From positions 20,026,001-20,090,000 of the forward strand of contig OZ365113.1 in the NCBI GenBank assembly GCA_977030845.1: a DNA stretch of 64,000 nt. The letters run 5' to 3'. The notes beneath the pieces were generated by a model. The model worked only from the letters and a program-made list of their open reading frames with translations, was not told the origin of the DNA and made no database searches. Source of the DNA: Fimbriosthenelais zetlandica. Taxonomy: Eukaryota. Shown here piece by piece: positions 1 to 64,000 of this stretch (positions are counted from its first letter, which is position 1; every line of letters starts with the position of its first letter). Position numbers and translations under genes: made by a program.

Positions 1-3000
1 AGGAAGTCAATAGGGCAGAAAATCAGCAGTTTGTCCTGGAGGGGTGCCCAGGACATCGCCAGTCTGGTGATAATCTTGCGGAGGCCAAATCTCTAGATGG
101 TGTGGAAAGAAACGACACAAGTGGCTCTATACCAATGGGGGTTGCCCAGTGAACCTGTCAACATATAGGTAATAAGATGACAATGATACTAGCTCAGAAT
201 AATGGTTCTCAATTAAACGATGAACAACTATTAGGATAAGTTATTAACGAGGTCACACTTGGCAGTTGGATCTTTCTTTTAGATCCTTTTGTGATCAATG
301 AACCCAATGAACACCGGGTCCATCTGTGGTAGACTGATTCAAGGAAAATAACTTCAGGCTGATCGAGATTTGAGTTGACAGCTGAAGGGAAGGTGAACCA
401 TCTCAAGTTAAGTGGAATGCCAGAAATGGTTCCACGTCTGTTAGGATTGCCGCCAGGAGGAGCAGGCTTTTGCTTGGGTTTTCAGTTCACACAGCTGGCA
501 ATCTCGAATTGAATGTTGAAATCAACGATCAGCAAGACAACCTATTAAAACCCCACATGTAGGCTTTCATTTATCACCCGACAACCACCTCTGTACAATC
601 AATTGAAGGGAGGTGGCAAACTAATGTATGCATAAAGTTTCTGGACCTTCAGGGCTTTCACTTGAGGATGGGAACCGCTTGAAAAAGAGAAGCCACAGGG
701 TAAGCCATCTGTCAAAAATGGCTTCCCCATTGCCTGTACACTAAATGCCCCGGTGACATAACAGATGGGGGGAGTCCAGCTGGTATAAATATCACCAGCA
801 TGTTCTGTCTTAGAAAACACCGATCCTGATCCATTCTGATCAATTATGTCAGTGAAAAAGGACTACTTGTACTTGGTGATATTTCAGCAATTATAGTTCA
901 CCCCATATCTAATTCACTATCTGATGTGCAGGTACACCTGTGTTCTTGCTTCACCTCTGCCATTTGAATAGATATAGAGCAAGAGTCAGTGTTTAGCCCA
1001 TAGGCCATATGCTCTCAGGGCAGCTCGCTGAGGTGAGCTCAATTTTGCCCTATACAACATGAATGAAGATATAGCTATTTATTGCCGAGTACGATTTCTC
1101 AAACAAAAACACTTCAGACAAATTTCATCCCTTAAAAAGAATGACTAATACGCTGTTTTTGGTAATCATTTCGAACTTGGCACAGGCAGTTTCTAAAGCT
1201 TGTAAACTGTCAAATGCTCAAAAGCAGCTGTAGTTTGGTAAAAGTCAAGACATGTGGGAACCTGCTGTTGTTTGCTTCATCTTGGCTCTCATCTGTGTAC
1301 GCTTTCACCTCCTCTACCTTCCCCTGTACCTCCTCATTCTCTACCTTTTCTTTCTCCTCCCTCTCTCTTTAAATATTTCTAGACTTCCTATCAGGCCATA
1401 CAAACAGGGACTGGCTGACTTCCCCCTTCCAGGCAGCTGCTTCCTACTTGTCAAACTTTACATCAGACTTGTGTCCATAACCTTCACTAACATCCACATA
1501 CCCTGGGGCTGCCTGGGTCAGTGTGTGTATGTAAAGAGTTTTCCAGGGAGGATCCAAAATCCATGAGATAATAGATGTTTATTTTGTTCCTTTTTAAATT
1601 GCAAGTAGCCACAGATTACCCCATGAATGTTTCTTCAAAGTACTTTCGATAACCTTCCTGAATCACGTTTGCCTAAGTGTTTGAGAAGAGAAAATGACGA
1701 AGTACAATGTATAACACTCTAAGGTAATGCTATAGGAGCACATTCACAACTGGAGATTATAAATGATCGTCAAAAACGTTGACATCATAACGACTACCAA
1801 CACAAATCTCGCCGACTCATTTATAGGTTGGGAAAGACAATAACAAGGTCATATCTGGAAACTAAAGAGTTCGGAACCGATATTTTAGGTCATAATGGCA
1901 GCAAAAGTCGGATAAGGAAGTGTAGTGTCAGTTTTGATTGATGACCGTTTCCTTTATGACAGGCAAAAAGGGAGCCTTACAATTAACAAGAGTGCTTCGT
2001 TTTCTTGCAGCCAGCATGCCACCAGTCTCCTCCAAAACCTAGAACATCACAAACATGCATATTTCATAGGAAATATAACATTTAATTGGGTAGCATTGAG
2101 ACAAAATAGTGCAGAAGCTTATATGGAATGGCATTTATGTTGGTCAGTGCGGAAAGTCAAGATGATAACACTGTTTCTAAGGATCGACAGAGACAGATGC
2201 TTGGAATGCTAATTGGAATGAACATAAGATCTGTGTAGTAGAATGCATATCATGAGGGGGATGGATGCCATGAATGATTGACAAAGAGCCCTACATCTAT
2301 ACCCTCATGATGGCCATTATGGAACCAGCAGAGGCCGACCAACCCGGATAAAGGGGTCACGTAAAGAGATCCCTCAGTGTGTACGGGTCATTCACGCCAC
2401 CATGATCATCATCTCTCAGACTACTGCTGTATCTATATCATCTCTCGTCATTGTAAACAAGCCTTGAGAGTCTATATACTTAATGTTGATTTTAATCACA
2501 CTGAATAACATTTTTGAGCGATCGACCAACATCAATGTTTGTGAACTGCAAGCATATATAGGCCTACATGCATTCATCAGGCAATCGGGATATAGCGTTC
2601 AATAGCAACATTGTTGCATCCCAATGAATCAGTTAAGAGGTAATCAAAGATGCATCAATCATTAAATGTGCGTTTTGACTGAAAATCATCTCATGACAGA
2701 TATAGTGTGAAAAGGCCAAATGTTATGCCACTTGGCGTGCAGACTGTCTTTTATGACGCCGCAGCGAATCCCAATCGATGACCGACATGTAAATGGATAC
2801 CGGTTGCCATGACGATTTGAGGCCCTTGAGGAGGCCAGACGATCATTGATAACATGTAACCAAGGGCGATGAGGGAGATTTACATGTTCCCACGTCTTAC
2901 ATGCTAAGAGCAGGGGACAATAAAACAGGCCTGCACTGATTGATCAGTGGCATGTTGGTAACATCAAGATCAGCCAATCAGAGCTGGTGAAATCCCAAAA

Positions 3001-6000
3001 CAGTGACCCCAAGTGGTTGAATCAGCTATAGGTTTCCTCCACATCTTCCAGATATATATAGAGCTCCCGCCACGATTTCTCCCTTATACGAAAGATGTGT
3101 TTAGGTTTTCACCCTCTTTCCAACTTCTGTCCATATCTTCCAGATGGTTTTCGTCTGCCACTATTGGCGCGCCAGTCGCGTAACAACTCGTCTGGATTTT
3201 GGCATGTAGTGCAGATAGGCCTACACCAGTTTGATTGTATACAATGTCACTCCACATAGCTGGGGCTCCATTAGATATACACAGATCCATTGTTTACGGC
3301 TACTCCAGTGGAAAGCTATTTTTTAAAGTCCACGACCGGGAAGACAGCTCCATGTGAGTTATGTGATATCTCTTTGATCCGTGTTTGATGTCAGATTGGA
3401 TCTTTTTTCTCTCCACGTAAAAAAAAGATGCCGACCGCATGCAGTCAATTTCTTCTTGTCTTCAATATTGTTCAGCATCTTTTTCATTCCCCATTTATAG
3501 CCACTGATTTGCGGTAGTGTCGCGTGTCTCTTGTCAAACCATTTTCTAACCAACCATCTTTCATACGACAAAGATTGAAAAGACCCTATTGAAATCATAT
3601 GTGACCATGATGGACTCAAAACCAAGAATGACCTCTTGGAAAAAGGCTCAGTTTTCATTTTCGAATTCCTGATGAATATTATACTTCAGTTCGACCAGTC
3701 TGTGTTACATAAAGTAGCGATATGGCTAAAAGTATAAAAAAATCTTCAAGACTGGGGGTTCGTCGACAGACCTTTGTATGTAAATTATAATGTACATTGC
3801 ACATCAGAATACAACTAACTGAGCATCCTAGTGAGGATTGAGGAGGCAGCATGCAGGTTGGTCTGACATTAGCCACATGGCTTGGCCGGCGGCTGTTTGT
3901 ATTACATTACAGCGACATTAAAACCACTTGTAAGCGCGCGCCATTGTCCAAGGCTAGCCCGGCGCCACTCGACGTAACGCGACAAGCCGTGAAAGAGTAC
4001 AGGATCGACTTGCTTCACTCCACTTGTTGACATCCTCCTAGACTTAAAGGTCTGCCCTCCGTATTTGACAGCAGACTTACAGGTCTCGTCCCCACATTTG
4101 ACAGCAACGGCAATGGGAGGTCGGCAGAGCGGTTTCCTTCTCTCTCGAGGTGCAAAAAAGTTGCTTCCTCTGAACCTCAATTGCGAAAACTTTCCCAGAA
4201 GTTTCTAATCCCCTTATTTCAAATTTGTCTGTAGTTATTGGTTATATTTATAAATCAGACTCAATGTAAGACCCCCTAACTTGTATAAAATGTATCGAAG
4301 ACCCCAATACGTATTCAAAGGGGTCATTTCTTGCAGCATGGTTCATGTCACTCGAAGCACTTTTGCTTGGGCCTTGGCCCTTTGCCTGTAACTGCTGCAG
4401 CTGCTGATTTGACTACAGATGCTTGCAGTCACATGAACAACATTCCCTTCTGGAGGCGAAGCAAGGAGAGATGGGCACGCAGATAAGGCCTCAGATTAAG
4501 TGGATAGTTGGCAGTGATAGATGTATGGATGGTCAGATAGCGAATGTTTATACAGTACAGCACGTAATAGCTGTCGGCGACATATTGAGCGACATATCAG
4601 GTTGCCAAACATGAATTAACTGTATAATTCCACGGTGTGATTTAAGGTAACACTTATATACGTTACCTACACAGCCTTTTTACTGCCGAAGATCAGTGCA
4701 TGTATAAGATTGACTGAAAGTGACTAGGTCTGTGGTTAGAAGTTGGGTTTCAAGGCAGGAGCTTTAAATTAATGTTTAGACCACAAATACCAAGGTATAG
4801 GACTATAGAAATTCCAAATATCTTTTGTCATTATGATCTGATTTCTTTTATTCTTTACCTCAATGTCAGTGAAGCGAGCATTTCAAGTGGAGAGAGCGCT
4901 TTTTCATGTTAAGGTGTCAAATGGCTTCGTGAGTGGCTTCCCACTTACCATGGCATTAGTGATACGTGCAGGCATCAGCAGATTACTCGTGTGTATGGGT
5001 GTGAGGTAGCAGGTGCAGCTTACGAATGAGTGCTCCAGAAAGCCTTAATAAATGATCCCCTCTTGCGGGATCATGAATATATTAGCTTTGTCTGAGGTTG
5101 AGGTTGGGGGTTGGGGAGTGGGGGTGCCTCGTCCCTGGCCCTGTCCACTCCCTCAGGGGCCTTGTCTGGGCCTTGGCTTTCCTCCCCAGCCTTCGCTCTC
5201 GCCATCACGCCTCGACACCAACACATGGCCAAAGCCATCCGACAAATTGGGCCGGCTCATTTTCATTAAATTCCAACCCAGCCGCACCTGCGTCCTCCTT
5301 TCAGAGCGCAGGCCTTCCCCCCTTCTCTCCTCCTTGCTCATAATCTATGGCCCAGCTGCCGCGAAGAGCTGAGTCCCTCGTTTATACCATGGCCCGCCAT
5401 CTTCTTGTTCAAAGTCTACATTCATATATACAGCTCGCCCAGGAACGTGAGCTGAATGCTCTCCTCAAGCTCAACAAGGGCTGAAACCCTCACACGACTA
5501 CGCCTATCTGCTCAGGGTGCAGACTGGCATTTCCGGGCACAATGCCTTTCAAAGGCCAAATAAACAGATGTACAAGTGAAATTCCTTAAATAACACATAA
5601 CAACTGATACCTTTAAGGACAACTGCCTTGGGTATATAAAGAAATGTTACAATAGCGAACGCCTAAAGTGGTTTCTTTAATGTAAAGGATTCATGAGCCG
5701 GAACATCAAGAAAGCGTTCCCCTGTCTACACGCTGAATTTCCATATACTACTATGCATGCTGACACGCACTCGCTCCAGCCGAACATGTAGGGTAAACAC
5801 ATGCATGTATTCGGACTGTATAACTAGAGACATGATGCTAATATGCCTCCCAATAGATCATTAGGACCTGTAGTTAGAAAGGAAATATATACAACAGGAA
5901 GATACATGTGGATATCATATCAGCAGGTTGCCCAGACCTTCAGACGTCTCCCTCAGAACTCTGAACTTGACTCAGCAGGTCAGCCGTTAGACAAGTGTTT

Positions 6001-7644
6001 CTGAGACGCCGTCAAAATCAGCTCTCCCTCCATAAGAACAGAGATCAAATTAGGAGGAAACCTGGCTGAGTGTTTCTGACAGGACATGTAACTATTCTTG
6101 GGATGTGCACTATAGCTCACTGCATAATGAAGGTATATAGATGGTGATGAATATTAGGAGAAAATGAACTTGACCCCAAAAAATGACCCAAGAACTTTAT
6201 GGCAAATGAAGATGATTTTGACTTTTATATAATATGATTCAATAGGTCTAGCTCGTAATATTATAAATCATCTATGAAAGACAATTTTTCCTTTTAGAAA
6301 AATCATAGAAAATACTGTCCCAACGAGTTAGGGACATTACAAATGCAAGCAACAGGTCGTTAATAAAGTGTGGGACATGCGATGCAGTTTGAACACTGTG
6401 TGGTTCCAGGTGCAGAGGCCTGCATTATGATAGTGTGCACACACACCTATACACATAGCGGGTATATATATATACATACATAGAGAGATACCTGGATGCG
6501 ATGGGTGGCTGCAGGTGGCGGGCCACAGGTGTGAGCCCATTACAGTGATGACTACAAGGCCTCCTCCTCCCCTCTCCGACCTTAGATGAGCACACCTGGC
6601 GCACCTGGCCTCAGCTACTTCTATACCTACCCGCCCGCAGCAACAACATGCGCCCATACAAAACAGCACAAGTAGCAGTATACTTGGTTCCAGAAATGTT
6701 ATAAAACATTTCCATATAGGCTCAATGTGGGAGTCACTGATGTACTTTACTGAACACAATCGGGCAAAGAGTATAAAAGTTGTATCCTATATTTGTATTC
6801 TCTTAAAGGGGTCTGCATTTTAAAGCTTATCTGGGAAGTTGGAGAACTGCATGCAGAACGATCCAAATTATACTGAAAATCATTAAGGTACGAGGTTAAA
6901 TTTTATTCTTCTGATGTATGAATTTATATTAATGGTTGCTACATGTATATCATAGAGGGAATGAGGGTTCAGTGTCCTATACGGCAATGCCTCTTCACTG
7001 TCTTTCATTATCATTTGATTCTTTCATGAAAACGACACAAGAGGGTTAATTGCGCACCTGTCCCACGCACCTGCTTCTCCCACACTTAACACGCATGTGC
7101 ATTTGACCCCGCGATCTGTCAAGACATTTGAACACAATTTAAAATGTGTAAGTGAGACCTGTCTGACAAGGCCCGATTGCCATGAACTGGTTTTCTCGAT
7201 TTTTACGTTTTCTATGATAAAACTAGTTTATGACACAACCATAAACAGTTCAATTTGTATCCGATTTTAAATCACTTATATTCCACTGATTGGTAACTAC
7301 AGTATTGGTGATTATTTAGACTATAGACTCAAATCATTGACCTAAAGTGGTTCATTGACACAGATTGTCTTCAGATCCTTTGTTTCATTGATTGACAGTG
7401 AGGGAGAGTGTGAGGTACCATTGACATGGTGGCTGATGGGCCCATGCTGGGACCGTGTGATCCAGGCCAATTAAATAATTAACTTATTAGTGACCGACTA
7501 ATTGGCCCAGTATGCGCGGATGGCCAGCTGTGGACCAAAGCTGTCGACTTACAATCTGTGCTATATCGTAATTAACGCCTATATATGAAGGAATTTCACT
7601 GACAACTATAAAGCTTTTAACAACTTTAGGTGTGCAAGATGCCA

Positions 7645-7965
7645 AGTGTCACTTTACACTAGCGCCAATGGGAGTTTTCTCCTATTATCGACGTCTACAT
7701 TATCGCGTTGGCAAAACCTACCAAACTGTCACATAATTATTAGAATGATATGCCTAGGCGTTGTATTTCAGTACAATATGTCTAAAATATCAAGGTTTGT
7801 ACAATAAAGGTCTGAACCGCTTAATAAAGTGTCAGTTTAGTACTTTACATTAGCGCCAATGGGAGTTTTCTCCTATTATCGACGTAACATCTTTGAATTA
7901 AAGACCTAGATTTTGTTGCTCAGTACAATGAATTTGTCTAAAATATCAAGGTTTCTGCAATAAAA
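7645..7965. repeat. Diverged tandem duplication (~150-190-bp period)
   Basis: actttaca(c/t)tagcgccaatgggagttttctcctattatcgacgt at 7651 and 7842; cagtacaat...gtctaaaatatcaaggttt...caataaa at 7769 and 7921. Confidence 0.85.
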
Positions 7966-10900
7966 ATTTGGAGAATGCCCCTTAATAATCATGTAAACAA
8001 ATTACACATAGTAGTACAATGAATGTAGGCCTTCTAACTTAAAATTGTTTGCATGTACATAACGGAGCCCCATTATGATTGATAACCTGGGGGACACCCC
8101 ATGTTATATCAACTTAACTACGGTGTCCATTACACCAATATCAAGCTATTATAAGAGGCGGAGCAAACAGTTTGAGTGTTAATAAATACCTGTAAACCTT
8201 CTAACCCACCCACCGAGGAGCCCACATAGAGTGAAGGGGATTGGTGTAACCAATACATCAGGCGGTCCCCTCTGAAGTCCCACACCTGACACACCTTTCT
8301 TTCTGTGTAGGTGGCTTTGTCTTGACCTTTGTAAAAAAGGCTTTGATGTTATGCTGGTAAAGTTTTGGCAATGATAATCTTTTTTTCTTTATGATGGTTT
8401 TAACATATTACCTGCATCATAAGGCAGATGGAGGCAAAATGTCCTCACCAACCAGCATATGAAATAAGTCCATTGACGTGCCTTGAAATAACAACAAAAA
8501 GGACAATGAAGAGTGAAAGCTATCAACAAATTGAGACTAATAGAAACGTGGGAATAAAATACATGACCAATAGAATTAAACATCTAAACACGTAAAGTCT
8601 TGACCCCAATCAACGGGACGTTGTCAGTGTGACATATGGGTAGTTGCGTGTGAAACGGGCCAGTACAAAGAGCATGACGAAGTGACCAGAAGCCCTACCA
8701 TCTGGCCACTATTGAATCTAACCATAGTCCATTGAGCCCGCGGGGGACCACTGATCACTCCCACATCAACAATAATAAGTCATCTGGCTGGGTAAACACT
8801 GAGTGGTATTATTATCATTATTATCACCACCCGCCAATACTTTACACAGTGAGCCTTGTCAATAGCCCGGGTCCTTATGACACGTCCCGTGTCAGGCCCC
8901 ACTCACCCGTCTTGGGTTATGTTCTAACTTGTGGCTTCATGCATTGCAATTGACTTTCAACCACTTGATACCCCACTTGAGCAGAAAGACATTTGTAGCT
9001 TGTTTACCAATCATTCTTCTAGGACTAATAAAGCAATAAATCAAGTCCCCTCCTTCCAACCTCTTATAGAGAATCATGCACTCCTCCAAAGGCAATTATT
9101 TTATACATTTATAATCTAGAGGACATGGATAGCTTTTTAAAGCTTTGATTGTTTGCAAATCATTATTTTATTTCATTATTTCGTTGAATTGCCAATCACA
9201 ATGATAGCTGAAAATGTACGGAATGTACATTTTTAGAATAACCAACGAGTATTTCTATACTCGTTGGAATAACCTAGCTCGCCTATAGATAGAAATTGCA
9301 CGAACAAATTCAAATTCCTAGATGATTTGAATATGCTCAGCATTTGGTATTTTTCATAATATTGCAATATTTCGATTTTGGTGAATGCTCAAACAAGCTG
9401 ACATGGGCAATCAGTCATAGCAAAAGAGGGGAATGTTTGAAAAGAATCTAGAGGGAATGACAGATATTTGCGTGCATGTGTCTTGCCCAAGCAAACTGGA
9501 ATTTGTCGTCTGGCAGCCGTCTGGTTCCCGCTCTCAGGGTCTGGAACTTGAAGAGGGCTGCTACTGCGCGTGCGCATGGAAAAGGCCACCTGGCCCCTTG
9601 GATAACAAGGTATACGCACCTTATGGTCGTCATGGCAACAGCTGTCAGGAGCGCAAGGTGTGTTTGTGGCTGTCAGGACAGAGTCCCATGTACAGGAGAG
9701 GGTCTGTGTACATAATGTGAACTAATATATCATGCACATTACTTGTCCCTATGACAATGAGGGTGTCCAGATTTTTTCATTAGATATCACCCCAAGGTTG
9801 TAACTTTTTTTATAATCCCTTCACAGTTCCATTTCGCAACTAAACATCTTTAATTTGGGGGGTCAGGGTGGGCGTGTTTGAACTGTTGAATTACCCGTAT
9901 ATGACATGTATATGACGTCACCAGACAGTATTAGACTGGCAACAGGGACATTTTCTAATGTTTATAAAGATGCATTCAAGATTCAATTTCCAATTGGAGC
10001 ATCTTCATAATATAGATCCATCTGTGGTTGCATTATTACATACATTGTAAGACCTTTGATACGAGTATATAGCAGTGATGACCTGGAGGGGAGATATAAT
10101 ATATAAAAGCATGTCACACCTTACAATCCTCCCCTATATCTACTCCTCACACAGCTGAAACATCAGCTGTGTGTGAGAGAGATGCGGTACAACACAGGAC
10201 CAACACTTTGAGGTCACGTCAAGGTCAGCTTCACATACTCCCAAACACCTGACCACTCTCTGACCTTCCATATGCTTCTCTGCTGCCGACACATCCAATC
10301 ATGTTTAATCAGCTTGCAGCTTCAGCTAGTTATCTAGTGGGATTAAGCGCTATTTACATTTTCTAGGTGTTAGCCTGCATGAAGGAACTAATATATACGC
10401 ACACCTTTCGTAGCATGTGTGTCGACCAAAATCTCCCATAAATACCCACAATAGTGTCAGGATATTAGGGTTGAAACGCCTGAGGTCTGGACAGATCTAA
10501 TTGCTACCTAGGGATAAAATAAATCGCAATGTTATGATAGAGTGGAGCACAGAGTTGATGTAGGGACTGTAGATGATAAGGATTAATGACCTTTCCTGGA
10601 CAAGCATTCATTGCAGCCAGGATTCGGTCCACAAGCTCTCACAAAAGCCATGCCCTGTTAAGATGACTTAAGATGACTTAACCCCAGAGCACATCGGGTC
10701 AATTGGGGTTGACCTGGAGCAAAGGGTCACGGCCTATAGGTCATAGGGGTTTCTTTTGTGCCTATCTCTGCCTCAACCCCCATCTCGATATCCAACCAGC
10801 CCATCTCATTCCCACCCAAGCTCATCTCTCACATGCCGGATCGTGAGTTTTTCCGATCACAGTTAAAAAATCATTGAAACCGATCAAAACAAAAACACAG

Positions 10901-13300
10901 CTGTAAAGCCGACCATGTGGTCTGCGTTTAACCAATATTCCAGTGTTGGAAATATCGATATATTACAATAGCTTTGAAAGCAGGTGCTCCTACAGAAAAT
11001 ATGGCTGATTCAATACTCAATAAACACATCTGTTAACTGAGTATATGTGTTCAAAATCATCTGGTCATATCATTACAACTCTCTATGATATTTGAGAAAC
11101 GTATGCCATAAGGTCAAAGTTTATTCAATATACTTGTATATAGGCAGTAAAAGCCTTTTAATAATGCAAGGGCATCTGCTAGATCTAAGAATATTAAAAA
11201 CACGTTTGTGCATTACGTACACATCATATTCAAAGTGCCGTATCAAGTTTTGTTAGCGCTTGCAGGTCTTGACCATATGCCCCATGCAGAGTGTAAGTAT
11301 TTCTCATGAATCATTTACCCAAATAATGATGTATATTAATCGAAGGCTATATTCCTTTATTATCCCATCATTTCTATTTAATAGTCCAAAGAGATATTTA
11401 CTAAGAGATACATATTCATCATTTTTACTACGTGTTTTTATAACAGTTGGTTCAAGGTAGCAATATTTTTTCTTGGTGCCAGATGATAAATTGACAAAGT
11501 CAAAGTTAGGCATCATATCATTGACAAGCTCAGTTAGGTGTCGTTGATTCTTTTCAGTGGAGTTGATAATTTATCATAATTCTCTGATGATACTTTTTTC
11601 AAAAAAACTTAATATTTAAAAAAAGAACTTAATATTTGTGTTAAGGACAGGTGGAGATAATCCGGGCAGTGTTGTGGAGTTGCCCCCTGCATCTCTGGGG
11701 TTGATATAATGAGTGTCATACCGAGATCCAGGCCAGCTGAGGACTATCACATCACATGCCATAATTATTAGCCTAACACCAGTATTCAAGGCCAAGCGAA
11801 GGCAAAATAGTTTACCCTCCTCTGCCTGGTTAGAATGACATTAAGGCAAACTTCATTATAGTCATTATATATACACGTTGTATATCCTCATACAGATAGC
11901 CTCATGAATTGGCAGGAGGATTAAAAAAAACTCCCCCAAATGAATTTACACCATAATGTAAACCATGTATTTGGCTCAGGTCACTTCAATAGATGTTAAC
12001 ATTCACGGGCATGGATGTGAAATATATATAGGCTTGCAGAGAGTACACATTTCTTGCTCATAATTTTAACTTGAATATACCGTTCAAACAAGAATATAAT
12101 GTTCCTCCATCCTAAAGCAACTGCAAGAATACCTGTCGGCCAGCAGTCACAATATTTCACCTTGTTTTATTGAAATTGCAGACCAGACAATCGAGTCTGT
12201 TCATTTTTGAAATGGAGAAGATGATCGGCAACAAAAGGAGAAAAGTTAATAAATCTTGGCCTGACTGAGGGCCCGTGGCATGACCTGATCTCTATGTCAG
12301 TCTATGATGAATATCACCATGCAGGATGTATACATATACACCATTATGCTGGTGCCCGCCTTTACCCCTATGTGCCATCGTGACCGTTTGTAACGATTTC
12401 ATATTCATGTTGGTACCATTTGGCCACTGATAATGGGGAATGTTGGAAAAAAAAACTGCATTAACTTCTATTCCCAATGTAGTTTAGACATATAGACACA
12501 CTCCTCATATTTGTATTCTACCATGCATGGGAACAATGAGATAAATATATCATTTTTTCAATTGTATATCAGTGCATTAAAGTCAAATTGTATAACCATA
12601 ATAAACGTATAGTATCTAAAAAATTTGAACAAATGACAAGGCTATGCAAGTCAAGACAACTCCTACTCGTCCTATTATAATATAGATTTGTATAATACAG
12701 TTTCGTATTGATGTGTATTAATGCATATCAATGACACCATTTTATCAGAGGGATACCTTGATTTTCACTAATCTTGTCCCATTATCCACACACCACCTAT
12801 AACATGATGTAAGTATATAGGAGGTGGTGCAGGGACAAGTAGTCGTATGGGGCAGCCCTCTCCACCCTGCCGAGTGGCCATGTTGTGGGGCTGGCCTAAC
12901 CGGCTGTTGTTCCAGCAGACCATCTGTCGATCCAGCTGGGTTTCAGGCACCCACCGGATGGGCAATCAGACCTAGCAGCTGTGCAAATGTTCACTCATCC
13001 CTCCCTCCTTCTCTCTCTTCTCTCCTCTCCTCTCTTCTCTAACCAACCCTCCTCCTCCTTCTGCAATACGTATAGCATCCATCAGCATCTTTCTCTTCAT
13101 GCTGCCACCTATCACTACCTCATTAAGATATGGCAAGATTTTCATCATAACTTATCAATCATACCATTCCACTAGCCACATGTTATCAGCTTGCTGAATC
13201 TTCGTGTGCAATATTTTCTCAATCTTACCAGCAACACATCGTATTATCAACCTTATCCGGAGAAAAATTGTCATGCAAGGACTACAACGAAAGAGAGATC

Positions 13301-13336
13301 TGGGTCCAATGTAAAATATGGGTCCAATGTAAAATA
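13301..13336. repeat. 18-bp tandem duplication
   Basis: tgggtccaatgtaaaata x2. Confidence 0.9.
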
Positions 13337-15868
13337 TGGCTTGGAAAAATGAAAAGATCTATAGGCCTATAGGATGTTGCCAAGAGCAATAGAATTCTTC
13401 TGAATGTATTGGGACTTACGACCAAATGGGGGTGCGGTCATGGAGGTCTCTCAAGTACATATTATATCAACTATAGAGATATCAGCCCGCTGACATTGCA
13501 CAACTAAAAGAAGAAATACAACCATGGAATTTCAAAGCTACATAGGGGCACACTCAGTAATCATAAAAGCATATGCTACAGCGATGGGGCACACAGTTTT
13601 TAAAAGAACTTGGTAAACACCAATCAAACATCGAGAACGGCCTAGTATGTTTCTCGCCCCCAGATGGGGAGAGTCTCATTGGGGGTAAGAGTACTCATTG
13701 TCAGAACTCGTGGCCTCGTCCGCCGGTCTGTTTGTGTTCCTTACTTTTCCCACCAGGTGCTTCCTGCCAACGAGATTCCCGCCGACCTCGCGAGAACTCG
13801 AGCGGAGCGGCGAGAACACACGCGTTCGTTAGGTCGCTACTCTATGATAGGATTATAGTCACCTTTAGAAAAAGAATCGATACTTCTTTACTGGGCCAAA
13901 TTGTCATTAGAGTTCATTGTTTGACGCATAATAATCCCCGCATGAATTGTCTAAGCAACCTTTCTCAATTCTTTTAGAGTGAAGCTGCTTATTAATTATT
14001 CCATTTGAAGGATCAATCGGAATAGCCAAGTTATGCTTTATGTTCTAGTTCTGCATTAGCCAATTTTATGAGCTGTGATATCAAATTTATGTGTTTATAC
14101 TCTAACTCCAAGAAAAATTGTGGGATTTTTCTTTGACCACTCCACTACGAAACTATGGATCCAGCGTAACTACGAAAATAAAGTCGAGTGGTGGGCCAGG
14201 TGGAAGCAGAGAGGGCACTAAAGACTCGGAACAAGTCAAACAAGCTATTCAAGGGGACACGACAGAAAAATCGCTCGCCAGATGGCAGGTCAATCATTAC
14301 CATTGATCACCATATGCCTCCATCAATTAACTCTTTCATCACGAGTGGCCATGTATTCACCCGTTCCACAATCGTCAATATTTTAGGAACTGTTTTAATT
14401 TTCAAAATGTGCCAAGGCTAACAGGTCATATTGACGTTGAGGTGACAGTAAATTATTAGTCCATTCTACCAGCACTCTGATAAAAAAAAGTGCTTCATAC
14501 ACATAAATGATTTCCACAGCTGCAGTGCTTAACTCCCTTTTGACAAATTAACTCTCATTTGCCCGGACAAATTCAGCATTACTAGAACACGTGCGAGTCC
14601 CATAACTCGACATCGCCATGTCCTCGAGCAACAGTTACGCCCTATCAATGGTCGACTTCCTTTAAAACCCACGTTAACACAGCCACTACAAAAATACCGC
14701 CACTTGAGGCGTTTAGGAAATCAAAGAATAATTGCCAGACGACACTTGGCCGAAATTGTCGCCACTTTGAGGCGATTGTCGCTGTGGGAGGGGAATGGAC
14801 CACCGCCAAGCCAGCAGGCTATATGAGGGACATGCAGGAAGAGCAGGTCTAGCTACCTTTAAAATTTTGTCATTGGCTTATAATGATTTATTCTTTTAGT
14901 GTTTTTGCCTCAACCTAGGGATTTTGAAAAGGCAATGGGAAGAGGCACAGTCTGTGCTAATCGGATTGAGGAATGATGAATTATCTCCGGTTTAGCATGG
15001 TGGTTCCATGACTATAAACATGGTTGGCATGGTCCCAGTGAAAAACACCCTTTTAGGGATGATGAATTCTGATTTGAGTGTTCAACTCACTGCCTCTTTC
15101 ATGCAACTCTCACCATGAAAATCAAATATTCATCACATAAGGAGGCTTTTCAAACTGCATTAAGCAGCACCCTCTCTTTTGATAGTCATCAGATTCGACA
15201 GTATAATTATTTCACTCATAATATTACAGTAGGTATTATTTTAATACAGGATTTCTAGGAAATGACAGGGGCTACCATCAATATCATCATAGTCAATATT
15301 ATGTCACCCCGAGAGTATATATGACTGCCATGGAGTGCAGCTCGAGTAATGTTTGGGACCCAAGTGTCCTTTCAATAGGTTTCAATGAACTCCTTCTTTC
15401 TATTAACAACTGCTATTTTATGGAGCCAACTATTTGAGACTATGCTGCAATTTGGTAAGGACTACTTACGTAAAACACTTTAGGCCTAATCAATACCTGG
15501 CAAAAACTTTGGGAATAGAAAAGAAATATTAAAGCCAGACGAAAACAAGACCTGGAAAAATATGGAAAGAAAATAAAGCAGGTACTTACTTGCCAGATCA
15601 CTCAAACGTAGCATAGGAGTTGAATAACACTCAATAGAAATGTCAGAATCTCTGATGAAAAGATGAGTCTTTCTGCAGTTCTTTTATATTTAAGAAGTTT
15701 TCCTTTTCTTCAAGCCAGCGTAAACGGCTGAAGCCTCTACTTTTCCTCCTCGCCAAAGTTTGTTAGAAAATCATAACCTCTAGGATAAGGACTTTTTGAT
15801 CCACCATATAACTTGTCCTGTGAGAATAACAGTGTACCACATTGTTGGGTCTATGGAGCACTTGGCAT

Positions 15869-15904
15869 TATAAAAGGGGCGTGGTGCAGCTGTCAAATGG
15901 CGCC
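15869..15904 (+). promoter_or_regulatory. Candidate TATA-type core promoter (TATAAAAG, GGGGCGTGG, downstream AAATGGCGCC)
   Basis: Consensus TATA at 15869, GC-box-like motif at 15876, YY1-like motif ~26 nt after the TATA; motif match only. Confidence 0.35.
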
Positions 15905-16398
15905 ATGCAGAGTGACAGAGGCCACAACCCGACTGTGTAGTGTTTAGGTCTATCTGACTGCACTATGTCCACTAAAGCCAGGGGCCTACAAAAAGCCAGT
16001 GACTTCAGGAAGCACTTAAGAAAAGGGGAAAATGAAACAGATCACTTTAGCGATAATAGTAAAAAGGATTTGGTTTATATTAGGCTCTCCTCCCTTCCTT
16101 GGATATTATTGTTGTTGGTTACCATTCCAGGGGGGCAACCTCGTGCTTGTATATCAGCCTTACCCTTTTATGTCAGTTGCTGACGATGGATGGTGGAGAG
16201 ACCAGTGTTTAAAGGCCAACTCCAGGGTGGTAGGCATAGGTAAAGTCCTCCCAGGGTTGTCAAATATGCTCAGTATCCGTTGCAGGATGGTATATGGATG
16301 TATGCTTGATATTCTCCAAGTCCAGACCTCCTGGTGATGATGTTATGGTGATGAAGATGGTAGTGGTGGTAGATCCTTCTAAGTGGTGCTGCTCTGGA

Positions 16399-16505
16399 GG
16401 TGGTGGTGGTGGTGGTGGTGGTGGTCTTCAGCTTCTCTCTCTCTCAGCTCTCAGTGAGTCAGGCTGACTGACTGTGTGGTGGTCGGTGGTGGTGGTGGTG
16501 GTGGT
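16399..16505. repeat. Two (GGT)n microsatellites: (GGT)9 at 16399-16425 and (GGT)7 at 16485-16505
   Basis: Read directly from the sequence. Confidence 0.95.
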
Positions 16506-19500
16506 GGCTCTTGTGGTGGTGTATGTGAGTATGTGGTAGAAGCTGGTGAAAACCGCTGCTGCTCCAGCTGTCCAGCTCCATGGGCCAATCCAGGCAGTGT
16601 ATGGAGGAGGGAGAGAAGAAGGAGGAGAAGGAGGAAGAGATCGATCAGCTCTCCTCTCCTCCGGCGTTCCTGCCTCTCAATGATTCAGTAACCAGAAGAT
16701 CTACTTCCCACTCACACCAATGTCTTACATCAATGTGTATGCATTTAAGACCTTTGGCCCTTTTAACCCTGGAGAAAGCCCTTTCGCCTCAAAGATCCTG
16801 CGTATACATATCCCCTTTAGGCTTGGGGATTTAAAGGGGGAATGGCTGGATATATACTCACTCTTTTATCCATTGCTTCTTTTAGTTTTATTTTTGGTCC
16901 TTTTGTCCCTCTGGGGTTTGGAGACGTGGTGTGTGTTGTGTTGAAAATTCGCCTCCAGGGCGTAAGGTATGTGGAAGGCTATAGAAGAAACAGGGTGTGG
17001 AGGAGGACGAGGGAGAAAAGGAGTTGGGGGACAAGCAAGCAGCTGTGGGAATCCTCCAGGTGTGAGTGCCACAATGGAGCTCCACCTCCTCCTGCGTAAG
17101 GGCACTCAGCGTCGGGGACACACCTCCTCCAGGCTCCAATATACAGGCCTTCTCCAGTATCTCTCACCTCTCTATATCTCTTGCTCCAGTAGGCGATGAT
17201 GGTGCTATAGGGTCCATGTGATGTCCCAGGATCCACACACTGAGGGAGAGACAAACAGGATTTAAGGCAGCTACTCTATACTAACATTAGTTTCTCTGGC
17301 AACTTTATAGTGTGATTAAGACCATGGTATGCTACAAATCCTGTCAGAATTCATTTAGTCATTCCATAAAGCCCATAGAGCAATATAAACCCTTAGAAAT
17401 GTATTCCAACCGAGGTAAATTCAAATAGGATTCACATCTCATATAAATGGCTAGTTTTGTGTACATGTATAGTAGTTGCAATATGGTAGGGCGTAGAGGC
17501 CGCGCACACCGGTCTGACCTTGCTAATAGATTTATACCAGGTTAACCAAATACAATAAGGTTTATAAAACACAAACATAAAGCATATAAACGAGTCAATG
17601 GTTTAAATGAAATATAAAGTTAATAAAATGTATTTACCACAATGGAATGGTAGAAACTGGCAGGTATTGTTAGATATGGAATAGACGGTGTATGGTGGGT
17701 GTGCTGGGTACGGTGTGAGTATCTGAGGTAGTGGGTGTTTGAGAGGTGTATAAATCTAGCATGTGTGAACTGCATGGACTATTTTAAGAAACATAGGTAT
17801 TGGTATTGGTATCGGTATGGATTGAAATTAAATAATAGAAATGTACAGCTAGGCTTCGAATGAGACGTGAAACGAAATCATACCTTGTACTGATGAAATA
17901 TTACATGTAATAAATCAATAAAATATGATCATTTAAAGATGGAAGTAAATTATTAGCATGAAAGTAAATGAAGCACTGAGGTCAATTTTTTTTAGAAATG
18001 ATTATGTTGAATGGCCGATACGATGTGAACCCATACAGGATTGTCGACTTGACCTTCTACCTGCGGTGACAGATTTGACTGACGTCTTCTGCCTTTAAGA
18101 TCCACAGCCTCACAATCTCACGCTGCAGCTGCTGACAGCTGAGAAAGGTAACGTGCTGCACCCCACCAAACCTCACCAGATAGATAATGTGACATTTGCA
18201 CTTTTACATTAGATAAAAATAGGGGAAAAAACATTTTCTCTGACATTCATGAAATATGAAACATACACGGTGGGCTGGCAATAATATTCTAATATATGGT
18301 TCTTTTTCCAGAAAGCCCATTCATGGCTGGTGTAAATTGCTTCTATGGGCAGCAGATTCAAGGATGAAAAAGATCTGAATAACAGATCGAAGGGCAAGTC
18401 TCCATAAACACATGCAGAGCACTGATAAACTCCAGAACATCCCGATACACGCGCCTCTCTAGGCTGACAAAAAATGTCATGGAATCTACGTTGCCACATT
18501 CAATCAGTGTTTACCCAGGTGTTTTATTTTATGTTTCCCCAAAGACTGATTTTGTTTGTGCTAGTCCGTTCAGCACGACTGGCCGCCAATTAATGTTATT
18601 TTTCCACTGCGTGAGTTATGAATGCTTGGGCACAAGGAGAGAGAGGCCATTCAGTTTCCGGAACTGGTTAGAGGTTTTTGTAGTCATCTATTCAAAAATT
18701 AACATTTTTCTGACTTCCGCACAAATTGATTCACCGCCTGAGTATTTTTTATATGATGGTACATGTTTCAAAGGAGCGCGGGAGACTGGCAGATCATTCA
18801 CAGTGTCGTGATTGTTACATTTGCTCCTAATCAAAGAAAGGCTATCAGCCTTTCATATTATCGTTCTCACTCATCGTCCGATGGGTGAGGCAATCCCAAC
18901 CTACATTGCATGACCTAGCCCCTTTTAATAAAATAGGACATTGAGATCTTAAATAATCGAAAAGGATAGCATGAATCATGAAAGTATAAACCTCTCACGG
19001 TGGAAATGGCAAACAAGATCCCCCAAAAAGGATAACGGTTCCCACTAAGCCTATAATGTTTGCCATAGGATCTGCTATGTTCCTGCTTTTAAAATAATTC
19101 TGAAGAAATAAAGGATAAATATTTGAATGAATTGCATTCTTGGGCGTGGCACGTTTTCTACTCAGATGGTTAGCTCTTTGGAACTTCATCTATTTTGCCT
19201 CATTTTCTATCGCCCAAAGACCAGGATGGGGAGAAATTCATTAAAGATTTGTATATCAATCTATATGTCATCAGTGGCCAATCTTAATGGAATCCAGGAC
19301 GAGTTAAGGAAAGGGGATTCCAGTGTTTTCTGCTGAGGAGGCCAGTATTAGAGTGGCACAGCTCTCTGCTCAGGACTCCACAGAGGAGTTAACTCCTACT
19401 GTTTCTCCAGGGCCTCTCCTGGGTTGATGGTATATAAAGTTGGTGATGCGGGGACATGGCACAGGCATGATAAACCAGTGCTCGCGTCTGGATCCTCCTC

Positions 19501-22500
19501 CATGCTGATAAGGTGGCCACTGATGTCAACAGCTCATCCAGCATGCCTGCCCCCAACCCTCTCCCCATTCAACCCCCACCCAACATACTCCATCAGCCTA
19601 TTACCCTCCGCCCCTCCACCCTACCCTCTCAAAACTCAACTCACTTTACATAGTCCATATTTCCATTATAAAATAGTCATTGTATTATATTTTGGGGGGG
19701 ATTAGCCTATAGTAAATCAAAGTTCAAATTGAAATCAAATGATGCCTGCATGGGTAGGTGCCTTCATGGTCTGCGAACTTCTAATATGCCTAATGTTTTA
19801 AAAATCTTCATTAGCAGTAGTAGGAGCCAATTCATTGTCATAAATGTATAGTTTGTACATGTTCTGCCTGGCGTTTTCTGAGTTGACAGAGGTCATCAAA
19901 CGTCCTGACTATAACTGTTGACATGGGCTCCCCTCTCCCTCCCTTTACCGAGCCCCAATATTTGCTTCTCACTCTCTTTCAGGCCCAGCTTCCGCTAGTT
20001 CTTTCCCTTCTCCAATAATTGCTCCGGCCCTGGAACACAGGCAAATTCATTTCTCTTGGAAATCTATGTAAATATGAATTGGGAGCAGCTAGGCTGGGCA
20101 AGATGAGCGTTCCACTATTGTTCCCACTTATCAGTGCGTCACGCGGCCCAGCGGAGTCACACAGAAAGTAGTGCAGAAAGCGTGATTTGGATCAGGTGTA
20201 TGCTCCCTGGCCTGCCGCCTTAGTAAATAGTGCCTCACCATCAACTTCAATGGGAGAGGATTAGCTTTCCATGGGTCGGTTTTGAGTGATTGTCTGTGAC
20301 CAAGCGAGGCCCAGACTGAATGTGTAACTTCTTTTATAGGAGAAGTGAATGATTCAGTGATGACATAGGGCATGTTTTATTTGCAGTCACTCTGTATATA
20401 GGCCTAATGTAGTTCGATTGAAGTTTCGACTTTTACGACAAACTTCCATAGATCACAATCATAAACTTCTCTCTGTGAATGACCGAAAAGTGTTGGGAGA
20501 CAACTGTCCTTCTTTGGAAGAGTGTGAAAAACTGCTGCCATTACTTGGGCTGTTGGTTGAACATATCCAACTTTTCTGATGTAAACTTATATTCTGCTTG
20601 AGAATATTAAGATATATGAATTTGACATGTTTGTACCATACTACAGAACACTGTGGGATTCCAAGAGAAGGGCCAGTTGTTCGTTCTCTTCAAAAAGATA
20701 CACAAACAGTCTCTATGTTCAAACATCCACAATAAAAAAGTCCCTACTTGAAAACTATCATCTATGTAATGGCGTTTTTGCACAAGCATCCTTATATTTC
20801 ATCTTCAGGGTTGTATATCTTTCTTCCTGTCCTGATAATAAAGAATGCTGGAAATGTGGGATATACTTTGCTGTTAACTCCTCTTGGAAAATGGCGCTGA
20901 TGTGGGAAGAATGTCATTCACGCAAGGGAAAAGAACACGTGCCACTATATATCAAAACAACACGAAATGTATCAAATTTCCATTTTTATGTGTAGATTTG
21001 GGTATGGGCACTTTCTCATATCATTTATCACTGTGGTATAACTAACAAGGAACAAGAATAAAAGAAATAGAAGAATAAAAGAAATAGTACACAAATGTGT
21101 GCTAAACGTATGTGGAGGGATTTCATTTAACGTGGTTACATTTAATGTTGGAACAGTATTATTTTACCCAAGATAAATTAGGATATTAGTTCGCACAAAG
21201 TCGATAATTTGAATAGATAATAATGAACCGAGGGGGTGTGGTTTCGCTGGAGATGGTGATTGAAGTGGGATGGGTAGGCTTCTGGATGTGGTGTGATTGG
21301 GTCTATACGGTGAAGAGGGAAGGAAGAGAGGGGGAGAGAGATACTGGAGGTAACTGAGGTCTGGTCTGGAGGCAGACCCCCCTGGTGCATCCCCCGTGGT
21401 CTGAGTGACAGACACAGGTTGAGACTGGCTCCAGTCTGTCTACCGAACACCTGGAGAAAGGCTCCTCCATGGCTGCAGTAGATGTGCAAATACCCATCTC
21501 TATATGATATTAAGTCACACGTGTAATGAATCATAACTGGGCACCAAAGTCCAGTTAATGACTTATGGATATTAGGGAGAAACGCCACCTTGAGTTATGA
21601 ACCCATAGGTGGCGTTCGTGTGACCTTAGGACATGAAGGGGTGTGGTCCATGGTCCAGGTAGTGCATCAAACATAATGAAATCACTTACATGCAATTTCA
21701 TGTGGTCAGGGTCCATAAATCTCAAATGACAGTTGTAACTAAGAACATGAGACTTGACGGTTATGGGTATTTGATTGAAGGTTCAGGAATAAGTTGGTTA
21801 ACCACTTTTTTCATCTTGAAAAACTCTGACCACAGCCTCACCTTTCATGCATTCATACATTTCATTAGCTATATATTTTCATGGTAATGTTAGAGAGTTT
21901 GAAGGTATCTGTTCCAGTTCCATACACAATCTCTCATTGTGGATGGACTTCACCCAAAATATATTTCCCTCATAAGACTGAGACCACATCTATCACACAT
22001 ATGGCGGCACCACCACATCAGGTTCAAACAATCTGTATTTATTTTTATGCCTCACACACGGTTAAACCCACCAAAAATGCTTGTCATTCACCAACACATG
22101 TTTCTGTGCTGGCGCAAAGGCATCCTCTCGTTCCCCCACCGACTCATTGAAGTCCGTCAATCTGACACAAGCACTAATGCATATAGGTACTCATGAATTT
22201 CATCTCTTGCTCATTCAGACACATAATGATTAACACATGTTCGCAGGAAATATTGTCCCACATTTCCTAAAGCCAACACAAAGACACTTCGTTTGGAGTT
22301 CATTGCGGTTGCCATTTCAGAAATCCCGGATCTGAATGCCATGGATGTGTGTGTTGCCATAGCGAGTTTCATGCCAGATAATACTTACTGGTCTTTTTTA
22401 CTCGGAGATGGTCGTCATGTATTTCTGGGAGAATCTGTAGTGATTGAAAATATGTCCTTATCTATGGCTGATTTCCCGCACCATGCAGATTTTTTTTAGG

Positions 22501-25500
22501 GGGGAGGGGCTGTTTCTACAGAGAAACGAGGTTAACTAGCATGGCACAGGTGCATCGTACATGCTCAAATAAATCTTTATTCTCCCATTATTTTATACCT
22601 CTCTAAGCAACTTTTGTTAAAATTAATGTGCCTTAAATTGCTAATATGCGGGTGGTACCTTTGATTCTCACTTGGTGAAACATTACATGTATTTTGTCAC
22701 TGCATATGCAGGAGTCTACTGTCAGTCCAGTGTTGTCAGTCCTGATCAGTGGCCTATAATTATATGCGTCACTAACAGAACCTAGTGTCAGATGCACTGA
22801 CCACCATCTTGTTGGTGGAGCTAATGAGAAGGCAATTCCCTGATTGATTTTACAAGTGTTCAACACCTAAATACACAACTTGGGAGTCGGGGCCCTGAAA
22901 TATGTGACAATCTGGGGAGTGGGGGCGTATCCCACAAGCCTTGCCAGGACATGTCATTGTTTGTTGACAGGGAAAGCTGACATGTCAGCATCAGATCTAT
23001 ATGGTGACGACAGTCTGCTCAATTTCCAATCCAAACAAATTGCATCATAACATACGTTCAGATGCATGATCTTAAACTTTCCCTCTACCCCCTTCCTCTG
23101 TATAGCCTTGCCGTGTTTCCGACCAATGCTCCCACTATTTCAGCTCAATCCTGGCAATAAGTGTATGATAAATACCATTATAAATCAAAGATAAAGTTTT
23201 CAGCAGATTGCTTACCACCACCAGTTCATGTTAACCATAAATACTACTGGGCCCCCAAGTGTCATGAGTGAGTGTAACTCCAGATGATGGTGGAAAGACA
23301 CAGGTGGGATATCATTAGTGGAGGAATGCTTTGACTGTTTCATCCTCTTCTTTGATTCAAATAGGCCTGGATAGATCGGGGCTGTAGTTAATTACTTGAA
23401 ATGCTATACATGCCCCCTACTTATAACACAGCCATACATATGAATGGCATAAAAACAGCAGAGGTAACTCTGTGTTATGGCTTAACCATCTCAAGGATAC
23501 TGGTCCTCCTAGATTCCTGGATTCCCACTCACTTCCTCCAGGCTGCAGTCGTCCACAGAGCACATGGAGAATCTATCTGGTACTTTTGGGAGGGCTCGGT
23601 ATCGAAATCATGAAAATATAGCCCGTCTTCAAACAGCTACAAACAGATCTGCCTGGCGATTTTTACTATGGGAAAGTAAAATCTGTTGGACTCCTCTCTC
23701 CTTGAAGCAATGCAGATGTGACAAGGCTTACATGCAGGTATTTAACTTGCAATAATTATAGAGATTTTTAAGTTCCTGTTTCCAGCTGTTGGAAGGATGA
23801 AACAGGGAGGATGTTAAAGAAAATATAGAGAGTATTGAAAGTGATAAGACAGGCAAGCAGTATTGAAAGACCAGGTATAAGGACATATAGATTAGAAAAT
23901 GAAGAAAGCAAACAAAAGTTATAAAAGGGGGATAAGTCATGAGAACAAAGACAGAGAAGGGCAAAAATGATCAGTAATGAGACATGACAGTGTGAAACAC
24001 GAGCCCGTCCTCTCACCCTCTCAGGGTGTGATCCCCGCTCCCTCATGACTCGCCAGGGTAATTGGAGGTGTGTGGATCGAGCGATGCGTTGTCATAGCAA
24101 CGGCTTATTGGCGCCTTTTCAGGTGTTTGATGATGGCAGGTGGGGCTGGATCCCCAGGGGATCCAACACACCTGTGTCAGCCGACTAGGCTTAGGGTGAA
24201 TAATCTTTGGCGACTGCTGAATGCTGGAGGCAAGAAGGAGCTGTAGGGAATAAGGTGTGCACTGGTCACATTAGCTGTATGTTGCATTCACATGAGGTTC
24301 GGGTTGGATAACGATGACTAAGGGTTACGATCGTTTAACATTATTTTATAAACCGTTAAGTAAAGTGTATTCGTTTTCAATGCAATTCTATAGAACATTG
24401 AAAGTATCTCGGGGGTAGTATAATATGCACATCTATATATAAACTAGCGCCGACTGGCGATTGTTTTTTGTTATCAGTCAGCCTTCATAGCCTCTCATTT
24501 GCCTCTGGTCGTTATCATCGAAGCCAGGGACTTTGTCTTGTAATTGGCCGCTCAGATAGTGTGCCTTTTGGATCGCTTCACCAGCTATTAAAGCAGCTCC
24601 TATCACCTCCAGACCATCTGATCGGCATCATCTGGCCGGAGATGATCCCCGGAGGAGCTCCTGTGTATTCCTCCAGTGTCCCTCCTGGTGCCTTCTCCAT
24701 GGCCACAGCTGCCTCCAGTCAGATAACCCTTCTCCCTCCAGAAGCCGAAGCCAATTCGGAGCCAGGGGCTTATCTTTTCCAGTTGTTTCTGAAGCCATAA
24801 GGGTGAAGCAGCTGGCTTCTTCCACTTGTCCCAGGATGGCAAAGCCCAGAGCCCGCACCCAGATATCTTTAAGTGCCTCTGATATCCTCACTACAACCAG
24901 CCATACCATAAACTCACTAGAGACAGGACTTGAGTAAGGAAAGATTGCTGAAATTGAATATCAGTAAAAATAATTTAATTTCTCATGACCTAGCATCTTT
25001 TCAGAAGAACGTATGATTATATAGGACTATGGTTTCAAAAATATATGTACAGGCCGGCTATATGAACCAATCTTCAGTCTCACAGTTTTTCTGTGGATAA
25101 GCTGGTATCAATACGAGAGAAAACCTCACATAACTGATGATCAATGGTTCTCAAGGTGAAATGCTCAATTCTAAACTGGCTTCCCAGGTGCTTTGACTTG
25201 CTTCCTTCAAACTATTACGACCTTTTGGTTATCATCAATATTCTGAATATCCACACGTCCCAAGAGGTCGAGGGGAAGCTGGAACCCATGCATCAAAAGG
25301 CCAACAGCCTGCGGTGTTCTGTCCTAATTATCAGAGAGAAGCCACCTCGGAAGCCAGGGGCGAAGCCACACCAAATGTTTACAAGGCCCGATTGTCAGTA
25401 ACGGAGGGGTCATCAGCAGGGGAGGGCGATGGGGATGTAGGGGAAACTCAATGACTGTTGGAGCAGCTCACACTTTGGTATTTAGCCCCTGACAAGACAT

Positions 25501-27340
25501 GGATTCACTGCAGCTGCTCGGCCAAATGCAACTTGCCAACTTGCATCCCTATGAGAGAGATAAATAAGCAGGGGGCAGATGTTGGCTTGTTGGCCTGGCC
25601 GAGGCACAAGACTCCACCGACTGGCCAAGAACCCATACAACTGTGGATGGGGATGGTTTCAATCTGACCGGATTTGCTAATCTCAGATCACCTTACAGGA
25701 CGGTTCATCAATGTCAAGGTTAATCTAGTGAGGTTGACAGCTGAGCCGTGGAGCCAGCACCCCCTCAGGCCGATTACTTATACAATGCCACTGCTCTTAC
25801 ATTTCATACGGGAAGTCAGGGGACATGTGAGGTCATGACGATATTTGTCACTCTTTTTTATAACTGACGAAGAAATTAACATAGATAACCCTTGTGTTTG
25901 AGTAGGCGATTTCTTCCTGATAGGGAATTTAATCCCATGCTACGAACATAGATCCTGAAGGAACTACTTCGAAGCACTTCTGAAAAATCCAGCCAATTCT
26001 TATCTGAGACCAGTCGTGAAGATGGTACAAATCAACAGAAACTTCCTCACTCTGGTTCCACGCAGAAAGACGATTCCTACTTTGAGAACAGTTCTTCCCA
26101 TGAACTTTTAGCTTTATCTCTCGTTGATTAAGTTGCTGGTTACAAATGTGGTCAATACTCGTGCCTCCTGCCAGAACTGTCTTGGGACGAGCGATGCCAC
26201 CTGCTCGATAGGCCTATCTCTGAATCCATCCTGAACCCACAAGTAAAGTGCATGCAGTCCTGAGCCTTTTTCAAAACGAATATTGCCATAATGACTATAA
26301 GTAGGCTAATATTCATGGAATGTATGTAGCCCCTTTTTCTCTCTATTGGACCTTTCGTTATGTGTAGGCCAGAAATATAAAGGACTATTCTTAGAGTGTA
26401 GGTGATTGTCCAAAATCGAACCATATATCCACAGCATACCAGTTTAAACTCTTCATTTGTACAGACATGAGTGATTTGGAAATGGATATCGCAAATCCAG
26501 TATTCTGTCCTCTTATATTTCTCATCAATTAAATGGGAAGACAAAATCTGCCAACAAAAATGTCTATAAAAACTGCTGGTATACAGGGACGGGGGATTTT
26601 TAATCCCCTCTCTGTCCGGGTAGAGCAAATCCATAGACGGAGAAGCATTCAAACGTGTCAAATCCTAACGATGGGAAAATGAGCAAATGCCTGTGAGTCC
26701 GCCGCTGGCGCCCAGTGCCACTTTTATGCCTGATGATTCTCCAGCATTCCTTTATGAAACACCATCGTTTTCGTTTTCAGACACGCCTCAATTTTCCCAC
26801 CACCAGGCAAATAAATGAAACCTGCACATGGGTACTTTTTATATTGGTTTACAGTTTTGTCTTTGGGAAACTTTCGGTGAGGTTTTGGGTGGAGGTTTTC
26901 CGCCGTGGTGAGACGGGATGTTTTTAATTTTTGAATGGAACTCAATGTAGGCCTATATTTCTAGTGCAAATGCCACTTTTCTCATCGTTCTTGCAGACTT
27001 AGCATATATAGGACCTACTGTATACCTCATTGTTATGTAGTATTCTGTTAAAAGAATTCAAGTTGTAAATCAGTAGGCCTAGGTGACCATTCCTAAACAT
27101 TTGATCTCCCATATATCCGCGTGACAACGATTCACCAACATCAGTTAGGCCTATATATACTCATGTATATTAGTAAATCGTCAACTAAAGTAATCATGGA
27201 CAGACGTGTGAATAATTTATGCATGCATAAAGGGCACATAATATGCATTGAAGGCATTCAACCCCTTTTAAGACTGACATATGATTGAAAGGAATGCTTA
27301 AAGGGGTAGCGACCTCAATGGCTCACAGTCATTTGCCATA

Positions 27341-27385
27341 ACCGGAAGTGTCGCGAACCAACGGTGGTTAGGCCTACTGCGCATG
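27341..27385. promoter_or_regulatory. CpG-rich promoter-like patch with ETS (ACCGGAAGTG) and NRF1-like (TGCGCATG) motifs
   Basis: Motifs at 27341-27350 and 27378-27385; no gene could be attached. Confidence 0.4.
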
Positions 27386-30300
27386 AGTGTGGGAATCAGC
27401 ATGGCTGTCTGTGCCGGCGGTGGATGAATACGGACGAAGACACCTTGTGTAATCTTACCGCAAACACAGACAGACGCAAAATAAATCAGCATCGCCGACA
27501 GGATAACACTTAATTTCATTGACATCAGCCCTGTGAGACCCGACACATCTGGTGTAGTTCTTTGGAGAGGTTGGGTGGGGGCATAACTCAATCAATAGGC
27601 CCTACTGCACCCGCCCCACTGTCACTTGCTCGTATTGTCCCAAAAATATAGCCTGCTCGATCCGAACTCCTCGGTATTTTCATGGCAAAACTTTTTTTTA
27701 AAGTATCCCAATGGGGACAACTTTGATGAAAACTCGCTGTAGCCTATACATGTTTTAAAAGAGTGATTCAAGTATGAAAGTTATGATAGTTTTCGTAGGA
27801 AATGTGGAAACATTCCAAAAAACTGTATACTCCTCCAGGATTTAATGGATAGCCATGCTCCTGCTTTGGCATATCGGACCCATTGCAAATGGGAGAGGAG
27901 AAAGGAAGGCCTACGGATATGGGTCTTGAGTTTTTGCATGTATAGTCAACTTGAAGTCATTATTCATATGTAATTATTGGTATACTGTATAAAGTAATTA
28001 GTCCTAATTAAATTAAAACAAAGAAGCTGTCTTTCTTACTCAAATAAAACCCACTAAGTATATAGTTCACATTGCATTATCAATCTGAAAACACCAAGTC
28101 TCTACCAACAGTATACTTCGTGGATAATGTAGGAGTTAGTATTGTCATAAATCTTTCAACTAAAGAAGATGTGAAAATGCTTATGAACAAAGTATGGTAT
28201 AGGTGGAAAGTTGAGGCAAGGAGCAGAAATGCTGCTCATGCCTATATGCTAAGAGTTGAGTGGAATTCGTCCCTTCTTGTACGTAATGAGAGTTCTGCAA
28301 GAGCTTCACTGAGGGGCCATCATAAAGAAGGCCCAGAACAGTGAAGTATTTGCCCTTCAATAGAGACACGTCTGTCAGAGTTCCCACCAGCCACACACCA
28401 ACCACAGCCTTTCGGATATTGTGGAAAGAAATATAGTCTATAGGCCTACGTGTCGGAAACATTGTTCATGAAATAACAGTTTGAAGTATTGCAAGAAAGG
28501 AATCTGTCTCCTTAGGTCTGAAATTTTAGAAACATATTGCTTCTTCACTCAACGTGCAAAAAGCACAATTATATGTAAGCCTAATGTGTTTATTCCTCCA
28601 CAAGGACGAACCTCTGCCCGACGTTTCGCAAGTAAAGGTTAGCCCAGATGAAGGATTTCCCTACTTTTTATGAGTCCAATAAAATAAACATAAGCCTTCA
28701 ATAAATCCACCTTTTTACGTTTCACTTTATAACCTAATAGGTGTCGTAGGTAGGACATAAAGAAGTGGGGAGAACTGGACAGAAACCGAAGGAATGAGTG
28801 AAAGAAAGCAAAACGGAAGTCCCTGCATGAGAGATGCCATGTTGACAAACAGATAACTTCCGGTTGCCCCGTGCTAAGCTTGATATACATGTTGTTTCCG
28901 AAGCTGTTGCCGAAACAGGAAGGATCTGATGATGGTGGCAAACGAAAAGGTAGCGCCCTATAGAGCAGTCGCTATGGAGACAGAGAGAAAAGCCACATTT
29001 AGTTAATGTTTCTCTCAATTGAGTAGCTCTATTATGGACAACACCTGCGGCCAGGCGAGGATTTCCCCATGCAAGATAAATTGATGTTTCATGATTTAGT
29101 GTTCTAAATACTGCTGTAGATCTTCTATAGAGTTTTAGGCCCAACCACCTGCGCAAACCCTGGCGTTTCCCCGGCAGCAGAAACAGCATATAGCTAGGCA
29201 ACAGCATCATTTTTTATTCCATCAAATGACGCAGAGACTATATGCACAAGTTTGGGAGTTTCTAGTCTTTATAAATGTGATGGGCCAAAACCTCTCTTGC
29301 ATTTTGAAAGGAAAAGAACTAGATTTCTTGATTTCAACGGTTACAGTTTGAAATTCCAAATTTATATCAAAACATTGGCTTCATAAAAAGTATAGGACCT
29401 GCACGTATTCAATATTACGGATTGTGGACTTTTCCATTGTCTTTTCTATGTTTGACTTGAATTCATGTGCCATCTCATAGGGGCGTCTGCACTGCAACCA
29501 TTCACATTTGTTTTATAGTTCAGTAAATTTCGCATATGCAGGCTAGTACTTAAGGGCATACATATGGCCATATATAGGTAGGATTAAGATAGCAATTACA
29601 TTTTGCTGAGACTCATAGGAACGATTTCAGATTAAGTAACTGCATGAGATCCACATCCAAAACACATTTGGGAAGGGATTAACAGAAAATACAATTTAGA
29701 AAGTACTTCATGGCGTTCCATCGTCTAACGAGTTCCTTTCCACCCCTGTCCTCCTGTTTGCCCACCATATCGTATTGACTCAGGACCCTCGGGTGTTGAT
29801 TCAGATGCGAACCACATCAATTTTATATTTATTCATCTTTATCTTCCTTTGGCCTCTGGGAGCTTCGACAAGCAGATCTTTACTACCATTTAACCCATCT
29901 TCCCTGGGTGTTCCACCATATATACAATAGTGGTATACAATATGCCGGAATCGCAAGCAAATGCATGGCTGAATTTTAAATAAGCTATAAAGGCCTATAC
30001 ATGTATATATTATTATGGATCCACTTGGAATGATGGCATTTAAGAATTGATATATTCGTCTATATAGAAACCATCTTGATTAATTGTGGTCTTCGTGCGA
30101 TGGTCTCATTCATAGCATCACATGCATAGAATGATCCGGTGTTTATTTATTACTGGAAAAAGAGACTTCTTCGCTTTAATGTATGGACCTTGACTCAGCA
30201 AAGGTCTTAGTTTCCTGATATCCCCTGGACTCTCCTGACGACGCTTGGAGAAGAGATAACAGTGCAGAATGCAAATCTGGATAAATGCCAGGGAAAGTTT

Positions 30301-33300
30301 TAAAACTTCCCCATCCTCTTACTTTTATCTTTGTTGAACCAGATGTTCTTTCATCTATATTGGACGAAGGAAAGAGTGTAACAAGGTTGAGCTGTTCACT
30401 CGGGCTAAGCGAGAGGTCGTTACAAAGCAGCTCAACTACCGGGGTTTATTATCTGTGAGCATTTTGAAAACCATACTTTTAACTTACCCAGACTGTAGCT
30501 ACAGAGTATATTATACAAACATATCACGTGATACACGATTATTTATGATAAACTGAATAATTATGCGGTGAGTTGATTTGATATACTTCTTTTTAAGACC
30601 ATGCAGAGTGGTGAGAAAGGCAATACAGATCCGAGGGTGTTGGCATATGGATATAAATCGATATGGAAGAACAACACCAGAAGTATAAAGACTATACATG
30701 TACATGTAAAGTGTGAAAGAAGAACTTAATCAGAGGAAAATACTTTCGTCCAGAGAAAGGGAAAAGAAAAGAAAATATGGCGGGTGTTCTGGAAATGGTA
30801 AGGATACCTAAACAAGTATAGCCCTGGCCTATGTAGCCTACATGTGCATGTGTGGGAAAAGCAGAGGGAAGGCCGATGGGAACGTCATGAGGATTAAGAA
30901 ACACCATGGGAGAGGCAGAAAAAGAAAAGGAGAGAGGAAAGCGGGGGATGGGGTCCCCTCCAGTTCATGCTGATTAATTTTGCATCTGTCCGGGTGGCCC
31001 AGGTGGCCTGTATTCAATATTATATTAACCCGAGTGGCACCGACCAGCCGTTTCCTCCTCTGGTTTGCCAGGCCGGATTTGAGTCAATCCTGAGCAAAGT
31101 GAGCAGCTGGGTATCAAACACTACATTTCCTCCCACAAGTAACTCAACATTCCATATTTGGTCATGAGTCACTGCATGACATTTGTCCAAAGGACATTCA
31201 TAGATGATAAGTGACAAATCTTGTTATATTCCATTCCAAAAGGAATAAAGTGTAGGGTTTGCATGTAGATGTCAGTGACATTGTGACTAGGAGCTGATAA
31301 TAATTAAGACTTAATGCCATAGGACTATGAACGTTCGCCCATCTATGAGGACGCCTGTCGTTATCACCAGAGACTGTTATCACCTGGAAGGGACACATCT
31401 ATGTTATCTAAGATGGACATGAGCTTATGATGATCTGTGAATAACAAAAAAATATACCCCCTCCCTGGGAAAATATCATTGAGGTTATTACACATGAGGA
31501 GGGTGATTAAAACCAGCTGTTGACACTGCTCACATAATGTCCTATAGTAGCAGACACACTAGGTCTAGGCTATACCGTGGCGTAGTATCTCTGGTCATAT
31601 AGGCGACTACAGTTTCATTTCGTCCAATTTGTAGTTAAAAATAATTTGCCCAGCACTATTTGGATGACTTCCTTTTGCATTCCATATAGGCCTACACTGG
31701 TCCTTCATTTCCGAACAGCTGACCAGTGACTTTCATATCTATTTCAACTTTTGAGTAAAAATCTCCAGGTGAAATTCTAATATACATGAGTCACACCAGT
31801 TGGAATATTACGAACCCCCTGGAAGAGCACTTTACACATAATTCTTACCATGACAAGCAAGATGAATGGTAAACAATAACGTCGTTTTAAAGCTGAGAAG
31901 ACCTATAGGCACAGCAACATGTCATGGACACTTACAACTCGCAACACTGAACCATTCTCGTCATTTTATAGACATTCAGAGAAACAGTTACAATTGGTTT
32001 ATTATCAGTGTGGCGGGTATGTCTTTGATCTTGGTTGTGTTAGTGATGAGTCTCATATGTTCAAAATACAAAACTTAAATGATTTATATTTGTTGCACAG
32101 ACACTTTTTCTTTAAAGTTAGCACACACTGGAGGCTTGCGACAAAATCGAAACGCCTACAACGCCAAAAAGGCAGAAGCATGGTTGGAACATTTGGATGA
32201 AAACATCTCGATATTTCATAGGACGCCTGGAACTACATAGTGCTGGTATACGTGTTCAGAAAGTAAATGGCCAAATTAGTCACGAGTTCAGCTCTACAGG
32301 AGGAGGCAATATGGGCTACACATGCCTGCAGTGTGCAAGTGCCTTTAGAGCAAGAAACTGTAAGAAGACTGCAGAGGGATCAGTGGTCAACAAGCAAGTT
32401 GAGACTTTTTGAACAGGGGATATCTTAATCCCTACTAAACCGCATCCCGTCTTTATGGCAGGTGTATCATTTTCTCATCCTTCTCTCATGTCTTTCTGTT
32501 TAACTATGCACCGATTGTTTTGGATTACGGTCGAGACCAGAACCCAATCAAATATGATGTCACTTGACACTTGCGAGCATTTCTTTACAAGGCCTTTCAC
32601 CGAGAGTTGATCTCTCTGAGTGCAGGCATTTGGAAAATGATAACAGACCGGCAGCATGATGGACGAGAGATATAGCGCATGGGCACAGACACATGAAAGA
32701 GGGCCCCCTGGTGTTTAGTTTGAGGAACTTGGGGAGCGCCTGGATCTGAGGATCAGGAGTGGGTGGAGGCCATGCTCCTCTGCCTCGGCGTGATTTGTGG
32801 CCGACCTCGGGCAGAGGGAATGATGCCTCTGCAAGGGGTGAGTTGCTCCGGAGTTGTGTTGGCTGGCAGTTGGTTTTAGTAACAAATAGTTGTTACCAGA
32901 TGCTCGTGGTCGGCTTGATCCAGCCCAGATGGTTGGTGGGAAAAGCCAATAGTCAAGCATCTGTCATAGCCCATCGACGGTAGGCCTACTGCCAACCATC
33001 CAGCCCCCAGAACGCAGGATACACAGCTCCGGAGTGAGTTTATGTCTTGCCTCTCTTTCTAACCCCTACCACCACCCCAGGATGTTCCCCTCATTCCACT
33101 GAAGCCCACTCCTGAGAAATGTTACATGATAAGATAGCATAATGATAAACATGTGCATGTCAGAGAGTATAGCATTGATGTTACATTATCAAGTGTTACT
33201 TATAATAATTATAAACGATGATGTAAACTTCCAATAATCGTTTGCTGACTGTCTATCATAACTGGCTATCCCTCTCGTATATTAAACATTTATGTACATT

Positions 33301-36300
33301 AAGAGGTTTGGGATTATTCAGGGGGTAGTCATGACGTAGGGTCTCCGGGGACATTTTACGTTGTAAAAAAGATAAGCAACATAAATGAATAAATTCAAAG
33401 CTTAATTCATACAGACAAATCTGAAAACTGTGGCAATAAAGCCAGAGAATCAAGGAACAGCTGACAGCGAAAGGAATAAAAAGATCGTCAAGATAGTTAT
33501 AGCAATGCCTCCAAACCATTTCCAGCCGTGTAAAGATAATGACACTTAGTGATTAAATTCCTGATAATATGGCTACGGTTGGTATAGGATGTTGGGATGT
33601 TGAGACTGCTTCCATTGGATCTCCATTGATTGTCGGGGAGGCCCCCAGCTGCAGACATGACCCCTGTTTCTCAAGGTCACCGCTTGTAATCAAGGCGCTA
33701 TGGGTACTCCCACACTTGTCCATACCTCTGCCTCCGGCCCTGATTAAGGGCGAGGGATGTGTCGGCGATAACCAATCTGTTCGCCTTGTTCCTGAGGTGC
33801 TTCAGGAAACTGTCAGCAGCATTTCAGATGACGGAAAAGGCAGGATAAAATGTTATTTCCGGAACTGGGAAATACATCAAGCATCCGGTTAACAATTATG
33901 ATTAGGCCTACCCATGATTATAATTAGTTCTTCGGTATTTGAATATTTTGCATATTGCATATGTTCAGCATATTGATATTTTGGAATCAGATATCTTAGA
34001 CTCAATTTAATGTTCCCTCTACCAATTTTCTGATTTTCTGTGTAACCTTCTGACATTTTCTCCACAAATTGCGAGCGTATGTGCCTTTCTAATAATTGCA
34101 CTAAAATAAGCACAAGCAATGATTAATAGCCTCTGTTGTAGATCATGCTGGGTGATGACTTGGTATGGTTCTGCTTTTCTAACTAACTACCTCTTACTGC
34201 TAAATGAGAAACCTATGACCATGCATACCTTCTTTAATGGGTCCAAGCCTGAAAATATGGTTGGCCACAAATGAATCACATGGTCTGACTTCAGCTGTGA
34301 CTTATACTAATCAGTGATGATTAGGTCCAGAATAGGAACTATTACAACTCATATTCTCTGTGCTAATATTATAATGTTCGGTACGGTATAGATAGAAAAG
34401 TCATATGTTCAGCTCATGGAGTCCGATCAGTTCAGTTGGGCAGGCTGAAGGGCGAGCACGGTGTCTCTACCATACAGATTTACGGGAATGATCACTTGGA
34501 CATCGGAAATGTGTGGTCTTGGACTAGCTGACTTTCTGCAGGCATAAAGCAGTGGTTTAAAATGTCGGACCGGACAACATGGGAAACAAATCCATGCTTC
34601 TTTGGCGGCCGTCTATATCGCTCTCCCTGCACTACTCCAGATGGTTCAAATTAGATGCCCTGCTCTGCCAGAAAACTTTTGCAAATGGAAAACAGGGGTA
34701 ATATTCGAGACGGTGGCCAGATGGTGCTTTGGTTTAGGAGAGGGTCCTGAGAAATGAGAAAGATGGACTGCCAGACGAAGACGTGCTCGGGTCTTCCCAT
34801 GAGTTTTAATAAGCTTTATAGCAATATCTCAGCTTTAAATACGGTACATAGATTATTTTGTTTTTGTTTATGCAAAGGCAATGCTTATCTGTGATATTTA
34901 TTCTCATGTAGCTAGTCAAATCCCGAAATATGATGGGATGTGGAACAGGCCAAGTCTAGCTAATCTGGGAGCAGGGACAGTGACTGTTATCGCAGTTTGC
35001 TGAATGTAATGTACATATCATTGCTTTTTCAACATACTTTGCTTTAACTGATGTTCATTTTCCCACAAGGACAAGACATTAATGGCATGTCGCTGACAAG
35101 GGATCCGAACATATATAGACATTTCAAAGGGCCTATATCTACTGGATTCATAATTTGGACCCAAAAGTCAAAGTTTTTAAATGGAAGGACCATTTAAACG
35201 AATTTGCCATCATGTTCCATTTTTAGATGACAGTGACCTGATATGGGCCTGGCTGCGCAACTGAGAATTTCATCAGGGTACAGGCAAGTTTGCTAAAAGC
35301 TGGGACGAAGCTAGGCTGCTTCCGATAAACCCGCTCCTGGGGTACCTTAGTTTGAGTTCCACTGGAACTTTGCATTCTTTTATCATAGTTGAAGTAAGAA
35401 ATCAAAAGGCAGTAAGAGCAATATTTCACTTCCTTTTTATGCATTCAAATGATATGGTAAGTCTATTAGGCCATGTTGTTCAGCCAAAGGTGTCCTGGAA
35501 CATGTTTACCGCTCCCTTCATCTTTTTCTTCCCTCCCCAGCTTCTCATCATGCTCATCCTGATCCCATACCAGATCCTCCTCCCACGATGAATTTACTCC
35601 AGGAGATCCAAGCAATGAGGACCACGTGCATCTCAGACCAGGATAGGGAGTGGGATGGAGAGAGAGCATCTTCTTCTTTACATGTTCCTGGAGGTGGCAG
35701 GTCTGGCCAGTCCTCCTGTGTGGCGCCATCAGTCTCCAGGGGCTGGCATGGAAACATCTGGAGCGGGTCTTGGGGAGAGAGGGGTGCGAGACCAGGGCCA
35801 GGCAAGTGGATACAGCGGGCAGACTTTAGGATAACAAACAGCCCCTAAGCAAACAGAATGCCGCAATCTGGGGGAGATCCTCCACGCCTGGCAGCCAGAC
35901 GGTCTCTGTTTCCGCTGGCGCCCGTTCGTCCAGCGGCCACATGGTGGCGACACTGAAGAGTGGCCGCAGCTGGCAATGCTTCCATTCTGCACCAGGGTCC
36001 CAGCTTGGAAGAATACAACAACAGCCTTAGTTCTATCATATCCTCTTGTCTACTTAGAGCTCTATATAATATCAATTTACCAACTGAAGTCAGCAAAGTC
36101 ATCGCTCACAATCACGTGCGATAATCAGAATGGCTTTGGATTTTCTCGCTTTTTGAATTACATAATCTCCAGAGTTCTTTATGGCCACCACTTTGTTTCT
36201 CCTAGTTCATAAAAACTTTATGCCATTCAGGAGTTCCCTCCTAAAAGTGGGACTAATTAGAAAAACCCTGGTCTGGGGTAATAACAGATAGAGAATCTTC

Positions 36301-38050
36301 CAGACTATTCAGCAGATATTAGGACAAATCATCCAGAGTCAGAGAGGATCTCAATGTGGCTGATCTTGGCGCCTATGTTAATGCCTGCTATATAGAGAGG
36401 TCTTTGATGAAAGCTGTCAGCCATCAGCTGCCTTCAATTCATGCTCAGTCCCACGACTATCTCAAAGGCTAGTGTTGTTAGAAGGTGTCAACATGGGATT
36501 CTCATTTCCTACAGATGATTAAAACAGGCTTCCAGCTTAATACCTGCAGTTACACCTCCCTGATCAAAGAGGACAGGCTTGTAGAAAGCACCAAGGAGCC
36601 TAAAGTTTTTAGTATTTCAAATATACCCACATCTGCTGAGAATCATTCCATTCCTAAAGAATACTTCAATGGAAGAGACGCAAAATAAAATCCTACATAT
36701 TATTAAGCGGAGAATGAATCCCAAGTGCCTAATCATTGAATGAAGACGGCATTTGTTGATCATTAAGATTATTTTATATTTATAAATAATCTAGCATCAT
36801 ATCTTATTCTCTATACGTGTTGTCAATGACAGCTGCTCTGCGAAAGACAGAGCAGCCTGAGCATTTATCACTTCGTCTACAATTGCATACAATACAACAA
36901 GGTGAATAGATCCTGAATGTGAATACAAGTCTGGCTTTTAAAGAAACTCCACATCAAAGTTCTTACTATCGACCGACCTTGAGCTCGTCATAAAAGAGTT
37001 CAAGGAGTAGAATAGCGTCAATAAATTTCCTTCAACACAAAAAGACAATGTGAATATCCGCAATCTGGCACTATGGATACCCAAGACAGTTCTGAACATC
37101 GTTCATCTGAGAAACAAGGCAATAAAATAGGGAGTCCTTCCAATGGATTCGGTAAACCACCTCAACTTGATCCCACTCCCAATATTTGCACCTGTGCAAA
37201 AGCCACTTGCACCTGCTATGATAAGGATGGCTAAGATCAGTTGGACGCAGGTGTGATTATTAAATGCCACCCACCTAAAACCTCACACAGAGATTGATTT
37301 TTCCACTCTTCTCCAACCACATTCATTACTGCCCTTTTCCCAACGAAGATCCTGGCCTATTCATTATGCAGTACTATTCAGCATGTGTTTACATTAACGA
37401 AACAGCTGCTCTCACTGGCAAGGAAGGGAAACAGTGCAGACCCTTCTGGACTGCTTAATCAAGCCTTGTAATGCATGGTAATTGGACATTGACAGTGTCC
37501 ATTTTCAAGTAAATGAGTAATCACAGCTATTCCTCCCTCATCTGGCTTTCCTCATTCGTACCATTTTCTTGATAGCGTCTAATTCTCAATTTGTGATTAA
37601 TGAATACACTAGATGCAGGCCCTACTGCAGTACAGCTCTATCTGTATGGGCATATTATCTTCTAATCAACTTTAGTTCAACCATTCCTAAGCTTTCTGCC
37701 CATTCATGTGAGCTATAGGCCATATGGGTCCTATAGTCTCAAGGCCAGGAATTTGTTCATACCTTAGCTTTCACTGATTACGAAAGAACATGACGGATTT
37801 TCAAATGAAAAAGTTTACGACAAAATTAGCCACCTTGGGAAATGGTGGAGATATAATATTATATTTCCAAATGGCAAAAAACGATGGCAAATTGAAATGT
37901 GTGATGAAACAGTAGGCTAAAATCTTAAGCTCTGGCGATCACTAATTATTGGTTTGTCATCGGACAATTCGCCCCAGAAGAGGCGGTTGTCCTATGTTCA
38001 TTGCGAATGAAGTCCCCAAAAAGTGGTTTGTGAGAAAATATGTCTGTAGA

Positions 38051-38134
38051 CCATGAATAAAATATAGCAAATTTCAGGACAATATCAAGTCGCCATGAAT
38101 AAAATATAGCAAATTTCAGGACAATATCAAGTCG
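38051..38134. repeat. Perfect 42-bp tandem duplication
   Basis: ccatgaataaaatatagcaaatttcaggacaatatcaagtcg x2. Confidence 0.95.
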
Positions 38135-38404
38135 TGTGAGCCTCGAATGGGATTCCACACATAATAAAATTATAGGCCTGTTCTCGGGTCTATAGGCCTA
38201 AGCCTATAGCACTGAGGTACCGGTATATTGCATTTGATCCAAGTCCATCTTATCTCGGGATGCCTTTATCAGTGAAAGAAGGGCTCCACTGGACAAGACG
38301 TCGAGGAAGTCAAGGCAAGTTCGGGGAAAAACGACAAACTTCGCTTCACACAAACCAGAACCACTTTACAAGGAACAAGAACGCAGGAACCATTACCAGG
38401 ACGG

Positions 38405-38565
38405 GCATGTGCGCATGCTCAGATGCGGTGTCTCACCCTGGTGACCGGCTTGATTACGACCACTGTGAAGCATGTGAAATAACGCAGACTACACAAGCTG
38501 TGTTGTATCGGGGCCATTAGGGGGCGTGATGAATGACGTAGGGTGTCACGTGGGCCACGTGACAC
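38405..38565. promoter_or_regulatory. Dense regulatory module: NRF1-like, CTCF-like, CRE-like and palindromic double E-box
   Basis: GCATGTGCGCATGC 38405-38418; CCATTAGGGGGCG 38514-38526; TGACGTA 38534-38540; GTGTCACGTGG-G-CCACGTGACAC 38543-38565. Confidence 0.45.
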
Positions 38566-39889
38566 AGGCCAGTTCCGGAGGCGATAACCAGCCCTGGAAG
38601 AAATCTTGTAACCAAGGTAACTAAGTTTATACCGGTTAGTTGTTCCACCAACGAGGCCACAACTATTCCCCTCCCCCTTTTCATGTAGAAAATAAAGTTT
38701 TTATGATCATTTTATATAATATTAGGTGTGTGTAATGACGAGGTCCTGTGAGAAACGGGACATCAAGGACAAGGTGTTTTGGGGGGTATCCTGAGAAGGC
38801 ACCATATGGATGTAGGGAAGAAAAAGACGTGGAACCCCAAGGCTTTGTAAAGATCTGTTTTAAGAAACAGAAAACAGTTCCAAAAATTACTCATGCCGTT
38901 GCATGGGGTTCGTCACAACGTTTCTGCATGCTCTCTTTACTTCCGTTTACAACAATTTTCTTTTCACTACAATAAATTTCATAGTGGTGCGTTTGCCCAC
39001 GGATTTTTCAAGTGGGGTACTTTCTACGTCTTATCTTTGTGGAGAAACGCAATGGGAGGAAAGGAAGAGGTTTTATACTTTGAAACAGCTCACACGTTCA
39101 ACCAACTGTGCACCACTCCCTAAACAAACTCTACCCCTCGTGCCAGTCTGTCTCCATGGTAAGCCCTCTTCCCCTGGAGAAACTCACCAGACGACCCAGA
39201 CCTCCTCCAGGCGTGACAACCACACCCTGGAGGAGCGGCCTTTTTCTACTCTACCACCAACACTGACTCCATGGAACTGGATCCATAATCAGTAACATTG
39301 TGCTACCTATAACTATTGATGAAATGGGAATTTAGGCTACATAGGCTAATTCAATAAAACCACAACGTTGAATTATTGATGTTTTTTTTTCATTTTTATA
39401 CAAAATCATTTCAAGTGTATAGGCTCTCATTTTATGCGGATATACAAGTTTAAAATTTTACTAGGGGCATATAGCTTATACTTTCTCCTACTTTGGATGC
39501 CCAAACCTTATCTTAACATAATCCAGATCGAACTACTCTCATTTGATAAGCATCTGATGGACGAGACGTCCCACAGGAAAAGAAAACACTATAAGATTTC
39601 ACAGCCTGACATTTTAGAAGAGACTTCGGTTTAAGTATACAAAAAATCCAACATCACTTCGATACACAATTCGTATTTGAGATTAAATATGAATGTGTTA
39701 TAGCCTTAGCCTATACAACAGCATTAATCGCAATTGTTTACCCATATTAAAGCGATGAAATATGAAACTGCCCTTTTCGAAAGGAAACCCTTCATGTGCT
39801 CAAGGCACTGTGTTGCCAAGATACTGTTATGGAGATCATTTGTGGTCAATTCTTTAGAGGGCCCTCTTCCTCCAGTAGGCAGTACAATC

Positions 39890-40030
39890 AGACACCCCCG
39901 CGACCCACGTACAATCTCGCGAGAGCAGGTGGTTCAGGAGCGAGTTGGGACAAAGCCCGGGGTCACGTGGTCGATGAACACCTGCGCGCGCACTTAAAGG
40001 TAGCTCAGCTTCAGAAGACAAGCGCAAGTC
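39890..40030. promoter_or_regulatory. CpG-rich promoter-like patch with TCTCGCGAGA and GGTCACGTGG motifs
   Basis: TCTCGCGAGA 39915-39924, E-box 39961-39970, GCGCGCGC run; no gene could be attached. Confidence 0.4.
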
Positions 40031-43000
40031 ACACTTACACCTCAACTTGTGTCAAGGGTGTTCAGCCATTCCAGCCTCTCTTCCTAAATACCCCTTAGAA
40101 TCATTATGGCTTTCTCTTCTGATAATTTCAGTGCCATAAAAGAGTAGTTCGTATTGCTGAAATTATGAGACTAAAGGCAAATTAAACTAATCAGTGTCAA
40201 AGAACTAGGCCTAAATGTAGTTGTGATTACTACAAGCGATATGGGTTAAAAAGACGAAATACTTAAATGTATCTCCAGGGTTTTGGTGTCCTTGCACTGT
40301 GAAAATTGCATTAATGCCTCAGAATTTAATTAACCTCGTTCGAAATTTTCCCTGAACCCCAGATGCCCTCTTGTCGAGGCAAAAGCGTGAAGAAAAGATT
40401 GGGTAAATTAGAGGAATGTGTTAAGGCGTATGTTGGGGGAGATTGTGGGCCAATCAGGGGCGGAGCCGATACGGGTATGGCAATGCTGCTTTACACCAGA
40501 TGGTACAGCGATAGTGAGAGAGCAAGACTTGCCCCAAATTAATGATCAATCTTATTTTCAATTTTCAGTAATCTCAACAAATATTTTTAACACCAAAATT
40601 TAATTTTAAATGTTAAGTCAAAAACGAATTTTGAGATCAAAATGAGTGAATATGAAAGTAAGAGTTGTCTCCCGATCTAAATGGGGGAATCAAGGCTGAT
40701 TTATGACAAGGGTATTTTCTTTGAAAAATTAATTTCATCTTCCTAGGACAATGGCTAGTCTAGGGAAGATGGGGGTGATCATAGAGGATTAGCAGGCCCC
40801 ACTATAGGCCCTCCTCTCTGCCCGCCCCTGGGGACATCCCACATCGGCTCCGGTAATGAAAGCATCAATGTTGGGGAGTCTGGAACACCTGAGCCGGCGA
40901 CCCTTATGACCCGTGCAGTCCTCCAAAGGCAGCTCTCTCTTTCTCTCCCTCTCATGCTTTCGCCCAAAGAGAAAGTATTATAATTTCAATGTGGAGCTGC
41001 ACGTATTCCTTCATGTAGAAAGCCTTATATTAACCTCGTGGCACATAAATTAAAACCTTTTCTGTCATTACAATTCTGGAGATTAACCAGAATTCTAGCC
41101 TGGGGTTGAAGCATGTCATATTTGCCCTTTCCCTGACTCTAGTACATGTCCCCATATCCCAGGGGTAAGGCTATGTATGTGTGGACTGCAAAAGTGGCAA
41201 ACTCATCGCCCTTGGCGCCACTACAAGTATAACTTGTCGACGTAAGGTTTGGTCCATCGTAAATATTGACCTTTCACTGAAAGACTGCAGTCCTTCCCCT
41301 CAGACTGTGGGTTTGTCGAACGCCACACTCATTCCATTGATAATCTGAAGGCACATTGGCTGCCTGGGTGACACACATATATACAGTTACACCCCAAGAC
41401 CCCCCTCACCAAGGATTTTAATCCTGGCGTCTATAGATTTAGGATTTTAAATACTTACTATATATAATAGGCATAGTTTTAAATATTTTAGTATAATCTT
41501 AAACCTATTATTGACCACTAATAAGATATTTTTACCGGCATTAGAAAACCAGTTAGCCAGTATTTTACAACCGTTTACTTTTAACTCCTCTCACTTGCCA
41601 TTGTGAAACAGATCCACCGTATAAGTATATTGGCTGGCGGAGTAGCACCTCAGCTGGCTAAGCACATTGGTAATGTAAGAGATATACAAAATGTCACTTC
41701 ACCAGTCCAAGAGCATCAGAGAGGGATTTGTTCAATGTGTGTGAGGGATTTTTAAAGAGATTTTCCCCTCTTGTTATTCATCGCTCTCTCAAGCACTGAA
41801 TCATTCCATCTCCCATTGATGAAGCTTCCATTGATATTCATCACCGCCTTAAATATATGCAAATCACCCCCGGGGGGATCTCTTGGCAATTTGGATGCCC
41901 CCAAGCGATTTGATAACACCCCATTGAGTCATGGCTCAGATTCCGATAGGCTGTGGACATCTGATGATTTCGGAATGGGTTTGAAACAATGGGTGCCGAC
42001 CTCTGCGAGCACTTTAGGTTAAAACATAGTCGTATTCGATTGTCTGGTGTGTTTTTAAGAATTACGTTCACACATCTTGAATTTCCCATGGTATTTTTGT
42101 TTTTCTTCTTTTTCTAACTTAACGAGGCGTATGTGAAGTTTGTGCTTCAACTGATTGGAATCTTTTCAAAGGCGAAAATAACATTGGAGTTGAACAGGGG
42201 TGGATCCCAGAGTAATAATGTTATCGGTGGTCCATCTGTCAGTTTTAATATAGGCCTAACACTTACGTTTTTATTACCTAAAAATTTAATTTAAGGAGGA
42301 TCCAAGCTGGGATGAGATGCTGAAACACATGAATATTGAAACTTGAAACCCCCTATGATGTCATTTATATAGGCCCTAAGATCATAATTTCTAGAATAGG
42401 CCTATAGGCCTACTTTTCAATTAACAGATTTCCGATGTACATTTCTTTGAAACATCAAAATAGAGATCAAAAGAAATGTACTTATGAAGACATCAATGAC
42501 ATTTTATTCTTGGGATAACATCATATGGCTCACATCTTCGAATACGGCGAGCGAGTACAATATAATTCCCATTCATCTGTCCACCCTAGCCATATGCCCC
42601 TCTACATCATATGGGCTTTGTATATATATCCATACACATCTATACACAGAATGAGTACATGTGTATGTCTTGGATGTGTAGAGAGGGGGGAGGTGTGGTG
42701 GCTGCTCAGTTCCAACCCTCCATGTGGCCAGCATTCCAACCCTTCTGCTCGGAGCACCTCGAGGTCAGACCCAACCGTTTCCACAGATTGTTGGCCGCCA
42801 CTCTGGCGCCAGGCGTTATGAGACTAACATGTGCCGACAGCTCACACCCACATCTTGAAAACCTTACACCTCCAATTTGGAAAACACATGTTTCCACCGG
42901 GAGCCCCCAGTGTTTTTAAAGGCGGCCGCCAGTTGGATCCGTATCTCCATCTCTTGCCTTTACACTGCTGGGATCTGGACTCTGTCTCCCAGCTCCAGGG

Positions 43001-45431
43001 TCTGTGTGTGTATGTATATAGGTCTGTCTTCCTCCAGTACTCACACCACTCCACTCCATGGTTTCCATCCGGGCTGATACTGTTTGAAAGCCTGTGACAA
43101 CAGGGATTTAGATAAGGACATGGTGCCAGGATGTTTGTCGTTGCCTCATTAGAATCTCTGACTGCTTTCTGTGACTGGGAAATATCTTGGTCCTTGTTTT
43201 ATCCCGAGCTCTGTGTTCCAGATGTAGCGAGAAAGATGGCCAGAGCCAGCAAAAGAACAAGTCAGAGAGGGCGAATAGAGAAGAAATCTCTTACGTATTG
43301 CACCTCTGTCAAATATCTGTCAACAGTAAATATAAGCCTAAGCCGAACAAAAGGGGAAAAAGTCGTATGTATACTATATAAAGCAAGTTATAATTGCCTG
43401 GAAAATATCCTCAAGCCCCTAAAAAGCATGATAATAAACAATAAGACATTTCCATTCTGAGACAAATAGACCGATAGATATATAGCCAAGCCTAGCTATA
43501 ATCCAGCCTAGCTAAAAGACATTCCCAACTGATAAAGTGGTCATGAATACCAGCTTATTTAATGATCAATTAATTTACATATAAACGTATGTTCTATGAT
43601 ATATACAAGGATTAACTAAAATTACACAGGGGCGGGGGTGGAAAAGATTAGTAAGAAGACAGCTGTATCAAGGTGGTTCAGTCGTGCTGGACATTTTCCG
43701 CTTGTACATCATTAACTGAAGCGGGATCTGCTTACACTGCGAGCAGTTGGTTTGATCCAGCTGCTCGCTGGGTCGTCCCTCGAGCTACTCGTGACACGGC
43801 ATATGAGGAGATTATGGCTGAAGGTAGGGGCTAGTCTGGTCCACCCGCCCCTCCACTGTCACCTGCCTCCTCGACAAACAGTCTTTGGCTGTTCTGCTTC
43901 TACAGAAACTTGCTGTTAAATGGAGGGAAATTGATGTGAAAAATTGTCACAAGTTTGGTCTCCAATCCAGATTCAAATGGGAGATGTACTGGTCTCTCTC
44001 ATTCGGAACAATGTTAAGTGTTTCGGCTGATTAGGGTTTGTGTTATTTTTTTGAGTAACGAGGTGTGTTATTGTCCAGTAGCTTAGACTAAATATTGGCC
44101 TCTTTCTGGTCTCCTACAGCTGGGACAATTTGTATAACATGCATATAGGACATAATATACATGCATGTATGTACTTAGAAAGCCGGACATAGTGATACAA
44201 AAGAGTTTCTGGCACTCTGCATTATGGCATTACCTAGAATTCAATTCGTATATAAATGGGATGTATATGTTCCATACAAGGAGAAGCACATAAAGACACT
44301 GACCAGGCACAAATGATTGAGTTTTGGGTTTATCCTGAGCTGTCTTCCTTGACACAATGTCAATGCAAATGACACTGCGCAGACACAAGGAAACTTCGAT
44401 CTCTTCAGTAGTCAGAAAATGAGGGATTAAAAGTCCCGAGGCTAACATTTTTCTTATGGCCAACTAGTTAAATGCAGCCTGTAATAGGCATTGCAAAACT
44501 TTTCCTAGCCAACTGAACCAATGCTGGTACCCTTTAAATCCATTAGGCCTAAGCCTAGTTCATGACATTGGCACATCAATGGAAGACCTGTGTTTTTGTC
44601 TGTGTTAGAAAGCACGCGGGGACGTGCGTGCCATTTTCGAAGTATTTCATAATTAAACTTCCTATCCCGGGACCCCATTCTCTTGTATTAAAAAATAACC
44701 CAAGAACCAGTACAACTATTCAAGATCACATACAGTGCCTAGTAATGAGCACTATATCATATCACACTTGATGGCTTGTTAAACATAAACAATATGAACA
44801 CAGAGGACATAAGTTTACTCCATTGTGTGAGATGACCAGCATTATATAGTGAGGATTCGCGGGGGGTCCTCACTTATTCCAACCAATACTCTTTCTCCCT
44901 GACAGGTTAATGAGAACCGTGTGCGCGCCAAATTAAATTCTACATTGGGCGCGTCTTGGCAGATCAAGCTGGACACCTGGTGGTCACGTGTAGAAATGGG
45001 AAGATTAGTTACAGACTAGGGGGGCATTATGCAAGCCTAGATACGAAGGGGTACGAATATTAAAAAATAATAAGTAGACCTAGGCCTATACAGAAATTCC
45101 TAACTACAGATTCCATTCAAAATGCTCCCTTATTAAATTATGATACTCGGACCAGAGAGAGTCTCAGACTCTGCTCGGGCAAATCTCACCACCACCCCTC
45201 CCGCCCTTTTCAACCATCGCTCTTCAACGGAACGGCCCACCAAGTGTGCTTCCCCCAAGTGGCCAAGCCAAGAATCAATCGACTCTATATTATAAAGAAC
45301 ATCTACCAGGGGGCGGAACTGTGCACTCGAACGTGTCGCACGTTAAGAATCTATCATTTGAAAACAATTTCAAAATCCATCTTCACGAAATCCTTTATAC
45401 GGAAATAGTTTGCATAAATTCTGAATTGGCT

Positions 45432-45437
45432 TTTATT
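45432..45437 (-). terminator. Candidate polyadenylation signal (AATAAA) for the PstS-GC transcript
   Basis: The first minus-strand AATAAA I found downstream of the stop, about 400 nt away; position only. Confidence 0.35.
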
Positions 45438-45839
45438 CAATAGGCGACATAGAAAACTAGCAACTTAAAGTGTTTTTCTATTCATAGCTTTACTTATACC
45501 AAACAATTCAAAATAGACAGGTCTATGAAAGGTAGAGTCGATGAAATTGAGGTAGAACAGTGACTGATAACCATCATTTGAAACATAGCCTTCCATTATG
45601 AAGGCAATTGGTAATAAGGGTACAGAAAACATTAATAATTATTTGTATAATTTACTGAAGTAGGCCTATTATATATTTTATAATATTAGGTCTATAAATA
45701 CAGTATAGTAGCAAGACTGTACACAAAAGCCCGCTTCTCTCAATGAAGCAATTAGACACCAGGTTCATTATAGGTCATATCCATACAATATGGCACCCAT
45801 CATAACAATAGAATATGCCATTAGCATTACATAATATAT

Positions 45840-45989
45840 CTACATCCCATCAACACTTGGTAGAGAATCATTGCTTTCATGATTACCGATGGGATCATCA
45901 TCGTGTTCCCGCATGGTTGTCTGAACGGGTAGCTTCTTGTCATAGCCTCTTTTTCCTACCAACCAATATGTCTGCATGGACCCTTTACC
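45840..45989 (-). CDS. PstS-GC terminal exon ([12 protein letters not shown]...SVDGM*)
   Basis: Acceptor ttttcctcttgcag|GGT. KGKGxMxTYWL is the conserved end of class III cyclase domains. Stop TAG at 45840-45842. Confidence 0.93.
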   Translation of the reverse strand, partial: GKGSMQTYWLVGKRGYDKKLPVQTTMREHDDDPIGNHESNDSLPSVDGM

Positions 45990-48900
45990 CTGCAAGAGGA
46001 AAAACAAATCATTATCAGGAAAACCAGGAAGTTAATGAGATTTTTCAGACAACTTTCATAACCATTATATTAATGTTCCAAATCAGGGTTCCTGTAGTTC
46101 GGAGATGATCAAATTTAAAACTTTTTTAAAATACTTTTTAAGACCAATGATCCTCATTTTTAACACCTAAAATTCGCACTTTCTGACAAAGAATAGTCGG
46201 CAAAATCGCCAGTTAAATCATTGATAACATCGTCAGTAGTATAGTGGACAATGGCGACAAGGCCTTAAATTTTCCCAAAACCAATTTAAGACTTTTTAAT
46301 GCCGCGCGGGAATCCTGCAAATGAGCATCTTTCACAGTAAATGATGTGATGGCTTCTATTCTCACCATTAGATCGCATGTTAGCCCTACCTTCACGCTAC
46401 AGGTAAAACGTTATAAGGAGTTCTAGATGAAAGAAAATTTAATGAATCCACTGGAGTGACCAGTACAGGAGCTCCTGTGTGATTAATTAGGCCTACACTC
46501 ATATTTGCCATCGTCTTCATGGGACCACCTCAAAGCATGTTAGAATGATTAGTGGTGAGAGATAGATTCATTGTCAAAGCCAGCTGCAACGCTTCTTGGA
46601 ACATAGATATTGAACAGCGCTGTTGTGAATTTAACATGAGGCATGTTATAACCGTCGTCTGCCTCTTAACTAATGTCAGCTTCAGGCAGGAACATTCGAT
46701 TACATAATGTGAAGCAGAATAATTTTACATGACAAATTTCACATTCATCTATGAAACAAAACATTAGTAGGCCTACTTAAAACATGTTATGGTCATACGA
46801 TTTTAAAGCGGGTAACCATAGACTGGATTTAAAAACGGGACTAAACATCTCTAATTAATTATTTCTTAATTTATAATTACCTTTATCTCCATGTTGCCTC
46901 TTCGTCGTATTTCATATCCCCCGATGGTATCCAGCACCTTTTTTGTAGAAGAGGACAAGTGGATTTTCATGGGTCTTGAATTGGTTTCCATTCTTGAGGC
47001 AGTATTGACTGCATCGCCAAACAAACAGTATCTTGGCATCTTGTTTCCAACCACGCCAGCGACCACTGAGCCACTGTTTACGCCTATTCTGATACGAAGC
47101 ATCTCCTCTGGTCTATGCTTTACTTTGAAGCTGCCACAGGCCACTGCAATGTCCAGGGACATATTGGCAATGTGCGAGGCATGCATTTTACCGTTTCTTG
47201 TTGGTAACCCTGATATGCACATGTAAGCGTCACCAATAGTTTCAACCTAGAAGAGAAGTAAATCATGAGATCATCAAGTGCTACATGAAAATACAATATT
47301 TAGCTACAATATTTAATAATTATCCAAATCCCTTTCTTTGACATGGTACTATTACATATATCGTTGTATCCTTACAAGCATTAATTTGAACGTACCTTAT
47401 ACACATCATGGGCCTCAATGACAGCATCAAATGTTGTGTATAAATCGTTGAGAAAGTCAACAATTTCCAAAGGTGATGATTCTGCCGCAATGGTAGTGAA
47501 ACCCACAATGTCGGAGAAATAGATAGTCACCGACCCGAACGCTTCTGGACTGACAGACTCTCCACGCGATAAGGAATCTGCAACTGAAGCTGGTAAGATC
47601 TTGTGCAACAACTCTTCAACTTGCTTGAGAGCTGCATTTAATTCGATTGTTCTTTCATTCACTTTGTCCTCCAAGTGATCGACGTATTTTTCTAGTTCTT
47701 CCATCATACAATCAAGTAAACTCTTCCTGTTGGGATTAGCTTGCTTGACCATTTTGATTACTTTTGAAAATTGAGGACGACCGGCAGGTTCAGGAGACCA
47801 GCAAGCAGTTAGGATGGATACCATTCTTTTTGGCATCTCTGATCCCAGCTCTGGCCTGTAGTCACCTTGGTAAATATCTTTAATTATTTTCTTGGGTTCT
47901 TTCTTTGACAGGGCTTCATCAAACGGATGTTTTCTAATGAAAAGTTCTATAACTGCCATAGAAAAACTGTAAACATCAGAATATTTTGTCGGGGGCAGAT
48001 ATCTGTCAGCGAGAATTTCAGGAGCGGTCCAAAACAGGTGGTTTGCAATCATATTTTCGTCGGTGCCTCCGGAATCTACATCAGAAAGTTCTCCAAGTAC
48101 TCCAGACCTGGTGATGATGTCCTGTGATGCGACCAGTTTTGTGTACTGCCAATCACCAACTTTGATTGTCCATCGGGAGTCAATGTAACAAGTGGCAGTA
48201 CTAAGAAAGCCATGGATTACATGATTCTGGTGTAGATAGTCCATGCCCATAGCTATGTCCATTGCCATAGTGTATTTAAAGTTGTCATCCAGATTGAAAC
48301 GCTCGCTATGTATGACGTCCTGCAAGGTGCCTTTCGTGCAATATAGGCTGATCAATTGGGTCTTCTTATCAAAGTCACTTATGCCATAGAAATTCACCAC
48401 ATTCAGATGATTTACTGTATCCCGCATCCACAGAAGCAAGCGCTTCGTACGATGCCTTAGTTCTTTAGGATCTTTGATGATGGTAATGGTTTGTATGTTC
48501 ACTAGTTCCCCATTCCATTGTCCGAACATCAGTGATTCAGGGTGGTCATGGTTTGCCTGCGACTTTCTAGATGATTTTTTTTCGGCCAGACTTCCAGCGC
48601 TCCTTGTGTGTCCTGTTATTGAACTATCAACAGACACAACCGACTTGGCGTTTATATTTTTCATAATGACTATAGAACTTGAAGGAATTATGTACTCTTT
48701 TAGAAGAATGGCTTTGTTTAGTTTCACTTGGTGATACACTATGTAGGCGACGAACAGTAAGAGAAGAAATATAGCAATGGGCAAGGCTATAAATAGTGGC
48801 GTACGCCATGTCTGAGCGGCAAATATTTCCATATATATCTCTTCCTCTACCAATTCCTTAACACTTCTCCCTTTACATGAAAATTCATTCAAAACCTGAT

Positions 48901-50319
48901 CAAAGATCCTAGTTGCGACTGCAGTACTCAGGGGCACCATACCCTTTGCAATGGTGGTATTTCTGGCAGTACTACTAGTCAGAAACCATTCAATGTAGCG
49001 ATAGAGAGCTGTTGCAGATCTACAGTCCTTCATAGTTGTTTTGTAGATAATTAGATAGGTGAAACTAGATATAGGATAACTGCTTCTTCCCGGAGCATCA
49101 ACGATGGAGAGGGTCATTTTCGAGGTGAATCCAGCTGAGAAGGCGTCCATAGCACTCTGTATTGTGGTCACGTTGGCCTCCACCAAGACATCGTCCTTGT
49201 TGAAAATCCTGGCTGATTGTAAACTAAAACTGACCGCATCAGCAGCTGACAGATAGCCGAGGGAGTAACGAATGGACACGAGTAAGCCAGCCATGCCAGT
49301 ATTAGTGTTTCCATAAAAGGAAATGGCATTAGGGTTCCAATGTACAGGTACATAGTTATCCAGTCCAACGCTGAATGATCCGTATGTGGCGTTCCATTCA
49401 GAACTGAAGGCGCTCAACGTACGAGTGAAAACGTCGGTGGTTCCTGACTTGTCAGATCGAGCCAGGACTATGATTTTAGAGTTGGGCAATGTAATGCCTG
49501 GGTTAGCTATGGCTATTTCTGTATCGTTCCACCACGTTATGGTTCCATTGTAGATGCCCACCACATGCTGACGTTTGAGATTTATTTGTGGATTATTCGG
49601 GAGATGGTAGGCAAGAACTACAGCCCTGGAATAGAAATAATTGATGAGTCTGGGTCAGTTGGGATTTATGTTATATAGGCCTAGAAGTATGTCACCTGTC
49701 CAAGCAGGATCTAAACCATCATTTTCCGCAAGGAACAAATCCTATGACTGATCTAACTTGCAAATTAAAGGTAAACATTTAACATCACAACTCACCCAGC
49801 CATGGTTGGAAACATTTGCAGATCTTGGTGAGTCAGATATTCGTTTTCGGAAAGTATTGAATCTGAACCAGCGTATTCCACGGGATCTCCATATCCTTCA
49901 ATTCTGGCTTTGCCTGCACCACTCCCAACAGCGTCATAGATCATATTCAGCGAGATGTCCCTTATCCTCTACAAATAAAACAAACACCCCGAGTTACTGG
50001 AGCTAACCAACATCAAGATTGAAGCGATAGTTGAAGAAGAATATGAAAGTTTCATACATATGCCTATAGAACATAATGGTTCAACTTTATGGTTGTTGCT
50101 AAGAATTAATAGATTTGGGGTTCAACACTGTTCATAAATATTTCTTAATAAAATGATCAAACTGACCTGGTACAGGAGAATCCATTGTTTGTAGACTGCA
50201 GATGGAAACGATGCTCCAGCTCCACGGAGCTGAACAACTTCACTTGCTGCGGCTACCTGGAGTGAGCATTGGGTCACTAAAGCCAGAGCCACACACAGAT
50301 AGAACGTCCACTGCTGCAT
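45840..50319 (-). CDS. Receptor guanylyl cyclase with PstS-type (type II periplasmic phosphate-binding) ectodomain; join(50167-50319,49796-49968,47396-49625,46881-47246,45840-45989), 1023 aa
   Basis: Five exons with GT-AG boundaries and consistent phases (0,2,0,0) sum to 3072 nt = 1023 aa + TAG. Domain order: signal peptide, PstS motifs ([33 protein letters not shown]), one TM helix, kinase-homology domain, coiled coil, cyclase domain ([36 protein letters not shown]). Confidence 0.93.
46881..47246 (-). CDS. PstS-GC exon: guanylyl cyclase catalytic core
   Basis: Acceptor cttctcttctag|GTT, donor AAG|GTAATT, 366 nt. VETIGDAYM...[38 protein letters not shown]; the GTP-specifying Glu (KVE) and Cys (RYC) are present. 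Confidence 0.96.
47396..49625 (-). CDS. PstS-GC large exon (2230 nt): rest of PstS domain, TM helix (~48734-48799), kinase-homology domain, coiled coil, start of cyclase domain
   Basis: Acceptor ttctattccag|G, donor AAG|GTACGT. Matches ORF 47381-49564 extended to AVVLAYHLP. The intron falls at the conserved DVYK|VETIGD position. Confidence 0.95.
49796..49968 (-). CDS. PstS-GC exon ([58 protein letters not shown]); missed by the ORF track
   Basis: Acceptor tttatttgtag|AGG, donor GG|GTGAGT, 173 nt, phase 0 to 2. Contains the PstS Y-x-x-x-GSGAG and (D/E)-(F/Y)-x-x-SD motifs. Confidence 0.92.
50167..50319 (-). CDS. PstS-GC exon: signal peptide and start of PstS domain ([15 protein letters not shown]...[24 protein letters not shown])
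   Basis: Hydrophobic N-terminus followed by LRGAGASFP (cf. E. coli PstS LTGAGATFP). Donor CAG|GTCAGT at 50167; the exon's acceptor is at 50354. Confidence 0.88.
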
Positions 50320-50692
50320 GTTATCACGCTGCTCATGTCTGTTCACATGACGACCTGAAAATATGGAATATTATTGTTACATTTTCTAAATGGCAAACAT
50401 TTCAGACTCCACAACATTAACTCATACAGCCAGCCTATGTGGGCCTGGTTATTTTCATTATTTGAATTTCCTGAAATCAAAGGTACTATACTGTTAAACC
50501 TTAACTTTCTAAGGACCAAAACTATAGGGACTACCAGCACTCCGGTTCATCCATTTCAGCAATGCCAAAATCTTTGAAGGCCAAAACTGTTGAATTTTAT
50601 AATGAAATAGTACCCTATATAAATAAATTAATTGTATTCTCAGTTCTATTAAACAAACAGAAGGTAGATTTAGTAAAATATGCAATTCTTAC

Positions 50693-50711
50693 CTAACATT
50701 GTAGGATCCAT
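50693..50711 (-). CDS. Possible first coding exon of the PstS-guanylyl cyclase (MDPTML-G), extending the protein by 18 aa
   Basis: Donor TTAG|GTAAGA at 50693. The ATG at 50711 has an in-frame TAG 9 nt upstream. Its phase-1 end joins the open frame starting at the acceptor ttttcag|GTCG at 50354, giving [22 protein letters not shown]. Confidence 0.45.
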
Positions 50712-51064
50712 AACGATGTTCTATTTTGAAGTTCAGGTTTTCAGAGTAGAAGCCATGCTAGCATCTTAGATGTCACACCCCGAAATGAAAAAAAAACGAG
50801 TCGCGCACATTCTGGCTAGATAGCCGGCTACCATGCCTGAGACAAAAAGTTGATGACGCGAGCTAATAAGATACTATTGGCGAACCAGCTGTCCAATCCA
50901 AAGGCAGGGAATGATACAGGTAGACTATGGAAAGTGATTTGTGACCATAAACGAAATTAAAGGGACCTGGCCGCTTTTCTATGCGATATTCTCCTCGACA
51001 TTCAGCAATCATATGGTATGTAACGTAACAATATAATGTGCTAATGGACGAGTGGCAAACAATG

Positions 51065-51172
51065 AATTTAAAAAATAAACAATTACAAGCTGTCTTGCAT
51101 CAATTTAAAAATCAACAATGTATAAGCTTTCTTGCATCAAATTTAAAAATTAACAATGAATAAGCTTTCTTG
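51065..51172. repeat. Minisatellite, 37-38-nt unit x3
   Basis: aatttaaaaat(c/t)aacaatg(t/a)ataagctttcttgcatc-like units start at 51065, 51102 and 51140. Confidence 0.85.
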
Positions 51173-52306
51173 TATAGCCTACCTGTGGCTTTCACACAAC
51201 AGGCTAATCAAGTAAGACAAGTTGAAACTACTTAAGTTTTACATGGTAAGAAAGCCTCTTTGGGAAGTGTTAGAAACAGAGAAGACCCAACATGTAGGGC
51301 GAGTGAAAATCATGGAATTTCTATAAAAAAAATTTCAACTACCGACAACCCCAACCCCGCCCCCCGTACCTGACCCTTCCAATAGGCCTACAGGCCGAGT
51401 TGTGAACACTAAAATGTGGATTCGTGACAACACAAATTTTGGTCAAATATAGGCACCAGAAGGCTGAGATGAAGATTTGAAACGCCCTGAAAACCTGCCC
51501 GGCACACAATGATTCAGACTAAAATCAATACAGCACTGAGCGCCAGGTGAACATAATCTATATACGAAAGAATAGGAAGGTCACGATATTCTTTTTATGT
51601 TATCAATTGAAATACATCGTTCCCTTTCAATAATATATCCTTTAAGAACCTCAAATAATGTTTCCAACGTATGGTTGAATTTCAGACAAGTAAGTGAGAC
51701 CTGGCAAAACAATGGATCAAATGAAATGTCAAGGATGGGTGAGGAAAAGGTCTCATACAAAAGTCACCTTTTGTTTCTGAAAATATACCGTACTATAGTT
51801 TCCAGTAACGAGGAAAACTTTGCTCAAAGTTTCTATTGAATCCAAAAGATTAACTAACTGAATGAAAGTGTGAAGACACGGTTTCTTCGGTGAGTTATTA
51901 TTGTTAAAGTCAAGTTAACACATCTGAAAAAGGGTCTTCCATAAAAGAACGATGACAAAAAACTTATTAAATAGACAAACTTCATTGCCGTCATCGTCAT
52001 CGGCCCTCACATAGGAACGAATAAAAGAACGAAGAAGAATTCAAAGAACCGAATGGAAGGGAATTTAATAATAATGTCTCATTAGTCTCAGTCTGTATTG
52101 AAACACTCACAAAGACTTAACTGCATAGGCCTATTTCTAGGAACTAAGACGGATCAATATAGCTGGCTGGTGCATTGAAGTTTTCATGTTAGTTGATAGT
52201 AAGAGAATAGTTAGGGCGAGCATGATAAAACTTGAAAACTGGAATTGAATTACTTTAACTTTATTAGGATATACAAATCTACATCTTACCCTAACTCCAC
52301 TTAACA

Positions 52307-52331
52307 CCCCCCCCCCCCCCCCCCCACCCCC
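52307..52331. repeat. Poly-C tract (C19-A-C5); poly-G on the minus strand
   Basis: Read directly from the sequence. Confidence 0.95.
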
Positions 52332-53570
52332 AAAAAATAATTTGCTTCAAAAAACCCTTTTGAAGCAAAGCTGGCTTCGGGAATCTTTGACAAAATGAAC
52401 AATGAAACTTGCATGGTGAAGTAAAAGAGACCTAAATCCATGATAAGCATGAACACACATGGCAAGAAAATTTCGAAGAGAACGAAGGGTTTGGTAGAAA
52501 CATGATAGTCCCTACAAGTGAATGATACAGTCTCAATAGCACCTCTCCAAGACCATCGTCATGACTACAATAATATGACTATACTGGAGCTCATACCTAT
52601 TTCTGCCTTTATCCCTTTATGAAACCCACATATATTACACTTATAGATAACGGGTTATGAGTTAATGGACAACATCCTGAATGAATAACTCGAGTATAAA
52701 TGAGGATACAATGTATTCCTCTCTTTTCCCACTTATAAGGTTCAGTCTGCCGGGCACTCTGAAAACACTGGTATCTAAAACTAGATGTTGCTAATGACTA
52801 ATGCTTTTTTTCAAAGTTAATACTGTACATTGAGTGAAAAGCAGACGTCTCCCAATAAGAACGGTCATCTTTAACATAAATTTTATATACATATATACAC
52901 ATGCATATATCGTATTTTCCGGAGTATAACTTCTTTAAACCTAGGCGGCCTGCGCATCATAATCAGAGGGGGTTGTGAAAGGGGGTTTCCCCATACATGT
53001 ATAAATATTAAAACTTATAATTATTATATTATTTAAATATGTGGTTTACGTTTCATAAACTGATATGCTGGTTATTCTCAGATGTGCGTTATATTCCGGA
53101 AGATACGATACAGTACCTCAGATATTGTTAGGAGGTCCCAGTAAGATAAGAAACCTAAGGCTAACATGTGAACAAAACTATCACTGTGGAACTACACTAC
53201 AATGATAATATTCTGGATGAATCAAACTTGATCACAGCATATCATGAAATGGACCTAACCTTCTACACACAATACAGGCCATACCAGATATTCCTTCACT
53301 TATATAGCCACCAATTTGACTAAATATAAATGGCCACGAGCTAGTAGAATAAAATGAAATGCAACAACTAGGAATTCAAAGGTACTATACTGTGGCCATC
53401 AAGAATGCTTGAAAAACAACCTGATGGATACCATTCCTAATTATTACATTTATCGGTATATAATTAACTGAGTATGCTCGAGAATGCTACAGATTTATGA
53501 CCAGAAAAAGAAAACCTTCAAACTATCAAACCTTTCAAGTACAAAACTAAAATGACGGGGATATCTGCTA

Positions 53571-53650
53571 CAGTCTGTCCAAACTAAGTTGGACCGAAAC
53601 CACAGTGCATTTCTATGGTGTTTTTGGTCCAATTTAGTTTGGACAGATTG
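53571..53650. mobile_element. 80-bp MITE-like foldback element with ~30-bp terminal inverted repeats and TA flanks (Tc1/mariner-like)
   Basis: The left arm cagtctgtccaaactaagttggaccgaaac matches the reverse complement of 53621-53650 at 26/30 positions. Flanked by TA at 53569-70 and 53651-52, and starts CAG. Confidence 0.7.
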
Positions 53651-53951
53651 TATATTCCGCCATTCTTCTTATAGAAAGCTATCTCTGAATATGTCTACAA
53701 GCATAAAGTGCAACTAGGAAAAATGGAAGACAAAACCTCGGAAATAATCATACGGTAATTTCAATCCGAGGTCCAATCAAGATGGTAAGCGACCGAGAAA
53801 ATCACCTTGTTGAGTGAAGAACGTATACTCAAAATACAAAAAAGGAGCAAATCACAGAGAGGTTACCATTGGAAACGTATGGAATGGTAAAGACCAGAAT
53901 AAACCCCGTTAGATATATTGTGGGGTATATATTTCATAAATCACCCAAGTG

Positions 53952-54065
53952 CTAATTTTTCTTGTTATCAAAATAAGTGAAGACTTGGGCAGCAAAGTCC
54001 TGTGCCCATCTGATCAGTCCTCGTCCAGTGGGGCTGGCGTTAACGTCACGCACTGGCACTCTTGT
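53952..54065 (-). CDS. ACD: ACD-like terminal exon (TRVPVRDVNASPTGRGLIRWAQDFAAQVFTYFDNKKN*), TIN2-binding-motif-like
   Basis: Acceptor cttaattgtag|ACA, phase 0, TAG at 53952-53954. The L-x-x-W-A-x-x-F pattern is shared with the human TPP1 C-terminus. Confidence 0.7.
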   Translation of the reverse strand, partial: TRVPVRDVNASPTGRGLIRWAQDFAAQVFTYFDNKKN

Positions 54066-57000
54066 CTACAATTAAGAGTCGAGGAGAAAAAAAATTAAAT
54101 ATTTTGTTGAATATGTTAGCTATCCTGAATGTGACATGTTCATTCAAAGTACTGGATAGTGTAGTGTATATATTATGATTTTTATCAATAATAACTGTGT
54201 CTGTACATGTGTTGGTGGGGACGGGTATATTATTAGATATCATTTAATTATATCCATGTAATTAAAAAGGTAAGGTAATACCGTATGTCAAGCAAGCATG
54301 CAACACCAAACTCTGACCATCACTAATGACTTCCGCATCATAAGCACATACAATTGCATTGCATACCTGGAGGCAATGAAGCTTTTTTGTTTTTGTAACC
54401 GCAATTACTTGATGCACCGATGATCAATATATCTTGCCAGGATTAATTACATGCATGATGTAGTATAATTTGGGAAGGAAAGTAAACGTTTGGAATCAAC
54501 AAACAAATGGCCAAAAGATGTAAAGCTAATGGACTGGCCACAAAAGAGAGGAGAAAGACAGAGAGGGGACAGAAAAAACACAAGCCAAGCCACCAAAGCA
54601 AGATCTAAGAAAACAGGTATAATCATATGTTAGAATTCCAATCAATGTTATCAAATCAACACAAGGAAACAGACAAAGACAAGGAGGAACAAATTCACAC
54701 ACACCCGCAGAAACAATTAGGGTAAAACAAGAATGTAACGTGTGGGGAAGGAATATATAATACTCAACAAGCACGTTTTGAATACACTTTAAATGTAGAT
54801 TCAACGGAAAAATCAGTACCAACACCTGTAGCAGGAAAGATAACATGTGATACAGAAAGGAAACTTATTAGTAAAATAACTTAAATCTAACTTATTATTA
54901 AGATTAGGGATGAGGTAGGTTGTACTCACCAGCAGTCGTTTACCATCAGCGTCATTATCGATGATTTGTGGCTGGGGTTGGTGGGAGGGTAGTGAGTTGA
55001 CCGGGGTGTCACCTGATGATATTTCACCAATCTCTCTCCCCTCATCCTGCTCCTCCAGGTCTGCTCCAGTGTCTACCACCTCCTCTGATCCATGATTCAC
55101 CAATGTTTCCTGTTCTATTACTTCCACTCTTTCCTGTTGCGGTTCTTTCTCTTCCTGGGTTTCATCTACCTGATCTCTGTCACTTGTTTTCTCCTGTTCA
55201 CTTTCAGTGCTATGGACAGTTTGCTCTGTTTGCTCCTGCTGCTTCCCTTCCTCCACTTGCTTCTCTTCCTGGCACTTCTTCGTGGGAGGTTCAAGGGAAT
55301 TAGATGAAGAGCCACTAGTAGTTGGGGTTTCCCCACTCGATTTTAGAACCAAATCAAGGTCCTGTGATGAAGGAGCCTCTCCCATCTCCTCCACAACACC
55401 TTCGTCCGTCGTTTCAGTGGCCTGAGCTGATGGGCTGGGTTTACAAGTTGTATTTTGATCAGATTGTACAACCTTTTCATCTGGGGAAATCACTTCGGTA
55501 GATATGACTTCAGTTGACTTCGCCACTTCAGTAGAGATGATTTCAATGGACTTCGCCACTTCAGTAGAGATGACTTCTTTTGACTTCTCCGCTTCTGTAG
55601 AGATGATTTCAACTGACCTCGCCAGTTCAGTAGAGATAACTTCAGTTGACTTCGCCACTTCAGTAGAGATAGCTCCATTTGACTTTGCAACTTCAGTAGA
55701 GATCACTTCAGTTGACTTAGCAACGTCAGTCGACATGACTCCAGTTGACTCCGCTACTTCTGCGGATATAACTTCAGTTGACTCCGCTACTTCTGCGGAT
55801 ATAACTTCAGTTGACTTCGCAACTTCGGTAGAGATAACTTCAGTTGACTTCGGCACTTCAGTAGAGATAACTTCAGTTGACTTCGCCACTTCAGTAGAGA
55901 TAACTTCAGTTGACTTGGGCACTTCAGTAGAGATAACTTCAGTTGACTTCGCCACTTCAGTAGAGATAACTTCAGTTGACTTCGCCACTTCAGTAGAGAT
56001 AACTTCAGTTGACTTGGGCACTTCAGTAGAGATAACTTCAATTGACTTGGGCACTTCAGTAGAGATAACTTCAGCTGACTTCGCCACTTCAGTAGAGATA
56101 TCTCCAGATGAGTTCGCCACTTCAGTTGACTTCGCCGCTTCAGTAGAGAAAATATCAGGTGACGTTTCCACTTCAGCTGACTTCGCAGCATCAGTAGAGA
56201 TAACTTCAGTTGACTTCGCCACTTCAGTAGAGATATCTCCAGATGAGTTCGCCACTTCAGTAGGGGTCACCGCCTCCAGGTCCTGTAAAGAGTCTGTACC
56301 TCTGGCCTCACCTTTCCCCGAGCTATCAACCTCGGAATTGAGTGACGATTCCCCTTCAGTTTCTTCCTGTGGTGGAGGTAGGGAATTGTCAGGAGAGGCT
56401 ATCAACTTCCTCCGTGATTTAAGGATAGAGCCGTATGTAGACACCAGTTTATGTGCAGGACTTCTCACTTCATCATCGTCCATCCTCTTCTCCTGACTGG
56501 TTTTCGATGTAGGGCTGAATAAATGGGACATGCCTTCACCTAAAAAGCGTTTTTTCCTATCACTCTCGCGGAAACTGTCATCAAGATCAGGTGGGGCCTC
56601 GGCTAAATCCTCGCCAAGCTTGGCCATCTTGTCGGTATAGAGGCGGCGCTTTTGGCCTCTCGCCCTTTTCTTGCTTGAGGTGAATAGAACGTTGACGTCA
56701 GGCCCATCAGTTTTTTCTTTTACAAGTCCGATTTTCTTTTCTTTCACATCAAGGACCATCATGCTTTCGTTTCGGCTTTTCTTGGCTTTCTTAATTTTGT
56801 TACTTTTCTTTCCTCCCGTCTCGGGTATAAACTCAGGATCTTCCATATCTAAATCACTCTCTGAATCTGTCTTTCTGGCTCCTTTCCTCTTGGCACCTTT
56901 CGCACGTTTACTTTTCTTTCCCATCGCCTCGGAAATGAACTCAGGATCGTCCATATCTAAATCACTATCTGAGTCTATCTTTCTTTCACCTTTCCTCTTG

Positions 57001-60000
57001 GCACTTTTCACAAGTTTATTTTTCTTTCCCATCGCCTCTGGAATAAACTCAGGATCTTCCATAATATCACTATCTGAGTCGGTCTTTCTGGCTCCTTTCC
57101 TCTTGGCACTTTTCACAAGTTTATTTTTCTTTCCCATCGCCTCGGGAATAAACTCAGGATCCTCCATAATATCACTATCTGTGTATATCTTTCTTTCACC
57201 TTTCCTCTTGGTACTTTTCACACGTTTACTTTTCTTTCCCATCGCCTCTGGAATAAATTCAGGATCTTCCATAATATCATTATCTGAGTCTATCTTTCTT
57301 TCACCTTTCCTCTTGGAACCTTTCCCAAGTTTACTTTCCTTTCCCATCGCCTCTGGAATAATGTCAGTATCTTCCATATCTAAATCACTATCTGAGTCTG
57401 TCTTTCTTTCACCTTTCCTCTTGGCACTTTTCACACGTTTACTTTCTTCATCATTATGGACCTTTGTTTTGCTCTTTGCTTTTTTAGACAACTTGCCTTT
57501 CAGCTTTGACTGCGTCTGACTTCTCGCTTCATCGTCAGATACAGTTTCACTCAATCTGCCTTTGCGTTTCTTAGAACGAGATCGGGGAAGTTCTACTATA
57601 TCCTCTTCAAACTCCTTTTCTAAGTCGTCAGAAGTGATTTTCTCCTCTCGAGCACCACTGTCACTCTCACTGTCCTGGTGGTGAGATATTTTATCCGGGA
57701 CAGTATCTTCATCTGTGCTGATTTCAATGAGATCGTATCTCTTTCTCTCTCTTCCCTTATTTCTACTTGATGATCTTATATTTTTCACCTCAGGCGATCT
57801 CTTATGTTCTCTTTTTTTCTGCACATTCATAGAAGATTCAGCACATGTTCTTAATGTCATTCTGTGATGCCAATCTGAATCCTCAGACGTCAACGACTCA
57901 GACAGCCGATCCTGGGAGGAACTTCTCTTAGGTCTTTTTGGGATGATTGAAAATGTTTTTTTCTTGATTTCCAGGCGAGCTTCACTTCGAGTGACTTGCT
58001 TATAACTTTGATCGACATCGAAAACAGGCAACTCCTCTAATGAGGAATCCAGAATGATTGGTACAGGAACCTTTCTAGATCTCTTGCTCCTCCTTGATTT
58101 ACTTGATTTATGGCTACAACCACTTTTGGCATCATCTATTTCGGAATCTAACTCAGAGCCAACATCCTCGCCACTTTCAGACACCATAGGCTGGATGTCA
58201 TCTTCATTCAACAACTGTTCGAATTTCCTTTGCATGCTATGTACACGTTTGGGCTCCACGACAGTGATTCTTTCCAAACATACTTTAGGTGACAAGATGG
58301 TAGAAAGTCCAATGTCTGATGGTGGCAGTTCATCATCAGATGGCTCTGTTTTTATAACAGCAGTCCCATCCTCTTGCTGATCTAAATTCTCTCTGTTACT
58401 TTCCTCTTGATGATGTGTCCTTTTCCGAAAATCAAATAGCAATGCTACGTCCGCGAGGACAACCTTGCAATTTTTGTATATCCGGTATTCTGTGGCAAAT
58501 TTGGACTTTGCGCTTTCCTGGGCAACTTCGGACCTAGTACTTTCCTGGGCAAATTCAGACATAGCGCTTTCCTGGGCAACTTCAGACATAGCGCTTTCCT
58601 GGGCAATTTCAGACAGAGCGCTTTCCTGGACAACTTTGGAGCTAGCACCTTCAAACTCCTGCAGCTCATCGTGAGAACTTTGTTCTGAAGATGACAAAGG
58701 GATTTGACTTGCACTCAAAGATGGCGAGTTAGAGGCACTTTTTACCCTCCGTGGTCTTCCTCTCCCCCGTTTAACTGGCGACTGCTGCCCCGAGTCTGGC
58801 GTCTTCCCACCTGAAGGTTCAGGGGAAGTCAATACCAGGCGATCGGACTCAGAACTATCATAAAGAAGCTGCTGGCTTTTCTTTTTATTGACTCTCAGTT
58901 GAGAAGGAGATAGGGAAGAGTCTAAGTCTTCAAGTTCACAGGCGTCCTCAGTGTTGGTTTTGAATTTGCCAGTGCTCCTCGTCATTGGAGAAGAGAATTT
59001 TACTTTGTCATTCACCACTTTTTCACCAGATTTAGTATCACCACTGCTCGTAATGTTCGAATCGGACACCAACACTAGAGATGAAATATTAGAACCACTT
59101 GACTCCAGATAAGTTATTTCTTGAGCAAGTAACTGTTGATCTGAACTTGTGGCACACACAGATTCTGCCACAATAACCACAGGTTGGTTGAGTGAAGTCG
59201 AGGGGACAATATTGCCTATTTTAGCAGCGTTTTCACTGGAGATTGGAGATGCTTTTCCAGTTTCCCTGGTAAAGGCAGATTTCGTCTTTCGCATTTTCTT
59301 TCCTTTACTAGATAAAGCTTCGGGAGTCGGGGGCAGGTGTGAATCAGATTCAGGAGCCACTTTCTCATTAGAATCTGTTAGTGGAGAAGGGGAATCAAAT
59401 AAGATTTCGGGGGACAAACAGTCTTCTGGAACAACAGTTCTCCGGGAGGGAGTATCATTCTTGGCTTTTCCTTTAAGATTGAGCGCTTTCTGACCACTCA
59501 CTGCAGGAGAGACTGATCTGGTTACCCTTCTTGACAATGATGAAGGTTCAGAGTCACTTGAAATTTCAATTTTTTTTGCTGTGTTGTTCCTCGCTCCAGA
59601 CTGCGGTGTCTTTTGCCTAGAGCGTGGTGTCTTCCCAACTGATGGTTCAGGGGAAGCCATTCCCAGAATATCTGAATCTGAACTATTATGAAGACTTGAA
59701 TTCGCAGATGGTGAGGTGGAGGCACGGTTTACCTTCCGTGGTCTCCCTCTTCCCCGTTTGACTGGCGACTGCTGCCCCGATTCTGGTGTCTTCCCACCTG
59801 AATTTTCTGAGAGATTGGTTCCCAGGGGTTCTGAATTTGAACTAATATACATTTGGAGACTTTTCATTCTATTGACTCTCAATTGAGCAGGCGATAGGGA
59901 AGATTCTAATACTTCAGGTCCACAGGCATCCTCTTCAGAAGTCGCTGCGTTTTTTCCCATTGTTCTAGTGCTCCTGGTCACATGAGAAGAGAATTTGGGT

Positions 60001-63000
60001 CTGACAGTTACAGCGAGTTCATTCTGGTTTTGATTAGAGTCACTATTAGACTCTGATGATTTTTCTTTTTGCTCATCAGATTGCCGCGAGAGGACGACAA
60101 TTTCATCTGCGTCCATTAGAGGCGTTGGGAATCTTGGGCGATTAGTAACTCTCTCCTCAGCCCTTCTCTTTTCAATATCGCTAACAGGTCTTGAAGGACT
60201 ATGGACGACAGCTTGCACTGTGAACCTGCAACTTTCACTCATATCGTTTTGATTACTAACAGTTTGTTGAGAACTTGGGAGGACGGGAGAGAGCTGGACA
60301 TCTGGACGTGGCACAGCCTGAGAAGCCTCATCAATTTGTGTTGAATGGTATTGCGTGTGCGGAACTAGTGCTTGGTCTATTGTCGAGCCATCTTCACTTG
60401 GGGATTTTCTTTGTGATCGAGGAGTCTTTGGGACTAATGGACTAATTTTACTGCCTTTTTTGGATTGGGCACTGTCTTTGAGAATGTCTTTGAGTTTGTA
60501 ACTCGGCTTTGGTCTGCGTGGAGATCTTCGTGGACTCTCATCTCCTGATAGTTCAACAGATCGTATATGTTTAGCAATACTGGATTTAGAGAGGCTAGAC
60601 CTAGAATCACTATTTGGTTGACTTTTCTGAATTTTCTCACATGTATCCCTTTGTACACGTTTGTCCTTCAAGGACGATTTAGAAGACGGTGTGACACTTG
60701 CTGATGAACCCCCAGAGAATTGGTGCATGATAATCTTTCGATTTATCATTGATGCCGGTGCTTTCTGTGCCTCTGTTGTTGGAGAATGAATGTCTGTAGA
60801 TTCCTTTGAGCCATCTGCCTGTTTAGATGCCCCATTGGTGAAAACCCGACTTTGTGTATTGTCCACAAATGAAGTAACATCACAAACACTTAAGTCCACT
60901 TCTTCCAAACACTCCCCGACATCCTTGATTAAATTAGGCACAGATATATCAAGAGCATCAGGTACTTTCCTCACCTCAGAGCTGGGGTTCTCTGAGTTAG
61001 AAGTGCTCTTCTTGCGACCGGGTTTCTCAGTCAGTGCCTTCGTTTTAGATTTAGGTTTCACAGGCGTATTTCTCCGAGAACTATCACCCGAGGCACCAGG
61101 GCCATCACCAGAGAGGGTGACTTGATGAGTGGATGATGTGTCACTGTCTGTACTAGGAATTCTTTGACCTTGCGTCGAACCTATACTGTCATCATCTGTT
61201 TTGCCACTAGTGACACTTATCTCACCACTTTGCTGTCTCTCAGAAACGGGCACCACTTTAGTTGCTGTCTTCACAGCACCACTCGTGGTAGCCTGCTCTG
61301 GCTGGGGCTGTATACTTTCTGGGCTGGCGGATTTATTATTAGATTTCTCTCTCGTAGAGACATCCTTGGCTGAAGAAAGGGTGGCAGAAGGATCCAGCGA
61401 CGATTCCTGTGATTCCTGTGGTGGACGGTAGTCAGCTTTCCATCCTAGAAATTGACAAAGAGCAAATAAGCCAAAATGTCACTCAACGAAAGATTTTATT
61501 ACAATTTAAAAAAAAATCATTCAGAACGAGAGTAGATGACAGACTTACTAAACTGGGTGTAATTTGTATTGCTTCGATTTGGGGATTGTCTTTAATAATA
61601 TTATATAAAAGTTATATTTAAACTTACTCTCAATGCTTTCTAGAATCTCGTAGTCGGCTCTAGGAATGGCAAATTTCTGTAAGGACTTGTCTAATGCGCT
61701 CACTCTCTGACAACCAGGTAGATCTTTCAAGGATAAACGATGCATGGAGACTTTTTTGGTAAATATACCACCATGTACTAAAGTCGTATTACCTCCTGAA
61801 ATACAAACGTGGATTGTTTTAAAAACATAAAATTAAAACATAAAATTAAATTGATCATCTCATATACACATATACTTGCATGTACAGGTTTCTATTTTTA
61901 CATTAACTCCTTCATGGAAATTCGTGAGGTTCGAACCAAATGTTTTTTATTTCACTTTTGTGTTGATAAATGAAATAAATAAATAAATATTGAAATACCT
62001 TTGTCAGGCCCACTTATTAATAATAAATATTGAAATACCTTTGTCAGGCCCGGTTGTATTGCGTTCCACGGTCTCTCTTCTTGAGTCTGTAGCATTGCTT
62101 TTTGCTCTCTTCTCAGCATTCTTCTCAGTAGATTTATCATTCTCAGGTCCCCTGACACTGCTTTCTGCAGTCATCTCATTCTCCGAGTCTGTAGCATTGC
62201 TGTCTGACGATTTCTTCTTGTCCGAGTCTTCATCTGAGGGACAATTAATGCGCTGTACCAGTTGAGTCAGTTGTGTGGAGTTTAAGGAGTCATCAACTTG
62301 GGAGGCAGATATCTGACTTGCTTCAGTTGAGCCTAAAGTACTCGTGCTTTTACTTCTTGCCGCCAGTCTGAAATGTCACACAAACAATGATTAAATCAAA
62401 TCAATGTTCAGGTACTTTTTCACACAAGTTCCGAAGGACATTTATAATGTAATATAATGTATTTTGAGACTGCCTACTCTAATTTCACAGTCCATGAACT
62501 CATTCTTACCTCCAATTCATCCAAAGTTGAGCTGACTTTCGCTGAACATCGGGCATTTCCATGCTACAAATGAAAAGAAATCAATTGAATTCAATAATAA
62601 GGGAGAGGAGTAGCATAATCTCGTAGAAAATTATGGTCAGACTAAAAATAACCTTTTATCAATTTCGTTTGAATTTGTGGTAATGCGAAGAATTTGAAGA
62701 AGCCTTCTCAGACATATCACAAAGTTAAATACATCGTTTTTAATTTACATAGTCCTCCTTAAGCAGCTAATATTTACTCACCAGTATTTCAGGCTCGACT
62801 TCATTCGACACCCCGTGTAGTTGCCCCATGTCTTGAACCCATTCACCACTAACTCAAAGAAGCAGTCGTTCTGTGGGAATAAATTCAGGAAACTGTCAGG
62901 AATGTGCTATCACTAAGAAAGGTAAAATGGTAAACAACAGAAGTGAAATAATACGAGCAAATTCTTATAATAAACAATATACAAAATTATTTGCATACAC

Positions 63001-63847
63001 CATACATGGTATATGCAGGAAACCTATTACATGTAGTCCCAAAAGTATATTTATTTACCTTATTCAAGGATGGACGATGCTCAAGACGATAATCGGTAAG
63101 TATCACTAGGGAGCGGTCCCACTCTACATGTTCTTGGGATTGCCTGTGTGGGAAAAAAGATTTAATCAAAATATCGACATCCATCGAGTTTTTAGTTAGT
63201 GCCTGGTATATAGCACAAAATGCTCTCATGCTTTATATCACGGGACAGTGATTTATAAAATTAATTATGGCGTTGAAAAATGGTTGACTCACGTGTCTAT
63301 ATTGGATAGGACACGAGTAATGGCCGGGCCAGAGAACCTGGCGCGAATAATGACTTCACCGTCACTGCCGTCTTTAATGAACCCTCCATCCTCACACGGT
63401 CCACTCACTCCCTATAAAAAACAAACACGTATTTGTTATTGCATTAACGGCTAAGGCATAGCAATAACTTTCACTGATTATGTTTCTTCAGCAAAATATA
63501 CAGTATTAATTAGCACTTTTGCATTACCTTTGGCAACATGTTTCATGTTTTTCTTTCATGACTTAGTCACTAAATATATAAATCTGAGAATTTTAAGTGA
63601 TGTACCCAAGCTTAACCAAATATCTATATACACAGCACATCGACCATGAAAACCTAAACTATAGACAAAGAGATTGCTTTAGATTTTGTTTCATAATTTT
63701 ATGAAAACCTACCCGAATGAGATGAAGCAGCTTTCCAGGGGGTGGCTTTTCTGAGCCCAGTACAAATTGAAGGAGCCAGGGACGCAGTCTAAATATAGAC
63801 TTACTGGGTATCGTCTCAGGCTGCTGGAATGTATTTTGCCGATCCAT
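53952..63847 (-). CDS. ACD: Giant TPP1/ACD-like shelterin protein; join(63713-63847,63293-63411,63059-63143,62782-62870,62510-62563,62039-62367,54930-61444,53952-54065), 2479 aa
   Basis: Eight GT-AG exons with consistent phases (0,2,0,2,2,1,0) sum to 7440 nt. The first ~160 aa align by eye with the human TPP1 OB fold: LRPW, LGSE, GxLL, SDGxxxxR, LxxLxD, FxLxVxxF, CxxxxDVQxK. The last exon has LIRWAQDF, cf. human TPP1 C-terminal LMAWALHF. Confidence 0.8.
54930..61444 (-). CDS. ACD: ACD-like exon 7: 6515-nt giant exon encoding a ~2170-aa low-complexity S/E/K-rich region
   Basis: Acceptor gtcaatttctag|GA, donor CTG|GTGAGT. Stop-free throughout (ORF 54813-61274 extended upstream to the acceptor). 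Confidence 0.88.
55490..56260 (-). repeat. Coding minisatellite, 33-nt unit, ~22 copies of EVAKSTEVIST
   Basis: The plus-strand unit gtagagataacttcagttgacttcgccacttca is visible directly; 18 consecutive 11-aa units plus degenerate flanking copies. Confidence 0.95.
56790..57445 (-). repeat. Coding tandem repeat, 105-108-nt unit, 6 copies (KxVKSAKRKGERKxDSDSD(L)xMEDPEFIPEAMGK)
   Basis: Seen in the translation and in DNA (e.g. atcgcctc at 57136 and 57241). Confidence 0.93.
58500..58635 (-). repeat. Coding tandem repeat, 27-nt unit, ~5 copies of QESAMSEVA
   Basis: gcgctttcctgggcaacttcagacata-like units are visible on the plus strand. Confidence 0.9.
58735..60000 (-). repeat. Internal duplication of a ~95-aa module ending in an AT-hook (copies ~59720-60000 and ~58735-59000)
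   Basis: KFSSxxTRST...EDAC...SSLSPxQLRVN...SGGKTPxSGQQSPVKRGRGRPR occurs twice. Confidence 0.9.
61982..62051. repeat. 30-bp direct repeat (period 40) duplicating the exon 6 splice donor
   Basis: aataaatattgaaatacctttgtcaggccc at 61982-62011 and 62022-62051. Confidence 0.9.
62039..62367 (-). CDS. ACD: ACD-like exon 6 (Ser/Asp-rich linker, LAARSKST...TTGPDK)
   Basis: Acceptor acatttcag|A, donor AAAG|GTATTT; open in the frame fixed by exon 5. Confidence 0.8.
62510..62563 (-). CDS. ACD: ACD-like exon 5 (CMEMPDVQRKSAQLWMNWR)
   Basis: 54-nt symmetric phase-2 exon, tttcatttgtag|C...GAG|GTAAGA. DVQRK resembles human DVQKK. Confidence 0.82.
62782..62870 (-). CDS. ACD: ACD-like exon 4 (NDCFFELVVNGFKTWGNYTGCRMKSSLKY)
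   Basis: Acceptor ttattcccacag|AAC, donor TG|GTGAGT. FELVVNGF resembles human FYLQVDRF. Confidence 0.82.
63059..63143 (-). CDS. ACD: ACD-like exon 3 (QSQEHVEWDRSLVILTDYRLEHRPSLNK)
   Basis: Acceptor tttttcccacacag|G, donor AAG|GTAAAT; phases fit both neighbours. Confidence 0.82.
63293..63411 (-). CDS. ACD: ACD-like exon 2 (GVSGPCEDGGFIKDGSDGEVIIRARFSGPAITRVLSNIDT)
   Basis: Acceptor tttttatag|GGA, donor AC|GTGAGT. Contains the SDG motif of TPP1/Est3 OB folds. Confidence 0.82.
63713..63847 (-). CDS. ACD: ACD-like exon 1 (MDRQNTF...FRLRPWLLQFVLGSEKPPPGKLLHLIR)
   Basis: ATG in good context (ACAATGG). An acceptor ttttctcag at 63858 implies an upstream exon outside the window. Donor CGG|GTAGGT. 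Confidence 0.82.
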
Positions 63848-64000
63848 TGTTAATGATCTGAGAAAAGATAAAATCATAGATTACTCATTTAGTTTTTCAA
63901 CCAGATACATTTAACAGTACAGTAATTAAAATAGGCCTACTATTGATCAACGACTCACGGACTGATTGGATAGGGGGATCATGATCTAGACTAGAGACTA

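Follow-up and report, generated by a model that had tools for sequence, protein, structure and literature searches.

The DNA analysed here, a stretch of 64 kb (the window), contains a gene whose predicted product is a functional single-pass receptor guanylyl cyclase (GC) in which the ANF-type ectodomain is replaced by a PstS-type clamshell. Judged from its sequence, the protein is a strong candidate for a one-component sensor that would convert extracellular phosphate into cGMP; to these two statements taken together we give a probability of roughly 0.55.

The gene was rebuilt from the window and lies on the minus strand, from 50319 to 45840, in five GT..AG exons. The coding sequence of 3072 nt gives 1023 amino acids without internal stops. 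A preliminary description of the locus had reported a spliced gene, and the start and end it gave are exactly those of the coding sequence. The exons are as follows:

50319-50167, minus strand: exon 1, residues 1-51; start codon ATG at 50319-50317, donor GTCAGT
49968-49796, minus strand: exon 2, residues 52-109; acceptor AG, donor GTGAGT; colinear with the Owenia protein
49625-47396, minus strand: exon 3, 2.2 kb
47246-46881, minus strand: exon 4, residues 853-974; core of the cyclase domain
45989-45840, minus strand: exon 5, residues 975-1023 and the stop codon TAG at 45842-45840

All four exon junctions are free of gaps in the alignment with the annotated 1042-aa protein of Owenia fusiformis, to which the identity is 45% over residues 25-1005; the closest proteins (P0001 and P0002, ENA) are 50-51% identical. 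Two intron positions are common to the gene and a contig of another species; the intron position of exon 5 is present in the other-species contig L002. A single copy of the gene is found, with no tandem paralogues within the 64 kb, and the flanks are normal eukaryotic sequence. The 727-codon open frame and the Pfam E-values given below are far beyond chance. Also, exon 3 by itself spans about two-thirds of the PstS domain, the transmembrane (TM) helix, the kinase-homology domain and the start of the cyclase, so the fusion of PstS and receptor does not depend on splicing. A lack of splicing between PstS and cyclase exons, which had been named earlier as grounds for rejecting the architecture, has little force for this part of the fusion; exons 1 and 2 would be joined to it by splicing.

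The protein begins with a signal peptide, followed by the PstS domain, a helical stalk and the TM helix; inside the cell come the kinase-homology pseudokinase, the dimerisation helix and the class III cyclase. The N-terminal segment encoded in exon 1 (about residues 1-25) is hydrophobic and signal-peptide-like. The remaining parts are located as follows:

50167..50319, minus strand: PstS part of exon 1, first strand with the motif G-A-G-A-S-F-P (equivalents of T10, which is S here, and F11)
49796..49968, minus strand: exon 2, PstS lobe I with G-S-G (S38 equivalent) and A-G-S-D (D56 equivalent)
48857..49625, minus strand: first part of exon 3, residues 109-365, remaining PstS domain; PBP_like_2 match; five N-glycosylation sequons, C310 and C359
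48737..48856, minus strand: juxtamembrane stalk (residues 366-386) and TM helix (residues 387-405), exon 3
47732..48472, minus strand: kinase-homology domain, about residues 494-740, exon 3; Pfam PK_Tyr_Ser-Thr, 1.4e-32
47552..47719, minus strand: dimerisation or signalling helix, about residues 745-800, exon 3; alignment with the GC-A linker helix
47396..47548, minus strand: start of the cyclase, residues 802-852, with D814 in F-S-D-I-V; Guanylate_cyc profile positions 3-53

The segment of residues 387-405 is the sole strong TM segment (hydropathy 2.96 over 19 residues). In the kinase-homology domain the H-R-D-L of active kinases is replaced by H-G-F-L, as in other receptor cyclases. The dimerisation helix matches the C-terminal part of HNOBA with an E-value of 0.0071, which is below the Pfam cut-off, and aligns continuously with the linker helix of GC-A. 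Guanylate_cyc is matched by the start in exon 3 (9.4e-13) and by exon 4 (6.1e-41) when the exons are translated separately; the last cyclase strand (10 residues) and the acidic C-terminal tail that follows it come from exon 5. The cyclase motifs quoted in the preliminary description are all present, and the catalytic hexad is complete and GTP-specific: D814, followed by E854, D858, C926, N933 and R937 in exon 4.

In topology and throughout its intracellular module the protein agrees with the natriuretic-peptide-type receptor GCs (GC-A/NPR1, GC-C, the retinal GCs and the sea-urchin speract receptor): a single TM helix is followed by a kinase-homology pseudokinase, a signalling helix and a class III cyclase that forms homodimers and carries D-E-D-C-N-R. 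Human GC-A is aligned over residues 540-1009 (residues 540-887 with exon 3, E 5e-61; residues 888-1009 with exon 4, E 3.8e-47). The difference lies outside the cell: GC-A-type receptors have a type I ANF_receptor ectodomain, whereas the protein studied here has a type II PstS fold (PBP_like_2). In the Pfam search no exon translation matched ANF_receptor (PF01094), which the ordinary cyclases P0012 and P0013 do have, and there was no match to the NIT domain (PF08376), which would be flanked by two TM helices and not one; both types of ectodomain are thereby ruled out. The domain set predicted beforehand (PBP_like_2, PK_Tyr_Ser-Thr and Guanylate_cyc, with no ANF_receptor) is thus the one obtained.

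Concerning the ectodomain, PBP_like_2 (PF12849) is found in exon 3 with 60.5 bits against a cut-off of 27 (2.9e-16). The PstS equivalog of NCBIfam, TIGR00975, scores 153.9 bits in exon 3 (5e-45, profile positions 79-310) and 18.3 bits in exon 2 (profile positions 30-75), while exon 1 gives a weak PstS match to NF008171 (19.5 bits). Summed over the exon pieces, and so not scored on the whole protein, TIGR00975 reaches roughly 170-190 bits against its cut-off of 205, and for this reason we regard the ectodomain as a diverged PstS; the family ectodomains P0017 (Tubulanus) and P0023 (Chromosphaera) pass the cut-off at 212 bits. In the PDB, the sequence matches of the ectodomain are PstS/DING chains only. 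The domain is 24-28% identical to solved PstS proteins. The superposition on E. coli PstS that had been proposed was carried out with the AlphaFold model of the Owenia ectodomain, a 45%-identical orthologue and not the protein encoded in the window; the model has a pLDDT of 95.8 and a TM score of 0.87, and in it the stalk is a helix (H351-366). A fold search with this model returned phosphate-binding proteins for all of the best 48 PDB matches. The assignment of the ectodomain to the phosphate-binding-protein type is therefore borne out by PDB sequences, by TIGR00975 and by the fold of the orthologue. Each computational check that the preliminary description proposed gave the outcome it predicted. 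The so-called human DING/HPBP proteins match the ectodomain weakly; the DING/HPBP sequence in Swiss-Prot is assigned to an unidentified prokaryote.

Following Luecke and Quiocho (1990), we take T10, F11, S38, D56, R135 (with D137), S139, G140 and T141 to be the phosphate ligands of E. coli PstS. In the MAFFT alignment, T10, F11, S38, D56, R135, D137, S139, G140 and T141 correspond to S/F/S/D/R/D/S/G/T in the window protein, so that all are kept with T10 to S as the sole change; the last five lie in the motif R-S-D-K-S-G-T of exon 3. Conservation of the pocket was counted over 86 proteins having PstS and kinase-homology domains: R135 and T141 (T or S) are present in 86/86, G140 in 85/86 and S139 in 82/86. 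S38 is found in 26/26 and D56 in 25/27. On the evidence of these counts the pocket is under selection across the family, because its ligand residues are conserved across the 86 proteins. In fold and in phosphate-ligand residues the domain agrees with the PstS of the bacterial PstSCAB importer. That PstS, however, is a free periplasmic or lipoprotein partner which feeds an ABC transporter, whereas the PstS domain described here is tethered to a receptor and feeds a cyclase; it also differs in having a signal peptide, glycosylation sequons (five of the seven N-glycosylation sequons are in the ectodomain), two extra cysteines that are invariant in the family (C310 and C359), and introns.

In the mechanism that we propose, extracellular orthophosphate, or its mimic arsenate, would bind between the two PstS lobes, and lobe closure would, by analogy, alter the geometry of the receptor dimer. 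The stalk and TM helix would relay this change to the kinase-homology domain and signalling helix, and cGMP synthesis by the cyclase dimer would be altered. PstS is normally monomeric and the cyclase is dimeric; how closure is read out is argued by analogy only. BvgS, a sensor kinase to which Venus-flytrap domains are fused, shows that type II clamshells in such fusions can control the cytoplasmic output via a helical linker; these kinases are prokaryotic, and their output is a histidine kinase and not cGMP. Phosphate-loaded PstS is already a signalling input in bacteria: in Pseudomonas aeruginosa it acts on the chemoreceptor CtpL with a Kd of 9 nM (PMC8050422), although that system is prokaryotic, its PstS is separate and its output is chemotaxis. 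The conceptually nearest precedent is found in the NIT-domain GCs of invertebrates, which are likewise animal receptor cyclases with a bacterial-type inorganic-anion sensor; they are proposed to sense nitrate/nitrite and, though widespread among invertebrates, have been lost from vertebrates (PMC1592074, PMC7400543). Their helical NIT domain lies between two TM helices, in contrast to a PstS clamshell above a single one, and the proposed ligands differ.

At nanomolar to micromolar affinity a PstS would stay saturated in body fluids at all times and would make a poor sensor. It is conceivable, though unlikely, that the PstS domain is always occupied by phosphate and serves as a structural or dimerisation module, with the cyclase controlled in other ways (intracellular partners, pH or bicarbonate, temperature, or a pseudo-cyclase paralogue). 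The Kd of bacterial PstS, around 10 nM (PMC8050422), makes saturation likely in most fluids. In many family members the catalytic residues of the cyclase are gone and the phosphate pocket is kept, which hints at roles past ligand-gated catalysis. Also, several receptor cyclases of animals, the retinal GCs among them, are orphans with an ectodomain that has no known ligand. Nevertheless, the conservation of ligand residues over about 86 diverged proteins exceeds what a scaffold would appear to need, and the phosphate of surface sea water, which is sub-micromolar to low micromolar, lies within the range of a PstS-like site. The problem of saturation would be lifted if the receptor faces sea water or if its affinity has drifted.

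That the receptor is real and its ectodomain binds a ligand other than free orthophosphate (a phosphorylated metabolite or peptide, pyrophosphate or polyphosphate, phosphite, sulfate or another oxyanion) we consider improbable. The divergence described above (24-28% identity, and a piecewise score short of the equivalog cut-off) leaves some room for it, as does an insertion specific to the family between the S-G-T motif and the following conserved block in the MAFFT alignment, and the range of ligands is not readable from sequence alone. The pocket, on the other hand, matches E. coli PstS at all nine positions (T10 as S) and is conserved family-wide, and in the fold search with the Owenia model the first 48 ranks contain no binder of sulfate, molybdate or phosphonate. 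Moreover, D56 of PstS is reported to reject sulfate, and the R135-D137 pair to be part of the site (Luecke and Quiocho 1990); structures of D56 and D137 mutants of PstS exist in the PDB.

The PstS-cyclase receptor is not a one-off architecture. It belongs to a large gene family of molluscs, annelids and nemerteans, that is, a spiralian family, whose members carry the misleading automatic names "ANP receptor-like" or "atrial natriuretic peptide receptor-like" in databases. The window protein is in the subset with an intact cyclase, and the named mollusc copies all lack the catalytic residues. We found no published description of a PstS-guanylyl cyclase architecture in the full-text literature on PstS, PBP_like_2 or phosphate-binding together with guanylyl or guanylate cyclase, on PstS in eukaryotes, or on PF12849.

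In the ectodomain tree the animal sequences are nested in a clade that has only eukaryotes among its named members, and 87 ectodomains form a starred all-animal clade apart from the clade with the pstSCAB-operon protein; a short relative, P0191 (cluster representative P0103, in the top 150), is encoded in a pstS-pstC-pstA-pstB-phoU operon. In the intracellular tree the animal PstS forms are united in a starred clade to which three ANF-type cyclases do not belong, while the intracellular part of the Chromosphaera fusion is placed with ANF-type cyclases, weakly and on a long branch. The window protein falls, in both trees, within the starred clades that contain every named animal member. The introns, the starred clade of 87 animal ectodomains and the eukaryotic placement rule out contamination or a recent transfer from bacteria. 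It is very improbable that the locus is no working animal gene (an unexpressed pseudogene, an assembly chimera or a contaminant), given 1023 open codons, canonical introns, intact catalytic and ligand residues, the two shared intron positions, a fusion within one exon, its place in both trees, and one copy with normal flanks. The domain is of PstS type, as first described, and "bacterial-type" does not hold in the sense of a recent bacterial acquisition: it groups with eukaryotic PstS domains, including those of protist PstS-cyclase fusions. Chromosphaera perkinsii and Fabomonas tropica have two PstS domains with a kinase-like domain and a cyclase, and Willaertia magna has PstS and a cyclase; the ectodomain family is the same, and the domain numbers and outputs differ. 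These protist relatives suggest that the PstS-cyclase design may predate animals. A class C GPCR of a chytrid was reported in 2012 to carry a PBP_like_2 domain (PMC3251606).

It is not settled how the cells of animals perceive inorganic phosphate in their surroundings. For mammals only multi-purpose proteins such as CaSR have been proposed as extracellular phosphate sensors, and reviews still ask for the sensor to be found (PMC6795806, PMC8199323, PMC10104895); the earlier statement that no dedicated cell-surface phosphate receptor is established in metazoans should be read beside these proposed mammalian sensors, none of which is dedicated (PMC6795806; PMC8199323). Tentatively, and at somewhat under even odds, animals may have in the PstS-cyclase family their first dedicated receptor that detects orthophosphate directly at the cell surface: a PstS clamshell wired to cGMP, from an old eukaryotic PstS-cyclase line kept in spiralians, with pocket-retaining pseudo-cyclase paralogues as regulatory partners. 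Together with the NIT-domain cyclases, the family shows receptor guanylyl cyclases to be modular and combined with several ancient small-anion sensors, a modularity masked by automatic labels of the kind "atrial natriuretic peptide receptor-like". For this candidate receptor the ligand can be predicted from individual residues, and cGMP, its output, is readily measured. The question of phosphate sensing becomes directly testable in annelids, molluscs and nemerteans.

The window gene comprises five exons on the minus strand, which were read from the sequence and assembled by script:

Exons of the window gene (script assembly from the window)
50319–50167, minus strand: exon 1 (intron 1 begins after 50167)
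49968–49796, minus strand: exon 2
49625–47396, minus strand: exon 3
47246–46881, minus strand: exon 4
45989–45840, minus strand: exon 5

Every intron starts with GT and ends with AG, and the joined coding sequence of 3072 nt encodes 1023 residues, with a sole, terminal stop. The coordinates of the preliminary description, 45840–50319, are exact, running from the first base of the ATG to the last base of the TAG. When the entire 64-kb window was searched by tblastn with the product as query, one copy of the gene was found. The annotated protein P0050 of Owenia fusiformis (1042 aa) aligns end to end with the window protein at 45% identity, and no gap interrupts that alignment around any of the four exon junctions. 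Also, a contig of another species (L002: GCA_022702835.1, JAKGBL010007673.1) carries a gene of the same type with an intact cyclase at 821–4343; introns 2/3 and 4/5 are common to both genes, whereas the 3/4 intron is absent from L002. The 2/3 boundary is the exact start of many family ORFs in the databases (profile positions 80–86). By itself, exon 3 forms an open frame of 727 codons that covers roughly two-thirds of the PstS domain and continues through the TM helix, the complete kinase-homology domain and the linker helix into the first part of the cyclase; the PstS–cyclase fusion is therefore a property of a single uninterrupted exon and not a splicing prediction.

Concerning the surrounding sequence, the main ATG has an A at position −3, and an out-of-frame ATG just 5′ of it opens what may be an upstream ORF, roughly 20 codons long (50330–50392, minus strand). 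The neighbouring gene (54813–61274, minus strand) is a single 2153-codon ORF of low complexity, rich in Ser, Lys and Glu, in which no Pfam family scored above its cut-off. It contains two in-frame tandem arrays: 33 bp × 23 (55491–56263), encoding an 11-residue repeat of the S-T-E-V type, and 105 bp × 6 (56800–57445). Intergenic tandem repeats are found at 51065–51172 (38 bp × 2.9) and 38051–38134 (42 bp × 2, perfect).

In a Pfam search of the exon translations, exon 3 matched PBP_like_2 (2.9e-16, profile positions 93–265), PK_Tyr_Ser-Thr (1.4e-32) and the opening 50 positions of Guanylate_cyc, the remainder of which lies in exon 4 (6.1e-41). Neither ANF_receptor nor NIT was found in these translations, and the domain set that had been predicted, including the lack of ANF_receptor, was thus borne out. 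The protein has a hydrophobic N-terminus and, by hydropathy, one TM helix (residues 387–405); five of its seven N-x-S/T sequons lie within the ectodomain.

Against PDB sequences, the exon-3 part of the ectodomain matches only phosphate-binding and DING proteins, the best being Xanthomonas PstS (3.3e-23); E. coli PstS is matched at 2.5e-18, and at 1.7e-31 by the full-length ectodomain of a family member. The NCBIfam PstS equivalog TIGR00975 (cut-off 205 bits), scored by exon, gives 5e-45 and 153.9 bits for exon 3 alone (profile positions 79–310) and 18.3 bits for exon 2, while two family members, scored over their complete ectodomains, exceed the cut-off at 212 bits. The AlphaFold model used is that of the ectodomain of the Owenia orthologue (45% identical) and is confident (pLDDT 95.8, pTM 0.91). 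Its best 48 fold matches in the PDB are all phosphate-binding proteins, the first other anion binder being ModA at rank 49, and all 30 Swiss-Prot fold matches listed are prokaryotic PstS or DING-type entries, with no reviewed eukaryotic protein of the PstS kind among them. The expected scoring to phosphate-binding proteins was thus obtained with PDB sequences, NCBIfam and the orthologue's fold, and the proposed superposition on E. coli PstS holds for the Owenia model, at a TM of 0.87. On sequence and modelled fold, we assign the ectodomain to PstS. Specific to the family are a short stretch inserted downstream of S-G-T, a helical stalk running into the membrane (seen in the Owenia model) and two invariant cysteines (C310 and C359 in the window protein), which are lacking in E. 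coli PstS.

The pocket was compared by MAFFT alignment of the window protein with E. coli PstS (pstS, record L001). The established phosphate-holding residues of the E. coli protein are T10, F11, S38, D56, R135, D137, S139, G140 and T141 (Luecke and Quiocho 1990); their counterparts in the window protein are S, F, S, D, R, D, S, G and T, respectively. D56 and D137 are studied site residues according to PDB entry titles. Across 86 proteins with one PstS domain and a kinase-homology domain, R135 is invariant, G140 is found in 85 and S139 in 82, and position 141 is T or S in all; counting proteins with the N-terminus present, S38 is found in 26 of 26 and D56 in 25 of 27.

The intracellular part aligns continuously with human GC-A 540–887 (E 5e-61) and also with GC-A 888–1009 (3.8e-47). 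All six residues D814, E854, D858, C926, N933 and R937, the defining hexad of a GTP-specific class III cyclase, are present, in agreement with the intact cyclase domain described previously. On this evidence, the part inside the cell is of the ordinary receptor-cyclase kind and predicted to be catalytically competent.

PstS–cyclase receptors are a gene family and not a single gene. In word-indexed searches, the combination of PF12849, kinase and PF00211 recurs in molluscs (Haliotis, Patella, Gigantopelta, Liolophura, Pecten, Argopecten, Mizuhopecten, Ylistrum, Mercenaria and Solemya), annelids (Owenia, Dimorphilus and Paralvinella) and nemerteans (Lineus and Tubulanus). The molluscs Nucella and Bulinus and the leech Helobdella have further PstS-domain members, either incomplete or with no detected cyclase, and genomes often contain several paralogues. 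When 1.84 billion representatives were searched exhaustively with a profile, 13,816 PstS-like matches were obtained; the best 150 of these, together with the word-search proteins, include at least 41 proteins with PstS, kinase-homology and cyclase domains and at least 26 further, truncated PstS–kinase-homology fragments. Among the best matches listed, all named animal members are spiralians. Outside animals, two PstS domains with a kinase-like domain and a cyclase are found in the ichthyosporean Chromosphaera perkinsii and in Fabomonas tropica, and PstS with a cyclase but no kinase domain in Willaertia magna; further PstS-domain proteins are present in Entosiphon, Andalucia, Palpitomonas and the fungus Calcarisporiella. 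Protists are rich in PstS-domain receptors (retrieved proteins P0023, P0044, P0045, P0046, P0084, P0172, P0080 and P0102), including proteins with four PstS domains (Chromosphaera and Entosiphon) and PstS with GCC2_GCC3 (Palpitomonas); PstS with a PARP domain occurs on a Logan contig.

In a tree of 199 ectodomains, one starred clade (99) of 87 rows holds all animal receptor ectodomains, including that of the window; Andalucia branches next, followed by Chromosphaera, the fungus and other long proteins, and a protein encoded in a true pstSCAB-phoU operon belongs to another starred clade, which has 43 rows. This topology disfavours a recent bacterial transfer into an animal, and is indicative only, because many rows have no species name. 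In the intracellular tree, the animal PstS receptors form a starred clade (98) apart from three ANF-type cyclases. Within it, a starred derived clade (99) with degenerate catalytic residues comprises every named mollusc copy, Lineus P0009 and Tubulanus P0017; the window protein, Owenia, Paralvinella, Dimorphilus, a second Lineus paralogue and other relatives lie outside it with the hexad intact. Since its hexad is intact and it is placed outside the degenerate clade, the window protein is predicted to be among the catalytically active forms. Most of the hexad is lost and the phosphate pocket kept in P0006, P0007, P0009, P0015–P0021, P0047, P0197–P0199 and P0201, that is, in all named mollusc members and one nemertean lineage. 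The degenerate forms may be pseudo-cyclases or heterodimer partners of intact forms.

The closest precedent in concept is found among other invertebrate receptor cyclases, namely the NIT-domain guanylyl cyclases, whose bacterial-type sensor is proposed to detect nitrate or nitrite (PMC1592074, PMC7400543), and a chytrid class C GPCR with a PBP_like_2 domain has been mentioned once (PMC3251606). Full-text literature searches combining PstS, PBP_like_2, PF12849 or phosphate-binding with guanylyl or guanylate cyclase found no description of the architecture. Family members carry automatic names such as 'atrial natriuretic peptide receptor-like', 'retinal guanylyl cyclase-like', 'speract receptor' and 'gcy-29-like'. 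Because the sequences are already public with Pfam domains assigned, what is new concerns recognition and function rather than the sequences themselves.

The protein combines an extracellular PstS pocket, complete in its ligand residues, with the full signalling and catalytic machinery of a GC-A-like cyclase, and the two are connected by the stalk and a single TM helix. Orthophosphate would close the PstS clamshell; the stalk and the TM helix would relay the changed ectodomain geometry to the pseudokinase and the signalling helix, and cyclase output would change as a result. The main rival explanation is a scaffold role for the domain, its PstS site binding so tightly that it would be permanently occupied. 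Less likely, the ligand is another phosphorylated compound or oxyanion, against which the pocket composition speaks. A phosphate-gated cyclase is plausible by three analogies: GC-A also uses an ectodomain clamshell, but of type I; type II clamshells are fused to bacterial sensor kinases; and the chemoreceptor CtpL is driven by phosphate-loaded PstS (PMC8050422).

Follow-up and report, generated by a model that had tools for sequence, protein, structure and literature searches.

We identified a minus-strand gene in a 64,000-nucleotide stretch of Fimbriosthenelais zetlandica DNA (hereafter the window), in which four motifs probably make up a complete, functional-looking orthophosphate pocket of a PstS-type "Venus flytrap" domain that forms the ectodomain of a single-pass receptor guanylyl cyclase. 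What is new in this receptor cyclase is the PstS-type ectodomain in place of ANF_receptor; specifically, the predicted protein gave no Pfam match to the ANF_receptor type of ectodomain (PF01094) and matched PBP_like_2 instead. As judged from its sequence, the receptor is a strong candidate for a dedicated extracellular phosphate sensor in animals.

The gene model has five exons (Table 1), with GT..AG boundaries at 4/4 introns and a spliced frame that is open over 1023 codons. Its product has the layout of a receptor guanylyl cyclase, namely a signal peptide, the PstS-type ectodomain, one transmembrane helix, a kinase-homology domain, a coiled coil and a class III guanylyl cyclase, in that order. 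The catalytic HRD of the kinase-homology domain is replaced by HGF, as in receptor guanylyl cyclases, and the Pfam match to HNOBA was weak (0.0071). The exon-4 part of the cyclase aligned without gaps to ANP receptor 1 (GC-A; 3.8e-47). In the cyclase domain, [16 protein letters not shown] and [16 protein letters not shown] hold the metal-binding Asp pair, the guanine-specifying Glu and Cys, and the transition-state Asn and Arg, roles assigned from what is established for class III cyclases; the set of catalytic motifs is intact in the predicted product. Searching the 64-kb window with the product (tblastn) returned a single copy and no tandem paralogues.

Several other readings of the locus were rejected. 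A start at the upstream ATG (50336) is out of frame and runs into a stop, and two short ORFs on the plus strand (48474-48734 and 49758-50006) have no support and overlap with coding exons or intron 2. Bacterial contamination or a DING-like artefact was rejected on account of the introns, the animal-type domain fusion and the intron positions shared with a relative.

Table 1 Features of the predicted receptor gene and its product, in positions of the window.
Feature	Position	Strand	Remarks
Coding span	45840..50319	-	5 exons, predicted 1023 aa
Exon 1	50319-50167	-	
Exon 2	49968-49796	-	
Exon 3	49625-47396	-	
Exon 4	47246-46881	-	
Exon 5 (last)	45989-45840	-	End of cyclase domain ([10 protein letters not shown]) and short tail, including stop codon
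Signal peptide, aa 1-26	50242..50319	-	Hydrophobic N-terminus, precedes first PstS strand
Ectodomain, aa 27-383	48803..50241	-	PstS fold plus ~35-aa C-terminal helix/juxtamembrane segment; introns 1 and 2 inside span
GAGASFP, aa 33-39, exon 1	50203-50223	-	Direct translation; S37 = E. coli T10, F38 = F11
GSGAG, aa 66-70, exon 2	49912-49926	-	S67 = E. coli S38
YAGSD, aa 83-87, exon 2	49861-49875	-	D87 = E. coli D56, proton-accepting Asp
RSDKSGTT, aa 165-172, exon 3	49436-49459	-	R165, D167, S169, G170, T171 = E. coli R135, D137, S139, G140, T141
N217	49301..49303	-	E. coli N177, PhoX Asn201 (alignment)
C310, first Cys of family-specific pair	49022..49024	-	E. coli P267; 99% conserved in receptor-cyclase class
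C359, second Cys of pair	48875..48877	-	E. coli K313; 99% conserved in receptor-cyclase class
Transmembrane helix, aa 384-406	48734..48802	-	23-residue hydrophobic run adjoining ectodomain
Kinase-homology domain	47747..48439	-	Pfam PK_Tyr_Ser-Thr 1.4e-32
Guanylyl cyclase catalytic domain	46881..47548	-	Exon 3 end and exon 4, intron between; Pfam Guanylate_cyc 9.4e-13 and 6.1e-41

Direct translation gives GAGASFP and RSDKSGTT on the minus strand at the positions stated in an earlier note on this DNA, and GSGAG and YAGSD, also listed in that note, lie on the same strand; the four motifs are spread over three exons, and the pocket therefore exists only in the spliced product. The E. coli motifs that the earlier note had quoted agree with the actual pstS product (NC_000913.3), in which, by mature numbering, GAGATFP lies at 6-12, GSSGG at 37-41, FGASD at 52-56 and RADGSGTS at 135-142. 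Asp56 has an established role in the discrimination between phosphate and sulfate, as reported by Luecke and Quiocho in 1990. All nine named ligand positions were in register with E. coli PstS (MAFFT and profile alignment) and eight of the nine residues were identical, which at a background identity of 27.9% (87/312) has a binomial probability of 2.5e-4. The claim that every canonical phosphate-contact motif of PstS is retained thus holds, with Ser in place of T10. With regard to the N-terminal part, HMMER gave the same register in an orthologue that has the same N-terminal ligand residues, and RSDKSGT of exon 3 was paired with RSDGSGT or RSDGSGD (X. citri PstS 8ods, M. tuberculosis PstS-1). 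T10 and F11, the equivalents of S37 and F38, contact phosphate via the side-chain OH and main-chain NH. In PhoX of X. citri, the natural ligand at the T10 position is Ser (Ser34) and Asn201 is a further phosphate contact (PMC5439949).

On profile and model comparisons, the ectodomain has the PstS fold. Its binding is probably PstS-like, and it is not a PstS transporter subunit. Its exon-3 part matched Pfam PF12849 PBP_like_2 at 2.9e-16 (60.5 bits, above the cutoff of 27). For the PstS equivalog of NCBIfam (TIGR00975, cutoff 205), full orthologue ectodomains scored above the cutoff (239.4 and 207), and the exon-3 part of the window protein, which holds 275 of the ~357 ectodomain residues, reached 153.7 bits by itself against this full-length cutoff. 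The best PstS match in a PDB sequence search had an E-value of 6.6e-23, and, of 27 matches, the top 26 (down to E 0.16) were PstS, phosphate-binding or DING proteins. For the structure we used an AlphaFold model of the ectodomain of a Liolophura (chiton) orthologue (P0010, residues 26-385; pLDDT 96.6), which is 47% identical to the window protein and has the same nine residues. This orthologue model adopts a two-lobed type II binding-protein fold like that of E. coli PstS. Its top structural matches were phosphate-bound, closed E. coli PstS complexes (TM 0.92), and the superposition on phosphate-bound E. coli PstS covered 318/321 residues at an rmsd of 1.7 Å (Z 43.5). The structure-based comparison that had been set as a test of the pocket was therefore passed on the 47%-identical orthologue model, by global superposition and a gap-free sequence register. 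The domain is fused to a receptor in an intron-containing gene, outside the PstCAB transporter context (operon, free periplasmic or lipoprotein form). It carries five N-glycosylation sequons, and C310 and C359, the only two Cys in the mature ectodomain, would form a disulfide.

Pocket retention in one sequence alone would not show selection. Our family set of 72 receptor-cyclase ectodomains consisted of the window sequence and 71 domains found in 70 database proteins, most of them representatives of clusters, with named members among molluscs, annelids, nemerteans, a priapulid and a tardigrade. The ligand columns ranked among the most conserved of the 354 scored columns; the mean entropy of the nine was 0.48 bits compared with 2.07 for random nine-column sets, and 0 of 100,000 random sets were as low. 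Column entropy was used rather than codon dN/dS because synonymous sites are saturated at the 59% protein identity of even the closest relative. The R135 column was R in 70/70 sequences and the G140 column G in 68/69, followed by S139 (S in 64/70), D137 (D in 62/70) and T141 (T in 55/70, S in 14/70). Only 12-18 database sequences cover the N-terminal ligand columns, since most database gene models are without exons 1-2; S38 was Ser in 17/17 receptor-cyclase sequences that reach it, and D56 was D in 14/18 and E in 4/18. In four further relatives, whose N-terminal exons were retrieved from genomic DNA, the residues read S/T-F-S-D in three and S-F-T-E in one.

Substitutions at the ligand columns were mostly conservative (T/S at 141, D/E at 56 and 137), and the variants G and T at D137 match the E. 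coli D137G/T/N mutants crystallised with phosphate (entry titles 1qui, 1qul, 1quk). The C-terminal motif was altered in ~9% of family members (6/69), and the N177-equivalent column (window N217) was less conserved (N in 34/72). Free variation of orthologues at the pocket positions, which the earlier note had named as grounds for giving up its reading, is the contrary of what we saw. This family-level conservation supports selection on the pocket for oxyanion binding, in line with the earlier note, which had argued for selection for phosphate binding.

The same note had also held that the domain is not an inert scaffold. It is very improbable that the ligand residues are conserved for the fold alone, in a domain without ligand function. 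They do sit where the two lobes meet, on loops and at helix N-termini, places prone to conservation in any homologous family, but the pattern of conservation is chemical (S/T, D/E, invariant R) and not merely structural. Moreover, domain 4 of a Chromosphaera protein, the inner domains of Entosiphon, one 7TM protein (P0014) and a Helobdella (leech) paralogue have lost pocket residues and still match the PstS profile; pocket-less PstS-like domains thus exist, the ligand residues are not required for the fold, and the scaffold alternative is weakened. Least probable of all is an unexpressed gene or a recent pseudogene with motifs that have not yet decayed, considering the 1023 open codons over five exons, the canonical splice sites and the intact cyclase motifs. 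In the closest relative, at only 59% protein identity, every motif is present and two introns lie at the same positions, and this means purifying selection over a long time.

Two further alternatives accept a working pocket and are unlikely, each to about the same degree. The pocket could bind another small ligand in vivo, either a different tetrahedral oxyanion (arsenate, vanadate, thiophosphate) or a phosphorylated metabolite, with phosphate as a competitor at most. It is established that PstS proteins bind arsenate, more weakly than phosphate, and Ser at T10 together with Glu at D56 in 4/18 relatives could slightly retune the pocket. However, all ligands of the phosphate complex are present, the closed phosphate complexes were the best structural matches of the orthologue model, and Ser and Glu are likewise found at the two positions in PhoX and in PstS-like proteins of the same hit list that have a single domain and the length of bacterial PstS. 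The closed PstS pocket is also known to bury all four oxygens, with no space for an ester substituent. Alternatively, phosphate could be a constitutive structural cofactor at an always-saturated site, with the true signal elsewhere (a peptide or protein on the outer surface) or with an ectodomain that serves only for dimerisation. Bacterial PstS has an affinity for phosphate of about micromolar; if this also applies here, a receptor facing body fluid with millimolar phosphate would be saturated, and a sensing role therefore depends on the site of exposure. Known receptor cyclases are regulated by peptides or accessory proteins, and the thermal stability of PstS and PhoX rises with phosphate (PMC5439949). 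Against this, phosphate in sea water (nanomolar to low micromolar) is within the PstS affinity range, and the intact pocket is kept on unrelated outputs in protists and fungi, which is simplest if the pocket itself senses.

For the receptor as an orthophosphate sensor, we infer phosphate as the ligand as well as the existence and direction of a coupling to cGMP. Extracellular phosphate would be buried between the two lobes and hydrogen-bonded by S37 and F38 from exon 1, S67 and D87 from exon 2, and R165, S169, G170 and T171 from exon 3, with D167 forming a salt bridge to R165. D87 would take the proton of HPO4(2-)/H2PO4(-), such that fully ionised sulfate is rejected; this exclusion would suit sea-water animals, for which sulfate is very abundant and phosphate scarce. 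Lobe closure may then be relayed via the family-specific C-terminal helix, probably stapled by C310-C359, and the conserved juxtamembrane segment, and onwards through the transmembrane helix, the kinase-homology domain and the coiled coil to the dimeric cyclase, where cGMP synthesis would be altered.

Protists and fungi also have PstS-type ectodomains with intact pockets, carried by class-C 7TM, TRP-like or cyclase-only proteins, the output modules beside the receptor cyclase being 7tm_3 (with an intact pocket in Calcarisporiella and Parvularia), 7tm_3 with RGS, TRP-like and cyclase-only. A PBP_like_2 and 7tm_3 fusion appears in published domain catalogues for Spizellomyces (PMC3251606) and Plasmodiophora (PMC4815078), where the domain is listed only, with no pocket analysis and no proposal of phosphate sensing. 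By taxon, the receptor guanylyl cyclase form was seen in protostomes and Fabomonas and the cyclase-only form in Andalucia; the class-C 7TM output, alone or with RGS, came from a fungus and a nucleariid, and the TRP-like channel protein from an ichthyosporean.

The occurrence of the same intact pocket on other protist and fungal receptor types suggests, from sequence comparison, a general eukaryotic solution to phosphate sensing. Tentatively, and with somewhat less than even confidence, we propose that PstS-type domains are a widespread eukaryotic orthophosphate-sensing module with at least four outputs, and that the window gene could encode a direct phosphate chemoreceptor with coupling to cGMP, which would make it the first animal receptor recognised as dedicated to extracellular phosphate. 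The window gene offers a receptor that bears on how animal cells perceive inorganic phosphate outside them; to our knowledge, there is no dedicated animal receptor with a defined phosphate-binding site. A full-text literature search returned no paper describing a PstS-type receptor guanylyl cyclase family of animals. Because a very well understood pocket allows prediction of the ligand at the atomic level and cGMP output can readily be measured, a few point mutants would put the hypothesis to a direct test.

Compared with E. coli PstS (PDB 1IXH/2ABH), the ectodomain shares a common fold over essentially the whole protein, as seen in the orthologue model, and the same pocket except for T10 to Ser. 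The window domain differs in being neither free in a periplasm nor partnered by PstCAB; introns, the signal peptide, the five sequons, the Cys pair, the ~35-aa C-terminal helix and the fusion to transmembrane, kinase-homology and cyclase parts are all unlike E. coli PstS. With GC-A and NPR1-type receptors, the window protein has in common the single transmembrane helix, the kinase-homology domain, the coiled coil and the cyclase, whereas its ectodomain is of the PstS type (type II) instead of ANF_receptor (type I, LivJ-like), and the predicted ligand is an inorganic anion inside one protomer and not a peptide at the dimer interface. Databases misname the family: under automatic annotation, orthologues are labelled "atrial natriuretic peptide receptor-like" or "retinal guanylyl cyclase 2-like". 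The PBP_like_2 and 7tm_3 fusions share the outside domain of the PstS type, but their output is a 7TM/G-protein module and not a cyclase.

The group of DING proteins and human phosphate-binding protein (HPBP), soluble PstS-superfamily phosphate binders reported from eukaryotic samples, has the same pocket chemistry. DING structures are more distant from the orthologue model (Z 32-33, rmsd 2.6-2.7 Å, 21-23% identity, ~375 aa, with extra insertions), sequence matches to DING proteins were at phmmer E 7.8e-6 or weaker, and the mature N-terminus of the window protein is not DINGG. We know of no eukaryotic gene ever found for DING proteins; the window domain, in contrast, has an unambiguous, intron-containing gene in an animal genome. 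Bacteria also use PstS occupancy to signal phosphate availability, beyond transport, as in Pseudomonas aeruginosa CtpL with PstS and in PstSCAB-PhoU-PhoR. In those systems PstS, as a separate protein, docks onto a receptor or transporter, whereas here the PstS-type domain and the eukaryotic cGMP-producing module are predicted to lie in one polypeptide.

The four PstS-like motifs described in the earlier note were all confirmed on the minus strand, GAGASFP and RSDKSGTT by translation at exactly the positions it had given, and belong to a single gene whose five exons were delimited by reading the DNA and locating splice sites. All introns are GT..AG, and the spliced frame stays open over 1023 codons. 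The motifs fall in exons 1, 2, 2 and 3, and the pocket is therefore complete only after splicing. The ATG at 50336, further upstream, is out of frame and meets a stop; plus-strand ORFs in the region of the gene were short and without support, and no second copy of the receptor gene was found within the window. Upstream of the receptor gene, the minus strand also holds a very long ORF (54813-61274; 2153 aa).

Features of the receptor gene and protein; for ligand positions, the last column gives the residues in the aligned column of 72 receptor-cyclase ectodomains, that of the window protein included
Feature	Position	Strand	Detail
Exon 1	50319-50167	-	
Exon 2	49968-49796	-	
Exon 3	49625-47396	-	
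Exon 4	47246-46881	-	
Exon 5	45989-45840	-	
GAGASFP	50203-50223	-	exon 1; direct translation
GSGAG	49912-49926	-	exon 2
YAGSD	49861-49875	-	exon 2
RSDKSGTT	49436-49459	-	exon 3; direct translation
C310	49022-49024	-	99% conserved in receptor-cyclase family; Pro267 in E. coli PstS
C359	48875-48877	-	99% conserved in receptor-cyclase family; Lys313 in E. coli PstS
Signal peptide	aa 1-26		
Ectodomain	aa 27-383		
Transmembrane run	aa 384-406		23 hydrophobic residues
E. coli T10	S37		S 11, T 1
E. coli F11	F38		F 9, L 2, I 1
E. coli S38	S67		S 17/17
E. coli D56	D87		D 14, E 4
E. coli R135	R165		R 70/70
E. coli D137	D167		D 62, E 4, G 2, T 1, F 1
E. coli S139	S169		S 64, A 5, T 1
E. coli G140	G170		G 68/69
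E. coli T141	T171		T 55, S 14, D 1

By homology, the window ectodomain is a PstS. Searching its exon-3 part against solved structures (phmmer) gave 27 matches at E <= 1, the top 26 of which (to E 0.16) were phosphate-binding proteins, the best being X. citri PstS (8ods, 6.6e-23), M. tuberculosis PstS-1 (1.6e-21), PstS of Y. pestis (8.7e-20) and PstS of E. coli (1ixh, 4.3e-18). Against TIGR00975, the NCBIfam equivalog model that NCBI uses to name bacterial PstS, the same part alone scored 153.7 bits, below the 205-bit cutoff; the full ectodomains of two orthologues scored 239.4 and 207, both above it. The E. coli motifs given in the earlier note proved right when compared with the real pstS product from NC_000913.3, our reference for the residue check (GAGATFP 6-12, GSSGG 37-41, FGASD 52-56 and RADGSGTS 135-142, mature numbering). 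In the register obtained from MAFFT and profile alignment of the window protein with E. coli PstS, the canonical phosphate contacts are retained, as had been claimed: 8/9 are identical (binomial P = 2.5e-4 against a background identity of 27.9%, 87/312), and the sole change, T10 to S37, is conservative and preserves the hydroxyl. HMMER gave the identical N-terminal register for an orthologue with the same N-terminal ligand residues, and paired RSDKSGT of window exon 3 with RSDGSGT and RSDGSGD of X. citri and M. tuberculosis PstS, respectively. Ser is the natural ligand at the T10-equivalent position of X. citri PhoX, whose pocket comprises Ser34, Ser62, Asp80, Arg159, Gly164, Thr165 and Asn201 (PMC5439949); Asn201 also has an equivalent in the window protein, N217 in our alignment.

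The structural model is of the Liolophura sinensis orthologue; its ectodomain is 47% identical to that of the window protein, carries the same nine residues and was modelled from a 53-row family alignment (mean pLDDT 96.6, pTM 0.92). The top Foldseek matches of this model were E. coli PstS crystals, nearly all phosphate complexes (TM 0.92, target-normalised; rmsd 2.0-2.4 Å), and a second aligner superposed it on 318/321 PstS residues at 1.7 Å rmsd (Z 43.5), far ahead of DING proteins (Z ~33), the short PstS of Gram-positive bacteria (Z ~27 at most) and molybdate binders (Z ~17). Given this near-complete superposition and a register that is gap-free at every motif, the model makes it very unlikely that the ligand residues sit away from the cleft, the outcome that the earlier note had named as adverse. 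C310 and C359 are the only cysteines of the mature window ectodomain and are probably joined in a disulfide that staples the C-terminal helix running to the membrane. This helix and the juxtamembrane segment are conserved additions specific to the receptor-cyclase family and include an invariant Glu (E375), and none of the five N-glycosylation sequons of the window ectodomain falls within the pocket motifs.

Searching 1.84 billion cluster representatives exhaustively, without a profile, returned 5147 relatives at E <= 1e-3 and 111 at E <= 1e-30, and a kinase-homology and/or cyclase domain was present in 70/161 relative proteins examined. Named members of the receptor-cyclase family came from molluscs (Haliotis, Argopecten, Mercenaria, Liolophura, Bulinus), annelids (Owenia, Paralvinella, Helobdella), nemerteans (Lineus, Tubulanus), one priapulid and one tardigrade. 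Free variation at the pocket positions among orthologues is contradicted by the column counts and by their entropy across the 72 sequences: the nine ligand columns averaged 0.48 bits versus 2.07 for random nine-column sets, with 0/100,000 sets as low. Variants at D137 are unlikely to affect binding, since E. coli D137N, D137G and D137T were crystallised with phosphate (entry titles of 1quk, 1qui and 1qul). Few sequences reach the N-terminal columns, since the database models are mostly ORF calls without exons 1-2. In four other relatives these exons were recovered from genomic DNA, and gave S/T-F-S-D in three and S-F-T-E in one paralogue.

Most family database entries (e.g., P0001-P0009, P0017, P0020) begin inside exon 3; they lack three ligand residues, and domain scans therefore under-score the family. 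The window protein itself was absent from the databases searched. The closest relative (P0001, 59% identical) shares the first two intron positions of the window gene and has additional introns in the kinase and cyclase region. It occurs, identical and with the same layout, on two contigs of ENA assembly ERZ25767047 (L002 and L003), which are probably haplotigs. L006 of that assembly carries P0089, a divergent paralogue whose residues at the S38 and D56 positions are T and E. In the relative on L004, only ~20 bases separate the exon 1 and 2 equivalents (7903-8181), and its first intron may be missing or very short.

Could the pocket simply be held in place by the fold of an inert scaffold? Ligand residues are lost in several domains that still match the PstS profile, namely the fourth domain of a Chromosphaera protein, inner domains of two Entosiphon proteins, the 7TM protein P0014 and the Helobdella robusta paralogue P0096 (E, F and A at the D56, D137 and S139 positions). 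Pocket loss is thus compatible with the fold. The C-terminal motif is kept in 63/69 (about 91%) of receptor-cyclase members. Taken together, these sequence comparisons disfavour the inert scaffold and point to selection on ligand binding, in agreement with the earlier note.

Pocket decay may be linked with non-marine habitats: P0096, from a freshwater leech, has a degraded pocket and no detected cyclase domain, and the tardigrade member P0092 (Paramacrobiotus metropolitanus) has A at S139. In P0010 (Liolophura sinensis), both metal-binding Asp motifs of the cyclase domain are replaced (Pfam 90 bits vs. 222 in the Owenia orthologue), and this cyclase looks catalytically dead. Since the cyclase motifs are replaced yet the phosphate pocket is intact, P0010 may be a pseudo-cyclase paralogue.

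The window protein runs from signal peptide and ectodomain through the transmembrane run to a kinase-homology domain, a coiled coil and a class III cyclase domain (Pfam PBP_like_2 2.9e-16; PK_Tyr_Ser-Thr 1.4e-32; Guanylate_cyc 9.4e-13 at the end of exon 3 and 6.1e-41 in exon 4). The cyclase domain retains [16 protein letters not shown] and [16 protein letters not shown], motifs that in class III cyclases carry both metal-binding Asp residues, the Glu and Cys that specify guanine, and the Asn and Arg of catalysis. With this motif set, a gap-free alignment of the exon-4 part with ANP receptor 1 (GC-A; 3.8e-47), and HGF replacing the HRD of active kinases, a change shared by other receptor cyclases, the output module looks functional.

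Phosphate would be enclosed between the two lobes through the PstS-type hydrogen-bond set, a step that homology strongly supports, and D87 would take the phosphate proton and exclude sulfate. Luecke and Quiocho are said to have described the equivalent PstS Asp in 1990 as the proton acceptor that rejects sulfate. Lobe closure would shift the stapled C-terminal helix and, through it, the transmembrane helix, altering the activity of the dimeric cyclase; we infer this coupling from likeness to other receptor cyclases. A PstS-like affinity, about micromolar, would suit the phosphate level of sea water and leave the receptor saturated in body fluid; given such an affinity, the site at which the receptor is exposed matters for sensing.

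Full-text literature searches found no description of a PstS-type receptor guanylyl cyclase; PBP_like_2 + 7tm_3 fusions are merely catalogued for a chytrid (PMC3251606) and Plasmodiophora (PMC4815078), and the orthologues are publicly annotated as natriuretic-peptide or retinal cyclase receptors. Other signalling modules also carry PstS-type ectodomains, whose pockets are mostly intact (database proteins P0132, P0090, P0121, P0138, P0015, P0153): two PstS domains with kinase and cyclase in Fabomonas, PstS with cyclase in Andalucia, with 7tm_3 in the fungus Calcarisporiella, with 7tm_3 and RGS in Parvularia, four PstS with Ephrin_rec_like and a TRP-like region in Chromosphaera, and PstS with Ephrin_rec_like in Palpitomonas. 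Intact pockets on such varied protist and fungal outputs suggest that the domain is a general eukaryotic phosphate-sensing module. A quick FastTree, which we treat only as a lead, nests the animal receptor domains in one group with the above protist domains outside and short bacterial-length PstS-like proteins more basal, many leaves being unlabelled. Compared with PstS itself, the window ectodomain is predicted by homology to bind alike, but the protein differs from the transporter subunit in its fused architecture without a PstCAB partner. Relative to receptor guanylyl cyclases, it is alike in every intracellular feature, whereas their defining ANF_receptor ectodomain is absent and a PstS-type domain stands in front of the membrane.

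What the first reader, a model, noticed from the sequence alone, without database searches (positions are those of the whole stretch)
53952..63847. A ~2480-aa giant TPP1/ACD shelterin subunit hidden behind six small exons
Seen: the anonymous 2153-aa ORF is only exon 7 of a gene. Its six upstream exons assemble into a TPP1-like OB fold (LRPWLLQFVLGSE...SDGEVIIR...FELVVNGF...DVQRK), and its last exon encodes LIRWAQDF. Known: human TPP1 is about 460-540 aa: OB fold (telomerase-recruiting TEL patch), POT1-binding region, S/T-rich linker and C-terminal TIN2-binding motif ending LMAWALHF. Inference: both functional ends are conserved while the linker has grown to more than 2000 disordered residues, about five times the human protein length. 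That would put a very long, decorated tether between the TIN2/TRF double-strand arm and the POT1/telomerase arm of shelterin.
Basis: partly seen in the sequence, partly recalled or inferred. Interest (0 to 1): 0.78.

Follow-up and report, generated by a model that had tools for sequence, protein, structure and literature searches.

The report
Probable giant TPP1 telomere-protein gene
An eight-exon gene here encodes a 2479-residue protein whose two short ends resemble the telomere protein TPP1 (ACD) and whose middle is about 2300 residues of repeat-rich, apparently unfolded chain, some three times the longest TPP1 linker in the one published survey I read; the TPP1 identity is likely but not proven.

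Summary
The 2153-aa minus-strand ORF is the seventh of eight exons. These join through seven canonical GT..AG introns with matching phases into one 7440-nt reading frame of 2479 aa (ATG 63847, TAG 53952-53954).

The TPP1/ACD reading is likely (about 0.7) but rests on short matches.
- Exon 1 alone, searched against all PDB sequences, hits only human TPP1, at the very start of its OB domain. The E-value is only 0.4.
- The last exon is predicted to be a helix carrying an L-x-x-W-A-x-x-F motif like the human TIN2-binding motif.
- The gene is single copy. The genome has TTAGGG telomeres, a POT1 exon and a TIN2 exon.

Against it:
- Pfam TPP1 finds no exon here.
- Four further OB blocks score only z=2.1 over shuffles.
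- No POT1-binding region was recognised.
- No homologue was found in the protein libraries.
- No sequencing run was listed, so splicing is untested.

The spliced OB domain has no reference and could not be folded or profiled. The middle has no known domain, is rich in S/E/K/T/D, and grew partly by in-frame repeats. A published survey gives TPP1 linkers of 50-700 aa. I class it as a new variant of a known kind, of moderate interest.

The parts
63713..63847 (-). Exon 1: start codon in AACAATGG context, 45 codons, carries the NOB-like motif (63749-63787)
   Evidence: In-frame stop 12 codons upstream. No coding exon seen in the 1.5 kb further upstream. The only PDB hits are human TPP1. Single copy in the genome.
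63293..63411 (-). Exon 2 (aa 46-85), contains SDGEVIIR
   Evidence: Acceptor ttttatag|, donor AC|gtgagt, phase 2. No TPP1 hit when searched alone.
63059..63143 (-). Exon 3 (aa 85-113), contains RSLVILTD
   Evidence: Alone it gives no TPP1 hit.
62782..62870 (-). Exon 4 (aa 114-143), contains FELVVNGF
   Evidence: Alone it gives no PDB hit.
62510..62563 (-). Exon 5 (aa 143-161), contains DVQRK
   Evidence: Too short to search alone.
62039..62367 (-). Exon 6 (aa 161-271), serine- and acid-rich; start of the low-complexity middle
   Evidence: No Pfam or PDB match of note.
54930..61444 (-). Exon 7, 6515 nt (aa 271-2442): the giant low-complexity exon
   Evidence: Open for 2171 codons. No real Pfam or PDB domain. 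Unique in the genome apart from low-complexity matches to its 11-aa repeat region. No homologue in the protein library.
59694..60020 (-). Copy A of a roughly 110-aa internal duplication (aa 746-854), ending in an AT-hook KRGRGRPRK (59733-59759)
   Evidence: Copy A against copy B: 58% identity, E=3e-29. dN/dS 0.67. RGRGRPR found twice.
58707..59024 (-). Copy B of the duplication (aa 1078-1183), ending in an AT-hook KRGRGRPRR (58746-58772)
58506..58634 (-). 9-aa repeats (AQESAMSEV type), about 5 copies
   Evidence: 27-bp period, 4.7 copies, 88% matches. Protein coordinates.
56787..57422 (-). 35-aa repeats, 6 copies (basic KRKGERK followed by acidic DSDIMEDPEFIPEAMGKK)
   Evidence: 105-bp period, 6.1 copies, 87% matches. 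Units listed. Pooled pN/pS 0.57.
55488..56258 (-). 11-aa repeats (STEVAKSTEVI type), about 23 copies
   Evidence: 33-bp period, 23.3 copies, 82% matches. Protein view.
53952..54065 (-). Exon 8: 37 codons plus TAG; predicted C-terminal helix carrying LIRWAQDF (53994-54017), the candidate TIN2-binding motif
   Evidence: Acceptor ttaattgtag|, phase 0. AlphaFold2 gives a helix over residues 15-36, with pLDDT about 91 over residues 21-30. The 8-mer scores p about 0.001 against shuffles.

Best explanation
This is the single-copy TPP1/ACD gene of an invertebrate with TTAGGG telomeres, possibly a lophotrochozoan. It has eight coding exons and encodes 2479 aa.

Inferred working, by analogy with mammalian shelterin:
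- Exons 1-5 (about 160 aa) form the OB domain that meets telomerase.
- The helix in the last exon docks on the TRFH domain of TIN2, and through it on the duplex-bound TRF protein.
- A POT1-binding stretch, not yet recognised, lies just after the OB domain.
- The two arms are joined by about 2300 residues of unfolded chain rich in S, E, K, T and D, almost all from one 6.5-kb exon.

That exon grew at least in part by in-frame tandem repeats (11 aa x about 23, 35 aa x 6, 9 aa x about 5) and by a 110-aa duplication that carries an AT-hook in each copy.

What is shown: the exon structure, the open frame, the repeats, the motifs, the predicted C-terminal helix, and the presence of partner genes. What is inferred: the OB fold, every binding step, telomere localisation, and translation of the whole exon.
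For: - Gene model: canonical sites and matching phases throughout. Exon 7 must be read for exon 8 to be in frame.
- Exon 1: all 7 PDB hits at E<=10 are human TPP1/ACD, aligned LRPWLLQFVLGSE to LRPWIRELILGSE at the first residues of the OB construct.
- Five-block collinear comparison with human OB blocks, with spacing kept: score 88 against a shuffle mean of 20.9, 0 of 3000 shuffles reach it. Blocks 2-5 alone give z=2.1, with 100 of 3000 shuffles reaching it.
- C-terminal exon: predicted helix. LIRWAQDF against human LMAWALHF gives p about 0.001. Human L524 and W527 contact TIN2 (PMC8262337).
- Architecture: order-promoting residues are about 0.34-0.35 in aa 1-200 and 0.30 in the last 79, against 0.15-0.26 (0.33 in one block, aa 1001-1100) in between. 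The first 300 aa of exon 7 fold to mean pLDDT 47 with three short helices.
- Context: one copy only. About 8000 (TTAGGG)5 matches against 0 for the control, with an array at a contig end. A POT1 exon has E=1e-3 to human POT1 OB1. A TIN2 exon matches Pfam TINF2_N at E=2.8e-6.
- A TPP1 linker of variable length with no conserved sequence is the known pattern (PMC8653790).
Against: - The exon 1 E-value is 0.4, which is not significant on its own. A clearly unrelated hit at E=0.16 appeared in a similar search.
- Pfam PF10341 finds nothing in the window in the six-frame search or exon by exon.
- Exons 2, 3, 4, 6 and 8 give no TPP1 hit alone.
- The human blocks used were recalled from memory and chosen after seeing the match. 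Their numbering was cross-checked only against residues named.
- No POT1-binding region was recognised.
- No homologue of exon 1 or exon 7 was found in any protein library, so there is no evidence of conservation.
- There is no RNA evidence. Exon 7 could hold internal introns.
Confidence: 0.7

Rival explanations
1. It is a TPP1 gene, but the giant protein is not the main product. Exon 7 holds internal introns or alternative acceptors, so the usual protein has a much shorter linker. The 2479-aa form would then be rare or never made.
For: No transcript data could be had. TPP1 linkers in the published survey are 50-700 aa. Constraint within the repeats is only mild: pN/pS 0.57 and dN/dS 0.67.
Against: The frame stays open for 2171 codons and must be carried through to reach the motif in exon 8. 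All repeat periods are multiples of three. A sequence that was always spliced out would have no reason to stay open.
Confidence: 0.2
2. It is not TPP1. It is a large low-complexity nuclear or chromatin protein (AT-hooks, basic and acidic repeats) whose ends resemble TPP1 by chance, or whose N-terminal domain has another fold.
For: All similarity lies in short motifs with weak statistics. Pfam TPP1 is silent. No POT1-binding region was found. Two AT-hooks suggest general DNA binding.
Against: The only PDB family hit by exon 1 is TPP1, at the matching position in both proteins. The second motif sits at the extreme C-terminus in a predicted helix, as in TPP1. No other family matches any part. The genome needs a TPP1, since POT1 and TIN2 are present, and no other candidate was seen: the only weak hit elsewhere is AT-rich non-coding DNA.
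Confidence: 0.15
3. It descends from TPP1 but has taken on another role. The OB domain and the C-terminal helix remain, while the expanded middle with its AT-hooks and charged repeats gives a different main function, such as general chromatin tethering.
For: The middle is three times longer than any linker in the survey. It carries conserved duplicated modules with AT-hooks.
Against: It is the only TPP1 candidate in a genome that keeps TTAGGG telomeres, POT1 and TIN2, so the shelterin role is still needed from it.
Confidence: 0.1

Closest known systems
Human TPP1/ACD (PDB 2I46 OB domain; 5XYF with TIN2; 5UN7 with POT1)
   Same: N-terminal motif LRPW..(I/V)LGSE at the start of the OB domain. 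Weak collinear blocks with similar spacing. Serine-rich unfolded middle. C-terminal helix with L-x-x-W-A-x-x-F.
   Different: 2479 aa against 544 (458 for the short isoform). No recognisable POT1-binding domain. Two AT-hooks and three tandem repeat arrays in the linker. Pfam PF10341 does not detect the exons.
Invertebrate TPP1 orthologues surveyed by Myler et al. 2021 (PMC8653790)
   Same: Architecture of OB domain, variable unconserved linker and C-terminal end. A vertebrate-like helical TIN2-binding motif was reported there for two starfish.
   Different: Linkers there range from 50 to 700 aa; here the linker is about 2300 aa. The survey found the helical TIN2-binding motif absent from most invertebrates, whereas here a candidate is present. 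The organism here is unknown. One weak hint points to molluscs.
Fission yeast Tpz1 and ciliate TEBP-beta (TPP1 relatives; from general knowledge)
   Same: N-terminal OB domain, and a bridging role between the single-strand binder and the duplex-bound complex.
   Different: Not compared here. Both are of ordinary size and lack the C-terminal TIN2-type motif.

Membership tests
TPP1/ACD (shelterin subunit) | N-terminal OB fold of Pfam family PF10341 | tested here: inconclusive
   The six-frame search of the whole genome with PF10341 gives no hit in the window. Exon-wise Pfam is empty. Each exon is only 17-45 aa, and the spliced 160-aa domain has no reference, so it could not be profiled or folded.
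TPP1/ACD (shelterin subunit) | N-terminal OB (NOB) motif at the first residues of the OB domain | tested here: met
   Exon 1 against PDB: all 7 hits are human TPP1, aligned at chain residues 6-29 of the OB construct, with 9 of 13 identical in the core. The E-value is only 0.4.
TPP1/ACD (shelterin subunit) | TEL patch residues for telomerase binding | not testable with these tools
   According to PMC8653790 these residues are not conserved outside mammals, so their absence or presence would say nothing here.
TPP1/ACD (shelterin subunit) | POT1-binding (RD/PBD) helices just after the OB fold | tested here: inconclusive
   Exon 6 and aa 420-520 give no TPP1 hit in PDB. A single-sequence fold of aa 272-571 shows three short low-confidence helices. 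The survey says this region is poorly conserved in invertebrates.
TPP1/ACD (shelterin subunit) | Unfolded S/T/P-rich linker of variable length between the POT1 and TIN2 sites | tested here: met
   S 15.5%, E 9.7%, K 9.2%, T 6.9%, D 6.9%. Low share of order-promoting residues. No domain found. Mean pLDDT 47. The length is far outside the reported 50-700 aa.
TPP1/ACD (shelterin subunit) | C-terminal helical TIN2-binding motif | tested here: met
   Predicted helix over the last 22 residues. L and W are spaced as human L524 and W527, which contact TIN2. The 8-mer gives p about 0.001 and the 14-mer p about 0.04-0.05. Binding itself was not tested.
TPP1/ACD (shelterin subunit) | Partners and substrate present in the same genome (POT1, TIN2, TTAGGG telomeres) | tested here: met
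   POT1 exon at C19:21218825-21218983. TIN2 exon at C19:34671617-34671811. TTAGGG arrays.
TPP1/ACD (shelterin subunit) | Telomere localisation and physical binding to TIN2, POT1 and telomerase | not testable with these tools
   This needs experiments. The partner domains are split over several exons, so no complex prediction could be set up by reference.

The most novel reading that the evidence does not exclude
The shelterin bridge protein of this animal is made as one polypeptide of about 270 kDa. Its tether between the TIN2 end and the POT1/telomerase end is about 2300 unfolded residues long and carries its own DNA-binding AT-hooks and charged repeat arrays. TPP1 would then act here as a long, decorated scaffold rather than a short linker. 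In addition, a vertebrate-type TIN2-binding helix would exist outside deuterostomes, if the organism is a lophotrochozoan.
Probability: 0.45. Interest if true: 0.6.

Novelty: new variant of a known kind. Interest (0 to 1): 0.5.

Why it matters
TPP1 joins the double-strand and single-strand arms of shelterin and brings in telomerase. How far its linker allows the two arms to separate is an open structural question. A natural TPP1 with a linker three times the longest one surveyed, bearing AT-hooks and repeat arrays, would be a ready-made test of whether linker length and content matter for end protection and telomerase recruitment. A candidate TIN2-binding helix in an invertebrate outside the two starfish would also widen the known range of that interface. 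If it turns out to be an ordinary low-complexity protein, or a minor isoform, the finding is of little consequence.

Tried and rejected
- The search for homologous proteins with whole exon 7 and with its first 500 aa: nothing.
- Full HMMER scan of 1.84 billion representatives with exon 1: 0 hits. No orthologue could therefore be fetched to stand in for the spliced protein.
- ESM Atlas with exon 1: no usable hit.
- Pfam on each exon and on exon 7: nothing real. The ScsC_N hit in exon 7 is below the family cut-off, with no single stretch passing on its own, and I take it as spurious.
- PDB sequence search with exons 2, 3, 4, 6, 7 and 8 and with aa 420-520: no TPP1 hit.
- PF10341 over the whole genome: one weak hit on contig C1, which is AT-rich non-coding DNA with stops. 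It was rejected as a second TPP1. The search also missed the candidate itself, so it says little about absence.
- Search for a retrocopy that would give an intron-free reference: only the gene itself.
- Sequencing runs: none was listed, so read laying could not be used.
- Passing a PDB chain code to protein comparison: not accepted.
- SUMO-interaction motifs in exon 7: not enriched, 2 seen against 2.1 expected. Idea dropped.
- Complex prediction of the C-terminal helix with TIN2: not run. The TIN2 TRFH domain is split over at least three exons, so no sound chain could be given by reference.
Full report
**Observation.** The window holds a 2153-aa ORF on the minus strand at 54813-61274. I set the exon borders by reading the three minus-strand frames and the bases at each candidate junction.

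The eight exons are 63847-63713, 63411-63293, 63143-63059, 62870-62782, 62563-62510, 62367-62039, 61444-54930 and 54065-53952. They are separated by introns of 301, 149, 188, 218, 142, 594 and 864 nt. Each intron starts with GT and ends with a pyrimidine tract plus AG. The codon phases match at every junction. The joined sequence is 7440 nt, or 2479 codons plus TAG.

The ATG at 63847 has A at -3 and G at +4 and follows an in-frame stop. No further coding exon shows in the 1.5 kb upstream.

Exon 6 ends in phase 1 and exon 8 begins in phase 0. Exon 8 is therefore read in the frame that gives LIRWAQDF only if exon 7 is read through. Exon 7 has no stop in 2171 codons, while a shifted frame has 247. 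No sequencing run was listed for this DNA, so splicing and expression stay untested.

**The middle of the protein.** Exon 7 encodes aa 271-2442. The whole protein is S 15.5%, E 9.7%, K 9.2%, T 6.9% and D 6.9%. Order-promoting residues make up about 0.34-0.35 of the first 200 aa and 0.30 of the last 79. In the 100-aa blocks in between the share is 0.15-0.26, apart from 0.33 at aa 1001-1100. Pfam and the PDB sequence search find no real domain. A single-sequence AlphaFold2 model of aa 272-571 has mean pLDDT 47 and three short helices. A model made without an alignment is a weak guide to disorder.

Part of the length comes from internal amplification:
- a 33-bp array of 23 copies (11-aa units)
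- a 105-bp array of 6 copies (35-aa units)
- a 27-bp array of about 5 copies
- a 110-aa duplication (aa 746-854 and 1078-1183, 58% identity, E=3e-29), each copy ending in an AT-hook RGRGRPR

The extra copies add up to roughly 565 aa by my count, about a quarter of the middle. Copies differ more at synonymous than at non-synonymous sites (pN/pS 0.57, dN/dS 0.67). That fits mild constraint on a translated sequence. Outside the 11-aa repeats, exon 7 has no other copy in the genome.

**Is it TPP1?** The spliced N-terminal domain exists only as a string built in a script.

Exon 1 (45 aa) against all PDB sequences gave seven hits at E<=10. All are human TPP1/ACD or fusion constructs containing it. 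They align LRPWLLQFVLGSE..P...G.LL to the first residues of the crystallised OB domain. The best E-value is 0.38. That is not significant by itself: a 101-aa piece of exon 7 gave an obviously unrelated hit at E=0.16. The weight comes from which family was hit and where. TPP1 chains are about 7 of 177,635 sequences, and the match sits at the N-terminal edge of the domain in both proteins.

The other exons gave no TPP1 hit alone. Pfam PF10341 found nothing exon by exon or in a six-frame scan of the genome. For comparison, the same kinds of search did find single exons of POT1 (E=1e-3 to human POT1) and TIN2 (Pfam E=2.8e-6). The TPP1-like domain here is therefore more diverged than those two.

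**A rough check on the other blocks.** I scored five short blocks of the human OB domain against residues 1-165, requiring the human order and spacing within 15 residues. I recalled these blocks from memory. Their numbering agrees with the TEL-patch, PBD and TBM residues named in PMC8653790 and PMC8262337.

The chain score is 88, against 20.9 +/- 9.2 for shuffles, and none of 3000 shuffles reached it. The first block gives 51 of those points. Blocks 2-5 alone reach z=2.1, with 100 of 3000 shuffles as good. The blocks were chosen after seeing the match, so this is supportive only.

**The C-terminus.** At the other end, LIRWAQDF against the human LMAWALHF scores p about 0.001 against shuffles. 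The wider 14-mer scores p about 0.04-0.05. Exon 8 is predicted as a helix over its last 22 residues, with pLDDT about 91 over residues 21-30. Human L524 and W527, which contact the TIN2 TRFH domain, have counterparts at the same spacing.

Myler et al. report a helical, vertebrate-like TIN2-binding motif in only two starfish among the invertebrates they examined.

**Context.**
- The gene is single copy.
- The genome (447 Mb, 79 contigs) has about 8000 exact (TTAGGG)5 matches against none for the control, including an array at the start of contig C1 in the telomeric orientation.
- POT1 and TIN2 exons are present.
- The one weak PF10341 hit elsewhere is AT-rich non-coding DNA.

A TPP1 is expected in such a genome, and this is the only candidate seen. 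However, the scan that failed to find another also failed to find this one.

The organism is unknown. The neighbouring receptor gene's nearest Atlas cluster is commonest in molluscs, which is only a hint.

**Verdict on identity.** Taken together, the evidence is the family and position of the exon 1 match, the weak collinear blocks, the C-terminal helix motif, the layout of a folded end, a long unfolded middle and a short helix, and the genomic context. On this I put about 0.7 on a TPP1 orthologue whose coding sequence includes the giant exon.

The open points are:
- The fold of the N-terminal domain could not be tested.
- No POT1-binding region was recognised.
- No orthologue was found that would show conservation.
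- There is no transcript evidence.

**Mechanism (inferred).** As in mammals, the C-terminal helix would hold the protein on TIN2 and so on duplex-bound TRF. A stretch after the OB fold would hold POT1 on the single-stranded overhang. The OB fold would meet telomerase.

The tether between the TIN2 end and the OB/POT1 end would be about 2300 residues. It carries two AT-hooks, a run of six basic-acidic 35-aa units and about 23 acidic 11-aa units. These could add DNA or protein contacts of their own. None of this has been tested.

**Comparison and novelty.** The published metazoan survey gives TPP1 linkers of 50-700 aa and calls the linker the least conserved part. A linker of about 2300 aa is a large extension of a known trend, not a new kind of system. 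I class it as a new variant of a known kind, with moderate interest, limited by the weak homology statistics and the lack of RNA data.

Noticed in passing
G000:C19:21218825-21218983 (L010:1501-1659, minus strand): A POT1 OB1-like exon (E=1e-3 to human POT1) lies only about 1.13 Mb from the TPP1 candidate on the same contig. A TIN2-like gene is also on C19, at 34.67 Mb. This may be chance.
   Followed up: partly
L009:590-922, 1486-1746 and 1939-2097 (plus strand; G000:C19:34670117-34673311): A likely TIN2 gene. One exon matches Pfam TINF2_N positions 82-145 at E=2.8e-6. An upstream ORF looks to my eye like the first half of a TRFH domain but gets no Pfam hit. The domain is split over at least three exons.
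   Followed up: partly
window 55488-56258 (minus strand): About 23 tandem 11-residue units of the STEVAKSTEVI type. An 11-residue period is typical of amphipathic helices that bind surfaces (general knowledge). Weak low-complexity matches exist on other contigs.
   Followed up: no
window 55504-56496 and 56671-57519 (plus strand): Long antisense ORFs of 330 and 282 aa lie inside the repeat arrays of exon 7. They are most likely a by-product of repeats that lack stop codons on the other strand.
   Followed up: no
window 52069-53951 (minus strand): The first AATAAA or ATTAAA signals after the stop codon are 1.7-1.9 kb downstream. The 3' UTR is therefore either long or uses another signal.
   Followed up: no
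window 47384-49564 (minus strand): A 727-aa open exon of the neighbouring receptor guanylyl cyclase. Its nearest ESM Atlas cluster combines a phosphate-binding-protein-like domain with a kinase-like domain and is commonest in molluscs. This is the subject of other notes of the scan.
   Followed up: no
G000:C1:82-898: A long CCCTAA/TTAGGG array at the very start of contig C1. There are about 8000 exact (TTAGGG)5 matches genome-wide and none for the control pattern, so the telomeres are canonical.
   Followed up: partly
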